A DNA stretch of 63,905 bases, counting the filler, from Folioceros fuciformis (taxonomy: Eukaryota), in assembly GCA_049999805.1 (NCBI GenBank). It is 5 parts of 5 records of this genome, joined end to end, with 100 filler letters (N's around TTAATTAATTAA, not from the genome) between each part and the next. Parts side by side here need not be neighbours in the genome. Positions count along the whole stretch, not along the records: positions 17,573 to 40,188 come from JBNGIO010006130.1; 4 more parts are not named here. The stretch is one strand, 5' to 3'. Shown piece by piece: positions 1 through 63,905 of the stretch. The notes beneath the pieces are model-generated. The model saw only the letters and a list, made by a program, of their open reading frames with translations, ran no database searches and was not told where the DNA came from. The position numbers were made by a program, and so were the translations under genes. The first letter of the stretch is position 1; each line of letters begins with the position of its first letter.

Positions 1-998
1 CCCCTCCGTCCTCGTCTCCTTCACCCTGCCCGTCCCCGAGGGCAAGGCAACCTCGCACACCGCGGCATGAACGCGACCGCGTCCCTGCAGCCTTCCAATT
101 CAGCCATTCCAGGCATTCCACGCAAATTCCCCTTCACGATCCCCCGACGCCCACCACAAAGCGCAGCAACTCACGCCAGCCTGACGCTGATAGCCTAACT
201 GTAGAGCTCGGACACCTTGTACATACTTTCGCGCACAGACCCCATATAATGCCCTCGCATGTCTGCGAAGTCACAAATTCTTCACGGCATACGAGTAATA
301 AGTCTGCATGATGCTTTTTCCTGCACAAAGTCTAAGTCAATTACTGTGGAGGACAGTCGCAATCGCGTTTCACCGGCTGAATACAGCACATAGTGGTCAT
401 CCATCATGCATGGCTTCCCCGCCCCTTCCTTCCAGTTCCATTCCATTCCAAGTTGACACGCGTATGTTGCCGCCCCGGTGTCCTTCCTTGGGTACAGTAG
501 CGGCTCTCATGTCGCTTTCACATCGAAGAAACAAGCTTCCTCTTCACTGCGCAGTGCACTTTAATGAGCTGCATCGGAAACCTAGAATAGAAATACTGCG
601 CGGTTTTTTGGATCACGGCGCCGTTCGTAATGAACGGCGTAGTGCTTGGGGGAGGAGCTTTCATAATGAGGGTCCGAAAAGTAGTTCCGGCGAGCTAAAT
701 AATAAGCTTAATTTATAATCTCATTCTGAGATCATAAGAGATAGTCTAGAGTCTAGACCTAGACTTACATAGGAAGCGGTGTGTGGTATCTCTTTCCACT
801 CTTAGTACTCTTATGTTAGTGTTTTCATTTCTTGGTTATCATGTCCCATGTCCTTTGTGGAGAAGAGTCTTGCTGGTTTTTGTCATGTGTTATGTTAGAG
901 TTGTTCATGTGCTATGTTAGAGTTGTTATGTTAGAGTCGTAGAGATGCTCAGCACCATTTTGCTCATAGGATGTCATACCCTAATTTCATGACCTTGG

Positions 999-1841
999 TT
1001 GATCTTTTCAAGCCTTATATTGTGCATGCTAGAACCAGTGGAGTTACATCATGCTGGTGACATGGTGTTGCATCAACTTGCTAAAGGGCTTCCACCACAT
1101 ATTGTTGTACACATGTATGGAGTTGGGGCATCCACTGTGGTTCAATACACTTTGTTGGTTACTAAAGTTTTAAGCAAGTTGTTCCCAAGATTTATTTCTT
1201 GGCCCTGTACAACTCGGCAAAATATATATATGCAAAGTGTTTGGTTCTCACAGGATTACCAAATATGGTTGGAACATTAGATGGATCTCATATAAAGTTG
1301 GCTAGACAAACAAATACACAAGAGAACCCAGTGGCCTATTGGTGTCGCCATGACATTCACTCTATTGTTTTGCAAGGAATATGTGATTCTAACCAATTAT
1401 TCCTTGATGTTTCTTGTACTCATCCAGGTCGTGTCCATGATACTACAATTTTACGAGAAAGTAGTGTATGGTAGAAAATGACACAAGGACAAATATTAAC
1501 ATCACTTTCTATATAAATTTGTGGAACAATGCTTACACTATTTATCATGGGTGATTCTGCATATCCTTTGATGCCTTTTCTTTTGAAAGCTTTTCATGTA
1601 TTTCTTTTGAAAGCTTTTCATGTAGTAGGAAATGATAGAGAAAAGGCTATATTTAATAAGAGCATGCAGCATGGGCGGGTAAAGATAGAAAATGCTTTTG
1701 CACTCTTGAAGAATCGGTGGCGCATATTGAAAAACCTGAATATAAAGTTGAAATATGCCTCTCAAGTTGTGATTACTTGTTGTGTGTTAGATAATTATTG
1801 TATCATGACTAGCGAAGCACATCCTCAGGACGTTGATGTGG
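999..1841 (+). mobile_element. PIF/Harbinger transposase (HARBI1/DDE_Tnp_4-like), disrupted
   Basis: Broken ORFs carry Harbinger DDE motifs: GLPNMVGTLDGSHI, HSIVLQGICD, HPGRVHD, IMGDSAYPL, RVKIENAFALLKNRWRIL. Frameshifts and stops are present, plus an in-frame 24-bp duplication (FLLKAFHV twice). Confidence 0.85.
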
Positions 1842-3104
1842 NNNNNNNNNNNNNNNNNNNNNNNNNNNNNNNNNNNNNNNNNNNNNNNNNNNNNNNNNNN
1901 NNNNNNNNNNNNNNNNNNNNNNNNNNNNNNNNNNNNNNNNNGTTGATGTGGACTCATATCCTTTACATGATGGCCAGGAAATAAATATGTGGGAGGATAT
2001 GTCAAATAAACATTTATATAACGAAGCGAAAAAGAGAAGACAAGCGCTGTCCAATGCTTGGAGAATTTATGCACAAGGTCCCTCGGTAGCTGAAACATAG
2101 AGTATGGAACGGTGGAAAGCGTCAAAGAGAAAACGTTAAATGTGAAGATGTCATTCACCTTCAGTGAATACATTTGCAAATAGAAAGTTGCCTTCAAAAA
2201 GCCAATAATATTTCTAAATAAAAACGACTTCTACTCATTTGGGACATTGAGCTTACTTTTCTTTAATAACCGCCCTGCCAAGACTTTTGCCATCTTAAGT
2301 TGATTCGCAAGAAACGGCTTTTGCATCTGTAAGGAATTGGCCATCTTGGCTGACTCAATCTAAGCGAGGCATTCAGCAAAAGGTGCCAAGTCAGACATGA
2401 GATCCTTGCCTAAACCGCCTCATGACCTACGTCGCTTTATTTTTGTGGATTGCACTCCATATGGAGTGTGTCTCTTATTATTTATTTCGGAAGGTGAATG
2501 GTTGTTATCACATGGGGTTTCAGGAACATGTGAAACCCCGCCTTGACTGCAAAATTGCCAACCACGTAACCTTTAGAATCAGACCAGAATGAAATAGCAA
2601 ACACATACAAGTAAGGACTAGTAGATATTTACTTGGCTGGATTAGCATGCATGCAAGAACTAGATTATTACCAAAGAAAATTAACAGGCACATAAGAGAC
2701 TAGACCAAAAGGCACACCATACTAGATTAGCAAGCACATATACGGGAGTAGACTAGAAAATTCAATAGGACAAAGCACCACTATTTTCTAGCTTGGTAAA
2801 GTCTCTTCATCACTCACAAATTTGGCCTAGGCACCTTGAGTTGGCTCTTGTAGGCAGAGGTGGACGCATCGCAATGTCATCAACATCTGTCTCCTCAACT
2901 TCAGTAGTGAGAGCACTAGGTTTTGTGGCACCCTCCACTTTTGGAGCAGTTTGCAAAGGACAAGGTGGAAATGGATTTACGTGGGTCTATGCCATTGGGG
3001 ATTCCTACACACTTGGGGTTGTTGTCACAAAGTGTTGTCATAGCAGCAAAGTGTGGCAAAGAGGAATTGGTTTGGCCAGAGCTTGCCTTCATGTCTTTCT
3101 CCTT

Positions 3105-3521
3105 TCAGAAGCGCTTCTTCAAGTTTTCTAACTTCTGTTTGCATTTCCTAGCTGTTAGGTTGTCCATGTTGCAAGTGCTGCTGATTTCTTGGGCAATTCG
3201 TGTCCAGTGCTTCATCCCCAAATTCTCGTGCTTGGGGTGCACAATCTGCAAGTAAGCTTTAATGAGTGTTGTTGTGGCCTCTTCACTCCATGAAATGGAT
3301 TCCAGTCGTTTGCTTGCAGCTTTGAGGAACTCTTTTGTACTTCTAGGCATAACATCGTTGTCTGATTCCCCCTTGTTCTCCATGCTGTGCCATAGAATTT
3401 CTTCCCCACTAGTACTGGTGTAAACAGCAATGGCCTCCTCCATGCTGATGATCCAAGAGCGCAGCACGCATTGCACCTGCAATGTTCCGAGAGTGCAACA
3501 TGCGTTGCGGATACGACTCAT
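3105..3521 (-). mobile_element. Myb/SANT-like (trihelix) DNA-binding ORF, probable Harbinger ORF2, degenerate
   Basis: WSEEATTTLIKAY...KHWTRIAQEI...TARKCKQKLENLKKRF is a trihelix Myb/SANT pattern. It lies convergent to the Harbinger transposase, the usual two-ORF layout. Confidence 0.7.
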
Positions 3522-4865
3522 TTCGGTAATTAGTGTTTTCAGTAATGCAGTTTAAGATCCCAGCATATGTAACGGAACCAGGGCTTGCACCCGACATGCA
3601 TCCTGCTTAATGTGAGGCTATTTACGGGCACACGACACTACGGAAGGCGCAATGAGAAACTTGAGTTGCATAGAGAAAAAAAGCTTAAAATAAGGTATGA
3701 GCGTTCTTTCCAGAAGTCANNNNNNNNNNAAAAAAAGCTTAAAATAAGGTATGAGCGTTCTTTCCAGAAGTCACTGCGAACAACGCAGTGACTTTTGTCG
3801 GCTTCTATGTGAAAGCCTCATCAAATGTCTCCCCAATTTGACAGTATTCGGACCCGTAGAGGCGTCCAAGTTCACAAAAGTTGCAAGCTGACACCGACAG
3901 TTGTAAAGGTTTGAACGTTGAGGATATCCCGAATCCCATCCAACGGAACTCAAATATCCCTAACTTACATATGTGAGCCCCATCCCTCTTTGAGGGTGAC
4001 CTGATCACTTTGTCGCCAAATTTGAAATGGCTACTCATGTTATCTTCACTCCACCATCGCCTTCTTCTCCTTGCCACGATAAGTCTTTCACACCTAAAGG
4101 CATGGTGCGAGTTCTTACCATCATTCCAGTGGGTGGTATCACCTTTGCTATGACATGTGATGCTACAGGTCCTTTAAGTTCTAGTAGATTTCAAAAGCTC
4201 ATAGGACAACACTAGGTCTCATCTATGATTGCTTGGAGGGTCAAACTCACATGAGCAACCTCTTGTGGAAACAGAGAGAATGATTCTCATGAAAAGAACA
4301 TCCATCCTTATGGCTGATGCCCACATATAGGAAAGTATAAACTGCTATTTGGTTTGGGCAGTTTAACTGTTCGTAACTACACTAACTGCAATATTTACTA
4401 TTTATTATTATGTGTGCTTAACCAGGGTAAACCGAAACCTGCCCTAAAAACATTGTGCATCAGTCCGCGGTGTATGTCGGCGGTACCCCAACGCGGGGTG
4501 GGCCAACACAACCAAGGAGAGTCAAATTCACAGGAGCCAACACAACCANNNNNNNNNNTTCACAGGAGCCAACACAACCAAGGAGAGTCAAATTCACAGG
4601 AGCCAGAGTTAGCAATGGGCTATATATTTGAAGGCATACATGTGGTGAATGTGCCTAAGAGAACAAGACAAGAATGATTAGGGCAATCCATTGATGTCAA
4701 CATGTTCACATGGTTGTGTAAGAGAACAAGACAAGAATGATTAGGGCAATCCATTGATGTCAACATGTTCACATGGTTGTGTAATACTCGTGTAGCTTAT
4801 TAGTGAAGCAAGTATGGAAAGGGCAAGGCACTCACCAATCCGAGTTGGGTCAAAAAATCTAACTT

Positions 4866-5416
4866 GCCCTACTACTATATGCTGAAAAATCAAACTTACA
4901 TTAACTCTTGAACAACACATAATCATCAATCAAATTGCATAATTCTTAAACATAATACATAATTGTCAATCAAATTGCATCACTTGTTAATGAAGATTAG
5001 GTTGATGCTTTTGGTCTAGCATTGCAAGCTAGGGCAACTAGAACAAAGGGAGAAAAGCCAATTGAAGCACGAGTAAAGCATGAAGATCAACCAAAGTTGA
5101 GGAAGTGGGATGTAAGCAAAGAACTGACTGACAAGTAGCGACAACAAATGCTAGCATTCTAAGAATGCCGAAAATGTGGTCGTATTGGTGAAGAACAAGC
5201 CAGGCTTGTGGGCAATCGTTGGTGGTCTTGCAAGCAAGAACACCATCTATTTTATCTACAACAAGCTTAGGAGGAAGATTGGTTTTGTCCAAATCGAGTG
5301 AAGTTAGCCAAGACCTAAAACATCAACCTACTCTTCATGTGATGCAATTTGATTTGATTGATGATTATGTATTGAGTTTAAGCGTTATTTGAATTTTTAG
5401 CATGTTGTAGTAGGGC
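4866..5416. repeat. Foldback/MITE-like element with long imperfect inverted repeats
   Basis: 4866-5020 (gccctactactatatgctgaaaaatcaaa...cataatcatcaatcaaattgcat...taggttgatg) matches the reverse complement of about 5308-5416. Confidence 0.6.
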
Positions 5417-5471
5417 TACAACATATGCTGGCAGAGTACTAGCCAGCAAGGCAATAGAGCTATATAATAAA

Positions 5472-5670
5472 GCTATAGCACCATCATGCAAGCAATGATT
5501 AAGGTGTGCGTCATGCAGGCAATGATTAAGGTGTGCGAATATGTGTCTATTGACCAGTTGGGCAATTGAGCTACAACACCATCATGTACGAAATGATTAA
5601 GCTGTGTGAGTATGTGTTTATTGACCAGTTGGGCAATGAGCTACAACACCATCATGTGATTAATGTGTAT
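5472..5670. repeat. Degenerate short tandem repeat (about 70-bp unit)
   Basis: Recurring gctacaacaccatcatg / aatgattaaggtgtgcg / tattgaccagttgggcaat blocks. Confidence 0.6.
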
Positions 5671-6676
5671 GTGTTGATATGAATAATTATTAACTAATAA
5701 ACCATGGGTACAATGGTTAGTGACACCACACCACATGTTGAAACTCCTCTTGAGTACATGTTGAATCTCCACTCGGGAAACTCTCTAGATACTCCTGTTA
5801 AAGCTTTGCTCATGTTGATCATGTTAAGAATCATGGAATTCATGTTAATGTGCGATTTAGCTTTCCCATTCAACTGCCTTAAGTCAATGGTTATCTTTGT
5901 TTGAAGGTCAAATATTTCGTTGTTAATTCTATTTTATTGGTTAATTCCATGTTAGCTCCCATTAGTTCCATATTGAGATTAACCCATTGTTCAATCAAGT
6001 TCTTGCGCTTGACACGCGTAATTCCAACCTTGATCATCTGAACATCTAATTAAGACTAGTTTAGAATCTTACTATTAAGTTCTTGTAGTTGATACTCGTA
6101 ATTGTGACCTTGATTACCTTAAAATTTAATTTAAGGTAATATATTTATATCATATATTAGAATAAGAATAAAAATCTCATAATTTTTTACTATAAAAATA
6201 ATATATTAGAATTTAATAAATATATGTTGCCCAGCTTGACATGATTCATAAGGTAATTTCTTTTAAAAGGCTAGCAAAGAAAGAAAGTTCGTAGCTTTGC
6301 CTTTATTTAAAAGGAACTCACTCCTTTGTTTTTTATAACGTTCTATCCCTCATCATAAGGTCAACTCCAGAATTTTGGGACGCATCTCTGTACGACATGC
6401 GGTACCTACATGATATGTGTATGTACATGGTTACACTACAGGAAAGCTGTGTCTAGTCGAGACCACACCAGCTTGGAGCCTTCTTGCCTGCGCAGGTGAC
6501 TCCTCTCGACATCTGCGGTGCGCCGCCAGGCTTGGTGTGAACGAATCGCAAAAGTGAGAGTTGTCGGTGGGATTGGGTGGGTCTCACTTGGACAATGTGA
6601 TAGCTTCTGAGAAGACGCCGGTCGCAGCCTGGACAGACCGTTTGTGTTTCTTCAAGGTAAGGCATTCTCAGGAACG

Positions 6677-9600
6677 ATGATCAAAGTGGTATGTCCAGCG
6701 GGAGATCTCCGTATCCGAAGAAATGTAAGAGTCGTGAGCCAGACTCGAAGCAGCAGCCGACTCCTGGTACCGATCGTGATGCTCTTTCTTCTCGTCCTGA
6801 CCCGAGCCGCACCACACGGGGATGCCGATGACGACGACGATCTGGAAGACCTGGACGATCTGGAGGCGGAGTTGGCGGCAGCGGGGGATATTGGTGTCAT
6901 GGGCAGAGCACAGAGACTGCTGGTGGGTCTGAATGACCAGAACACAGAGCGGGTTATCGGCGCTCACGAGTATGTGCTGCTGCTGGGTTATGCTCCCTGG
7001 TGCACCCGCAGCTCAGCACTGATGCCGGAATTTGCTGCGGCGGCCACGATTCTGGCGGACGGTGGCAGCTCTGTTCTGGTGGCTAAGGTTGATGCTATCG
7101 CCAATCCAACGGCTGCGGTGCGCTACGGGATTAAGGGCTATCCCACCATCTTGTTCTTCACAAATGGGACAGCTCAACGTCACAGTGGCGGTCAGACAAG
7201 GTGGTCATTATGAGTCTCTGGATTTTGGCGTGCAGGGATCAAGCTTATTTTTTGTTCGCTGGTGACGCTTACAACGAGCCAGTTGAAATGAGTTTGCTTA
7301 ATAGGAGCATTGCCTTCTGACAGATTGTTTGTGCGTTGGTCCAGGGATGAGTTTGTAAATTGGGTTCGAAAGAGGACTGGATTTCCTGCGACTGTTGTCT
7401 CAACTGCTGCTGAAGCTGAAGGTATTCTGAATAGAAATGTCACGTTTATCGTTGGCTACTTCGAAAAATTTGAGGTAAATTACCTTCCGACCGACATGGC
7501 TGCTAGGGGTCACATGTTGGTGTCCCTGGTTGCCTTCGTCTTACGATCAAAGCCTCCAATCTCTTGCTTGTGAAGGGTCCTGAGTACGAAGAGTTCATAT
7601 CAGTGGGTAAGGAAGAAGAGGGTACTGAGTTCTTGCAAATTGACAATGATGAAGTGGTGAAACTTTTCAAGTCTATATCCTCGGATGGCAGGCCTGCCAT
7701 TGGTATACAGAAGAACGAGCCGGAGTTCCTTGTTTCATTTGGTAAGGCTTAAAGCTTGATCCGTTAGAACTGAATGAGACCACTTAACTGGGTTGCACTT
7801 ACGGATGAGTGCTTGGCAGGTGGCAAATTTAGCAGGGAAGAAATCTCAGATTTCGTGGAGGTGAATAAGCATCCATTGGTGACAAGGCTTACGATGGAGA
7901 AGATGATGAAAGTTTACTCCAGCAAAGTACAACATCAGGTGTCAACGCACGCATGTCCTTCATCTTCCACCAAGCAGGGCATGAATGCTGTCTTTGTTTC
8001 TTTCGTTGAGCTGTTTTCCAAACTTAAAGCTCCATCCAACTCCAGGTCCTGTTGTTCGCTTCTCCTGAAGATCGTCAGCAACTGTCTCCAGTTTTGTTGG
8101 ATACGGCTGTACTCTTCAAAGGGAAGGTTGGAACACAGCTTCTCTCTCATGGTATCGGTGGTTCTACTGTATAGATTTGACTAACTCAACACGAGTAACT
8201 GTCCCCTGCCGAATTGTGTAGATCATGTTCATATGGGTGGATCTTGACGATGAGGACCTTTCCCGACCTATGCTCGCTGTCTACGGCCTTAGTCATGAAA
8301 AGCCATCAGTAATCAATTCAGATCACCTTTCTCATGGCCATTCTCATGCCTTGACGTATCTGCCCACTGCCCATCTTGTTGACTGTTTGCAGCTACTGTT
8401 TGTAGGTCACTGCATTTCACAATGGGCTGGGCTTGAAACATTTTCTAGACGCCGACGCGACTAGCGACAACCTTCAGGTGCGCTGTCAGCCACTATCCCG
8501 TCATTATCACGCTGAACAAGGAGGGGCAGTTTGTCTTACCATGGGGCTTCTAACCCTGGCAGAAATTTTGTTCCGAATTTCTGGCCGGGAATCTTCCACT
8601 CCACTTCAAATCTCAACCAGTTCCGGAAGAGGTACAAGAGCCCGCTGAAACATGGCCCTTACATGTACGAGCTACCAAGTTTAGTGTGCTGTAACCTCTC
8701 TTCGTCATTTCAGGATGACGGCCATGTCAAGGTTGTTGTTGGCAAAACGCTTAGCCAGTACCTGGAGAATGAGTCGAAGGATCTATTTCTGCAGGTAGTT
8801 GCTGTTTTCAAATGGATAGCACATGTCTTCGTTGTTCTACTGTGGCACTGAGATATTCTTGCACCTTGGGCTTGGAACAGGTAAACACTCCTTGGTGTGT
8901 CACATGTGAGAAGGTGAACAAGGCATTTCAAAAGGTCGCTGGTCATCTGAAGGACGTGCCGTCCATCGTGTTCGGTACCATAGATGCTTCCGCCAACGAG
9001 CATCCAAGTCTTGAGGTACGACGTCCGCGCTGAGCAGTTGCGTCTAAAGCGTCTGTTAGACTGGGAAGTTAGTGAATTAGGATTTGTTCGATTTTACCCA
9101 TCGTTGTTGGACGAGTACAGGTGAACACGTTCCCCACTCTGCTTTTCTATCCAGCTGGTTCCGACAGAAGCTCTCCGGTGAGATTCTCTCCATGGCATCC
9201 CGTGTGAAGCCTGCGAATTCCCTCTCTAACAGTTAATGCTTATGAGCGTCGCGCAAAAGCATCTCATAGCACTCCTAAGGGCAATCTCTGTTACTACAGG
9301 TCATTGCTTTACGTTACTCGGCCAAGGACATCCTGCAGTTGGTGAGGGAGCAAGCTGCAATCCCGTTCTCTGCGCCAGATCTCCCTAAGCCTGAGAAGAG
9401 AAAGAGCAAGCGTGAGGACGACACCGACAACAGGGCCCCTGTCGAGGCAGGAAAGCCTAAGGAGGCATCACATGACAGCGTCCACGGAGAAACGGATGCG
9501 GAGCAGCACTGGGAGTTGTTGGAACAAGATGCCGTCCATAGTTATGAGGATACCGACGTGGTGAAGGCAAGAGAGCGTCTGGATGAGGATATCGCGTTCC

Positions 9601-9794
9601 CGGAGCTGGAGACTTCGGGCTCAGGTCAACATGCAGATGATTCCCGTCCCTTCCCTGAGGAAACTTCGGGAGGGACAGTGGCGGAGAGCTCGGATCACAT
9701 TTATGCTCCAAGCGAGGTCGGCCATGGAGACGAAAGTCACACTCCACGTGTCCAAGTCTTTGGCAGGAATGATCCAGTGAAGGACGAGCTCTGA
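6677..9794 (+). CDS. Protein disulfide isomerase-like protein, PDIL1-5/1-6 type (about 12 exons)
   Basis: Hydrophobic signal segment, acidic N-terminal tract, thioredoxin a domain YAPWCTRS, b/b' exons, a' domain TPWCVTC and C-terminal KDEL-stop at 9794. GT-AG introns restore the frame. Start could be ATG 6677 or 6779. Confidence 0.92.
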
Positions 9795-11044
9795 GTTGGT
9801 CCCGCTGTGGTCTTGGTGCCGTTGCTGTTCTGGTCTGTCGAGACGTGCCTGCTGTCGCCGTCCGCTTCCAGAAACATCTGTTCCACGCGGACGGCGTCGG
9901 GGAACAATGACCGCCGGGTCGGTCGCTTTTTGTCTCCGTTTGTGGGACCGAGTATTGTTAGACGAACAAGTATTTATAGTCTACAGTTACATGCTTCCAA
10001 CCATCGTTTTTTAAATATTTTCTACACCTTTTTTTGGGACATTCCCCTCAGACACGGAGTGTGGAGTTATTCCCAAGGGTTGAAAGTGTGTATGTGTATG
10101 AGACATACGTGCAATATCAAACCACGTACAAATGTGAGATTACGTATAATGATCGGCACCAGGCTACGGGGGCACGACCTCGCAAAGTTGAGCACCAGGA
10201 GGGGCATATCATGGGTTGCGGGCCGTGGCTGAAAGGAGGTCCACTATGTCCTCGGGAGAGATTGGTGCTTCACCAGTGCAGGGCGTGAACAACTGACCTT
10301 TCGTCATGTATAGTGCAATTTCATGGCTCCCGTGAGGATGTTGAGAGGGCGCCCTCTGGTAGACAGTTTCGTACGGGGCCCTCCAAACGACAGTCACATG
10401 AATGCTCCAATGACCACACATTTCCCCGAGCAGCCAACATTACATACAGAAAACAGCACAAGTCGTACAGGACACGCTGTTCGTGAGCTAGGTTACAGCT
10501 TATCTTTCACAGCTCATGCCTTCACTTCACATAGACGGGAGGCTTCCGTTTCATACATGTTCAACGAAGTTTGCTCGGACTCTCCCGCCTTCCTTCTTTA
10601 ACAAGCCAGACACAATTGGAGTCCAGCAAGTACCGGATCAGCAACGCAGGCTTCAATATACCATGAGAGCTGCTGGGCTCTTGTCACACCCTGAATCATT
10701 TTCTTGGCCAGGGGACTGACGGATCATCGCTGCCGGACGTAGGTTTGGGCCATCCCGCAGACCAAAAGGGATAGATAGATCAAGTCTCACCAAAACACCC
10801 TCATTTCGTACCAGCTTTCCAGAAATCCTTGCACACCGCAACGGAGGGTGTAAGGGCTACACTGGGTCTGCTTCAGCCCGCCAGCCAGCACCCAAAACTG
10901 TGCTGAGATGAAGCCGCAGTTCCGCACTCCCGCATGAAAGAATAACCTGTACAAAAAAATGGTTGAACGCCAAACTCCAGATGGCCTCGAGAGCAAAGAA
11001 TGATGGATGTCCACACTCGCCAAATCACACACCCGGGGCATGTA

Positions 11045-11959
11045 TCAGGATTTCACTCCATCTGCTCCCGAAGAAGTGACAGACGCTGTTTCCGAACCGT
11101 CTGACCCGAAGTATTCCCGCCATACCGCATGGTCTCCGAACCCTCCGTCCTTAGGCGACATAGGTTCCGGCTCCCTGTAGGAAGATGACATGGTTATGGT
11201 GAACGGCATTCTCCTCAAAGAATCCTCCTGCTCATACACAGCGGAGCGCCTCCTCTTCCTTGAAAACTTCTCCTTCAAACACTGGTATCCCTTATAGACG
11301 ATGATGGAGGGCAACTTCACCAAGCCGAGAACCAGGAGATGCAGCAGCGAGAGCGGGCAGCAGCAGACGGCCGTACAGTCCGCGGCCAGCCCGGCTGCGC
11401 ACTTGCACATCCTGCCTGTGCACTTGGGGGTAATCTCAGACTTCTGGCAATCGTCATGCCATCCCGCTCCGAACCGAGCTTCCCGCCAGTCCCCTCTCTT
11501 CCCCCCGCACACACAAGTGGTGCGTGATCCCTGTTCCGTCCTCGCCTGCAGGTTGCCCGCAGACACGTTCCGCATGCTTGCCCCTTCCCGGCCATACACA
11601 GCCCCGGAATAGGAAGCAAATCCGGACGCAGAACGCGGATCCAGGCTCTTCAGCGCGTCCCTTCCACTCCGCAGCCCCGAGCCGGACACTGTCACCAAAT
11701 TCCTCACCGCAGGCGACGCGTCGTCATCCACTGCCGCCTGCTCCTCGCTGGCCATCGCCAGGTCCTCATTCAGATACGAGTCCAGACGATCAAACAGGGG
11801 GGACTCCAGCACAGAATCGGGCGAATATTGGGCGCCCGCATGAGCGCCAGATACATCCTCAAAGGCGGTCCCATATGCATGCGTGCGCCGCTTCCTCCGA
11901 TGCAGGAGAGGTACGTCCAGTCTGGGCGCCGTGGTTGTCTCGCCAACGATCCCTTCCAA
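11045..11959 (-). CDS. Conserved plant hypothetical protein with a CCCP plus hydrophobic membrane motif
   Basis: Single-exon ORF with AADCTAVCCCPLSLLHLLVLGLVKLP followed by a basic tract and a terminal W-x-x-x-F-G, typical of a plant family of unknown function. The ORF opens at TTG 11959 and the first ATG is at 11755. Confidence 0.7.
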   Translation of the reverse strand: MEGIVGETTTAPRLDVPLLHRRKRRTHAYGTAFEDVSGAHAGAQYSPDSVLESPLFDRLDSYLNEDLAMASEEQAAVDDDASPAVRNLVTVSGSGLRSGRDALKSLDPRSASGFASYSGAVYGREGASMRNVSAGNLQARTEQGSRTTCVCGGKRGDWREARFGAGWHDDCQKSEITPKCTGRMCKCAAGLAADCTAVCCCPLSLLHLLVLGLVKLPSIIVYKGYQCLKEKFSRKRRRSAVYEQEDSLRRMPFTITMSSSYREPEPMSPKDGGFGDHAVWREYFGSDGSETASVTSSGADGVKS

Positions 11960-13088
11960 TCACACTTCCAAATTCGCACAACAAACCACAACCACAACAA
12001 CACACGGTCCAACACAACACAGCCTTCAATTCCCTTTCCCTTTCCCTTTCCCCTCCTCCTTCCCTTCCCTTCCCCTCCCCTCCTTCCCTTCTCCTCTGCC
12101 GCAACAACAAGCTTCGCAAACACCAGCAACAAATAATCCCTTGCCCTTCCCGTGCCCCCAACCTCCAACGGGAAAAGCCGGCTCAGAGAGCCTTTCCCAA
12201 CACGGCAAGATGATTCAGCGAATGTGCGCAAAGGTGGGACGCGGGAAGCAAATAGCGATGAGCGTGAAGAAGAGGCGATGGAGGGCGGGCGACAACGAAG
12301 AATGGCACGGGGCGGAGTCGAGATTTCCAGAGGGGAATGTCTTTAAACATGACCGTTACTGGAGAAAGAAGGCCGACCGGAGAAATCTCGGACCCGGTGG
12401 AGCAGACCCAGCTGGCCACGCGGCCTCGCTGTACCGGCCAGCTGCTTGCAGAGTACAGATTGGCGCGGCGCGGGGATTGCATGCCTCAAACAGAGCCGGT
12501 AACTGCCCTCCTTTCTCGCCTTATTTTCCATATAGTATCTTTCAAATAAAAAACATTTCATTCACTACTGTACCTTGAGTGTCGGATTGATCCCACAGGG
12601 CGGGCTCGGGCTATGCCGGAATAATAAATTTAATATGCAACTCGTATCTCAGTAGGTATATTTAAGTACAACTAAGTACATATAAATCTCCTCTAAGTAA
12701 CAACTAACCTAATCTAATCTAATTTTGCACACAAACACAAACCTAATCTCCCTTTCCCTTTCCCTGTCCCACATGGAATGAGAATAAGTTTTCATAGAAT
12801 TGTTTGTTTGTTTATTCTGAAATAGAAAGGTACATCTCGGCATCTCAATTAGTGTAGTTCCAAGTAGGGGGCGGTCAATATGGTGTAGTGCTTCCGTTTG
12901 AGGTTTCCTGTATTGGAGTGAGTCCGTTCAAACCGCCAAGTTTGAGAATTCTTTTGATATAAGAGGAAGGGAAGTACTGTACAAATAACCTTGGGAGAGC
13001 AGGATCTGTGTTCTCCACGGTACTCGTTTTGGGCTTGGACCGCCGTGTCCCGAGGAACCCGGCGGCTGGTTGTCGGAGGGTTTGAGCG

Positions 13089-15595
13089 ATGGCAAGGAAT
13101 CCGAAGAAGAAGAAAGTGCGAAAATCCCAGATAGAACCTTCGGAGCCGGCTCAGCGTGCTTCTGCGGCGTTGCCTCCGACGGAGGAGCAGGCTAAGGTCA
13201 TTTTTAGTGTGATTTCTGAAACCTCGTGCTCTTGGCTTGGGACAGCGCGCACAGGAGCTGATGATGGGGTTGGGAAACAGGTGTGGCAGCCGGGAGTCGA
13301 TGGAATTGAGGAAGGAGAGGAATTGCAGTTTGATCCGACTGCGTATGACTGCTTGCACGGATTTCAGCTGGGATGGCCGTGTCTCAGGTCAGTTTTGCGT
13401 GGACGGGCCAGGGCATGTTGTGTTCGCGTATTACCTGCTTGCGGTGGTAGGCTGAGGGGTGAAGGTTTCTGAATTGTTTCATTTACAGCTTTGATATTGT
13501 GCGGGATTCACTTGGCGTCGAGAGGACGGAATTTCCTCATACAGCGTTTATTGTAGCAGGCACGCAGGTTTTCATCTTGCAACACGTTGCCGGGGTTGTT
13601 TGTGAGTTATTGTTTCCAAGGTTGTTGCTGACTGGTGGCTTTCACAGGCGGACATCGCCTCCAACAATTTTCTTTCTGTTGTGAGGCTGTCTAACTTAAC
13701 GGGTAAAAGGCAACGACAAGCAGTTTCTAGGGATGGTGAAAGTGAGAGTGAGAGTGATAGTGACGATGACGATGAGGATGTGTCCATGGACCCGCAGTCT
13801 TCGTCCAATAGTTCCAAGAGGCCTTCTCTGCAGGCACGGTTTGCCACTTCTGATGTGTTATGAATATTCTCGTCCCATGTTTGTGGCTTGTTATCGCAGC
13901 TGCGGTTGGCATGTGTGAGCTTGTTGTGAGGAGGAAGTGACAGCTTTTTGATTGCAGTTCCGGAGGATAGCACACCAGGGCGGTGTCAACCGTGTTCGAT
14001 CAATGCCACAGCGCCCTCACATTTGTGCAAGCTGGGCAGACACGGGCTATGTGCAGGTAGCCTTCACCACACACATTGTATCTAGTCTTTGCACGGAGGG
14101 TTTCGTGATTTTGCACCAGAATAAGCTCGCGGGATCTCTGCAGGTTTGGGATGTGGCTAATCATCTGCGAGCGCTGTCAGATATTACTCCAGACACGAAC
14201 ACAACTTCCAGTGCCATTCTTCGGCAAGCACCCTTACATATTTTCACAGGTCATCGACATGAGGGCTTTGCCGTAGACTGGTCACCTGTCACTCCTGGAC
14301 GACTTTTGACAGGTTGGTTAGCAGCTTTCTCATCCTCATGCCTTTGTCTCGCCCACGAAAGATAGAGAGGGGATCGTCTAACATCATCGTCTGCTTTTAT
14401 CAGGTGATTGCAATGCAGGTCTTTTTTTGTGGGAACCTTCCCCTGACGGAAAATGGGTTGTTGATAAGACTCCATTTGGAGGTCACTCCAAAAGTATTGA
14501 GGACATACAGGTGAGGTTGGGGTCCCTGTTAGACAGCACTTGCATGTGTTCTCGAAATCGAAGGCTGTCCTGCACCTGTCCGCAGTCCATTTATGTCAGC
14601 ATTCTGTTGATCATTGATGGCAGTGGAGTCCAACGGAGGCAGATGTCTTTGCTTCCTGCTCAGTTGATAAGACCCTAAGGATTTGGGATACACGGGAACG
14701 CAGAAAATCAGCCTTTGACATAAAAGCGCATGATACGGATGTGAATGTGATCTCTTGGAACAGGTAGGCAGGTTCCTGTTGTGCAGTTCTTTACCATCTG
14801 TGCCCCACGCGGTGTGTGCATCTGTGCTGGAGTCTTCCTCATCTAATGTATGTAAGGTGGCAATGAAGGACTGCGAGCTGCATGATAGCCTCTGGGAGTG
14901 ACGATGGAACTTTCCGCATCTGGGATCTCAGATGTATAAAGGTCGGGTTAGAAATGCCGAGGCTCTTTTGATTGTTCTTGCTCCCACACTGCACCGCGTT
15001 GTGGGTGCAATGGTGACCTGTGCAGTTTAAGATTGCTATTTGTCTGTGCAGGAAACTCCATTGATCGCACACTTCAAATATCATTCAAGATCTATTACAT
15101 CTATTGAATGGAGTCCTGTCGAGTCTTCTATGCTGGCAGTCACTTCTGAAGACAACCAGCTAACGTAATCCAAGCCACTCCCAGTGCAATTTGCTTGTAT
15201 CCGCAGTACCTCGTTTGTCGGTCTTTACCCTTATTCGAATCCCGTCGGATTTCAGGGTCTGGGATTTGGCTTTGGAGCGCGATGTTGAAGAGGAGGCAGA
15301 ATTTCAGTCACAGCTGTGTAAACAGCAAGCCAAGGCCCCCGAGGACTTGCCTCCACAATTGCTGTTTGTTCACCTGGTAAGTGGGTTCAGATGATGGGAT
15401 GGAATTACTGCAAAAAAATGAGCCGCAGTTGCGGTAACTTTTGTATTGAATGGCCTTTGTCTGTTGTTTCAGGGGCAGAAAGAATTGAAAGAGGTGCATT
15501 GGCACCCGCAAATTAGGGGAATGCTTGTATCAACGGCCGGGGATGGTTTTAATGTCTTGAGGCCCTCCAACCTGGATAACTTGCCCACCATCTGA
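13089..15595 (+). CDS. Glutamate-rich WD40 protein, GRWD1/RRB1 (HTD1-like), about 12 exons
   Basis: VWQPGVDGIEEGEELQFDPTAYDCLH...WPCLSFDI, an acidic tract, AHQGGVNRVRSM, HRHEGFAVDWSP, EDIQWSPTE, HDTDVNVISWN, EDLPPQLLFVH, ELKEVHWHPQI. Stop TGA at 15593-15595. Confidence 0.93.
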
Positions 15596-16232
15596 AGTGG
15601 GCGGGGGCCCACTGCCAGCCGTGGGCAAATTTTTGGGTTGTTTCCGATATCTGAAGTTGAGAAATATCTACTGTAATCCGAGCAGATCGGTACTTACGGC
15701 GCCAATTGGATTTGATGCCCACCACCAAGGTTGCCCCACCAAGATATGGTGCACACAAGGTGGACAGGGTGAATTTCAATGGACGGCCACGACAAGACTT
15801 GGCGAGTAAAGATGCAGTGATGTGAAATTTGAAAGAGATTGCGTTTGCGTATCGAATTTTCTTCCGTCAACTTTGGCATACGGATGCGATTGCGAAAATG
15901 AGCCGCTTTGCTGAAAACGAGTGGCTGCCGCGCCGTAATCATGGCTGGAACCATCCACCATCGATATAGCAAGAATTCCAAGTGCTCCGCCGGAAACTGC
16001 CTGAATTTGGCGACGGGCGAGAGGGAGAACTCTCCTCCCCCTACGACGGAAGGCAGTTTTGAGAAATCGACGAGACATTACATAGTACATGGAGCTGCCG
16101 GCCTGGCAGCAAAGAATGACACGAGAAGAAATGGGTGGATATCGAACTCTTCTGATAAGACAGAAGCTCACATGGGACACACCCCAGCTTCCAGATCTGC
16201 AAGCAGCCGCAGACCACTCCAAACCTGTGCTC

Positions 16233-17410
16233 TCAGTTGCCCTTGACGTGTCTACTGACCTGGGGCTTCCTCATGGTGCGGCTGAAGGGCCCAACCTTGG
16301 GATCTGTAATGTACATGAAGATGACGTGCATCCAGGAAGTGTGGTGCGCCAAATGGTCATAAAATTCAGGTGCTATTTGACGCACCTTGTACAGCCTGCA
16401 GCCTGGGACCCTGGGAAAATCATGGTGCTCATTGTGGTAGCCCACATTCCAAGCCAGCATGTTGAGAGGACCGTAATAGGAATACGTCTCTTGGCCATCC
16501 GCAAACACGTAGTGCTCCGAGATGAAGTGGCCGGCAATGGGATGCATACCACCCCCAAGGAATGTGGACAGAATGAGATACATGAACGACCTCCAGCCAG
16601 CATAGTAGAGCAACCAGGCATCAAACGCCAGCTGCGCACATAAGTTGGCAGCCTCCCACAGCCCCGGAGTCTTGGGATTCATGAACAATGGCCGCAACGC
16701 ATAGAAGAAAAGCTGGAAAATGACCCACAACACCTTCATGAACATGTTGGTTACCACCCTGCCCTCAGTGTAGCTGGGAATATCCATATCGTATCCCTCT
16801 ACCCCCTGATACCTGTGATGCTCCAGATGATACTTTTGAAACGTGACCGACATCGGAATCCCGATGGGAAGGTTGGCAAATACACCCAACACCCGGTTCC
16901 GAAACGGAGTCCGGAACGCCAGGTTGTGGCTGAGCTCGTGTATCGCCAGAAACAGGTTGTGATTCAGAAACGCCCCGAACACGTAGGCCACGGCCACCAG
17001 CACTGGCCAGCTCGCATTGCGGCAGAAGACGGCAGTACATACTTGCAGAAGCACCACAGCTACGATCTGCACCCACGCCCCGGACCCGGCATCAGATCCT
17101 CAAGTCCAAGACATGCAAAGCACCCAGATTCCTCACAGACACCACCCTTGCCTTCCTGACCTTTCCCGCATTGCAATGCCGCATTGCACCAAGACCTAAG
17201 GCGGCATGCGGCATTGTGGTTCAATGCGTCACGGGCAGCTGCAACAGGCAAGAGACGGAAGGAAGCGTCCCCTACCTTTGGACAGGCCCACGGATCTGGG
17301 CCGAAGAGCTCCTTGATCTCGGGATGCGCTGCCAGAATCTGCTTCCTCCTGGTGGCGTGCGGTTCATCGGTTTCGGTCCAGTGGAAATCGCTGCGCGCCG
17401 ATTGAACCAT
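16233..17410 (-). CDS. DES1: Sphingolipid delta(4)-desaturase (DES1-like), exons 17410-17276 and 17066-16233
   Basis: [20 protein letters not shown]-terminus and histidine boxes HELSH, HLEHH, HNEHH. One GT-AG intron gives a 322-aa protein. Confidence 0.95.
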
Positions 17411-17472
17411 TGCGTCTACAGCCCAGCCTCGCCAAACGCAGGCGGCGGCGTCTCTCCTGGTGACAAACTGGG

Positions 17473-17572
17473 NNNNNNNNNNNNNNNNNNNNNNNNNNNN
17501 NNNNNNNNNNNNNNNNTTAATTAATTAANNNNNNNNNNNNNNNNNNNNNNNNNNNNNNNNNNNNNNNNNNNN
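17473..17572. other. Artificial scaffold-joining linker (N44-TTAATTAATTAA-N44)
   Basis: Palindromic all-frame stop linker centred in a 100-nt N block. Identical structure recurs four times. Confidence 0.95.
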
Positions 17573-18150
17573 AACCCTAAACCCTAAACCCTAAACCCTA
17601 AACCCTAAACCCTAAACCCTAAACCCTAAACCCTACACCCTAAACCCTACACCCTAAACCCTAAACCGTAAACCCTAACCCTATACCCTATACCCTATAC
17701 CCTATACCCTAAACCCTAAACCCTTAACCCTTAACCCTTAACCCTTCACGCTAAACCCTTAACCCTTAATCCTTAACCCTTAACGCTTAACCCTTCACCC
17801 TTAACCCTAACCCTTAACCCTTAACCGTAAGCCCTAAAAGTCCTAAAGCCTAAACCTCAATACCCGAAAACCTAAATCCTTAATCCTAAGCCCTAAAGTG
17901 CTCAACCCAACTCTTATTCCTAAAACCTAAGCCCTGATTCCTAAGTCCTAGAACCCGAAATTTGTCGAGTTCGTTTTTCTTCTAAACCCTTCATCCGTAA
18001 AGGCGAAATTCTTACATTCGTAAAAATCCTAAAACCTAAACCTAAAAACCTAAAACCTAAACCTAAAAGCTAAATCCTCCAACGCGGAACCCGCAATCCG
18101 TAGCCCTAGACCTTGATTCCTAATTCCGAATCCCGAATCCCGAATTCCGT
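17573..18150 (+). repeat. Telomeric repeat array (CCCTAAA)n grading into variant and degenerate subtelomeric repeats
   Basis: Eight perfect CCCTAAA at the scaffold start (17575-17630), then CCCTACA, CCCTATA and CCCTTAA blocks to about 17830, then degenerate CCTAAA-like units. The orientation is correct for a left chromosome end. Confidence 0.9.
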
Positions 18151-18612
18151 AATCCTAAATGTGCAACGGGAAAATAACGTAGCTAAATCCTGAACGGAAT
18201 GCCTCAAAGTGCGAGGTTTGGTTTGGTCTGGCTGTTCTTCTGCACTTGATCCATTCGCAGTCAAACATCCTGTAACATCGGAGCACTCAGAGTCCAGGGA
18301 AATAAGGGAATGCAATAATGCCCTTACCTTCCAACCACCAGCGCATGTTTACGCAAGCCTGCAGGAAGGACTCCTCAATCCGTTTCTGAACATGCTTTTA
18401 AAAACCTGGGATCTGTTAGTCACAGTCAGGGGGAACAAGGCAGGCTGCCTTGCTGTTCTAATTAGGCGTGGATGTATAGCGATTCTGAGCATGCACATAG
18501 CCATGCTAACGTTCCTTTGGGCTGCGGCACCGGAGCCACCTCGTATGGTGGTCATGCACAGTAACTGGGGCATCCTGGCGTAGACTCGCCTTTCAACAGC
18601 TGGACCTGAACG

Positions 18613-21012
18613 ATGGCCACAGTTCGCCAGGTACTGGACCTTGTGTGTACCCAACAAATTTCAATTAACATGCGTGCCAGGACTCCGCCGGAAGCTCCCG
18701 CTCGCCCCGTCTTGGGGAGTCAACCCATGGCAAGCAAAGCCTCCAGGAGCAGGGGTGTACTGAGTCCAGCGCTTCCACTTCCGGTGACTCGTGTGGGAAG
18801 GGACGGGTTTTCCACCGATGGTCGGTGCCAGGAGCAGGAGCACTTGTGGCAGCAATTTTTTCTGGACCCTTCCTTGTGGTTGGACAACAGACGAGATAAG
18901 AAGAGCTCGCATTGGCCTGACTTCCGGCGTAAAGGGTCCGATGAGGTTCTGTGGGTGAACAGCATGTTCAAACCAGATTGGGTTGATGAGCAGCTGGTTT
19001 CGTTGGATATGCTGATGGGTCGTGGTCCCTCTCCTTCCGAGTCCTCGTCTCCGGATAAGCCTCAACCTGACAGGCGTTCGGGATCGGACACGAGCGTCGT
19101 AACTGTTGCTACCGTGACGATGTTATGTCAGCAGGGGAGACTTTCTGAGGCCGTTGGTGCCCTGGAATCTCTGGCGCACACGCACTCTGCTGTTTCCCTG
19201 TCTATCTTCTGCACCTTGCTAAAACTCTGTACAGCCAAGAAGGATTTGGTCGTGGGGCGACGAGTTCACAATCTCAGCGTCAAACTTGGTTACGATTCGA
19301 TTCCATACGTGGGGAACCATATCCTGCGTATGTATGCAAGTGGGGACAGGCTAGAGGAGGCCATGGATGTGTTCACCAGAACAGGCAAGCCAGACGTTTT
19401 TGCCTGGTCTTCCATCATCTCTGCCCATGCTAAACATGGGAAATCTATCGAGGCAGTGAAACTGTACCACGAGATGGTTAGGTCAGGATTGAAGGCGGAT
19501 GCGCACGTCTTTGTAGCTGTGCTACAAGCCTGCGCGTTTGCTGGGGACTTGGAATCTGGCAGAAAAGTGCACTTGGATGTGGTGCAGAGCGGCATTCCCA
19601 CTAACTTGTTTGTTGGCAACTGCCTGGTGGACATGTATGCCAAATGTGGCAAAATGAAAGATGCACGCCATGTTTTTGACAGCATGGCCTCGAAGGATGT
19701 GGTGACATGGACGGTGCTGATTGCTGGGTATGCCAAATCTGGTGCACTGAAAGATGCACGCCAGATCTTTGACAGCATGGAGACGAAGAATGTGGTGACA
19801 TGGAATGCCCTGATAGCTGGGTATGCCCAGCAAGGGCTCGGTCATGAAGCGCTTGTTTTGCATGGACAAATGGAGCGGGAGGGCATCATTTTGGCTGACC
19901 ATGTTACTTTCGGTTGCCTTTTAAGAGCCTGTGCAAGCACGGGTGCCCTACAGAAGGGCATGCAACTGCACTCGCAGGCTGTCCAAAGGGGACTGCTGGA
20001 TGACGTTATGGTGGGCAACTGCCTGGTGGACATGTATGCCAAATGTGGCGAAGTGGAAGATGCGCGCCAGGTTTTCGACAGCATGGCCGCCAAGGATGTT
20101 GTGACGTGGAACGTCCTGATTGCTGGATATGGTGCTTGCGATGAAGGTTACAAGGCACTAGATTGTTTTGAGGAGATGTTAGTTGCCGGAGTTCAGCCTA
20201 ATGATGCCACTTTTACTGGCCTTTTAGTAGCATGCAGTCACGGGGGACTGGTCCACGAGGGTCGCAATCACCTTCTTGCCATGGCACAACAGCATGGCAT
20301 CAATCCGTCTGTTGAGCATTACACGTGCATGATTGATGTCCTTGGGCGTGCTGGTCGTTTAGATGAAGCAAAGGAGATGTTGTTGTCATGTGAGGGCCAG
20401 ACTGATGTCGTGGCATTGACGACTTTGCTGAACGCCTGCAAGTGCCACGGGGACGTACAGGGGGCGAAGTGGTGTTTTGAGAGCATTGTGAAACTGGACC
20501 CTCAGCAGGCGTCTGCATATTTGCTCATGGCCAGGACGTTTGCGGATGCAGGTAGGTGGGCTGATGTAGATAGGATTGAAACACTGCGGATGGCAGCAGG
20601 AGCTAACAAGAAACCTGCAGTGGTGACTATTGAGGTGAATAAGGAGGTACATAGATTTGTGGTGGGAGAACGGAGAGACGATATTGCGTTCAAGGTAGAG
20701 AGCACGAATGCACGTGTGAAGCGTGAAGGGGGCCATGTACCTCACACAAAGCTGGTGTTAAAGCCAGTTTGTGAGAAGGAAAAGGAAGATGCTCTTTGTG
20801 GGCATGCTGAGAAGTTAGCTCTGGCGTTTGGTCTCTTGAACACTCCGAATGGGACACCTCTGGTGGTAACGAAGAATCTTCGCATGTGTAGCGACTGCCA
20901 CAGTTCCACGGAGATCATTTCAAAGCTCGAACAGAGAAACATTGTTGTCAGAGATGGGTACCGTGTGCATCGATTTGCAAACGGTGGTTGCACTTGTGAC
21001 GGTCGACCGTGA
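18613..21012 (+). CDS. PLS-class PPR protein with DYW:KP (GRP-type) domain and N-terminal PDF-like motif; candidate U-to-C editing factor
   Basis: Intronless 799-aa ORF with about 12 P/L/S motifs and E1/E2, then KKPAVVTIEVNKEVHRF, HAEKLA, CSDCH and terminal CTCDGRP. Confidence 0.93.
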   Translation: MATVRQVLDLVCTQQISINMRARTPPEAPARPVLGSQPMASKASRSRGVLSPALPLPVTRVGRDGFSTDGRCQEQEHLWQQFFLDPSLWLDNRRDKKSSHWPDFRRKGSDEVLWVNSMFKPDWVDEQLVSLDMLMGRGPSPSESSSPDKPQPDRRSGSDTSVVTVATVTMLCQQGRLSEAVGALESLAHTHSAVSLSIFCTLLKLCTAKKDLVVGRRVHNLSVKLGYDSIPYVGNHILRMYASGDRLEEAMDVFTRTGKPDVFAWSSIISAHAKHGKSIEAVKLYHEMVRSGLKADAHVFVAVLQACAFAGDLESGRKVHLDVVQSGIPTNLFVGNCLVDMYAKCGKMKDARHVFDSMASKDVVTWTVLIAGYAKSGALKDARQIFDSMETKNVVTWNALIAGYAQQGLGHEALVLHGQMEREGIILADHVTFGCLLRACASTGALQKGMQLHSQAVQRGLLDDVMVGNCLVDMYAKCGEVEDARQVFDSMAAKDVVTWNVLIAGYGACDEGYKALDCFEEMLVAGVQPNDATFTGLLVACSHGGLVHEGRNHLLAMAQQHGINPSVEHYTCMIDVLGRAGRLDEAKEMLLSCEGQTDVVALTTLLNACKCHGDVQGAKWCFESIVKLDPQQASAYLLMARTFADAGRWADVDRIETLRMAAGANKKPAVVTIEVNKEVHRFVVGERRDDIAFKVESTNARVKREGGHVPHTKLVLKPVCEKEKEDALCGHAEKLALAFGLLNTPNGTPLVVTKNLRMCSDCHSSTEIISKLEQRNIVVRDGYRVHRFANGGCTCDGRP

Positions 21013-21489
21013 AACGGGAAGGGAAGGGAACGTTTGACGACCGAACTACAACTACTGAGACGTGGACATGAATGGGTGGGCATGGATGCCCAACACTCAC
21101 CCTTGCACAGCTCATCCATACGTAAGCTACAAAAAATGTTGTCCGTCTTAAAACAGAGAAAATGGCAAATGGGCACTGTAGTAAAATGCTTGGAAACTTG
21201 GCAAGCATTGCTTTGTATGGTGCTCCCCCTTACCTCCTTGCTTCTTTTACAACGCCTTAGTCTGTTTGTTTGTGGATTGCATCCCCTCGTCCTTTCTGCA
21301 CCCTTGATCACCGGAGAAAGACAAGGGGCTAAACAAACATGAATTCCTAACACTCATCCTTGCACATCTCAACGTTGGCTTCATTATCTGGCAGTGGCAA
21401 CTGGCTACATAATATTCCGGGTGCTACAACTGAATTTAATGTTCTAATTCTGCTTCTAGTTGTTTGAAAGGCTGTTGGATCCCCTCTTC

Positions 21490-22190
21490 AACCTTCTCTT
21501 CAATCGGCTGTCCAGATATCATTCAGTTTCCAGGAGCTGTTGGATCGGCTGTTCACTCCCTGTTCAATTACCATTTCGCTCTTCAGCTGTCCACTCTCCA
21601 GGATGTGTTCAATCTACTGTTATTGTTCTTCCTGAATTGCTACATCCCGCGGTAGCTGGTGGCTAGGAACAAGTTGTTGTTCTTGGTTGCAATTCTCGAC
21701 TCTCTTGCGCCCTCGACTTGACTGGTGTTGCGGGTGTTGTAGCGAACCTGGCTGGGATTGTACCTGACTGTGTTATTTGGGAATGGTACTGGGACTGCAC
21801 CGGTACTGGGACTCCACCTTGTCCTGTTCTTGCCCATCACCTACTTTCTCTTCAATCTGCTGTCAACATGTCACGTCAGTCTCCAGGAGCGGTTGGATCG
21901 GCTGTTCACTCCCTTGTTCGTTTTCCATTTCGCTCTTCAGCTGTTCACTCTCTAGGATGTGTCCAATCTCCTGTTCTTGTTCTTCCTGAATTGCTACATT
22001 CTGCTGTTGCTGGTGGCGAGGGACAATTTGTTGTTCTTAGTTACAATTCTCGAATCTCTTGCCCTTAAGACTTGACTGGTATTGCGGGTATTGTAGCGAA
22101 CCTGGCTGGGATTGTACCTGACAGGTTTCTTGGGAATGGTACTGGGACGGCACCTGAGCCTGGGCCTAGGCCTGGTCCCGTTCTTGCCTA
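21490..22190. repeat. Tandem duplication (about 353-bp unit) within a decayed Q/E-rich minus-strand ORF, probably transposon-derived
   Basis: caggagc..ttggatcggctgttcactccc begins at 21531 and 21884, and the units stay alignable through gcgaacctggctgggattgtacctgac. Confidence 0.75.
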
Positions 22191-23169
22191 CGCCCGTCAC
22201 GATGCTTTTTGTCCAGTGGCTGGTGGTGCAACTGTTGTTTCAGCCGACCACAGGTCAGACTTGGCTGGCCTTGTGGCACGTCTTGTTGTTTCGCAAAAAG
22301 CTGAGTCCAGAATTTGCTGATATCTTAACTGATCATCATGGCGCGCGTAGGCGTGCTGCTGATGGTACTGGTGCTTCATGTGATTCAGAAGTCGTTGTTG
22401 TTGGTGTGGGTGTTTCTGTTTTTGCTTTTGGTGTTGTCGTTGTTGTAACAGTTGTTCATACCACAGTAATTGCTGCTGCAGTCGGTGTTTGTGGAGTTGT
22501 TGGTGTAACTCTTGTTCATGCCACTGCTGACATTGTTGGCATTGATGTTACATACAATGTTGCTGCTGGCGATGGTTTAAGTGGAGTTGGTTCAACTATG
22601 CATGTTTCAGGCCAAAAAATAATCATCGGAATGGCACTCGATCACCTGCCGGACTTTGTTTCCGAAGTTAGTGGAATATTTATTTTTTTAATAAATGGTT
22701 GTTTTTGACAACCCTAAGTTCTTTGCAGTAAAAGACATGCCAGATCACTAGGCGAACATAACAGAATCACGGCAAGGACAATTCGTTTGGTCACTTGGCG
22801 AATAGAACAGAATAACAGCAAGGACAATTCAAGATCCGGTGTACCTGTCATCATGCACGAGGGGAGAGAAGGCATAATTGTCCTGGACGGTTGCAGGCGT
22901 ACCAGAGCTACCGTGCAGGCATACCAGAGCTATCCAGCTTAAGTTTTTATGGGAGGGGAGGCATAATGTCCTGGACTGTTGCACGCGTACCAAAGCTACC
23001 GAGCATAAGTTTTTACTCTGGCGTACTCTCGTCACTACGCCCCACTCCCTCCTCTCCCTCCTGCCACTCCGCCTGAGAACATTCCAACACTCTCACACCC
23101 CTCCATCTTCTTGCTTCCTCCACTCCGTTTTTAGTTGCTCACTTCATCCTTCTTTGCTTCTCGCTCCCG

Positions 23170-23960
23170 ATGGCGATTTCCCTCCTTCGACGTGTTGCTA
23201 TTAGCACTCTCCTTCTTCCTCCTTTTCCATCTCCCAGGGCTCCTCCTCCATGGCACCAGGACAATCCATCAAGGTCGGCAACTCCCAGAAGCTCAACAAG
23301 GAGAAAATGTAGCTGCGCTCCTACCCCAACTTTGCACCTTAAATAGCAACAGTAGGTGATCTTATAGAACAGTGGGAGCTGGGGACCTTTCAATTCCCAT
23401 AGGGCATCAACTGAACAGTGGTCGTTCAAGAATTTGCTCGGATTGTGTTGCGTTGCACCTTGAGCAAGCCGGAGTCCTCAAGAATTCAGGGATAATCCCA
23501 TGTTGTGTATTGTCCAGATGATGCGAAAGGTCTACTAGCGTCCGGTGGAGGAACGTGGAGGCTCTACGTCAACTTTCAGCGAAATAAGGAGTTCGTGAGG
23601 AGGCGGCAACAGCACTCCTGACAACAAACTCCACCAAGACCACCAAAGGGTGGCTGATTCATGATATCACGGACTTGAGAATGAGCGAAGTGGCCCGACT
23701 CATTGTTAATTGGCTGCTGGTGACCAAGATCGACCATGTAGCAAACGGAGTTCTACTATTACTCTACGAATTGGCACAGAACCCCAGTGGATTGGGGGAA
23801 GGTAGTTGCACATTGGATACAGTCCAATGATAGAAAGCTCAGACATGAGAAGCCACGTGCCTCAAGTCTCTTCCCCTTCCTGTTTCACATTTGGGACCAC
23901 TATAAGGTTATTACGGATTTAGAGAAAGCATCACTTTCTTGGTTGCCTCCAATTCGAGGT
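23170..23960 (+). pseudogene. Decayed retroelement-associated accessory ORF, copy A
   Basis: Fragments QWSFKN, EFRDNP, KGWLIHDI, DWGKVVAHWI, SSLFPFLFHIWDHY align by eye with ORFs at 26450-26869 and 30920-31419. Confidence 0.5.
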
Positions 23961-24415
23961 GATTTGCGGAAGCATTTCAACAAAGTTTTAGTGCTTTTTT
24001 AATTGATTCAATTGATTGCAAGAGGTGGGCTTTTATAGCCTTTTATAGCTTTTTTTACGTCTTCGGTACCAAATACCAAAGAGTATAACCACACTATGTT
24101 AAACTAAGCTAACCATAACCAATGTGGTCTGTAATTCTAACTCTCCCTCTCAGACCAGTTGGGAAATCTAATCAAAGAACTAATAATCATTTGCTGCTAG
24201 AGTATTATATAAGTACTAGAATCTAATCAAACAACTAATAATCATTTGCTGCTAGAGTATTATATAAGTACTAGAATCTAAGTTATTATCTACATTATCT
24301 ATATTATATAAGTACTAGACTCACCGATCGTCATTGGTCGCAAATAAGATTGAAGCAAGCGGTCTACAATAACAGTCAACTTCAAATAACTAAACATTAT
24401 GAGATAAGATGTACC

Positions 24416-25250
24416 TCAGCTAATACGTAACTGGTCTAGCTGCAAAAAGCTGCTACAATCAACCAGTCCAAGCCTTTCTCTATGGAAGCAGTGTGTGAAC
24501 TTTTGCAAGGATTTTGTCAGTATATCTGCTATATTGTCGTCTGTAGATACATATTGTACCTTAACAATTCCTTTGTTAGGAACGTCATTAATATAATGGT
24601 GTTGTATCTCAATATGCTTCGTGCGCGCACGAAAGATAGAGTTAGCGACTAAAGCAATGGCTAACATATTACCGCAATTTAGCACTATTGGTCCTTCCTG
24701 CTTCATATCCAGATCTTCACATAGCTTTCTTTCCCATTCAGCCTCTTTCATGGCTTGAGTGAGTGCTTTGTACTCCGACGAAAGTTATATTGCAGCTTGT
24801 TTTCTACAAGACCAATTAACGATAGTGGAGCCAGCTAGAAAGCAATATGGTGAGATACTTTTTGGGTGTCAACGTGTGAAGCCCAATCCGCATCGACAAA
24901 GCATGTAAGCTAAAGATCATCCACTAGCCTTGAAGCAGATGCCATAATTTGGAGTACCCTTGAGGTACAGCATGATATGCTTGAGAGCAATCCAATGATC
25001 CTTCCTGGGTTCTCTAAGAACTGAGCAACAACATTTATAGTGTTTGAGATATCTAGTCTGGTCTGATTACTCGAGAACATGAGAGTACTAACTCCCATTC
25101 GATAAGGGATATTTTCCATTTCTTTCTTTTCTTGTTCACTTTGTGGACAAGTAGAAGATGAAAGCTTAACACCTACGACGCCAGGTGTGGCTGCCGCACG
25201 TGCATTCTCCAAATTGAAGCGTTTTAACATACCAGCTACATATCTTCCTT
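24416..25250 (-). mobile_element. Ty1/Copia reverse transcriptase-RNase H remnant
   Basis: LKRFNLENARAAATP...IPYRMGV...TRLDISNTINVVAQFLENPG and RTKHIEIQHHYI...VSTDDNIADILTKSL, with frameshifts. A purine tract (gagagggagag) lies downstream at about 24141-24155. Confidence 0.88.
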
Positions 25251-26279
25251 AATGAAGGGCTATGCTCCGTTTGCCAGCCTTTAGGCCGCGTCACGTCCGC
25301 CACTTCCACTCCCCAACACCACTACGTTTGCGCTCCTCTTTGAAATTACACGCGGACTCTCCTGGTTCCTACTTAAGGTTTCCCGCTACTTGGCCGCTTC
25401 GATTCCACTACCAGTTGCCCCTTCCATGGTGGTTCACCTTCCTGGACCGTTGCTGAGTCACAACTTCCTTATTTTCTAGCCTAAGTCCACAACCCTTCTC
25501 TTCGAGCGGGTCGCCTCTTATTCCCTAACTACAGGGGGGGGTGGTCCTTATATAGGCTCCCTAGAGTTTATTCAAGCACCAAGACCCAAGGACCACATAG
25601 CCCTTGTCCCAATCGGGCCCCTGGTCCAGATATTGGTCTACCCCAAAGCTTCAAGACCCAAGGAGGTCTTGTGTATATATATCCTTGCCTATTCTCAACT
25701 TAAGCCGCTTTCACCCTTATCTCACAAAAAAAATGAAAAACCACCAAGTCTGGCACTTGGTGAGGGGATTTTCAAACATTTTCTCTTCTACACCTAGCAA
25801 GTCCACTTGTTGAGGGGGTGCTCCGCTGGCCGCCATTCCTCGATCCAGTATCCGCTTCCCCAATAAGGTGCGCACCCTGACTAACTCCTTTGCCTACAAA
25901 TTTGCCACTAGGGGTGTGCCCTTGAAAACTTCTTCCCATCCAGGGAAGGGGTCCACCATCGAGGTCAGCCCTAACTTTTCTGAGACACCCGCAGCCACAT
26001 CAGCGGGCTTCTCTATCGCCAGCGGTGCCTCTGCAGCTAAGTCCGTAAAGGGTTTGACTGCTGGGTTCCCATTGGCCTGGCCATTCCTACAACGCAAGAT
26101 TCGCCTTGGACTTGGTGACGCGCCTCCGCCTTCCTCTTCCTCGCAGGAGTTTTCCTGCTGCTTCAAGCCTTCCACTTCCTACTGACAGTGGCCTCCTCTT
26201 CCGAACTGCCTGTTGCTCTAGATTCTCAGCTGCTGGACTCCGGCTCTAGCTCTTCTTTGGGCTCGTTCAACTTCCATTT

Positions 26280-26930
26280 AATTCCCTAATAGGTCGCCAC
26301 ATGTGCAGGGAAGTTGTAATATCCAGCTCTAGCAAGCAATTAATATGTGAGTACAAGCATAAGAGAAAGGGGGAAATTAGAGATGGTCGAGGAGTGGGGG
26401 AGGTCAGATTTTGCCTCTCCTCTCTCAGCCTGTCAAAAATAATTCTTCCCTAGTCGATTCTGCTTCCCTTGACCACCTCATGCAAAAACAATAGCATGTG
26501 GTCAGACAAATAATCCTGCTTATTGTGCTGCAGGAAGCAGTATAGCCATTTGGCCAGGCCCATAAACTGAGCGGGTACCATCTCTCGCGTTAACCAACCA
26601 TTGGCCTCTCGCCCCGTGCCTGGCTTGAATAGGATCGTTGCTACTGCTGCCGTGTTCCGCTTTCGGAGGGACTCGATCACAATCCCTCTAGCTTCCCCCT
26701 CACTACGCCCATACTCCGCCTTGATCAGGTCTAGGTCCCAGTCCTGCAACCGGTCCCTGATTCCGCCCATCGGCGCCTTGGCCCTCAGCTGTCGAGCACA
26801 TTCCTCCACCAAGCCCGGGTTCGCGTAGTTCCAGCACTTGGTCATGAACCCGAGACCCAGATTTTTCACCAGGTCCCCTGCCTAGACTCTCTAGTGGTCC
26901 ATGTTTGGCTAGAAGGCAATCTCAACTTGC
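26280..26930 (-). pseudogene. Decayed retroelement-associated accessory ORF, copy B
   Basis: WNYANPGLVEEC...IRDRLQDWD...EYGRSEGE...NGWLTRE...SRID*GRIIF, where the stop replaces the W of DWG. Confidence 0.5.
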
Positions 26931-26987
26931 GCTATGGGCTGTGGTGCTCCTGCAAAAGCTAATCGTCGTTAGTGCAACCGTTGCTCA

Positions 26988-27260
26988 TGTAGGGTTATTA
27001 AAGCCCAATGTGCTTAGCCTAATGTGTTTAGTCTAAGATTAGTGTCTAGTTAAGTATCATTTTTTTAGATTAGCTTAAGCTAATCTTTAGGAAGCTTCTT
27101 CCACATCTTCCTATGAGCTTCTTGTGAAGATTCCTTGGGAGCTCTTCTAGAGGGTATAAATACCCTCTTGAGCTCCCTTGCAATATTGAGATAGAGTGTG
27201 AGAGACCTTGCTTTCTCCTCTCCTCCTTCTTCATGTGGCTCCCCTCCTCCTTTATCATGT
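26988..27260 (+). repeat. Partial or solo LTR related to the Copia LTR at 36555
   Basis: Starts TGTAGGGTTATTAAAGCCCAATGTGCTTAG and shares gggagctcttctagagggtataaata...ttgagctcccttgca (with TATA box) with 36555-36790. Confidence 0.75.
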
Positions 27261-27896
27261 TGCTCCCCTAGCGATCCGTCAGCTCACACTTCTCAGGTTG
27301 CTTGGGCAACGCCGCCACTACCTCAGCATGTTCCTCATAGCCTCGCATACTCCGGAGCCTCTCAGGATATTGCTGCTGTCGCCGCGTCCGCTGTCTCCTC
27401 GATGGTCGCCGCACTCAGCTTGTACTCCTACGCTTTGGTCTGTCCAGAACCCACTTCCCAACACTGCTTCAGTCGTGGTTGTGCTCCACTCCGAAAATAC
27501 GTCCCCAACACTTGGACTTCCCTTTAGGGTTTCCACCTTTCGGGCCTCGTTCCTGTTTCCACAACTTGTACCAATTTCCACTACTGGTAGTGTCTTCTAC
27601 GACCGCTTTCCCCCTTCAGCGGCCATCGTCAGGCTTCGACTTCCTCTTTCAAGACTAAGTCCACAAAAAACCCGGACTTCCTACTCTTGGCTCGACCTCT
27701 AGCTCCTAATCACAAAATGACTCTATGTCTAGGCCCTCCCCCCCCCCCCTCTCTCTCCTGCTCTCCTCCTCCCCCCTTATCTAGGCTGTTGGAGAATGGT
27801 TCAAAGGCCAAGGAACAATGAGCCCACCTGGTCCGAGGACCAATTATTGGTCAAACCAAACCTAAAACCTTAGCCCACACACAACTAGACTCCTTT

Positions 27897-28990
27897 CTAC
27901 TCCATGCTTACAAAAAAAAACAAAAATTGCTCCAACACACACTTGGACAGGGAGTTTTTAAACATTTGTTCGTCTACATACTCCTGAAAAATCTCACCCT
28001 TTGGATAGGAATCCAGCAGATATAAGACTTTCACAATCAGGAGTCTTTTGGCTGTGAGCTTGAAGAAGTGGTCCATCCAGGATATGCATTCATGTATGTG
28101 GTTGTCTTTTGAACTGCATCTTCTATTCAATTTGGACAACCATGGAGCATTGCAAAGCACCCATTTTTTCACATCCTGGTAGCGGTCCCATCCAATGCAA
28201 AATACCTTCCGAAAGATTTTCACACAACACGACACTTTTTGGTCTACTATCACAGCAATTGAAACTTAGCGCGTTTGATCCGCACATGTCTTCTCCTCAA
28301 GGGGTCCTTCTAAGTACAATTCTTGCTCCTCGCTGCCTAACGATAGAAATCGATTACGCAATTGCTTGCAATTGCTCGACCCTTCCCAATCTTCAATAGG
28401 CAACCATTGCTGCAACAATGTGATTCCCATGTTTGTCGTATTTGTCTTGGAACACATAACTTCTTTGCTCACACTTGCCGATTGAGAACATATGTCCTCT
28501 TCTTCGGAGGGCTCGGCTGTTTTAGACTCAAACTCAACAATTTCTACGGAAAGTTGTCTGCTTTAGTGTTTCCTTCATTCACACTTCTTGGATCACTGGA
28601 CTCTATCTGAAACATTTCTGGAATCTTGTTTGTACTCCCAAACAACCTTCGCTGACATTGCAATGGATTATCATTGGCATCCGTATCAGAGTTACTTCAA
28701 TCATCAATGTCACCTGAATCACTGCCTATGTCCTTGTCTAGACGTCCTGAGCAATTTGGCCTTGGCCTCGGTGGTTTCTTCTTGGTCCTAATTGCTTCAA
28801 CTAGTGTCATATTCACAATGCATCTTCTTAATCTTTCATCCACCAATCCAAGTCCTCTCGGCAGCCTCATATTTCTCCGTTCCACACACACAGTGGCCTC
28901 CGCCTTCGCTGCTTCTGCTGGATTCTTCAGCCTCTCCACCACGGGACTTTGCAACTACACTTGCCCTCCAGCGAGTGTTGCTTCCGCTCC
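27897..28990 (-). mobile_element. Degenerate DNA-transposon ORF, N-terminal region resembling DUF7869-type transposases
   Basis: Across frameshifts: CCSNGCLLKI, RNRFLSLGSEEQELYL, KVSCCVKIFRKVFCIGWDRY, ISWMDHFFK...LYL...KGEIFQEY. Recognised by motif order only. Confidence 0.4.
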
Positions 28991-29335
28991 TCTGCGCTAG
29001 GCAAAAAAGGAGAACACATTTCGAAATGGCCACAACTGGTTGCTTTGCTTTCTAGAAATTAGTGACGGCGATTTTCAAACGGGCGTATATGCAGTGGAAA
29101 GTGCGGTTGGATTTAGCATGATTCATTGCACAACTCCGTAATGAATAGTGGCCGAACATTTGGACCAGGCAATATTGCTGAGTACCAAACTGAATTATTT
29201 TCCAGATGAAGTGCCTTGTGAAATCTCGTTCATCTTCGTTGCAAACATTGCTACTAACGTCTTTTCATATTTGCAATGTAGGGATTTGAAGAAGTGCTTC
29301 AGTTTCTTTGCAAAGAGATAGTCGTCGGCATCGTC

Positions 29336-30700
29336 ATGACAAAGATGGCTGATGAAGCTCAGTTGGACAAATCCCCGATGGAGGATGTCCCTGTCCCTGA
29401 TGTCCGTCATTGGCAGTTCGCTACCACTTCACAGGAGCCCTCATCAGTGGCAGGGCTGGACAACCGGTATATAGGAGAGTCGATGGAAATCGATACAGAC
29501 AGATATCAAGCGGGAGGAGATGACGATTTGTTCAATGATGCAAATAGTGGTGAGCATGTAGATGATAATGAAGTGGAATGTGAAGAAGTGGCAGATCCGC
29601 CCAATATAAATGACGATGATGATATCGTATTTCAAGAAGTCACAAGCGAGGGATCTTTCAAAGAGGGCAACGGCAAATCTTGTGTTCCACAGTCTCGAGG
29701 TCTTGGGGAAGAAAGCTTCATCATCCCGCATGTCAATGTCAGTCGACGACAAAGAGGATGATATTCCCAAAGATGTCCACGACGACCTGCAAATGATAGT
29801 AGCAGAGTCCCCAAAGCAGCAAAAAGCTCAAGCGAAGGCAAACGTGCCAAGAAAGAAGAAGGTCATGGGTGTGGAAGAAGAAGCGCAAACCGGACGGGTT
29901 ATTACAAAGGCAGTTCTTACAGACAGGAATTGAGTGGGACGAACACTACAACATAATGATCCCATCAACATTGTGAGAGAATCAGCTCATCAAAAACGTT
30001 GTATTCCACACACCGAGGAGATGGTCGCCATCAACATGCTGTGGTCCGCTAACTATTTGACAAAACATGCTCAAATCCGACGTGTCGACAAGTCCTGGGG
30101 GAAACATTTGCTAAGTGAGATTAAAAAGGGACTAGTACAGGAAGTAGTCTTGCCGTTATTGTGTATGATAGACCCGAAGGAGTGTGCGACGATCGAGAAC
30201 TTCGACCGTGAGAAGCTGAAGAAGCAGAAGTACACAATGGGCGTACCTCGAGGGATTCATAGCTTCTACGCATTCCAAAGATTGTACGCAGAAGACCCAA
30301 AGAACTCCCACGATTAGTACATGGAGGCTCATATGTATGCGGGGCTCACGCAGAAGGAAATGCTCTGCCTTGCAACTGACCACAACATGAAGGCTGACTT
30401 TCGGAAAAAAATGTCCTTAATCAAACAAGTGCGCTATATATATGATGAGCTGAAGATTAAATGAGCAGGGAACTCTAATCACTATGACATGCAAGTATGA
30501 TTTGTACAAAATGCCCGACGTCATTGGAGATGCAAGTGATAGGGAAGAGAAGCAACGTCTGGTCGATCAGAAGACGGCAGTTCTGTGCATCGCTAGTGTG
30601 CCCCCCCCCATGTTTGGGAAAGGTCGATGAAGTTTTTAGTCTATGGGAAAGAGGAGAACTACAAGAGCAAGGGAATAGGAAGAAGGCAAGCGAATGGGGG
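29336..30700 (+). pseudogene. Decayed ORF with acidic N-terminus and ParB/Srx-like segment, probably transposon-borne
   Basis: QIRRVDKSWGKHLLSEI...PLLCMID...YTMGVPRGIHSFYAFQRL...MYAGLTQKEMLCLATDHN, with several stops and frameshifts. Confidence 0.4.
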
Positions 30701-30899
30701 AAATCGAGGAGAGGGCACACTCTGGAACACAAAATTTTGGGATACGGGACGGGCTTCTATCCTGTCGTGTTGAGTGCTTTGCCTAGAGTTTGTTACGATT
30801 TGTGTTTGCGTTTCTCATTTATGTCTGTTTGATTCTTGTTTGGTGTTCCTTGGGCTATGGTACCAGAATCCTAAACCCTAAACCCTATGGGTGGCAACA

Positions 30900-31419
30900 A
30901 CCACCTTAGAGAACAACCATCATTTGAGCTCCTTAATCCTCTCAGTCCTCCACCCGTTCTTGGTTCTTGCTAGCTCTCCTCCCAACAGCAATTCTAGTGC
31001 CCCAGATGGTAGGGTGGTGTTGGGTGACCTCCGCCCATCTATGGTTTTATCCAGGATCCCAATATCGTCGCTCTCCTCTTCCGACCTACCATACACCTCT
31101 GTCGGATGCTCCGTATAGTCCAACACCGAGGGTCAGCCCTCGCGTTTCGTTCAGGTAGAGCTTCCAACTCCTCCTTCGATTGCTGTAGGTTGGTATAGCA
31201 CTCCTTCACCAAGCCTTCATGAGCATACAACCAGTGTCTGCCATATATCCAGTCAAGTTGGATGTTTGCCCAAGTCCGTAGGTCTATCAAATCCCTTGAG
31301 TTCAGTTGGCCCCCAAAGCAAGAAAAGGACGGAACATTGGTTTGGGGAGAGCTGGCTGCCCTCGTGGGTCCTCCCCTACTACCGGAACCCACCTGAGTAT
31401 TGTTGGAGGTCCGCGCCAT
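30900..31419 (-). pseudogene. Decayed retroelement-associated accessory ORF, copy C
   Basis: WLYAHEGLVKEC...RADPRCWT and, after a frameshift, EVYGRSEEE...TKNGWRTE. Homologous to copies A and B. Confidence 0.5.
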
Positions 31420-34400
31420 AGTTGATAGAAGAAAACCCCAAGAATGTCGGTTGCCCTCCTTTACGCAAGGTTATACCCCTACCTCCGTAGGCAATTGCTC
31501 CCAGCTTTTGTGCAGCTGATTTCACGTCCCTTGCACGTTTCTCCCTATGGCTCTCACCACAGCAAAGCCCTTTCTCTCTCTTTGAGTCCGCTTGGTCACA
31601 ACAAGTAGGTCCCCGGCGTAGGTGTCTTGTCGCACAACTACTTCCTTATTCCTCGCTATGTAGGTAGATGTAGTTCCCTACGTGGAGGTGAGCACCCTTC
31701 GTTGATGGGACACCTTAGGTAGGGACCCCTTTAAATACCCTCTTGTCGTGGGTATACTTCTATATGTAGTAACTGCCCTTAATAGATACCCTACATAGGT
31801 GTCCCCTTTTCTGTAGGTAGCTTGCCCTTCACAACTATATTTCTTATTTGGGTACTACCTCCCATAGAGATATCCTCCCTACGTGGGCATACCTCCCTAT
31901 AGGTAGCCATCCCAAAGAAGGTAACTTCTTTATAATACTACCCCTTATTATCGCCACTCATCTAACCTACCAAACCAAGACCAAACAAAACTGAAAATGT
32001 TATAAGCCGCTCGTTACCTACTGCGGGTATTTGCCAAAAACCCGCATTCCACAACTCACCAGCCATCTCTACATAGCCAAATGACAAGTCATTTATCATT
32101 TCCAAAGATAAAACTTGTACACGCATGCAAAACTTTAACCCTGTCTTACTACTGAACTGCTTCTATGCCGCAGAACCTCCCTCACTGCTACTACTAATCA
32201 GTTTCACACTAACATTCTCCGCTGCACCTTCTAAAGCAAACTTCTCTAGCTTAAGTCTTTTGGACCTTCTCTCAGGAAGGTCCCCAGTCACCACACCCTC
32301 ACCAACCTTCCATCTAGTGTAGCCCCTTCGGTAAACTTTTCCTCTCCTAGCTTGGTAGCTTAAGCTCCTCCTAGACGGGTCATGCTTGTGATAGTCCTCG
32401 ACTCGTCTAGGCCCCTCCGAAATCTTGCACTTGTTCCCCACTCCGCTCTTCACTTGTGGTGACTCGCTCCTCTTGAGTTACTGGTACCACCTCGTAATAA
32501 CCTCGTAGGCAACATCCAGCCGAAGTGCCATCTTTCAACAACCCACTCTCGATTCCTCCTGCCAACGTTGCAAGAAAAGCCCCTACCGAAAACCCGTCTT
32601 CATCTCCTGTCTCGTGAGCTGCTGGCGGGTCTCCCTTTTGCGACTCACTCTCCTCTCTAGACTCGTGCCCTGTCCCCTTCCCGTTTCTTGGCGTTGCTTC
32701 AACCCCCTGAACTACAGACGAGACCTTTCTTGCAAATTCGTCCTCGCTCTCTTGCTCACACACCACTGGCAACCCTTCCTTCGACAGAATTCCGCCGCCA
32801 TCGCCCAGCGCCCCTTCTCCCTGCTCGGGATGTGCCGACTCGTCACCCTTTGCCTGTCCCAACCTCGCCGCGCCAACCTCGTTGGCTCCCTCTAACTGAA
32901 GTATCACTGGGTTACCCGTCACCGGAGGCAAAACAGGCGGCCCGCACACATTTGTCACTGTGTCCCTAATCCTCTCCAGCCTAGGGCTCATGCCACATCT
33001 GAGCCTCTCCAACTCTACCTTCTGCTCCTCAAGCTATCGCAGGAGCTGAGCTTTGTGACCCTAGGCGCAATCGTTGGTCCTACACGACCTTTTGCTGGTT
33101 TCTTGCTCCACGCCCTAGAAACTCCCGAACACCCTGCGTGCTCCTTGCCCTTGCCCATCATGGCTACGTCTTCCCTCACCCTTTCTTCTTCGCAAATTTC
33201 TTCCCAAGCACCGGTATGCAGCCTCACGCTCCATCTCCTTAAATTCCTTGTCCAGTACCACGGCGTAGTCTCTCTCTTTCTTGATCTTTCAACGAAATGA
33301 ATGAAAAAGTCACCCATAGCTCACTCCGACACTGTGACCTTAGCCACTTTTGTTCCTTGCTAACTTTTTGAAATTCTACCTCAATGGCTCTCACCTCAAT
33401 CTCTATGGTCTTCTTGATCTCCACACCCTCTTCGAGGTCACACTCCCAAACTTTTCTAAAGCACCACAAACTCCAATAAGGTCGTCTTTTGATCCTATAA
33501 GCAAAAATTTAACACGACTTTTGCAACACCGACATACCACCCACACCTACCTACCCCTCTTCTCAAGCAAAATGCTCCGCTTCCGAAAGAGGTAAAACTC
33601 ACGCACAAACTCAACTTCTAATGTGCCAAAACTCAAACAAAAACCATCATCAAACAGATTCTTTTGATAGTATCAAGTTTTAAGATATCGATCTGATGAT
33701 GCTCCGTGCTATGCCATTGCAACGCTTTCCTATGCACTAACGTGTACAAACGTTGATTGACAACACAGAACCTTTTATTCAATTGTTCAGTTCGCTACAA
33801 GCTTCTTTGTTCTATCACACATCGAAAAACACTCAATGTGCCTTAGATCATCAAAATTTCTATGCGAACTATCAAAAGAATGTTCGATCATTCTTTCTTC
33901 ATCCCTATATGCCTACAACATACCATTACTAACTACCTGAATGGTCATTGCTAGACCGTTATCAACTGTCTGCAAAGTTATCCATCAAAAACCCTACTCT
34001 TCAACCATTCCTTCGCGAGAACTTTTGCCTACCAATAGTTTCTTTTGTCCAAACGTAAGTGACTTATCCTTAATGCCAACGTGTTTGTCCCAAGCAAACA
34101 GCTCTTGCATTTGCGACCTGCACAAAAAGTTCTCACAGATGCAAAACTCTAAACAGACTTTCTAAGCCATGACAACCATTACAGAGTCCTGATAGATGTG
34201 GAAAGGCGGCCCTCGTTCGACTACCACCAGCTCCGACTACTTCAACCCCCACTCCAGCTCCTCGGAAGAAGGTGGTTGCACTAGTGGCACAGCCCAAGGT
34301 GCTCCCCGTCGCTCCAGTTCCACTGCCCATGTCGGAGCCGTCGAAGGACAATGGCCGAGCTGCCCCAACTTCTCCTTCCATGGCGTCGGCACCCAACGCT

Positions 34401-34435
34401 CCTCCTTCGAACGGAAGGCGGAGGCTCCATCCGTT

Positions 34436-36265
34436 CCGGCACCCTCACCCAAACCACGTGCTACCCGAGCGATGTGTACAACGGGTCGGATGATTTCTCT
34501 TCGAAGCACTCCACCCCCACGAAGTTGCTTTTTTTTCTTCCCAATCTCTCTGTGGTCTCCCCCTCTCTCTCTGTCTTGCTTGCTTTTTTTTTTTCTTCCC
34601 AATATCTCTATGGTCTCCCCCTCTCTCTCTGTCTCACTCGCTTTTTTTTCTTCCCAATCTCTTTGTGGTCTCCCCCTCTCTCTCCTCGACAAACTATGAG
34701 GATTGGTTGACTCCTACAACACATCGCACAAGACGAGACCTTGTTACAAAACTTCAATGCAGTTGGGAGTGACTCAGATACACTTAGCCATGCTGACATA
34801 TTTGAAGGATTATTGATAGCAGGCGTTTTGAGCATCTTGAGTAAGTGTCCTCGTATTCTCGAAAGGCTCTTTTTTCTAGAGGATTGTAGTCCAGAAGTCT
34901 TACAAGTACATAACCTTGGATCTTCTGCTGTTTTTTGTGAACGCCATTTTGTTAAGATCTTTGACTTTGAACTTAAAGACTTGGGTCTACCCTTCAAGAT
35001 TTTAACCTTGCCAAAGCTGTTGAAAATCATGAAGGTGTGGTCCCGGAGAACGGAATTTATAGATAGTTTTTAGTCTTTCTTAGTGGATTTGTGTCGGTTG
35101 AAAAATAAATCGTCGGAGTGTACCTCTGACAGCATACTAGACTTGTTTTCGAAGTAAGAAAACGTCTTTTTCTCTCGATGTTTTTAACGGACCCAAGGCT
35201 TTCGGAGGAAAGCACATGCTACACTTCACTAGATCGACGGACTGACAATAGGTCCGATCTGAATCGGGACTAGTACTCCGACAACATGCACGTGAAGGGG
35301 CGTAACTGTCTCGAGCGATTCATCAGTTCCGGCACTCCCACCCAAGCCACATGCTACCCGGGCGAGGTCTACAGCGGGCCGGATGATTTCTCTTCGAAGC
35401 AGTCCACCCCCTCGGAGTCGCTTTTTTTTCTTCCCAATCTCTCTATGGTCTCCCCCTCTCCCTCTGTCTCGCTTGCTGTTTTTTTCCTTTACAATCTCTC
35501 TGTGGTCTCCCCCTCTCCCTTTGTCTCGCTTGCTTTTTTTTCTTCCCAATCTCTCTGTGGTCTCCCCTTCTCTCTCCTCGACAAACTATGTGGATTGGTC
35601 GACTCCTACAACACATCACACAAGACTGGACCTTGTTACAAAACTTCAATGCAGTTGGGAGCGACTCAGATACAGTTAGCCATGCTGACATATTTGAAGG
35701 ATTATTGACAACAGGCGTTTTGAGCATCTTGAGTAAGTGTCCTCGTTTCTCGAAAGGCTCTTTCCTCAGGAGGATTGTAGTCCAGAAGTCTTACTGGTAC
35801 ATAGCCTTGGATCTTTTGCTGCTTTTTGTGAACACCATTTTGTTAAGATCTTTGACTTTGAACTTAATGACTTGGATATACCCTTCAAGATTTCAACCTT
35901 GCCAAAGTTGTTGAAAATCATGAAGGAGTGGTCCCGGAGAGCGCAGTTTATAGATAGTTTTTAGTTTTTGTTAGTGGATTTGTGTTGGTTCAAAAATAAA
36001 GCATGGGAGTGTACCTCCGACAGCATACTGAACTTGTTTTCGAAGTAAGCAAACGTCTTTTTTCTCTCGATGTTTTCAACAGACCCGAGCCTTTGGGAAG
36101 AAAGCACATGTTGCACTTCACTGGACCGACGGACAAACCCGAGCCTTTCGAAGGAAAGCACATGCTACACTTCGTTGGACCGACGGATTGACCATAGGTC
36201 CGATCTGAACAGGGACTAGTACTCCAACAATATACACGTGAAGGGGCGTAACTGTCGCGAGCGAT
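34436..36265. repeat. Tandem duplication (about 0.9-kb unit) with internal CT-rich subrepeats of about 55 bp
   Basis: Copies start ccggcac..cacccaa at 34436 and 35329. Both contain gcttttttttcttcccaatctctctgtggtctccccctctc subrepeats and the same downstream ORF-like segment. Confidence 0.85.
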
Positions 36266-36554
36266 TGCAGACGTACTGAAGTCATCAAGCGTGAAGTCTT
36301 AAACTTGTGAAGGCTAGCCTTACGCTCCACTCACCCTTCTCTCTCTCTTTCCCCTCCGCCCCGCCATCTCACTCTCTTTCTCCCTACACGTTCCCGCCCC
36401 TGAGTTTTCTTGCTTCGGTTGTCGTCTATTTCGTCTCGCCGTGGTTCTTGATCTTGGTTGCATCAACGCGCTCATCTGCGCCAGTAGGACCACTTCCCTC
36501 CACATCTTGGCTATTCATCCTCCTTCGACACCAAGATCACTTCTCCGACCATGT

Positions 36555-39500
36555 TGTAGGGTTATTAAAGCCCAATGTGCTTAGACTAATGTGGTATCAT
36601 TAGTTTAGATGAGCTTAAGCTAATCTGTAGGAACCTTCTTGTGCAGCTTTCTGTGTGCTTCTTGTGAAGCTTCCTAGGGAGCTCTTCTAGAGGGTATAAA
36701 TATCCCCTTGAGCTCCCTTGCATATTTAGAGACTCATTATGAGAGTGTGACATCTCTTTTCTCCTCTCCTCCTTGCCTCCTCCTCTCCTCCTTCACCATC
36801 GGCGTGCCGCCGCAGCTAGGAAAATTGGTCAGCAGCGGGGTAGGATGGGCAGGAGGCTGAGGTAGAGATGGACAGCAACGGAGGAGGAGGGGCAGATCAG
36901 CGGGCAGTGAGAGGAAAGAGGGCTGGCTGCGAGGCGAGGAGGAGAGGATGGGAGGGGAAATTGGAAGGGGAAGGGGCTAGATCAGCCCGTGGCGAGAGGA
37001 GATGGCAGCGGGATTGGAGAAAACGGGCAGGAGGGGGAAAAGGGATGGAGGGGGAAGGGNNNNNNNNNNNNNNNNNNNNNNNNNNNNNNNNNNNNNNNNN
37101 NNNNNNNNNNNNNNNNNNNNNNNNNNNNNNNNNNNNNNNNNNNNNNNNNNNNNNNNNNNGGAAAGAAGGAAAGAAATCGCCCCACCACGGGCGATGGCAG
37201 AGCTCTCCTCCAGCGCTGCAGCCGGTCCCATGCTCCTTGGTCAGCAGCTAGCAAGCTGGACCCCAACAGCTCATGAGAAGCCTGGCTAGATCTGCATCAA
37301 TTCGTTGTGATCTCCAGCACCTGGTGTTGTCGATAGCCTAGCCAACACATAGTCTGAGTAACGATAGGGTTAGCAGACTAGCCCAAATGAAATGTCATTA
37401 GGGTTTAGTATATAAACAACACACGCTAATAATTTTAAAAATTATTTTATTACCATCAAGTTTAGTCGAGCCAACTGCTCTTCGCATAATTCACATGGTA
37501 TCAGAGCACCAAATGCTCTCTACCCCTCCCAAGACATGATGCCTGGCCAGGGTGGACCTCGTACAGATTGACGCCAACGAGGGAGGCGTTTTGGTGGCAG
37601 CACGAGAAGACCACAAAACGCAAACTGTGTTCTTGTTGACACTGTCTTGGATCTATACGACGCAAACTACCCCAACACACGGCTAAGGTAGTGGGTCGGC
37701 AGGAATTCAGGCAGTTCAAGTGCTAGGGCGCGCGCAATTAGACTACAGCAGTCAAGAACATCTGAGATAGATTCTCTCTACTGCGCCCGTTGCATTTCTA
37801 GGAACCAGCCTGATCCTCGATCCAATCCACCTGCCAGGATCGCTGAATTGGAGTCGAAAGTCTCAGCAGAATCTCCTGAAACCCCTGATTTTGTCCCTGT
37901 GGCTGATTGGGAATTGAAGTCTTTTGGAGGTTTCTGCAATCACCCAAATTTTCACAGAACGATTAGGTGGTTGAGGGGTGGCAAATCTGCTGAAAACAAG
38001 AGCCAAGTCAAGAAATATGCAGAAGACGACAAGCAAATTTTTGTGGAGGCTTCTGTCGAGACTTTCCTTGAGAAACTCCTCTTCAATCAGCACATCTTGA
38101 GAGACGGCGTTGCTCGCTTGCAAGTCTGCATTGACACAGATATCTAGAATCGATAGGAACATTTCACAGATTGTTGGAATGCTGCGTGCAATGGATCTTG
38201 GACAAGGTTTTTCGACAGAATTCTTGCCTGCGAGCGGAGACTCCATCTTGTGACCCTGCTTCCGCTGGCGGGGAGCGCTGGAGANNNNNNNNNNNNNNNN
38301 NNNNNNNNNNNNNNNNNNNNNNNNNNNNNNNNNNNNNNNNNNNNNNNNNNNNNNNNNNNNNNNNNNNNNNNNNNNNNNNNNNNNGCGCTGGAGACGCGAA
38401 ACGGTGCGCATCATCAGCAGTGACTCTTGGCATGGATTTGGAGCGTCACCACTGCATTGCTGACCCTTGGCCTGTTTGCATCTCTTGGCTTGTGATTTGT
38501 CTGTCAACTAACATGCTGTTTCATGGAACAAGTGTCAGTTAGAAACCCTAATTTAAGAACTCAAACGATACTTTTGAAAGGTTGTGTCTGTTTTCACACT
38601 TGTACCTTTACGCATCCAGGAAGGTAGATGAGGGAGGGAGCCTGTTGAGGATCAGATACGTTTGTACCCGGTCTCCCTCAGGCCATCACCCTCACCTAGC
38701 CCCCTGGACACGCATCGTTAGTATCACATGAGCATATGTTAGGTTAACAACATCAGAGCATAACTAAGCTCAACTAAACTTCTGAACCATAGTTTCGAAA
38801 GGGACTTAGCTATTTTTACGCATGTCCGATACTAACAGTGCACATAGTGCATCTGATTTGAGCCTTCACGAGTACTTAGATCATTCAGATAGCAGTTCCA
38901 CCTCCTTCGAGGGGGAAGAGAACCTGCAGGCAATAAATATATTCAACTTCTGGTCTAACCCACCTGGAGTACCTATCACAAGTACAAGAACCATGTCAAC
39001 AACTCCTTCATTCACTTCAGAGTTGAAGGAAAAGGACAGGTTCAATGGGAAACTGTACCATGTGTGGAAGGTACGCATGAAAGCTCTGCTTGTAGCTAGG
39101 GGAGTCTGGAATGTGGTAGGTGGGAGTTTTCCAAAACCGGATCCTCAAACCGGTAGCCAAGCAGATAAGGACAAGTGGACGACCTGTAATGAAGTAGCCG
39201 TAGCTATCATCATAAATGGCTTGGATACTTTCCTTGTTCCTGATGTTGAATACCTAACAAAAGGCATAGAAATCTGGAATTAGCTCCAGAAAACCTATCA
39301 AGTTACTAACATCATGACCAAGTGTGCTGTGTGGCAAGAGTTCTATGCTCTAAGGATGAAGGACGGAGTTAAAGTGGGAGTATTTACCAGTAAATTTCGC
39401 CACCTCCGTGCACAGCTTGCTTCCTACAATTACAAGATCGAGGAGGAACATGCTGGGGTCCAGCTCTTGAGCAGCTTGCCAGCATCACATCAGCAGTTTG

Positions 39501-40188
39501 TCAGCTCGTATATTGCACCCCTGAATGCGTCACAAGCTGCTGTTGCCGCCGGAAATGCAAGCGCCCTTACTGTTGACGACATAGTTGCTGCTCTGCATCA
39601 GGAGGAACAGAGCCGACTGTTCACAATGGGGAACACGAAGTCAAAAGCTGACAAAGTACTTGTGGCCATGTTAAAGCCTCCTAAAGGAAAAAGCAAGTAT
39701 ACCTCAAGTACTGGTTCTGACCCTGGCCTTCCTAGCAGAAAGAAAATTGGAAACTGTAATTGGTGTGGTGCACTTGGCCATTGGGCACGTGACTGCCAAA
39801 AGAAGAAGCAGGGGAGCCCCAACGGCAGCAGCCCACAAAGCAGTTTGTTAGTTTGGCTGTGAAGGACAAAGGAGAAAACTCTAAAGGAACTGTGAAGATC
39901 CTGACTATCTGCCTCACAAGCACTGTTCATGATGTTGGTGACTGGTATCTCGATTCAGGGGCTACCACCCACATATGTAACGACAAGTCACTGTTCTCCA
40001 AGTTGACCCTACGTCAAATGAAGGACAAAGTCTTGTTAGGAGATGAGCGAAGTGACACAAGCCTGCGAGTTGAAGGACATTGGCTTTGTACCTTTCTCCT
40101 TGCTGATGGGTCTACACAAGATGTTGATCGCGTGTTGTACATACCAGACATGGCGAAGAACCTCCTTTCGATGAGTAAGATCATGCAG
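36555..40188 (+). mobile_element. Ty1/Copia LTR retrotransposon 5' half: LTR, PBS, gag, protease (truncated by scaffold end)
   Basis: LTR TG(36555)...CA(37495), PBS TGGTATCAGAGC, gag FNGKLYHVWKVRMKALL with zinc knuckle CNWCGALGHWARDC, and protease WYLDSGATTHIC. One in-frame stop and one frameshift. Confidence 0.9.
37496..37507 (+). promoter_or_regulatory. Primer-binding site complementary to initiator tRNA-Met
   Basis: TGGTATCAGAGC immediately after the LTR-terminal CA. Confidence 0.9.
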
Positions 40189-40288
40189 NNNNNNNNNNNN
40201 NNNNNNNNNNNNNNNNNNNNNNNNNNNNNNNNTTAATTAATTAANNNNNNNNNNNNNNNNNNNNNNNNNNNNNNNNNNNNNNNNNNNN
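40189..40288. other. Artificial scaffold-joining linker
   Basis: N44-TTAATTAATTAA-N44. Confidence 0.95.
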
Positions 40289-43200
40289 TAACAAACTAAC
40301 TCACGGGACATGAAAAGGGACACATAGATAGGGTGCCCCAACAAACATAGATTTCTTTTTTGATTCCCTCGCGGATCCTCTCCTTCCTCCCTCTCGATCC
40401 TGTGCAAAGCTTCAATGAGGCACTTCAATGAACATTGTATGGTTCCTCACCAGCTCCATAAATGGACTTCTCAGATCCCCTGCCTGCACAAGTTGCATTG
40501 CCAATTCAATTAATCAATTCCTTCACCAACACCACATGGCCATACACAAGACACAATATCACAAATATTGCCGAGCAATAATCAGGGTTACATGCATCAT
40601 AGGGACATGAGGAAGGAGGAGGAGACCTGCATGTGTGATGAGCCTGCCACCCTCCACCTCCTTCCCCCCAGCCCCAAGGGTTCAAAGGTGTCCGACCTAA
40701 GTAGCTCACTGTGTGTCCATGACTTGCATGAAATGGGCTGTAGGGTTCGTGCCCATGCCATTGGGACTTAAGGCACCTATGGTCGGTATGTTTGCAACTG
40801 TCTAGACTACATGAAACCGTCAGTACTCTGAGCTCAGGCATTTCTATCGATGCCTATCACTTTCTTCACAATGTTAAACACAGGTTGCTGGATCACGGTT
40901 CAGTCCCGAGAACTTGCTTGTTATCCCTTAGAAGTTAGTCTACAAACACAAGGAAATGGTGGCTCACATTCTCAAACTTCAGTACAGAAAGGGACATCTA
41001 CTCTACCACTTCTGTCCAAAACTAGAAGCCTGCCAGCAAACAGGCCAGCAATAGTGCATAAGACGGGTGGACATGTCCACACCCAAGAAGCCACACGAAC
41101 AACCAGGTTGCACTCACAAGTGCACAAAAAAAAAACGACAATGCCAACCGCATGAGGTTACCAACTAACTTGCCTACACTATCTTCAAAAAAAACCACCA
41201 GAGATAAACCTCTAGTGCCGTAGGTGCACATCCTCTGACCTTCCTAAACTATATGCCAGAGGGTCACAACCATCCCTACCCCTGGCGATCCCTAGCGCAG
41301 GAGGCAGCGTCCACTTCTATTACACTCTCCCGTAAGTTTGCTCTCAGCTTTTGTAAGCTTCCTTCCAGCGAATCCAGCAACCCTAGACTGTTGTGCAAAC
41401 CGTGCACCCCGTCCTCAAGCTTGTCTGCCTCCTTCCCTCCATGGGTGCCTCCTTCTATTGCACTGCAACGTGGAGTGCCCCAAGCTGCGCCTCACCGTTG
41501 ATGGACAGGCGTGTGATCCTCATCCTCTCCAGAAGAGCAAAGCTCTAAGTAAGAAAGTTCTCTCCGCCACCTTCGCACTTGCCTCAATGGCAGCACATTG
41601 GACCCCGAACTACGGTCCGCCTCCCTGCCCTGGCGTGCTTCCTACCCTGCACCACTTCCAGGAGTGGCCCACCCACCTGCTACCACTCCTCCCGTGTGTT
41701 TGGTAATACTTGCCTCCACCGCATCTAGCTCCATTTGTAGCACGCGTCATTCCTCCCCCACACAGCTAGGTCTAGCAAGCCGTCTTATCAGCTGTTGCTT
41801 GCGAATGACATCTAGGTATCTCCAGCACTGAAATTGGTCGATTTCACCATATGCAGCCTTTCACAACTACTGTCTGATAGCCCAGTTCCATGTGTCTGCT
41901 GCGATGCTCGCCATGACCTCTGTTGTTGGCTCTCCTGCCTTTGTCACCTCATTGTCTATGGCCTCCTCGATGGTAGCAAGAACTCCATCCTGCTCGACCA
42001 GGCCAGGGTTGCCATCCCTACCCCTCCCAACTCTTGCATCCTCTTGTAGGGGAGGGAGGTCTCCTTCTCCACCACATGCCGTCGATGGTAGGTGTTCAGG
42101 TGCCTCGTTGTTCCCCTAGTACACTACCATGGCGAGGCTATGAATGGCCTCACTATTTTCTTCACTCCCTGGCGGCACTTTGCTCCTGCCCTCCTCCGTT
42201 CCTGCTACGGCGGCCACCATGCTGCTTGCATCCTTCTAGCGCTCCCTTGCCTGCTAGTGCCACTGCCTTCGCGCGCTCCCTTCCACCACTGCCTACCCGG
42301 GCTCCCTTGCCTACTAGTGCCATTGCTTGCCCGCGCTCCCTTTTTCTACAGCTGCCACCGCCTTCCCACGCTCCCTTTGCAGCAGCTGCCACAGCCTCCC
42401 TACGCTCCCTTTGTTGCAGCTGCCACTACCTACAACGACCCCAAGGCCGTGAGACACCTACGACGGAGGAAGGCTCTGTCGCACCCTCTAGGGTATGAGC
42501 CCTAACCACAGCAGCCTGCTCTACTCTTTGCTCGCTGCCTGGTTGTCAACCTATGCGGCGGAGCTGCCTGCTCCCCTCTCCCCTCGTAGTGCCTCGATGG
42601 CTGACTATAAGCATATGCAGCGGAGCTGCCTCCCTACACCTTCCATGGCTTCATACTCCTCCACAATGCCACCCCTCACTCTCAATGGCTCCTTTAGGTG
42701 ATGCTGCACACTACCCACTACATGCAGCACTGCCCACTCCATGCCTGCAACTGCAAGCTGGCCACACCCTTGCTGTGCATTGCCGAGGGCATAGGACCAC
42801 TGCTTGACTCCAGCAACGACCTACCCACCCCTGTCAATGGCTTGCTTCCACGTCCACATGAATGGTGGTTCGTGCCACATGACACGATGGACTTTATATG
42901 GTCCACCCTTTGCGCAGCTGCTTCCACCGTCCACCTCGCATATGGGAACTTGCCAACTCCTTCTGGGTAGGCGTTGTGCATTTGCAAAGTGCATGCCATC
43001 CCTGTCACAAACTGCACACATTTACATGGTCCACCTCCTTCTTCGTCTCCTTCCAACTCCTCATGTGCCTCCCATTACCACTATTCGTTTATGGCACCCT
43101 CCCTTTCTACCCTCAACCACAGCTGCCTACAGATAGCCACTACTAGCCTGCGGAGATTATCCAGCGGCATGCACCTACCCATATAATGCCCACCCTTTAG

Positions 43201-44420
43201 CACACTAGCCACCCAAAAGTCCCCTCCCTAGGCTTCGGTGTACATGTAGCTGGGAAATGTAGTTGCAGCTTGCATTTCGTGATGGTTGTTGGTAATTGTA
43301 GGGGGTGCTTGCACTTCCACATTCGATGTGGACATGGCCAAGCAACAAGTAGTTGGAGAGAGTGCTTTGTAAACAGAGTCACACTCACAATTTTGTGGTG
43401 CAGTATTGTGGGTGCAGTTTGAGTGTAGTGATTGTAACTGCAGATGTATAGTGCATTTTGTGGCTGCACCATGTGGGTAGAGTTGTCGTTGTTGTTCGCG
43501 CATGTAGGGTGTGTTGCAAGTTGTTGCTTCGGATGCCTCTGGCCAAGCAGCATATTGCAGTTGCGTTTAGGCATACTATTTGCAATTTCCTTTTAGCGTT
43601 GCACCTTGCAAGCAACCCTACCCTTCACATTGTAGTTGCTTGTTGTGCATTGTGCTCATTGCAGGTGGTTGCAATTATTACCCACACCCCCTTTTGTGCT
43701 TTTTCAGGCATTGCAAGTCGCCCACGGTATGGAGACTTGGAGGGTATGGACTATCTGCGCGATATGTACCACTTGCACTTGGCCTTGACCATCTTGTGTA
43801 GAGAGTGCAAAAGCTGAATGGAGTTGTTGGATGCCTACCTACATGCTTGGACGCAGGAGAAGGCCACTCCGTGGGGGTTGATAGGCATTTGCCTCCTTCG
43901 CTCTCTGTAATAACGCCGGAACGGGGGGATTTGTCCAATGCCTTAGGGGTTTGTGTTGTGGGGTGAGACCCTATGTAGCTTTCCCTTGCTCTCATGGGCT
44001 GTGAAATAAAGCTGGACATTTCATTCCCCACTAAGGTTCTGCAAACCTCCTACTGTTTGTTTGTCCCCCTTGTCCTCCTCACATCCATGTGATTGTATAG
44101 CGAGGAAGGCTAGAAGGATGTCCCCTTCAGCAGGTTGTGGATTGGAGTGGCAAAAACCCAGAAATGAAACCAAGGCCGGTTAGGGGTGTGCATAGAGGTG
44201 AGAGAGATGTGTGCACAGAAGATAGAATGGTGAACGCCGAGGTCCTCTGTGAACATTGTATATGGAGGATGGATGCTGAACTACAAACCCTAGCCCTAAC
44301 AGAGAAAAAAGTGAATGACTGTGAGTGGAAAGAGACTAATCCAAAAATGTGAGGGAGAAAATATTATCAAACCCTAAGGTTTGTTCCAATCGGGACACCT
44401 AGATGGCGCCCTACGACCTA
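40289..44420. mobile_element. Highly degenerate, probably retrotransposon-derived sequence
   Basis: No intact gene. C-rich low-complexity repeats and faint gag/protease-like fragments on the minus strand at about 40400-41200. Family not determinable. Confidence 0.3.
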
Positions 44421-45252
44421 AGGGGGCATGTGCATCAAGATGGCGCCCTACGACCTAAGGGGGCATGTGCATCACCTCCAAAAGTTTGGATATATACTGC
44501 CCAACAAAACTTCGTGTGAAAGCTTCTCGGTACTCCATACCCCCGTGCTCGAAGCAAATACGTATTTGTTTTTCCCGCTCCGGCACATTCCAATTGGAGT
44601 GAAATCTCACCAATCATGATGTAGGTTATTAATTGGTGTTGCGTAGCATGCAACAGTGAAGACGGCAGTCCAATGGATGGATACTTATGAGCGACTCATG
44701 TTGTATGCATGCACCATCACGGATTACAACATACATATATAAAAGCCAGCGCGAACCGGACAAGCCCCGAAGTGTCCATTTCATGTGGACTGGTACTTCC
44801 TGTGAAGCGAACAACCGGCATGCAGACAGGCCAGGCCAGGCCCCCTTCCACTTGTACGCTGCGCCTGCGTCAGGCTCTCAGGCATCTTCCGAGACCAAAC
44901 CTTGTCCTGTCTTGCCGCGAACTGCGCTCTGTCGCGCGCTAGGCTAAGCCTGACTCCAGGCACCTTTGCTGCGCTATTTTTGGATGCCAGGTACTGTACA
45001 AATTTTGCTGCTTCTGGAAGTCGGATTTCAAGAAGCTGGTTTGCAATTCGCGAACGCTTGCATTCTGCTTTCTCGCTGCTTCCACGCTGATTTGGCTGCT
45101 CAGTGTTCAGTGTGATTCTGGCTTTGGAGGAATTCGAAACGGACAGACGGGACTGAACTTGCTGATGACATTTCCTTGAAGTCTGCGCAAGCTTGGTTGC
45201 TCATGCTCTACGCCGACTGACCAGATAGCTGTGTCTGGCAAGCTGCTCAGCT

Positions 45253-47490
45253 ATGGAGTCAAATGGTCCCACTGCTGTGCACCCTCTCGGAATCGAACAA
45301 CCAGCGAGTCCTTATCTCGATTCCAAGGCGACACGGGTGGTGGACCTGCGCTCGGATACTGTGACCAAGCCTACTCCCAAGATGCTGAGCGCCATGGCTG
45401 CTGCAGAGGTGGATGACGACGTGCTCGGGGTGGACCCGACTGTGGAGAGGCTGCAGCAGCAGATGGCCAAGGTGCTGGGCAAAGAAGCTGGTCTGTTCGT
45501 GCCCTCTGGAACCATGGGAAATCTCATCAGCGTGCTGGTTCATTGTGAGGTTGGTGCGCTTTCCTCCAATGTTTCCAGTGGCAGCGAGGACTTTTTCGCT
45601 TGCATTCTGACCTTGAGGAGTCACTGCGTTGCTGGTGCAGGTTCGTGGTAGTGAGGTGATACTGGGCTCGGAGTGCCACATTCATGTGTATGAGCAAGGG
45701 GGAATTGCCACTTTGGGCGGTGTGTATCCCCATCTCATCCCTAACAACCCTGATGGTACAATGGATTTGGGGAAGGTAGAAGCTGCCATCAGGCCAGAGG
45801 ATGAGCATTTCCCAACTAGTCGCCTCGTCTGCATCGAGAATACTCACAACAGGTCTGAAAAATCGAGCTTTCTAAATTTCGGTAGACCGTGTTGAGTATA
45901 GTGAAGGTGGTTGGTGACATCCCTCCCTGCTTGCTTGCTGCTGTACTGCGCCGCCTGTGACCGTTCAGATGCGGTGGAAGATGCATCTCGGCTGAGTACA
46001 CGGACAAGATCAGTGAGCTTGCGAAGTGGTATGGTTTAAAACTGCATGTCGATGGTGCCCGTATCTTCAATGCCTCCAGAGTGAGTGCCACTTCGTATTC
46101 GTTTACCTTCTCACACAATTCTTGAATATTGCCGGCCAACAGAAAGCATACAAAGTTGCAGACATGTAATGACGGGTTTCTTGACGTCATACGTATCTAG
46201 CCACTCCATTCAAGTTTTTGAAATATAGTCTTTTCTGTGCATAGGCTCTGGGTGTTCCCGCGGAGAGGCTAGTGCGAGCAGCGGATTCTGTCTCTGTGGG
46301 TGCTTTACTTTCCGTGTTGCACCTGTTTGTGTAGATGCAGCGTCTCGTTTGTTAAGTCTGTGCTCTGGTGTTCGTTGTTAGCAAACTCCGTTTTGTCCCC
46401 TCGGTGAAGCGTTGATCAATTGAAGTTGGTGCAGGTGTGCCTGTCAAAAGGGTTAGCTGCACCCGTTGGCAGTGTCATCGTGGGTTCACATTCCTTCATC
46501 AGAAAGGTACAGTGGGCCCCTTGTTGTCTCCTGGATCATGAGCACTGCTACCGTAATAGCAACTGTTCAAACGACTCGTTAACTTTGCCCCTGCAGGCAA
46601 GGAAAGTGAGAAAAGCGCTGGGAGGCGGCATGCGGCAGGTTGGTGTTTTGGCTGCTGCTGGTTTGGTGGCATTAGAAGACATGGCAGGCAGACTTGAGCA
46701 TGATCACAGAAATGCCCGCATCCTAGCAGGTATACTCATCCCCAAGAAATCAATAGTATGCCTTTCCGTCTGCTGGAATGGGGGGCATAACTATGCACAT
46801 ACAGCAACACCCTACATTTTCATCTCCTAACTTCAGTGCCGCCACTGTTGTCTGACAGCCTGTGGCTTTTGTAAATGCAGAAGGTCTGGCTGCCATTGCA
46901 GGCCTAAAGGTGGACCTCGCCAGTGTCCAGACCAACATCGTAAGGTCCGACACTTACATAGTGTTACTACCAAGCTCCAAGGTCATGGCTGAGGTGAAGT
47001 TATGCTTCTGCAGGTGTATGCCGAAGTGACATCAGTGTCGGGACTTGGAGCCGAGGAGCTCTGTGAAGCTTTGAAGGAACATGGCATTCTGGCATTGACG
47101 TTCGGACCCACTGCGTAAGTCCATTCCCCCACTGCATATTAGTCGTGAGCTTTTGAGAGTGCGTTTCGAGGTTAAAATCTCCTAGAGCATGCTAACGATG
47201 TACACAAGTTGGCCATTCCTGCTTCTTTGATTTCGCAGTATCCGGGTCGTGACTCATTACCAAATATCAGAAGACGACGTCCGATTTGCTCTCTTGCGCT
47301 TCCAGGTACATGTCTGCAACTTTTCTCCCACTCTAATCCTGCAAAACGCCCTGTAGATCTCATCTGGACATGGAGTCGACTCAGCTGTTGAGTTGCGAAA
47401 TGCAGGAATGACTCTGTGTTACTGGTTGTTTCACAGGAGACACTGTTGACATCAGCAATGAAGGCGCAAGTGGCACAAATTCAAGTCTAA
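45253..47490 (+). CDS. THA: Low-specificity L-threonine aldolase (10 exons)
   Basis: [54 protein letters not shown]-lysine motif [24 protein letters not shown]. Stop TAA at 47488-47490. Confidence 0.95.
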
Positions 47491-47834
47491 AAAATGTAGG
47501 GCTTTCCTAGGTGGATCTGCGAAAGTTCTGTAGGAAACAATCCTGCGAAGCAATCCTCCACTTTCATGCAGTACCTACAATGTTATCGTACGGACATAGG
47601 AAAAAACCAGGACAGTATATAGAATAGCAGTGGCCAAGTTGGGCCAGCCTGCCAGGGGCTGGCCAAGAAGACTTGTGCATAAAGTGGAGCTCCTTCAGGA
47701 AAACACGTTCCTGCCGAAGGGAAGTTTTAATACGTTCAAGCGACAGTCATATGCAAGGTTGTCGGTCAAGTGGAAGGCGATGAGAGGTTTCATCAGGAAA
47801 CCCTGATCCGGATGCCGGTGGCAACCTTTCAAGA

Positions 47835-48776
47835 ATGGCGATCACCAAAATCTACGTAGTGTGAGTCATTCATGCGATGTTGTGTGAGGCATTTATGCGA
47901 TGCTGTGTGAGTCGGTGATGCAACATAGTCTTGTCCCGGATCGGTTCGTCCTGGATCGGTCTTGTCCCGTCCTGGATCGGTCTTGTCCTGACTTCATGGT
48001 GAAATCCTGCAAGCGCGGTTCCTGGTTTGCAGGTATTACTCGATGTATGGACATGTTGCGGCACTAGCAGAGCAGATTAAGGAGGGAGCCGAGTCCGTGG
48101 AGGGAGTTGAGGCAACTCTATGGCAGGTTGTACGGATCCTGCCCATGGACGAAACACAACCAATGCATGCTTCGTCTTATATCATGCGCATTTTTTTTTC
48201 AGATTCCGGAGACACTACCGCATGAGGTCCTGGAGAACATGAACGCTCTCCCGAAGTCAGCGGTGCAGACCATTCAGCCTTCGCAGCTGGCTGAAGCGGA
48301 CGGCCTGGTGTTCGGGTTTCCTACCAGGTTGGGGATGATGGCAGCTCAGTTCAAAGCATTCCTTGATGCAACGGGAGAGCTGTGGAGATCACAGCAATTG
48401 GCTGGCAAGCCTGCTGGGATTTTCTTCAGCACGGAATCCCAAGGTGGCGGTCAGGAGACGACAGCGTGAGGCCCTCCTCAAAGCTTGTGCTCACTGTTTG
48501 CAGGGTCTGGACTTGTGTGCTGACGTCAGTCTTTACTCCTGCAGCCTTACGGCCATCACGCAGTTGACGCATCACGGGCTGATCTTTGTGCCTGTGGGAT
48601 ATACGTTTGGTGCAAACATGCACGCTTCGAGAGAAGTTCGAGGAGGCTCGCCATACGGAGCAGGAACATATGCGGGCGATGGAAGCCGCCAGCCCTCCCA
48701 AGTTGAGCTTGAGCTCGCGCGTCATCAGGGCAAGTACCTTGCAGCCATAGCTAAAAAGTTAAAGGCCCCTACTTAA
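47835..48776 (+). CDS. FQR1: Flavodoxin-like NAD(P)H:quinone reductase, FQR1/WrbA family (4 exons)
   Basis: [56 protein letters not shown]. Confidence 0.93.
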
Positions 48777-49701
48777 TTGATTTGTTGGTCTAGCGTGGAC
48801 ACTGGTAGTCGCAAGTTGATAAAGCTTACACCAACCCTCTCAATACATTATTATTTCATTAAAAAGTTATTATCCATCTGCATATTGATCTGCCTATATA
48901 TCTAGATTATAAAAATAGATATGCTCATTGTCAGTGAGGTCCGCTGCAGCTTGTTTATCGACTGTGGACCAAGACACCTGAAGCTTTCTGAACATCTCTG
49001 TGCGGGGTTGCCTTGATCATTCAGAATACCAAGTAAATGACTAGAACCTGAACTCTGCTGAATGCTTTTGCAGCCAACAGTTGTGACGAGCATGTATGCA
49101 AGGTGTGGCAACTACGGATTTGCAGAAGGCCTTAAGGGGACGGACTTGGTCACAAGGATGTGAGTGATGTGCAATGCCATGCCGCCAGGGTACACTTAGC
49201 AAGGCATGGGAGAGGAAGCCTTGTGGCTAGTGCCCTTCATGAGATGTCGAGGCATTCCTCAGGAAGGTTTCTCAAATCTTCACGCGTGACCATATCACTC
49301 TCTTTCCCATATATCTCGACTGTGGGGGAATCTTGTACTTCGCGTAGTATCAAGCTCTGTCGTAGAAGTGAACATTCCACCGACTGTCACCGGCGACATA
49401 CGCTTGCTAGCATTAGTGTATGCTGCATGGGTACTGGAGATCACATGGTGCAGCACCGACTGTACTGGGGCCAGACTCGGAGAATCAAGGGTGCTGCTCC
49501 GGGGGCTAGCCTTCGCAAACCACAGGTGTGTCATGACACGAGCACATGTACAAAGCGGGAGGTGATGCTGGGATGTTGTGTATGCTTCTGTGCTCTCTCC
49601 CTCCTACTGACGCCAGTTAATGACCTCTTGTGCGCCATAGATGGTTGCCCAGGGTGAGCCCAGCGACGGGTCGGTGCCTATTGCACCCATACCTACAAGG
49701 T

Positions 49702-52700
49702 ATGGGTGCCTGGAGCATGCTCGCAGGTATTCTGGTCAGAGGTCCCGCCCAGCATACCCCAAGGAATCAACGCTTGACGAGCAGCCAAGCCGCCAGATGC
49801 AGTACCCTTGTAAGAAGGCCAGCCCGTCCTACAGCTGGAGACGGATCGTGCAGCGAGAGTCGTCGGCAGGCGGCCCTGTGGCGGCAATTCTTTAGAGATC
49901 CTGCTCTTTGGCGGGATTGCAGGCACCGCAAGAAGAGGGCTTGTTGGCCTGACTTCCGCCATCGGGAAACTCGGGAGGTGCTCTGGCTGAATAGTCTGTA
50001 TAAGCCAGAATGGGTGGATGCGCAGCTTGCTGCTCTGGATAGGAAGGTGGGTCGTCCTGAACCTCATGGGCTTGCTGGATTTGCCAGGGGCGTGATGGCT
50101 GAGGTTGTGAGCAAGCTCTGTCAGCAGGGTCGGCTCAGTGAGGCTGTCCAGGCGTTGGGAGCTCTGGTGCAGACAGAATGTTGGATTCCCGTCTCTCTCT
50201 TTTGTGCTGTCTTAAAGAAATGTGTGGTGGAGAAGGATCTCGCTCTGGGTCGCCTTGTGCATGCTTTGACAGTGAAAAGAGGATATCAGTCCGACACGTT
50301 CCTGGGCACTCGTATCGTTCGGATGTATGCTTCCCTTGGCAGATTGCAAGACGCAATGGATGTTTTTGCAGGAATTGCAGAACCCGATGTCTTCACGTGG
50401 TCTGCTGTGATTACTGCGAATGTTAAATACGGGCAAGACATGCAGGCTATAGAACTGTATCATCGGATGCGCAGGTCAAGTGTGAAACCTGATGGCCATG
50501 TGTTTGTGCCAGCCCTTCAGGCTTGTGCGAGGGTGTCGGACTTGAAAACCGGGCACCAGCTGCATGCTGATGTTCTGGCCAGTGACGTTGAACCTGATCT
50601 GTTTGTATCTGCTTGCTTGGTGACTATGTACGCAAAGTGTGGCAGCTTGGAGGACGCTCGGAGAGTGTTCGATGAGCTTGGTGTGAAAGATGTGGTGACA
50701 TGGACTGCTCTCATTGCAGGGTACTCCCAGCGGGGCATGGGGCAGGAAGCCCTTGGTGTTTACAGTGCTATGCAAGAAGAAGGCATCGCTGTCCCCAACT
50801 CTGTGACATTCGTGTGCCTCCTGCAGGCATGTGCAATGGTGGGCTCATCAGCGTTGGAAAAGGGGAAGCAGCTGCATGAACAAATAAGGGAACGAGGATA
50901 TGAAGGTTATCTGATCGTAGCCAACTGTTTGGTCAGCATGTACTCAAAGTGTGGCAGCATAGAGGATGCTCAGAGGGTGTTTGATGGACTTGTCCAGAAG
51001 GATGTAGTGTCATGGAATTCCATAATAGCAGGGTGTTCCCAGAAAGGTATGGTGCAGAAAGCCTTTCTGCTCTACAGTACCATGCAAGAAGAAGGCATGT
51101 GTGAACCAGATTCTGTGACATTTGTGTGCCTCTTGCAGGCATGTGCAAGTGTGGGCACCTTAGCTTTGGAGAAGGGGAAGGAGCTGCATGAACAAATTAG
51201 AGTGGGAGGACATGAAGCTGATGTCCTTATAGCCAAGAGTTTGATTACAATGTATGCAAAATGTGGCAATGTGAAGGATGCACAGAAAGTGTTTGACAGA
51301 GTAGGTCGAAAAGATCTGGTGACTTGGAATGCCATGATCGCAGGGTTTGCCCAGCAGGGCATGGGACAGGAGGCTCTTGATCTCCACAGTATGATGAAAG
51401 AGGATGGCATCATTGTACCAGATTCCAGCACATTTATGTTTCTCCTGCAGGCTTGTGCAAGCTTAGGCACCCCAGCCTTGGAGAAGGGGAAGCAGCTTCA
51501 CGCGGAAATCAGAGGAAGAGAACATCAAGCTGATGGGTTTATAGCCAACACTTTGGTGAACATGTATGCAAAGTGTGGCAGCCTAGAGGATGCTCAGAGG
51601 GTGTTTGACGCACTGGGTCAGAAGGATGTGGTGACCTGGAATGCCATGATTGCAGGATATTCCCAGCAGGGCATGGGACTGGAAGCTCTTCAACTGTACA
51701 GTGCTATGCGAGATGAAGGGATTGCTGTCCCGGATGGTGTGACATTTGTGTGCCTGCTGCAGGCATGTGCCAATGTGGGCTCCTCAGCTCTTGATATGGG
51801 GAAGGAGCTTCATGCACAAATCGGAAAAGGGGCACATCAAGCTGATGGGTTTGTAGCGAGCAGTTTGGTGAATATGTATGGAAAGTGTGGCAGCTTGAAA
51901 GATGCACAGGCTGTGTTTGATGGACTTGGTGAAAAAGATGTGGTGACGTGGACTGCTCTAATTGCAGGGTATTCCCAACAGGGTATGGGACAGGAAGCTC
52001 TTCGTCTCTACAATGCTATGCGAGAAGAAGGCATCGCTGTACCTGACTTGGTGACGTTTGTAAGTCTCCTGCAGGCTTGTGCAAGCGTAGGCACGTCAGC
52101 TTTGGAGATGGGAAAGCAGTTTCATTTGCAAATTAGAGAACGAGGATATCTAGCTGATGTGTTTGTGGCCAGCAGTTTGGTGAATATGTATGCAAAGTGT
52201 GGCAGCATGGAGGATGCTCAGACTCTGTTTGACGGACTTGGTTCAAAAGAGGTTGTGACATGGACCACCCTAATTGCAGGGTATGCCCAGCAGGGCATGG
52301 GGCAGGAAGCACTTTGCCTCTACAGTGCTATGCAAGAAGCAGGCATCGCTGTCCCTGATTCAGTGACATTTGTGTGCCTCCTGCAGGCATGTGCAAGTGT
52401 CGGCAGGCCAGCTTTAGAGAAGGGGAAGGAGATTCATGTACAAGTTAGAGAACGAGAACTTCAGGCTGATGTGTTCATAGTCAGCAGTCTAGTGAACATG
52501 TATGCAAAATGTGGCAGCTTGGAAGAGGCTGTGAGACTTTTCAAAGAACTTGACAAAAAAGAGGTGGTGACATGGACTGCTCTAATTGCAGCTTACTCCC
52601 AGCAGGGCATGGGGCAGGAGGCTCTCCGTCTTCACCATGATATGCAGGAGGAGGGGATAGCGGTTGCTGATTCTGTGACATTTGTGTGCCTCCTAAAGGC

Positions 52701-54399
52701 ATGTGCAAGTGTGGGTGCCCCAGCTTTGGAGAAGGGAAAGCAGATTCATGCACGGATTAGGGAATTAGGGTACGAATCGGATAATTTCCTAGCCAACGGT
52801 CTGGTTAGTATGTATGCAAAGTGTGGCAGCCTACAGGACGCTCAGGTGGTGTTTGATGCACTTGGTCAAAAAGATGTTGTGTCGTGGAATGCAATGATAG
52901 CAGCATGTTCTCAAGAGGGGATGGGTCGGGAAGCACTTCATCTCTACAGCGTTATGCAAGAAGAAGGCATAGCTGAACCAAATTCTGTGACGTTTGTATG
53001 TCTGCTGCAGGCATGTGCAAGTGTGGGGTCTCCAGGTTTGGAGATGGGGAAGCAGCTTCACGCACAAATCAGCAGACGTGGATATCAAGCTGAAGGCTTT
53101 GTACAAAGCAGTCTGGTAAACATGTATGCAAAATGTGGCAGCCTACAGGAGGCCCACAGAACTTTTGATGGACTTGGCCAAAAAGACATAGTGACGTGGA
53201 ATGCCTTGATAGCCGGTTATTCCCAGCAGGGCATGGGTCAGGAAGCTCTTCGTCTTTATAATACTATGCAGGAAGAAGGCAGCGCGGTACCCAATGTAGT
53301 CACATTCATGTGCCTCCTGCATGCATGTGCAAATGTGGCAGCTTTGCATCTGGGAAGGCAGATCCATGCACAGGTTGAAGAAAAGGGCTTTCAAACTAAT
53401 GAGTTCGTGGCCAGCAGTTTGATAAACATGTACGGAAAATCTGGGAGCATGGTTGATGCACAGCAGGTATTTGATGCGTTGCCAGAAAAAGACGTGTCTG
53501 CCTGGAGTGCACTGATTTCAGGTTACAGTTCTCATGGAGAGAGTGAAGTGGTATTCGACTTGGTCCACAAAATGAGCAAGGATGGCATACAGCCAGTTGG
53601 CATTACGTTCCTGAGTATATTAGCAGTCTGCAGCCACGTGGGCTTGGTGAACAAGGGCACAGAGTATTTTGAAGCTATGAGCAAACGCTACCACATCACA
53701 CCCACTGTGGAGCACTACACGTGCATGGTAGATCTCTTGGGCCGCGCAGGCAGACTGGATGAAGCACTAGCTTTGGTAAGAAGAATGCCTGTGCTGCCTA
53801 ACGCTGCAGTTTGGCACACTCTGTTGGGTGCTTGTCAAAAGTGGAGCAACATGGAAGTGGGATGCTATGCCTTTGACCAGGCAATGAAGTTAGATAGGAA
53901 AGATTCCGCAGCTTATGCACTGATGTCGAACATATACACTGCTGCCCAGATGTGGGAGCAGGCACAAAACGTGCAGGCCCGCAGAGTAAGGTTTAGGGCA
54001 TGGAAGCACCCAGGTCAGAGCTGGTGGACAGACATGGGCGGACAGGTGCATAGCTTTTTGGTTGGCGCTGAGGAGCATTCCAAGAGTGAGGCCAGCCTCA
54101 AACGGCCATTATCCAAAATGAAAGGGAACGAGTATGTGGCAAATGTGCACTTGTCACCGCTAGACGTATCTCAAGTTAGAAAGGAATTTCATTGGTGTGG
54201 CCATGCCAAGATGGTTGCTACTGCATATGCCTTAAACAAGACGGCCGATGCCATTATACTTGTTGTGAGAAGTCTGCAGTTTTCTGCCGACGGTGACACT
54301 GCCTCAAAGTACGTTCTGGCAGTGGAGGAACCACCTTTAATCTGCAGGGATGCATTTGAAAGGCATCCATTCCCTCCGCAGCTGAGCCGATTGTGCTGA
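49702..54399 (+). CDS. Very long PLS-class PPR protein with N-terminal PDF-like motif and degenerate DYW:WW domain
   Basis: Intronless ORF (first ATG 49702) with 11 S-motif MYxKCG-type repeats at about 104-aa period, E1/E2 and WKHPGQSWWTD. The deaminase motifs read GHAKMV and FSADGD. Confidence 0.92.
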   Translation: MGAWSMLAGILVRGPAQHTPRNQRLTSSQAARCSTLVRRPARPTAGDGSCSESRRQAALWRQFFRDPALWRDCRHRKKRACWPDFRHRETREVLWLNSLYKPEWVDAQLAALDRKVGRPEPHGLAGFARGVMAEVVSKLCQQGRLSEAVQALGALVQTECWIPVSLFCAVLKKCVVEKDLALGRLVHALTVKRGYQSDTFLGTRIVRMYASLGRLQDAMDVFAGIAEPDVFTWSAVITANVKYGQDMQAIELYHRMRRSSVKPDGHVFVPALQACARVSDLKTGHQLHADVLASDVEPDLFVSACLVTMYAKCGSLEDARRVFDELGVKDVVTWTALIAGYSQRGMGQEALGVYSAMQEEGIAVPNSVTFVCLLQACAMVGSSALEKGKQLHEQIRERGYEGYLIVANCLVSMYSKCGSIEDAQRVFDGLVQKDVVSWNSIIAGCSQKGMVQKAFLLYSTMQEEGMCEPDSVTFVCLLQACASVGTLALEKGKELHEQIRVGGHEADVLIAKSLITMYAKCGNVKDAQKVFDRVGRKDLVTWNAMIAGFAQQGMGQEALDLHSMMKEDGIIVPDSSTFMFLLQACASLGTPALEKGKQLHAEIRGREHQADGFIANTLVNMYAKCGSLEDAQRVFDALGQKDVVTWNAMIAGYSQQGMGLEALQLYSAMRDEGIAVPDGVTFVCLLQACANVGSSALDMGKELHAQIGKGAHQADGFVASSLVNMYGKCGSLKDAQAVFDGLGEKDVVTWTALIAGYSQQGMGQEALRLYNAMREEGIAVPDLVTFVSLLQACASVGTSALEMGKQFHLQIRERGYLADVFVASSLVNMYAKCGSMEDAQTLFDGLGSKEVVTWTTLIAGYAQQGMGQEALCLYSAMQEAGIAVPDSVTFVCLLQACASVGRPALEKGKEIHVQVRERELQADVFIVSSLVNMYAKCGSLEEAVRLFKELDKKEVVTWTALIAAYSQQGMGQEALRLHHDMQEEGIAVADSVTFVCLLKACASVGAPALEKGKQIHARIRELGYESDNFLANGLVSMYAKCGSLQDAQVVFDALGQKDVVSWNAMIAACSQEGMGREALHLYSVMQEEGIAEPNSVTFVCLLQACASVGSPGLEMGKQLHAQISRRGYQAEGFVQSSLVNMYAKCGSLQEAHRTFDGLGQKDIVTWNALIAGYSQQGMGQEALRLYNTMQEEGSAVPNVVTFMCLLHACANVAALHLGRQIHAQVEEKGFQTNEFVASSLINMYGKSGSMVDAQQVFDALPEKDVSAWSALISGYSSHGESEVVFDLVHKMSKDGIQPVGITFLSILAVCSHVGLVNKGTEYFEAMSKRYHITPTVEHYTCMVDLLGRAGRLDEALALVRRMPVLPNAAVWHTLLGACQKWSNMEVGCYAFDQAMKLDRKDSAAYALMSNIYTAAQMWEQAQNVQARRVRFRAWKHPGQSWWTDMGGQVHSFLVGAEEHSKSEASLKRPLSKMKGNEYVANVHLSPLDVSQVRKEFHWCGHAKMVATAYALNKTADAIILVVRSLQFSADGDTASKYVLAVEEPPLICRDAFERHPFPPQLSRLC

Positions 54400-54829
54400 T
54401 TCTCAGTGGAAACTGCCTGATGGTTCCTTGCATGTTCGCTCCTGAGATTTGAAGACGCTGCATGTCTTGAAATTTTGTCAAAACTGCATTCCATGTAACA
54501 TGCCAGAAGAAGGGCTACAGGCCATGAAAAGTTTGAGACCCAAAATATGCACATGACATGGACACTGGAGAGTGCCTTTGCACGCATTGATCGTAGACGT
54601 CAACCCCACAACATCGGTTTGAGCGTCTCATGATGATATGCCGTTCGCTGCCTCACTTGTGACTTCCATCACAAACCGCCACACCCAGATATCAGGGCAT
54701 TCAATGTTACCAATCCCTTCGTGACCAAGCGGTTAAAGGCCCACGACCCCCGACACCTGGCATAAATGTCCGCCAGGCAGTTCGCAACCACTATATTTCC
54801 TAGACTACCTCCTCACAACCTGGGGACTC

Positions 54830-55560
54830 GTGTGGCTATCGGCCCATTGGCGAGCACCTGTCCTTGTCAAGGAGGTTTTGGCACGGAAAAACCTTTGGGG
54901 AGTAGTGCCGGGCACTGAACAGCCCCCTTCAGAGCCCGGGAGACAACCCAAGTGGGCGGACAACAGTAGGGAAGCTTTTGCAACCATTTGGTTAAATTTG
55001 GAAGATGCACAGTGATGCGCGTGACCGTCCTCATGCACCACTGGCAGGGAGGCTCAGCACAAGTTGGAGGCACGCTAAGAGACAGAAGGGTCTTGTGAAT
55101 CCCTTGTTTTTTGGGCGTAAGGTTTTCATCTTTCATATGCCAGAAATTCATAATGTTATTGAGCATGTCGACAAGGTAAAGAATTTATCACTAGAGTTGA
55201 CAGCGGATGAAGCTCTTGTCACAGTAGACGTTTTAGACGTTTTGGCTTGGTAGGAACTCAGTAGAAGTAGTAAAATGCATATAGCATCAAAGTGGGTTGG
55301 TAGTGCATTTTTTTTGTCATAGGCTATTGGTACAACAACTTATGTATTGAATCAAGTTCCAACTGAAGTTGTGCTTGGAATGTACCAACAACTTATATAT
55401 TGAATCAAGTTCCAACTAAAGTTGTGCTTGGAATGACTCGAGAAGAAGCATGGTCTAGTGGAAAACCTAATGTACATCATTTTGGGATTTTTGGTTTTGC
55501 TATGTATGCTTATGTTTCTAAGCAAAACCGAACTAAATGGGATATGTGTAGGAAGCCCGA
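54830..55560 (+). mobile_element. Copia gag and integrase fragments
   Basis: KEVLARKNLWGVVPGTEQPP...WADNSREAFATIWLNLED is gag-like. The downstream part resembles an integrase C-terminus (AYVSKQNRTKWD). Confidence 0.6.
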
Positions 55561-56654
55561 TAGATAAAGAATTGTAGCCAACGTTTTGCTGCTTAGCAAG
55601 GACTAGCACAAAAACACGCCTTGCAGATCACACATGCAAGCAATAAGGTGGTTTCGTATTAAAAGGATAGGAGGAGTTTTCAGGTTTTCAAATGAGTGGC
55701 CTAGGTTAGACGAGAGTTGTATAAAGCTTGAACAAGCTTTGCCTTGGGCAAGTAGAGGGCATCAATGCTCCCCTCTGCTATTTTGCTAATCTATAGTCGG
55801 CTGCATAGACGACATCTGTAGGTCACTCAAGGGTCTATTGTTCTCTTGTTGTAATCAAGTGTGCTACATTTGTAGATCACTCAGGAGTTTATTGTTCTCT
55901 TATTGTAATTAAGTGTATGTTGATGATATGGCACACCAACCAATGTGACATTGGTAGCTTGCGTATTTGATTCCATCAATGTGAGTGGGTCTGAGTGCTA
56001 GAGTCACAAGGTTGGGCCAAGCCATCGCATCACTAGGGCCTGAGGCCATGACTTCACATAGACTCATGTGTTGAATAGTAATTATTCTATGCTTTGGAAC
56101 TTTCATGTTTACTGGCATCAACTTGGTGGCTCATATGCAAGATATGAACTAAGAAGAAGAGTGGTGAATACTTCCTTGTATAAGTAACTAGGGTTAGTAT
56201 TCTGTTGAAGCTTCTACTGGAGATGTTAAAGACAAGTCCACTACCAAAACCAACCCCTATCTCACAAATCCCAACAACCTTAACCACAATCATTCCTCTG
56301 CGGTTAAGGGTTATTGGTCATATAATCTTAAACAATGTCCTACTTTGTAATGTCCAAAAATTTGCAGTATTTGTACTACATATTCCATTTGTCAAGAGGT
56401 ATGTTGTCCTACACTTGTCCCTTTGATGAAGCTTGGCACTTGGTCTGCATAGTTTCAATGCAATTTCATCGGTGACATCGCAAACAACTACGGACACGAA
56501 ATGAAAACAATGACCTCACTTCCCTAGGTTAAGCACTTTACAAGTTCTTGAGCCAAAATGGACAATTGTAGCACTTTTTGGATGAATGGTGCCTCGGGAG
56601 GTGACTCCACAAAGGATTCTAAGACACTACCTTGGACTGCTGAGTGTTGGCCTT

Positions 56655-56754
56655 NNNNNNNNNNNNNNNNNNNNNNNNNNNNNNNNNNNNNNNNNNNNTT
56701 AATTAATTAANNNNNNNNNNNNNNNNNNNNNNNNNNNNNNNNNNNNNNNNNNNN
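56655..56754. other. Artificial scaffold-joining linker
   Basis: N44-TTAATTAATTAA-N44. Confidence 0.95.
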
Positions 56755-57300
56755 TGCACTGTACAGCATCATACACATACGGCAGTATTGGTAAGGAGAA
56801 GGAGTTGAGGAGACCCTGCAAAGAACGTGTACAACGTGCTCATCATGAAGAGTGTGCAGGGGTGCAGGGAAAACATGCTAAGCTTGCTACAAAGTTGTGA
56901 AGTACCTAGTCCCACAGAGCGAACTGCCCTCAAGTGCACGATCATACAATTCTTCTTCTTCGTCGTCTTCTTGTTAGGGGAACAATGGTACTTGCCACCA
57001 AGAAGAATCCGCACACCACTAGAAATCCGCCTGGCACTGGCTACACTCACTTCTTCATCTTTCTCATGGTCGACCCTTACAACTGCAACAACCATTTGCG
57101 AATCGATGCACACGGTACCCATCCCTCACAACAATGTCTCTCTGCTCAAGCCTNNNNNNNNNNNNNNNNNNNNNNNNNNNNNNNNNNNNNNNNNNNNNNN
57201 NNNNNNNNNNNNNNNNNNNNNNNNNNNNNNNNNNNNNNNNNNNNNNNNNNNNNCACTAGGAATCCGCCTGGCACTGGCTACACTCACTTCTTCATTTTTC

Positions 57301-60300
57301 TCATGGTCGACCCTTACAACTGCAACAACCATTTGCGAATCGATGCACACGGTACCCATCCCTCACAACAATGTCTCTCTGCTCAAGCCTTGACATGATC
57401 GCCGTGGAGCTGTGGCAATCACTGCACATGCGTAGATTCTTGGTTACCATCAGAGGTGTCCCATTCGGAGTGTTCAACAGACCAAACGCCAGAGCTAGCT
57501 TCTCAGCATGCCCGCAAAGCACATCTTCCTTTTCCTTCTCACTCAGTGGCTTCAACACCAACTTTGTGTGAGGTACGTGGCCTCCTTCCTGCTTCACACG
57601 CGCATTCGTGCTTTCTACCTTAAGCGCAATATCCTTTCTCCTTTCTCCCACCAGAAATCTGTGTACCTCCTTATTCACCTCAATGCTTGCCACTGCTGGC
57701 TTCTTCTTAGCTGCTGTTGCCTTTCTCTGTGTTTCAATCCTGTCTACATCGGTCCACCTACCTGCATCTGCATAGGCATTGGCCATGAGAACATAGGCAG
57801 GTGCCTTCTGGGGGTCCAGCCTAACAATGCTTTCAAAACACCACACAGCCTTCTCTAGATCTCCGTGACTTTTGCAGGCATTCAACAAAGATGTCAAACA
57901 CACCACATCACTTTGGCCCTCACATGATAATAGCATCCTCTTTGCCTCATCTAATTGGCCAGCACGCCCAAGAAGATCAATCATGCAGGTGTGATGCTCA
58001 ACAGAAGGTATGACACCATGCTGTTCAGCCATGGAATCAAAGAGCTTGCGACCCTCCTGGACCAGACCCCCATGACTGCATGCCACTAGAAGGCAAGTAA
58101 AAGTAGCATCGTCAGGATGAACACCGGCAGCTAACATCTCCTCAAAACAAGCTAGCGCCTTGCGACCTTCATCACAAGCACCATACCCAGCAATCAGGGC
58201 TGTCCATGTAACCACATCTTTAGTGGCCATGCTGTCGAAAACCTGGCGTGCATCTTCCAGCTCACCACATTTTGCATACATGTCCACCAGGCAGGTTCCC
58301 ACCACTACATCATCCAGCAGACCTCTGTTGACAATCTGTGAGTGCAGCTCCTTGCCTTTCTGCAAGGCACCAGTGCTTCCACATGCGTTCAGAAGGCAAG
58401 CAAAAGTAACATCATCAGCCAAAACGAGGCCTGCCTCCTCCATCTGTCCGTACACAACAAGCGCCTCTTGGCCGAGTCCTTGCTGTGCATACCCAGCAAT
58501 CACGGCATTCCATGTAACCACATTCTTTGTGTTCATGCTGTCAAAAACCTGGCGTGCATCTTCCAGCTTACCACATTTTGCATACATGTCCACCAGGCAG
58601 GTTCCCACCACTACATCATCCAGCAGACCTCTGTGGACAATCTGTGAGTGAAGCTCCCTGCCCTTCTGCAAGGCACCAGTGCTTCCACACGCGTTCAGAA
58701 GGCAAACAAAAGTAACATCATTAGCCAAAACGAGGCCTGCCTCCTCCATCTGTCCATACACAACAAGCGCCTCTTGGCCGAGTCCTTGCTGTGCATACCC
58801 AGCAATCAGGGCCGTCCATGTCACCACATCCTTCGAGGCCATGCTCTCAAAAACCTGGCGTGCAGATGCCAGCTCACCACATTTTGCATACATGTCCACC
58901 AGGCAGGTTCCCACCACTACATCATCCAGCAGACCTCTGTGGACAATCTGGGAGTGAAGCTCCCTGCCCTTCTGCAAGGCACCAGTGCTTGCACACGCCT
59001 TCAGAAGGCAAGCAAAAGTAACATTATTAGCCAAAATGAGGCCTGCTTCCTCCATCTGCCCATACACAACAAGCGCCTCTTGGCCGAGTCCTTGCTGTGC
59101 ATACCCAGCGATCAGGGCTGTCCATGTCACCACATCCTTCGAGGCCATGCCGTCGAAAACCTGGCGGGCACCTTCCAGCTCACCACATTTTGCATACATG
59201 TCCACCAGGCAGTTTCCCACCACTATATTATCCAGCAGTTCTCTCTTGACAATCTGTGAGTGAAGCTCCCTGCCCTTCTGCAAGGCACCAGTGCTTCCAC
59301 ACGCCTTCAGAAGGCAAGCAAAAGTAACACAGTCAGCCAATACGACGCCTGCCTGCTCCATCTCTCCATACACGACAAGGGCCTCTTGGCCGAGTCCTTG
59401 CTGTGCATACCCAGCGATCAGGGCATTCCATGTCACCACATCCTTCGTGTTCATGCTATCAAAAACCTGGCGTGCATCTTTCATTCGGCCACATTTTGCA
59501 TACATGTCCACCAAGCAGCTGTTAACAAACAAGTCAGTACGGAAGCCACTGCGCAACGCGTCGCGGTGCACTGTTCTGCCAGATTCTAAGTCGGCAGCAA
59601 ATGCACAAGCTTGAAGGGCGGCTACAAAGACATAACCATCCGCCTTCACTTCTGACCTACGCATTTCATGGTACAGTTGTATGGCCTCCTTCGGCTTCCC
59701 GTGCTTAGCATGTGCAGAGATTATGGAAAACCACATGAAGACATTCGGTTTCCCTACCCTGTTGAACACATCCATCGCCTCCTTTAGCCTACCTCCACAT
59801 GCATACATGCGCAAGATATGGTTGCCCAAATATGCATTCGACTCGTACCCAAGTTTGACAGTGAGATCATGAACTCGTCGCCCAACCACCAAATCCTTCT
59901 TAGCTGTACAGAGTTTTAACACTGTGTAAAACAGAGACTGACAAGCGCCAGAGTCTGACTGCACCAGAGATTCCAGGGCTCCAACGGCCTCAGAAAGCTT
60001 CCCCTGATGACATAACATGCTAACGGTTGCAGCAGTTACGACGCCCGTTTCCAATTCTGCACGCCTGCCAGATCCACGCTTATACAGAGAGCTGCACTCG
60101 AGAGAATAAACTCCATGGCCCATTGAATGTGGAAGTGCTGGGTTTCTTACAATGCTGCCCCTGGAGCCCATTTCACCACCTGTACGCCTTCCAGGTTCAG
60201 GATGATCTGGAGAGCTCAAGTTGGAAGGAGAGGAACCGAGACCCATCTGCATATCCAAGGAGACGAGTTGCTCATCAACCCAAGCTGGCTTAAACCTGTT

Positions 60301-60531
60301 GTTCAACCACAGCACGTCGCCGGACCCCTGACGGCGGAAGTCAGGGGAACGGGAGCTCTTCTTGTCTCGTCTGTTATCCCACCACATGGTAGGGTCCAGA
60401 AAAAGTTGTTGCCACAAGTGCTCCTGCTGCTCCTGGCAACTACCAGCATCGTCGGAAAACCCGTCCCTGCCCACACACGTTCTAGTTCTCGGAGGTGGAA
60501 GTGCTGGGCTCCTGACACTGCTGCACCTGGA
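57301..60531 (-). CDS. PLS-class PPR protein with DYW:KP (GRP-type) domain and N-terminal PDF-like motif; 5'-truncated by scaffold end
   Basis: The frame is open up to the gap (SRCSSVRSPALP...VGRDGF). About 20 P/L/S motifs, then KKPAVASIEVNKEVHRF, HAEKLA, CSDCH and terminal CSCKGRP. Confidence 0.93.
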   Translation of the reverse strand, partial: SRCSSVRSPALPPPRTRTCVGRDGFSDDAGSCQEQQEHLWQQLFLDPTMWWDNRRDKKSSRSPDFRRQGSGDVLWLNNRFKPAWVDEQLVSLDMQMGLGSSPSNLSSPDHPEPGRRTGGEMGSRGSIVRNPALPHSMGHGVYSLECSSLYKRGSGRRAELETGVVTAATVSMLCHQGKLSEAVGALESLVQSDSGACQSLFYTVLKLCTAKKDLVVGRRVHDLTVKLGYESNAYLGNHILRMYACGGRLKEAMDVFNRVGKPNVFMWFSIISAHAKHGKPKEAIQLYHEMRRSEVKADGYVFVAALQACAFAADLESGRTVHRDALRSGFRTDLFVNSCLVDMYAKCGRMKDARQVFDSMNTKDVVTWNALIAGYAQQGLGQEALVVYGEMEQAGVVLADCVTFACLLKACGSTGALQKGRELHSQIVKRELLDNIVVGNCLVDMYAKCGELEGARQVFDGMASKDVVTWTALIAGYAQQGLGQEALVVYGQMEEAGLILANNVTFACLLKACASTGALQKGRELHSQIVHRGLLDDVVVGTCLVDMYAKCGELASARQVFESMASKDVVTWTALIAGYAQQGLGQEALVVYGQMEEAGLVLANDVTFVCLLNACGSTGALQKGRELHSQIVHRGLLDDVVVGTCLVDMYAKCGKLEDARQVFDSMNTKNVVTWNAVIAGYAQQGLGQEALVVYGQMEEAGLVLADDVTFACLLNACGSTGALQKGKELHSQIVNRGLLDDVVVGTCLVDMYAKCGELEDARQVFDSMATKDVVTWTALIAGYGACDEGRKALACFEEMLAAGVHPDDATFTCLLVACSHGGLVQEGRKLFDSMAEQHGVIPSVEHHTCMIDLLGRAGQLDEAKRMLLSCEGQSDVVCLTSLLNACKSHGDLEKAVWCFESIVRLDPQKAPAYVLMANAYADAGRWTDVDRIETQRKATAAKKKPAVASIEVNKEVHRFLVGERRKDIALKVESTNARVKQEGGHVPHTKLVLKPLSEKEKEDVLCGHAEKLALAFGLLNTPNGTPLMVTKNLRMCSDCHSSTAIMSRLEQRDIVVRDGYRVHRFANGCCSCKGRP

Positions 60532-60631
60532 NNNNNNNNNNNNNNNNNNNNNNNNNNNNNNNNNNNNNNNNNNNNTTAATTAATTAANNNNNNNNNNNNN
60601 NNNNNNNNNNNNNNNNNNNNNNNNNNNNNNN
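60532..60631. other. Artificial scaffold-joining linker
   Basis: N44-TTAATTAATTAA-N44. Confidence 0.95.
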
Positions 60632-62039
60632 CAAGTGGGCAAGACCGTTCTAATTGGAGTGAAGCTTTACAACTTTAATAAGTTGAGGAAGAATTTTAAG
60701 ATTTGATGTTTGCGAGGTGACTGACAAATAAATTTGGGGGAATATGTTAACAACATAGTGAGCTTGGTATAAAGATTGTACTAATCCTTAAATCTAAGCT
60801 AGATTTTAAATGTTATTATGTCCTAGAGGCCTAAAAGAACTAATTAGCTTAAACTTCAATACAAAGAAATCTTAAAAGGTTAGCTAATTAGGTGCTATAA
60901 AAGGTTAGATGAATTTATTTGGGAAAGGTGTCAATAGAAGAGTAGACTCTATGGAGCCTTTGTTGATGTGGAGCAGAGATTCTAGCATGGATCAATAAAG
61001 TTATATTGCTTTTACGTGTGATTGAATGATTATGATATGTTTGCTATATTATGATGATGATAAAAGCATGTTGGATATGTTGGTTATTGTTGAATGATAA
61101 GAGTAAGTCTAGAGATGGGATGCAAAGATTTGTCCTAAGAATGCATGATTGAGCAACTAACTCTGTAGATTTCACAAATCCCTAACATTCGATCCTTGAA
61201 ATATTCAATATGACTATAATGATGCTAATCCTTGAAATACTCACTACGACTATATATAGCAATACTAAAGTGTAATATTCACTGTAGAACGAGATTCAAG
61301 AGTGTCTATTCGGCAAGAACCAAATGAACCAAATGCTCAGTTCCATAGACCCCATGGCCATGCAATTCATGAAGTGAGGTGTCGGGGAGTGCAAAGATAA
61401 GAGTACATGTGCACATCATGGGATGTGAACTTCAAGTTGGTGGTGGAAATGCCTCACCTCCTTCATGGTTTTGGACAAATGAGGTACCCGTAAGTGGTTC
61501 GTGACTTCATATACCAAACAAAACAGGTTTTTGGTATTGAACCACCCATAGCCCATTAGCAGGGTTGAGTGGTATTGCTATTCGCCTCACCTGGTCCCCT
61601 CTTTCCGTTTCTGCCCCCCTCTCACTTCTAGACTCCGCTTTTACAAAGACGAGCTTCGAGTTAATCCTCCCTCTGCTAAAGTTCCTACCCTGCCCTGCTA
61701 CCTCAGTTCCCCCCTATCTTTCAAACTCCACACACTCATAGGTCAATTTCGTGTTAGCTCCCTCCACCTCCGGATTGAGACCGACCATTGGCTCAAGCCT
61801 ACCCCTCCCTAAGACGAAAGGATCTGCAAGCTTTGCTCCTTGGATCCTGAATTTGAATCACACTTCCTCTTTTATTGATATGCCTACGCCCATATTCGGT
61901 CTCGTTACTCTCTTCTTCTTGAGTGTGCCGGCTTCTCACTGCGCAGATTTTTTTCTTTCCACATTCCTAGGCTCTATGGACTATGTCTCTCTGAGCTTCT
62001 TGATCTTCGGCAGTCCTTGTTGGACTCCTTGTAGTCATC

Positions 62040-62410
62040 GCCTTCTTTTCTTCTGTTTCCCTCATATAGGTACTTCTTCTCTAGTTTAGAAAGGAGTCAT
62101 TGCCTTCTTCTCTAGTTTAGAAAGGAGTCATTGCCTTCTTCTCTAGTTTAGAAAGGAGTCATTGCCTTCTTTTCTGTTTCCTTCATATAGGTACTCCTTC
62201 TCTAGTTTAGAAAGGAGTCATTGCCTTCTTTTCTGTTTCCCTTATATAGGTACTCCTTCTCTAGTTTAGAAAGGAGTTATTGCCTTCTTTTCTGTTTCCC
62301 TCATATAGGTACTCCTTCTCTAGTTCAGAAAGGAGTCATTGCCTTCTTTTTTTTATTTCCCTCATATAGGTACTCCTTCTTTAGTTCAGAAAGGAGTCAT
62401 TGCCTTCTTA
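62040..62410. repeat. Minisatellite, about 59-bp unit with two shortened units of about 31 bp
   Basis: ctagtttagaaaggagtcattgccttcttttctgtttccctcatataggtactccttct repeated head to tail. Confidence 0.9.
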
Positions 62411-62427
62411 CACTATACTATCTCTGT

Positions 62428-62593
62428 CCCATGATGGTTCTTCCATCTTTAGTGAACATAAATAAACTTGTTGTTGTTGTATTTAGTCTACTTACTTTTG
62501 TGGCAAGCCTCCCATGATGGTTCTTCCATCTTTAGTGGACATAAATAAACTTGTTGTTGTTGTATTTAGTCTACTTACTTTTGTGGCAAGCCT
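62428..62593. repeat. Direct tandem duplication of about 83 bp
   Basis: cccatgatggttcttccatctttagtg...ttgtggcaagcct occurs twice. Confidence 0.85.
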
Positions 62594-62779
62594 TTTCTTC
62601 GTAATCAAGTCCTGTGTAGCTTATGGATTTTGAGCACAAGACACGGGGTAGGAAGACATTTCCCTTCACTCGAACACAAGGCAATCCAAGCTCCACCTGA
62701 CCACGCAAAGCACAAACACCCTAGGCTATATATAAATTAGATCAAGCATAAAAACGCTAGGCTATATATAAATTAGATC

Positions 62780-63792
62780 TCAGTAGGGATATGGCTCGAT
62801 GAGGAGCCTCTCATAGGGGCCAACGTAAGTCTGGCCGTTCACCTCGCCGCTTCCTTCCGATGTTTTGTCCGCAGCAATGTTGTCGGCGTTGAGGCGGAGG
62901 AAGACATTGGGAAGGTCGGAGATGCCGGAGCTGACAAGCCTCAAGGAATGGCTTGCGAAGCCGTCTACGCTGTTCAAGCGCACGGTGAACTTGGTGAGGT
63001 CATCCACAGCCTCGACAGGGTAAGTGCGGCCGACGCCTTTGGGGTGAAAGGTGGGGCTGTCGGGACTGGGTTTCTGCTCTTTGAACACAGTGGCATCAAG
63101 GTGCAGATACTGGTTGAAGAGAAGGGACTTGATGGCGTAGACTTCCTCTCCGTCGGCGGTCAGGCCCTGCAGAACCATTTCAAACCTCTCGAAGGTGAAT
63201 CGACCCACTTGCAGATTCACCACACCCCCGGGCCCGTCGATGCGCAGATAGGCGTTGGGTACGCCTGTGGAGCGGATGGACACGGGGATGCCGAAGGGCC
63301 GTGCATCCTGTGGAGGCGACGGCAGCTCGAAGTGGAATAGGTCGGTGGCGGTGTTGCCTGGGAAGTTCCAGGTGCCGTCAATCACCTGCTTGCCATCCGT
63401 GAAGGCTAGAGTGCCGGTGTAGAGGACGTCGGGGTGCGCGCTGGAGACGCCGTTGGCGTCGAGGTACTTTTTGCGGAGGACGACCTGGTCCTTGCCCACA
63501 AGTTCACCTGCAAGCAGATGGGCAGGTTTGTAGGCATTTTGAAGCAATTGCACTGATGATGGATTGATGAGGAGTCGTCTTGAAAGTTTTTGGTCAGGAG
63601 AGCAAGGTGTGTCACAAGCGGAAGAGGGTGGTTATACTAACCTTCCCATATGAATTCACCGACGTCGTCGTAACCATGGCCAGTGTAACTGGAGCCTGCC
63701 ACATCCAAGGTGAAATTGGTGCCGGGGTGTTGCTGGCCATCTTGCACATAATATCCTGTCCAGGGTCCTGTATAAGGCGTCCCCTGCCACAT
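62780..63792 (-). CDS. Two-domain protein: N-terminal small beta-barrel plus C-terminal fascin-like beta-trefoil; exons 63792-63642 and 63507-62780
   Basis: A GT-AG phase-1 intron joins MWQGTPYTGPWTGYYVQDGQ...GHGYDDVGEFIWE to GELVGKDQVVLRKKY. The C-terminal half has three SIRS..PNAYLRIDG / AIKS..NQYLHLDA / PNVFLRLNA repeats. 292 aa if ATG 63792 is the start; an upstream exon beyond the window is possible. Confidence 0.75.
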
Positions 63793-63905
63793 ATCCAAAT
63801 CACGAAATGTGGGGATATTGCAAGAAATGCAAAGCTAGTCTACAGCAGACAAATGCATTGTTAAGATAACAAGCTCTGTCACACTTAGGGTTGTATATAT
63901 TTAAT

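Follow-up and report, generated by a model that had tools for sequence, protein, structure and literature searches.

Three PPR genes with a common N-terminal block

The window, by which we mean the whole stretch of 63,905 nucleotides from Folioceros fuciformis that was analysed, is made up of scaffolds joined by separators of the form N44-TTAATTAATTAA-N44 (positions 17473-17572, 40189-40288, 56655-56754, and 60532-60631), and the three PPR genes that it holds therefore lie on three separate scaffolds, as the preliminary description of this DNA had stated. Gene 1 (18613-21012, + strand) is a single ORF of 799 aa encoding a presequence, a block of 55 aa hereafter called the PDF motif, a linker, a PLS PPR array, an E motif, and a DYW domain. 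Gene 2 (49702-54399, + strand) begins at the first ATG of an ORF spanning 49630-54399 (+ strand) and encodes a presequence, the PDF motif, a long PLS PPR array, an E motif, and a degenerate DYW-like end. Gene 3 (57301-60531, - strand), in which the PDF motif is followed by a linker of approximately 95 aa, a PLS PPR array, an E motif, and a DYW domain, has lost its 5' end at the scaffold end, where the ORF continues into the N run at 60532.

Translation exactly reproduced the three 55-aa peptides given in the preliminary description, which are encoded at 18844-19008 (+ strand, gene 1), 49876-50040 (+ strand, gene 2), and 60253-60417 (- strand, gene 3). ORF and Pfam scans confirmed that the block precedes the PPR array in all three genes, in frame and within one uninterrupted long ORF each, and since every one of the window genes is a single ORF, the possibility that they are gene-model chimeras was rejected. 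The three copies are invariant in 28 of 55 columns, including W, D, R, K, PDF, LW, P, and WV; the PDF signature of the motif formula proposed earlier was thereby recovered, but the spacing is K-x5-PDF (or KK-x4-PDF) and not K-x4-PDF. When all six frames of the window (1302 ORFs of at least 30 aa) were scanned with a profile built from the block, only the three known copies were found (E 4e-36 to 9e-35; next match 0.037). A scan for PPR repeats yielded the three block-bearing genes and one fragment of 47 aa (54672-54812, - strand), and nothing else, so that the block is present on three of three PPR genes in the window. These genes are paralogous, and calling them three independent genes is correct in that sense but not in the sense of three independent fusion events; the sequence flanking the block is also common to the paralogues.

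Pfam PPR families and the E_motif were detected in all three proteins, the latter at residues 612-674 in gene 1. Gene 1 ends in a KP-type DYW deaminase domain at 20731-21003 (+ strand; Pfam PF14432, DYW_deaminase, residues 707-797, 110.8 bits) and gene 3 in a DYW_deaminase domain scoring 117.6 bits, and both contain the zinc-binding signatures HxE and CxxCH, with HAEKLA and CSDCH readable in the translation. In contrast, the DYW_deaminase match of gene 2 reached 22.5 bits, which is below the cutoff of 24, and this gene has HAK in place of HxE, no CxDCH, a PG-like box, and a degenerate DYW domain. Judged by their predicted domains, genes 1 and 3 are putative PLS-class PPR-DYW editing factors, whereas gene 2 falls outside this class in its DYW domain. 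Direct reading of the translations revealed a KP-type box (KKPAVV/KKPAVA) and the termini DGRP/KGRP in genes 1 and 3. In the DYW:KP subtype (PMC9478123), a KP box takes the place of the PG box and the protein does not terminate in DYW, and on this reading genes 1 and 3 fit the subtype in both respects; excerpts of the same paper propose the DYW:KP type for U-to-C editing. The earlier claim that the motif occurs on proteins of different C-terminal types thus needs qualification: genes 1 and 3 are KP-type and gene 2 is PG-like, but the DYW domain of gene 2 is degenerate and scores below the cutoff, so that some carriers may not be active enzymes. The accompanying claim that the motif is not exclusive to U-to-C factors was borne out, since relatives bear the motif on PPR proteins with an E motif only or with no E or DYW match.

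Relationship of the block to the PDF domain of OSB proteins

The block had initially been assigned to the PDF motif of OSB proteins, with a profile search named as the way of checking this. We used an OSB-only profile built from 65 segments of 30 proteins with either a Pfam SSB domain or the name OSB1, OSB2, or OSB3, and it matched the block in gene 1 (E 2e-18), gene 2 (E 4e-19), and gene 3 (E 4e-21), the next match having an E-value of 2.4, in full agreement with the assignment. Conversely, the three-copy window profile retrieved 682 proteins at E<=1e-3, of which 193 also passed E<=1e-10, and its matches include a Populus 'protein OSB1, mitochondrial-like' (E 1.2e-20) and a Chenopodium 'OSB3'. 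The SSB-domain proteins among these matches carry their PDF copies C-terminally, and a Pfam SSB domain was found above cutoff and upstream of the motif in 10 of 10 single-motif non-PPR matches tested. Moreover, a comparison of consensus sequences showed that the PPR-linked motifs are nearly identical to the OSB motifs, with the same conserved residues kept. Chance similarity was rejected because the profile E-values are too low, and the sequence evidence establishes true homology between the 55-aa block and the PDF domain of OSBs.

Pfam contains no model for the block, and at E<=1 neither gene 1 nor the N-terminal portions of genes 1 and 3 matched Pfam SSB. A search of solved structures by sequence, using an algal protein with four motifs as the query, returned nothing relevant (best match hnRNP L, E 0.91), and the best match in the ESM Atlas, to phage gp49-like clusters with a score of 0.83, was rejected as being at chance level. 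In a word-index search, the three-copy profile scored one of 210 candidates and residues 66-140 of gene 1 scored none; these blanks are no measure of rarity, since profile searches elsewhere return many matches.

The window proteins have in common with OSB proteins a PDF domain of approximately 55 aa with the signature LW..F..P..WWDNR..K.....PDF.HK......LW.....P.WV, an organellar context, and a variable copy number of the motif, which is one to three in PPR proteins and one to five in OSBs according to excerpts of PMC13393729. In contrast, OSBs combine a central SSB-like OB fold with C-terminal PDF motifs, whereas the window proteins have no SSB match and carry the motif ahead of a PPR array that is followed by E and DYW domains (residues 78-132 of 799 in gene 1). 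Going by domain composition, the window proteins are outside the OSB family and have the PDF domain alone in common with it.

AlphaFold predicted the block alone to adopt a compact fold of a helix, three short strands, and a helix (pLDDT 90.5, pTM 0.76). In the context of gene 1, pLDDT values were 33-56 for residues 1-65, 89-95 for the block, below 50 for residues 140-157, and above 90 for the PPR array, the first PPR helices of the predicted structure beginning at residue 165. The low-pLDDT stretch before the PDF motif of gene 1 (18613-18843, + strand) comprises 77 aa from M1 or 39 aa from M39; with 10 R+K, 6 D+E, and 19 S+T+A among the 77 aa, it is basic and rich in Ser, Thr, and Ala, and we infer that it is a putative organelle-targeting peptide. 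In gene 1, a Ser/Pro-rich linker (19009-19104, + strand) separates the PDF motif from the first PPR helix; linker length is unequal among the three window paralogues. The dN/dS of the block was 0.16, both between copies 1 and 3 and between copies 2 and 3, indicating that the block is under purifying selection. As indirect evidence, the predicted fold, the low-confidence presequence, and this dN/dS together make it unlikely that the block is lost along with the transit peptide.

Distribution and novelty of the PDF-PPR architecture

An arrangement with one to three PDF motifs ahead of the PPR repeats was found in Diphasiastrum, Selaginella, Ceratopteris, Adiantum, Pteridium transcripts, and Sphagnum, and ORFs of the Pteridium transcriptome contain PDF and PPR in a single frame. 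A PPR array was present in 18 of the best 150 representatives, and PPR Pfam families in 38 of the best 120 matches, at least 35 of these 38 being distinct Diphasiastrum loci among the matches listed. Every PDF copy was located N-terminal of the PPR span in 64 of 66 sequences containing both, and the linker between PDF and PPR across these sequences had a median length of 20 aa (range 5-87 aa). In one copy, from the relative P0081, PDF is replaced by RDF. A domain tree of 87 rows and 55 columns contained three starred branches of 84 and is compatible with a single or with several origins of the PPR-linked copies. PDF-PPR is an architecture of long standing that is kept by selection and is widespread among lycophytes and ferns as well as in one moss or more, and in it PLS-class PPR proteins have gained the PDF domain at their N-terminus.

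The PLS-class PPR-E-DYW editors have the PLS PPR array, the E motif, and the DYW deaminase domain in common with the window proteins, but the editors described so far (PMC9478123 among the sources) are depicted with a targeting peptide and a PPR array. No description of an N-terminal PDF domain on PPR editors was found in the portions of the literature searched, although supplementary domain tables might list such proteins. The terms 'PPR' and 'pentatricopeptide' have 0 occurrences in a 2026 paper on OSB evolution (PMC13393729), the same holds for 'OSB' and 'single-stranded' in a 2026 survey of editing factors and domain fusions (PMC13386178), and an N-terminal domain is not mentioned in PMC12548569. 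We conclude that the PDF-PPR architecture is real and, by this literature, new, and that it is of a kind already known.

The closest functional analogy is found in RRM-PPR fusions, of which maize PPR4 is the classic example, as these likewise combine a general single-stranded nucleic-acid-binding domain with a PPR tract. They differ in having an RRM rather than a PDF domain, and they are mostly P-class and recognised by Pfam, whereas PDF has no Pfam model; according to parts of PMC13386178, such fusions are numerous across Archaeplastida. A boost to RNA binding by PLS PPR proteins may also be analogous to that given by the MORF/RIP helpers of seed-plant editosomes, but MORFs bind the PPR array as separate proteins, and their fold is unrelated. 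MORF genes are confined to seed plants in the account given in parts of PMC13386178, and 13 of 13 named PDF-PPR representatives among the top-ranked matches are from non-seed plants. This complementary distribution of PDF-PPR and MORF is only a lead, since it is based on top-ranked matches.

Proposed role of the PDF domain on PPR editing factors

Specificity in plant organellar RNA editing is provided by PLS-class PPR proteins, and we infer that an auxiliary single-stranded nucleic-acid-binding module is the likeliest role of the block. The preliminary description had suggested a nucleoid tether, RNA unfolding in place of MORF, or ssDNA substrates, all of which would be conjectural roles. In excerpts of reviews, the PDF motif is described as both responsible and sufficient for ssDNA binding in OSBs, such binding being reported there for AtOSB1. 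As the best explanation of the data as a whole, and one that we hold to be probable, we propose that a recruited PDF module is kept on the mature editor, binds single-stranded nucleic acid, and aids RNA binding. The module would be retained on the mature organellar protein and would bind single-stranded nucleic acid without sequence specificity, tethered beside the N-terminal repeats. Since PPR proteins recognise the 5' end of their target with these repeats, the module would act just upstream of the PPR footprint, where it could add affinity or avidity on the RNA and help this stretch to stay single-stranded. Extra PDF copies would provide extra avidity, as proposed for OSBs.

A less likely alternative is that the module serves as a nucleoid tether, binding ssDNA in transcription bubbles, R-loops, or replication and recombination intermediates and thereby concentrating the editor on the nucleoid, with editing coupled to transcription. 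OSB1 and OSB2 are reported in excerpts of reviews to prefer ssDNA over RNA, and the conserved residues are the same in PPR-linked and OSB copies; both points favour this reading. A tether would also predict a flexible linker of variable length, in line with the predicted structure and the range of lengths, but many of the linkers are very short, with a minimum of 5 aa, which would place the module at the RNA-binding groove. The high RNA affinity that PPR proteins have by themselves also speaks against the tether. More speculatively, and in our opinion improbably, in heavy editors without MORFs (lycophytes, ferns, and some mosses) a large share of PLS factors might carry an OSB-derived binder that replaces the helpers, either by keeping RNA open upstream of the editing site or by docking on the ssDNA of the transcription bubble with co-transcriptional editing; in a bolder version, some PDF-PPR-DYW proteins might act on ssDNA or R-loops.

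It is improbable that the PDF domain oligomerises or recruits partners, such as OSBs or other editing factors, instead of binding nucleic acid. An excerpt of a review reports that AtOSB2 is a tetramer, leaving unstated which part mediates this, but the reviews, in the parts consulted, assign DNA binding and not assembly to the motif. Our analyses gave no pointer to self-association, the two-copy complex prediction of the module (score 0.02) making no call either way. Finally, the location of the block 39-77 aa from the N-terminus, the RDF in P0081, and the degenerate DYW domain of gene 2 could suggest a block with no function of its own, being part of a cleaved targeting sequence, a decaying relic, or a prediction or assembly artefact, but this is largely refuted and most improbable in view of the uninterrupted ORFs of three genes on three scaffolds, the low dN/dS, the confidently predicted fold, unlike that of the preceding stretch, the presence in fern transcripts, and a conservation from a moss to ferns of a kind not known for targeting peptides.

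Hence, we favour a PDF module that would assist RNA binding by the mature editor. PLS-class PPR proteins are under engineering as programmable C-to-U and U-to-C editors, and dozens of natural editing factors bear an accessory, putatively nucleic-acid-binding, domain that has escaped annotation for want of a Pfam model. For the MORF-free editing of lycophytes, ferns, and mosses the PDF module is a directly testable candidate explanation, and it might also be appended to synthetic editors. To our knowledge, the PDF domain has until now been treated as a hallmark of the OSB recombination-surveillance proteins; its known use is here widened, in that a DNA-maintenance module is linked with the RNA-editing machinery.

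A common N-terminal block in three PPR genes

Translation of the three 55-aa blocks, located at 18844-19008 (+), 49876-50040 (+) and 60253-60417 (-), gave peptides identical to those in the preliminary description. Each block lies in an uninterrupted ORF, namely gene 1 at 18613-21012 (+; 799 aa), gene 2 at 49630-54399 (+; 1589 aa, first ATG at 49702) and gene 3 at 57301-60531 (-), the 5' end of which is missing as it is cut by the scaffold end. The window consists of at least five scaffolds in series, as is evident from separators of the form N44-TTAATTAATTAA-N44 at 17473-17572, 40189-40288, 56655-56754 and 60532-60631; the other N runs (10 or 100 bases) are ordinary gaps. Since separators fall between genes 1, 2 and 3, the three genes are indeed on three separate scaffolds, as had been claimed.

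In gene 1, Pfam matched PPR families, the E motif and the DYW deaminase domain, but gave no match at E<=1 for its N-terminal 196 residues or for the blocks themselves. The DYW domains of genes 1 and 3 are complete (110.8 and 117.6 bits), and the two proteins have a KP-type box (KKPAVV and KKPAVA) and end in DGRP and KGRP, respectively. In gene 2, the box is PG-like and the DYW-like end (54133-54372, +) is degenerate, with HAK for HxE and no CxDCH, and scores 22.5 bits against the Pfam DYW_deaminase cutoff of 24; either this gene encodes a long PLS protein without catalytic activity, or its end is decaying. Judged by their sequence, the window proteins are PLS-class PPR-E-DYW proteins plus an added domain.

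A six-frame scan of the window (1302 ORFs) found the block in genes 1-3 alone, and a PPR scan found these genes and one 47-aa fragment, nothing else; the block is thus present in 3/3 PPR genes of the window. The fragment, a short PPR-like ORF immediately downstream of gene 2 and on the opposite strand (54672-54812, -), matches the gene 1 PPR region with an E value of 4.8e-06. Genes 1-3 have the presequence, the ends of the linker and the first helices of the PPR array in common, and are thus paralogues with a single fused ancestor.

Relationship of the block to the PDF motif of OSB proteins

In the alignment of the three blocks, 28/55 columns are invariant (L1 W2 Q4 F6 D8 P9 W12 D14 R16 K19 K20 P25 D26 F27 R28 V35 L36 W37 N39 K43 P44 W46 V47 D48 Q50 L51 L54 D55). 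A HMMER search of 1.84 billion representative proteins with a three-copy profile yielded 682 matches with E<=1e-3, of which 193 reached E<=1e-10 and 20 reached E<=1e-30; many of the matches are 340-470 aa long with 2-4 copies close to the C-terminus. They include P0053, 'protein OSB1, mitochondrial-like' of Populus nigra (E 1.2e-20), and P0014, 'protein OSB3, chloroplastic/mitochondrial-like' of Chenopodium quinoa, and many further angiosperm proteins named OSB1, OSB2 or OSB3 were listed in a second search. In all ten single-copy non-PPR matches analyzed with Pfam, an SSB domain above cutoff was found N-terminal of the motif, which is the OSB architecture, and among ten multi-copy or unusual matches SSB was above cutoff in two, below cutoff in five and without a match in three, one of the latter being a kinesin model.

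The preliminary description had proposed homology to OSB PDF motifs, to be checked with a profile. A reverse profile of 65 motif segments from 30 proteins with a Pfam SSB domain or an OSB name, aligned with MAFFT and free of window sequence, its segment boundaries having come from a scan with a PPR-derived profile, matched the three window ORFs with E values of 4.4e-21, 3.6e-19 and 2.2e-18, the next ORF being at 2.4, in agreement with that proposal. The 80%/50% consensus of the PPR-linked copies (LW..fF.dPs.WwDnR..K.....PDFrhK.t.e.LWlns..kP.WVd..la.l) is almost identical to that of the single-copy OSB-type copies (lWq.FFanP..WWDNR..K.np.yPDFkHK.TgeaLW...r.nP.WV.sqL..ld), and the block is therefore almost certainly the PDF motif of OSB proteins. 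Review excerpts describe this motif as about 50 aa long, named from Pro-Asp-Phe, and state that the PDF motif of AtOSB1 is responsible and sufficient for ssDNA binding. The window proteins themselves differ from OSB proteins, as they have no SSB-like domain and carry the motif N-terminally, whereas it is C-terminal in OSBs; they were thus ruled out as OSB proteins.

PDF motifs in other proteins

The PPR region of gene 1, used as a query, detected a PPR array in 18 of the 150 best representatives, two of which also matched the gene 1 DYW domain. Thirteen of the 18 are named, originating from Diphasiastrum complanatum (3), Selaginella moellendorffii (1), Ceratopteris richardii (2), Adiantum capillus-veneris (2), Sphagnum compactum (1) and Pteridium aquilinum (4, all transcriptome ORFs). 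Pfam analysis of ten of the 18 revealed PPR in 10/10, the E motif in 4/10 and the DYW domain in 2/10, so the PDF motif is not restricted to one C-terminal type.

The second search, using a profile of 17 PPR-linked copies, gave 568 matches at E<=1e-3 among 5698 candidates. PPR Pfam families were present in 38 of the best 120 of these matches, and 35 of these carriers are distinct Diphasiastrum complanatum loci as counted from the listing, with bit scores pointing to two or three copies each. PDF and PPR occurred together in 66 sequences, isoforms included (one copy in 20, two in 37, three in 8 and four in 1), and all PDF copies preceded the PPR span in 64 of them; the exceptions were the fragment P0199, in which the PPR alignment overlaps the motif, and P0217, which looks like two adjoining genes merged in one model. 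Leaving out isoform rows P0154-P0202 and P0217 and counting copies of >=40 bits (n=50 proteins), the median was 69.5 aa ahead of the first copy, 26 aa between copies and 20 aa (range 5-87) from the last copy to the PPR span.

Among the matches listed, the nearest relative of gene 1 is P0081 (753 aa, 50% identity over the full length), which has the same architecture and likewise a KP-type end. The motif of P0081 (residues 84-140) is partly eroded: RDF replaces PDF and two residues are inserted. Conservation within the family therefore has exceptions. The branching in a tree built from the 55 domain columns was not resolved, which is as compatible with a single origin of the fusion as with several.

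Tandem PDF motifs make up nearly the whole of P0004, P0005, P0006, P0007 and P0203, of which P0004 from the volvocine alga Astrephomene gubernaculifera (383 aa) has four copies and no SSB match reported, and other proteins of this kind, from Kingdonia and further assemblies, have 9-12 copies; the domain thus clearly also exists outside the OSB architecture. P0108 (276 aa, three motifs) bears a dinoflagellate (Symbiodinium-type) gene-model name in EukProt, symbB.v1.2.025011. If this is not contamination, the PDF motif is not strictly limited to green plants, to which it is confined according to review excerpts. PDF motifs are joined to a kinesin motor in P0070 of Coptis chinensis (1526 aa) and to a model named 'interactor of constitutive active ROPs' in P0030 of Striga hermonthica (1063 aa), and P0217 of Diphasiastrum (1362 aa) has the order PDF-PPR-PDF-PPR; all three are most likely adjoining genes fused by gene prediction.

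Predicted fold and possible role of the PDF module

AlphaFold2 modeled gene 1 residues 70-140 (42-row alignment) with a mean pLDDT of 90.5 and a pTM of 0.76, predicting a helix (model residues 3-15), short strands (20-22, 35-37 and 43-44) and a second helix (55-65). In a longer model of residues 1-330 (20-row alignment), residues 1-65 had low confidence (block means of pLDDT 33-56), the PDF module 89-95, residues 140-157 below 50 and the PPR helices from residue 165 onward above 90. No solved structure among those compared with the block model was similar, which is weak evidence, given so small a domain, for a fold without a solved representative. The stretch ahead of the block (39-77 aa in gene 1, 58 aa in gene 2) is basic and Ser/Thr/Ala-rich with few acidic residues, like organellar presequences, and by this composition has a putative targeting role. 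The block itself is under purifying selection between paralogues, with a Nei-Gojobori dN/dS of 0.16 for copies 1 and 3 and likewise for copies 2 and 3, synonymous sites being saturated between copies 1 and 2. Together, predicted fold and selection argue that the block is a module rather than a targeting peptide. Linker lengths are very unlike among the three genes (about 20 to about 95 aa).

PPR proteins bind RNA with an established polarity: the 5' end of the target element is recognized by the repeats nearest the N-terminus, and the base targeted by the DYW domain lies a few nucleotides beyond the last repeat on the 3' side. With a tether of 5-87 aa to the first repeat, a PDF module would hence reach RNA just upstream of the PPR footprint. 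Beyond the identity, position, foldedness, conservation and spread of the domain, which the analysis shows, we infer as its mode of action that the module probably binds single strands regardless of sequence, and would thereby add affinity or avidity and hold the region unfolded, with avidity tuned by PDF copy number. The main rival, in which the module ties the protein to single-stranded DNA in the nucleoid, finds a basis in literature excerpts reporting that OSB1 and OSB2 favour ssDNA over RNA, and we regard it as rather unlikely. A protein-interaction role seems improbable, and a module without function more improbable still.

The nearest analogy to a PDF-PPR protein is the RRM-PPR fusion, which is numerous according to the excerpts of a 2026 survey of editing factors (PMC13386178). 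The same excerpts confine MORF helpers to seed plants, and the named PDF-PPR proteins among the top-ranked matches listed are all from non-seed plants; this complementary spread is only a lead, because top-ranked matches alone cover it. In the excerpts covered, the 2026 OSB evolution paper PMC13393729 does not mention PPR, the survey PMC13386178 does not mention OSB, and PMC12548569 does not describe a PDF domain on PLS-class PPR proteins; nor was an account of this combination found in the other main-text excerpts. Although an earlier mention is possible, the PDF-PPR proteins would show a known domain placed in an architecture that is both new and widespread. Since three small scaffolds each hold one such gene, our analysis suggests that the PDF-PPR family in the Folioceros fuciformis genome is large.
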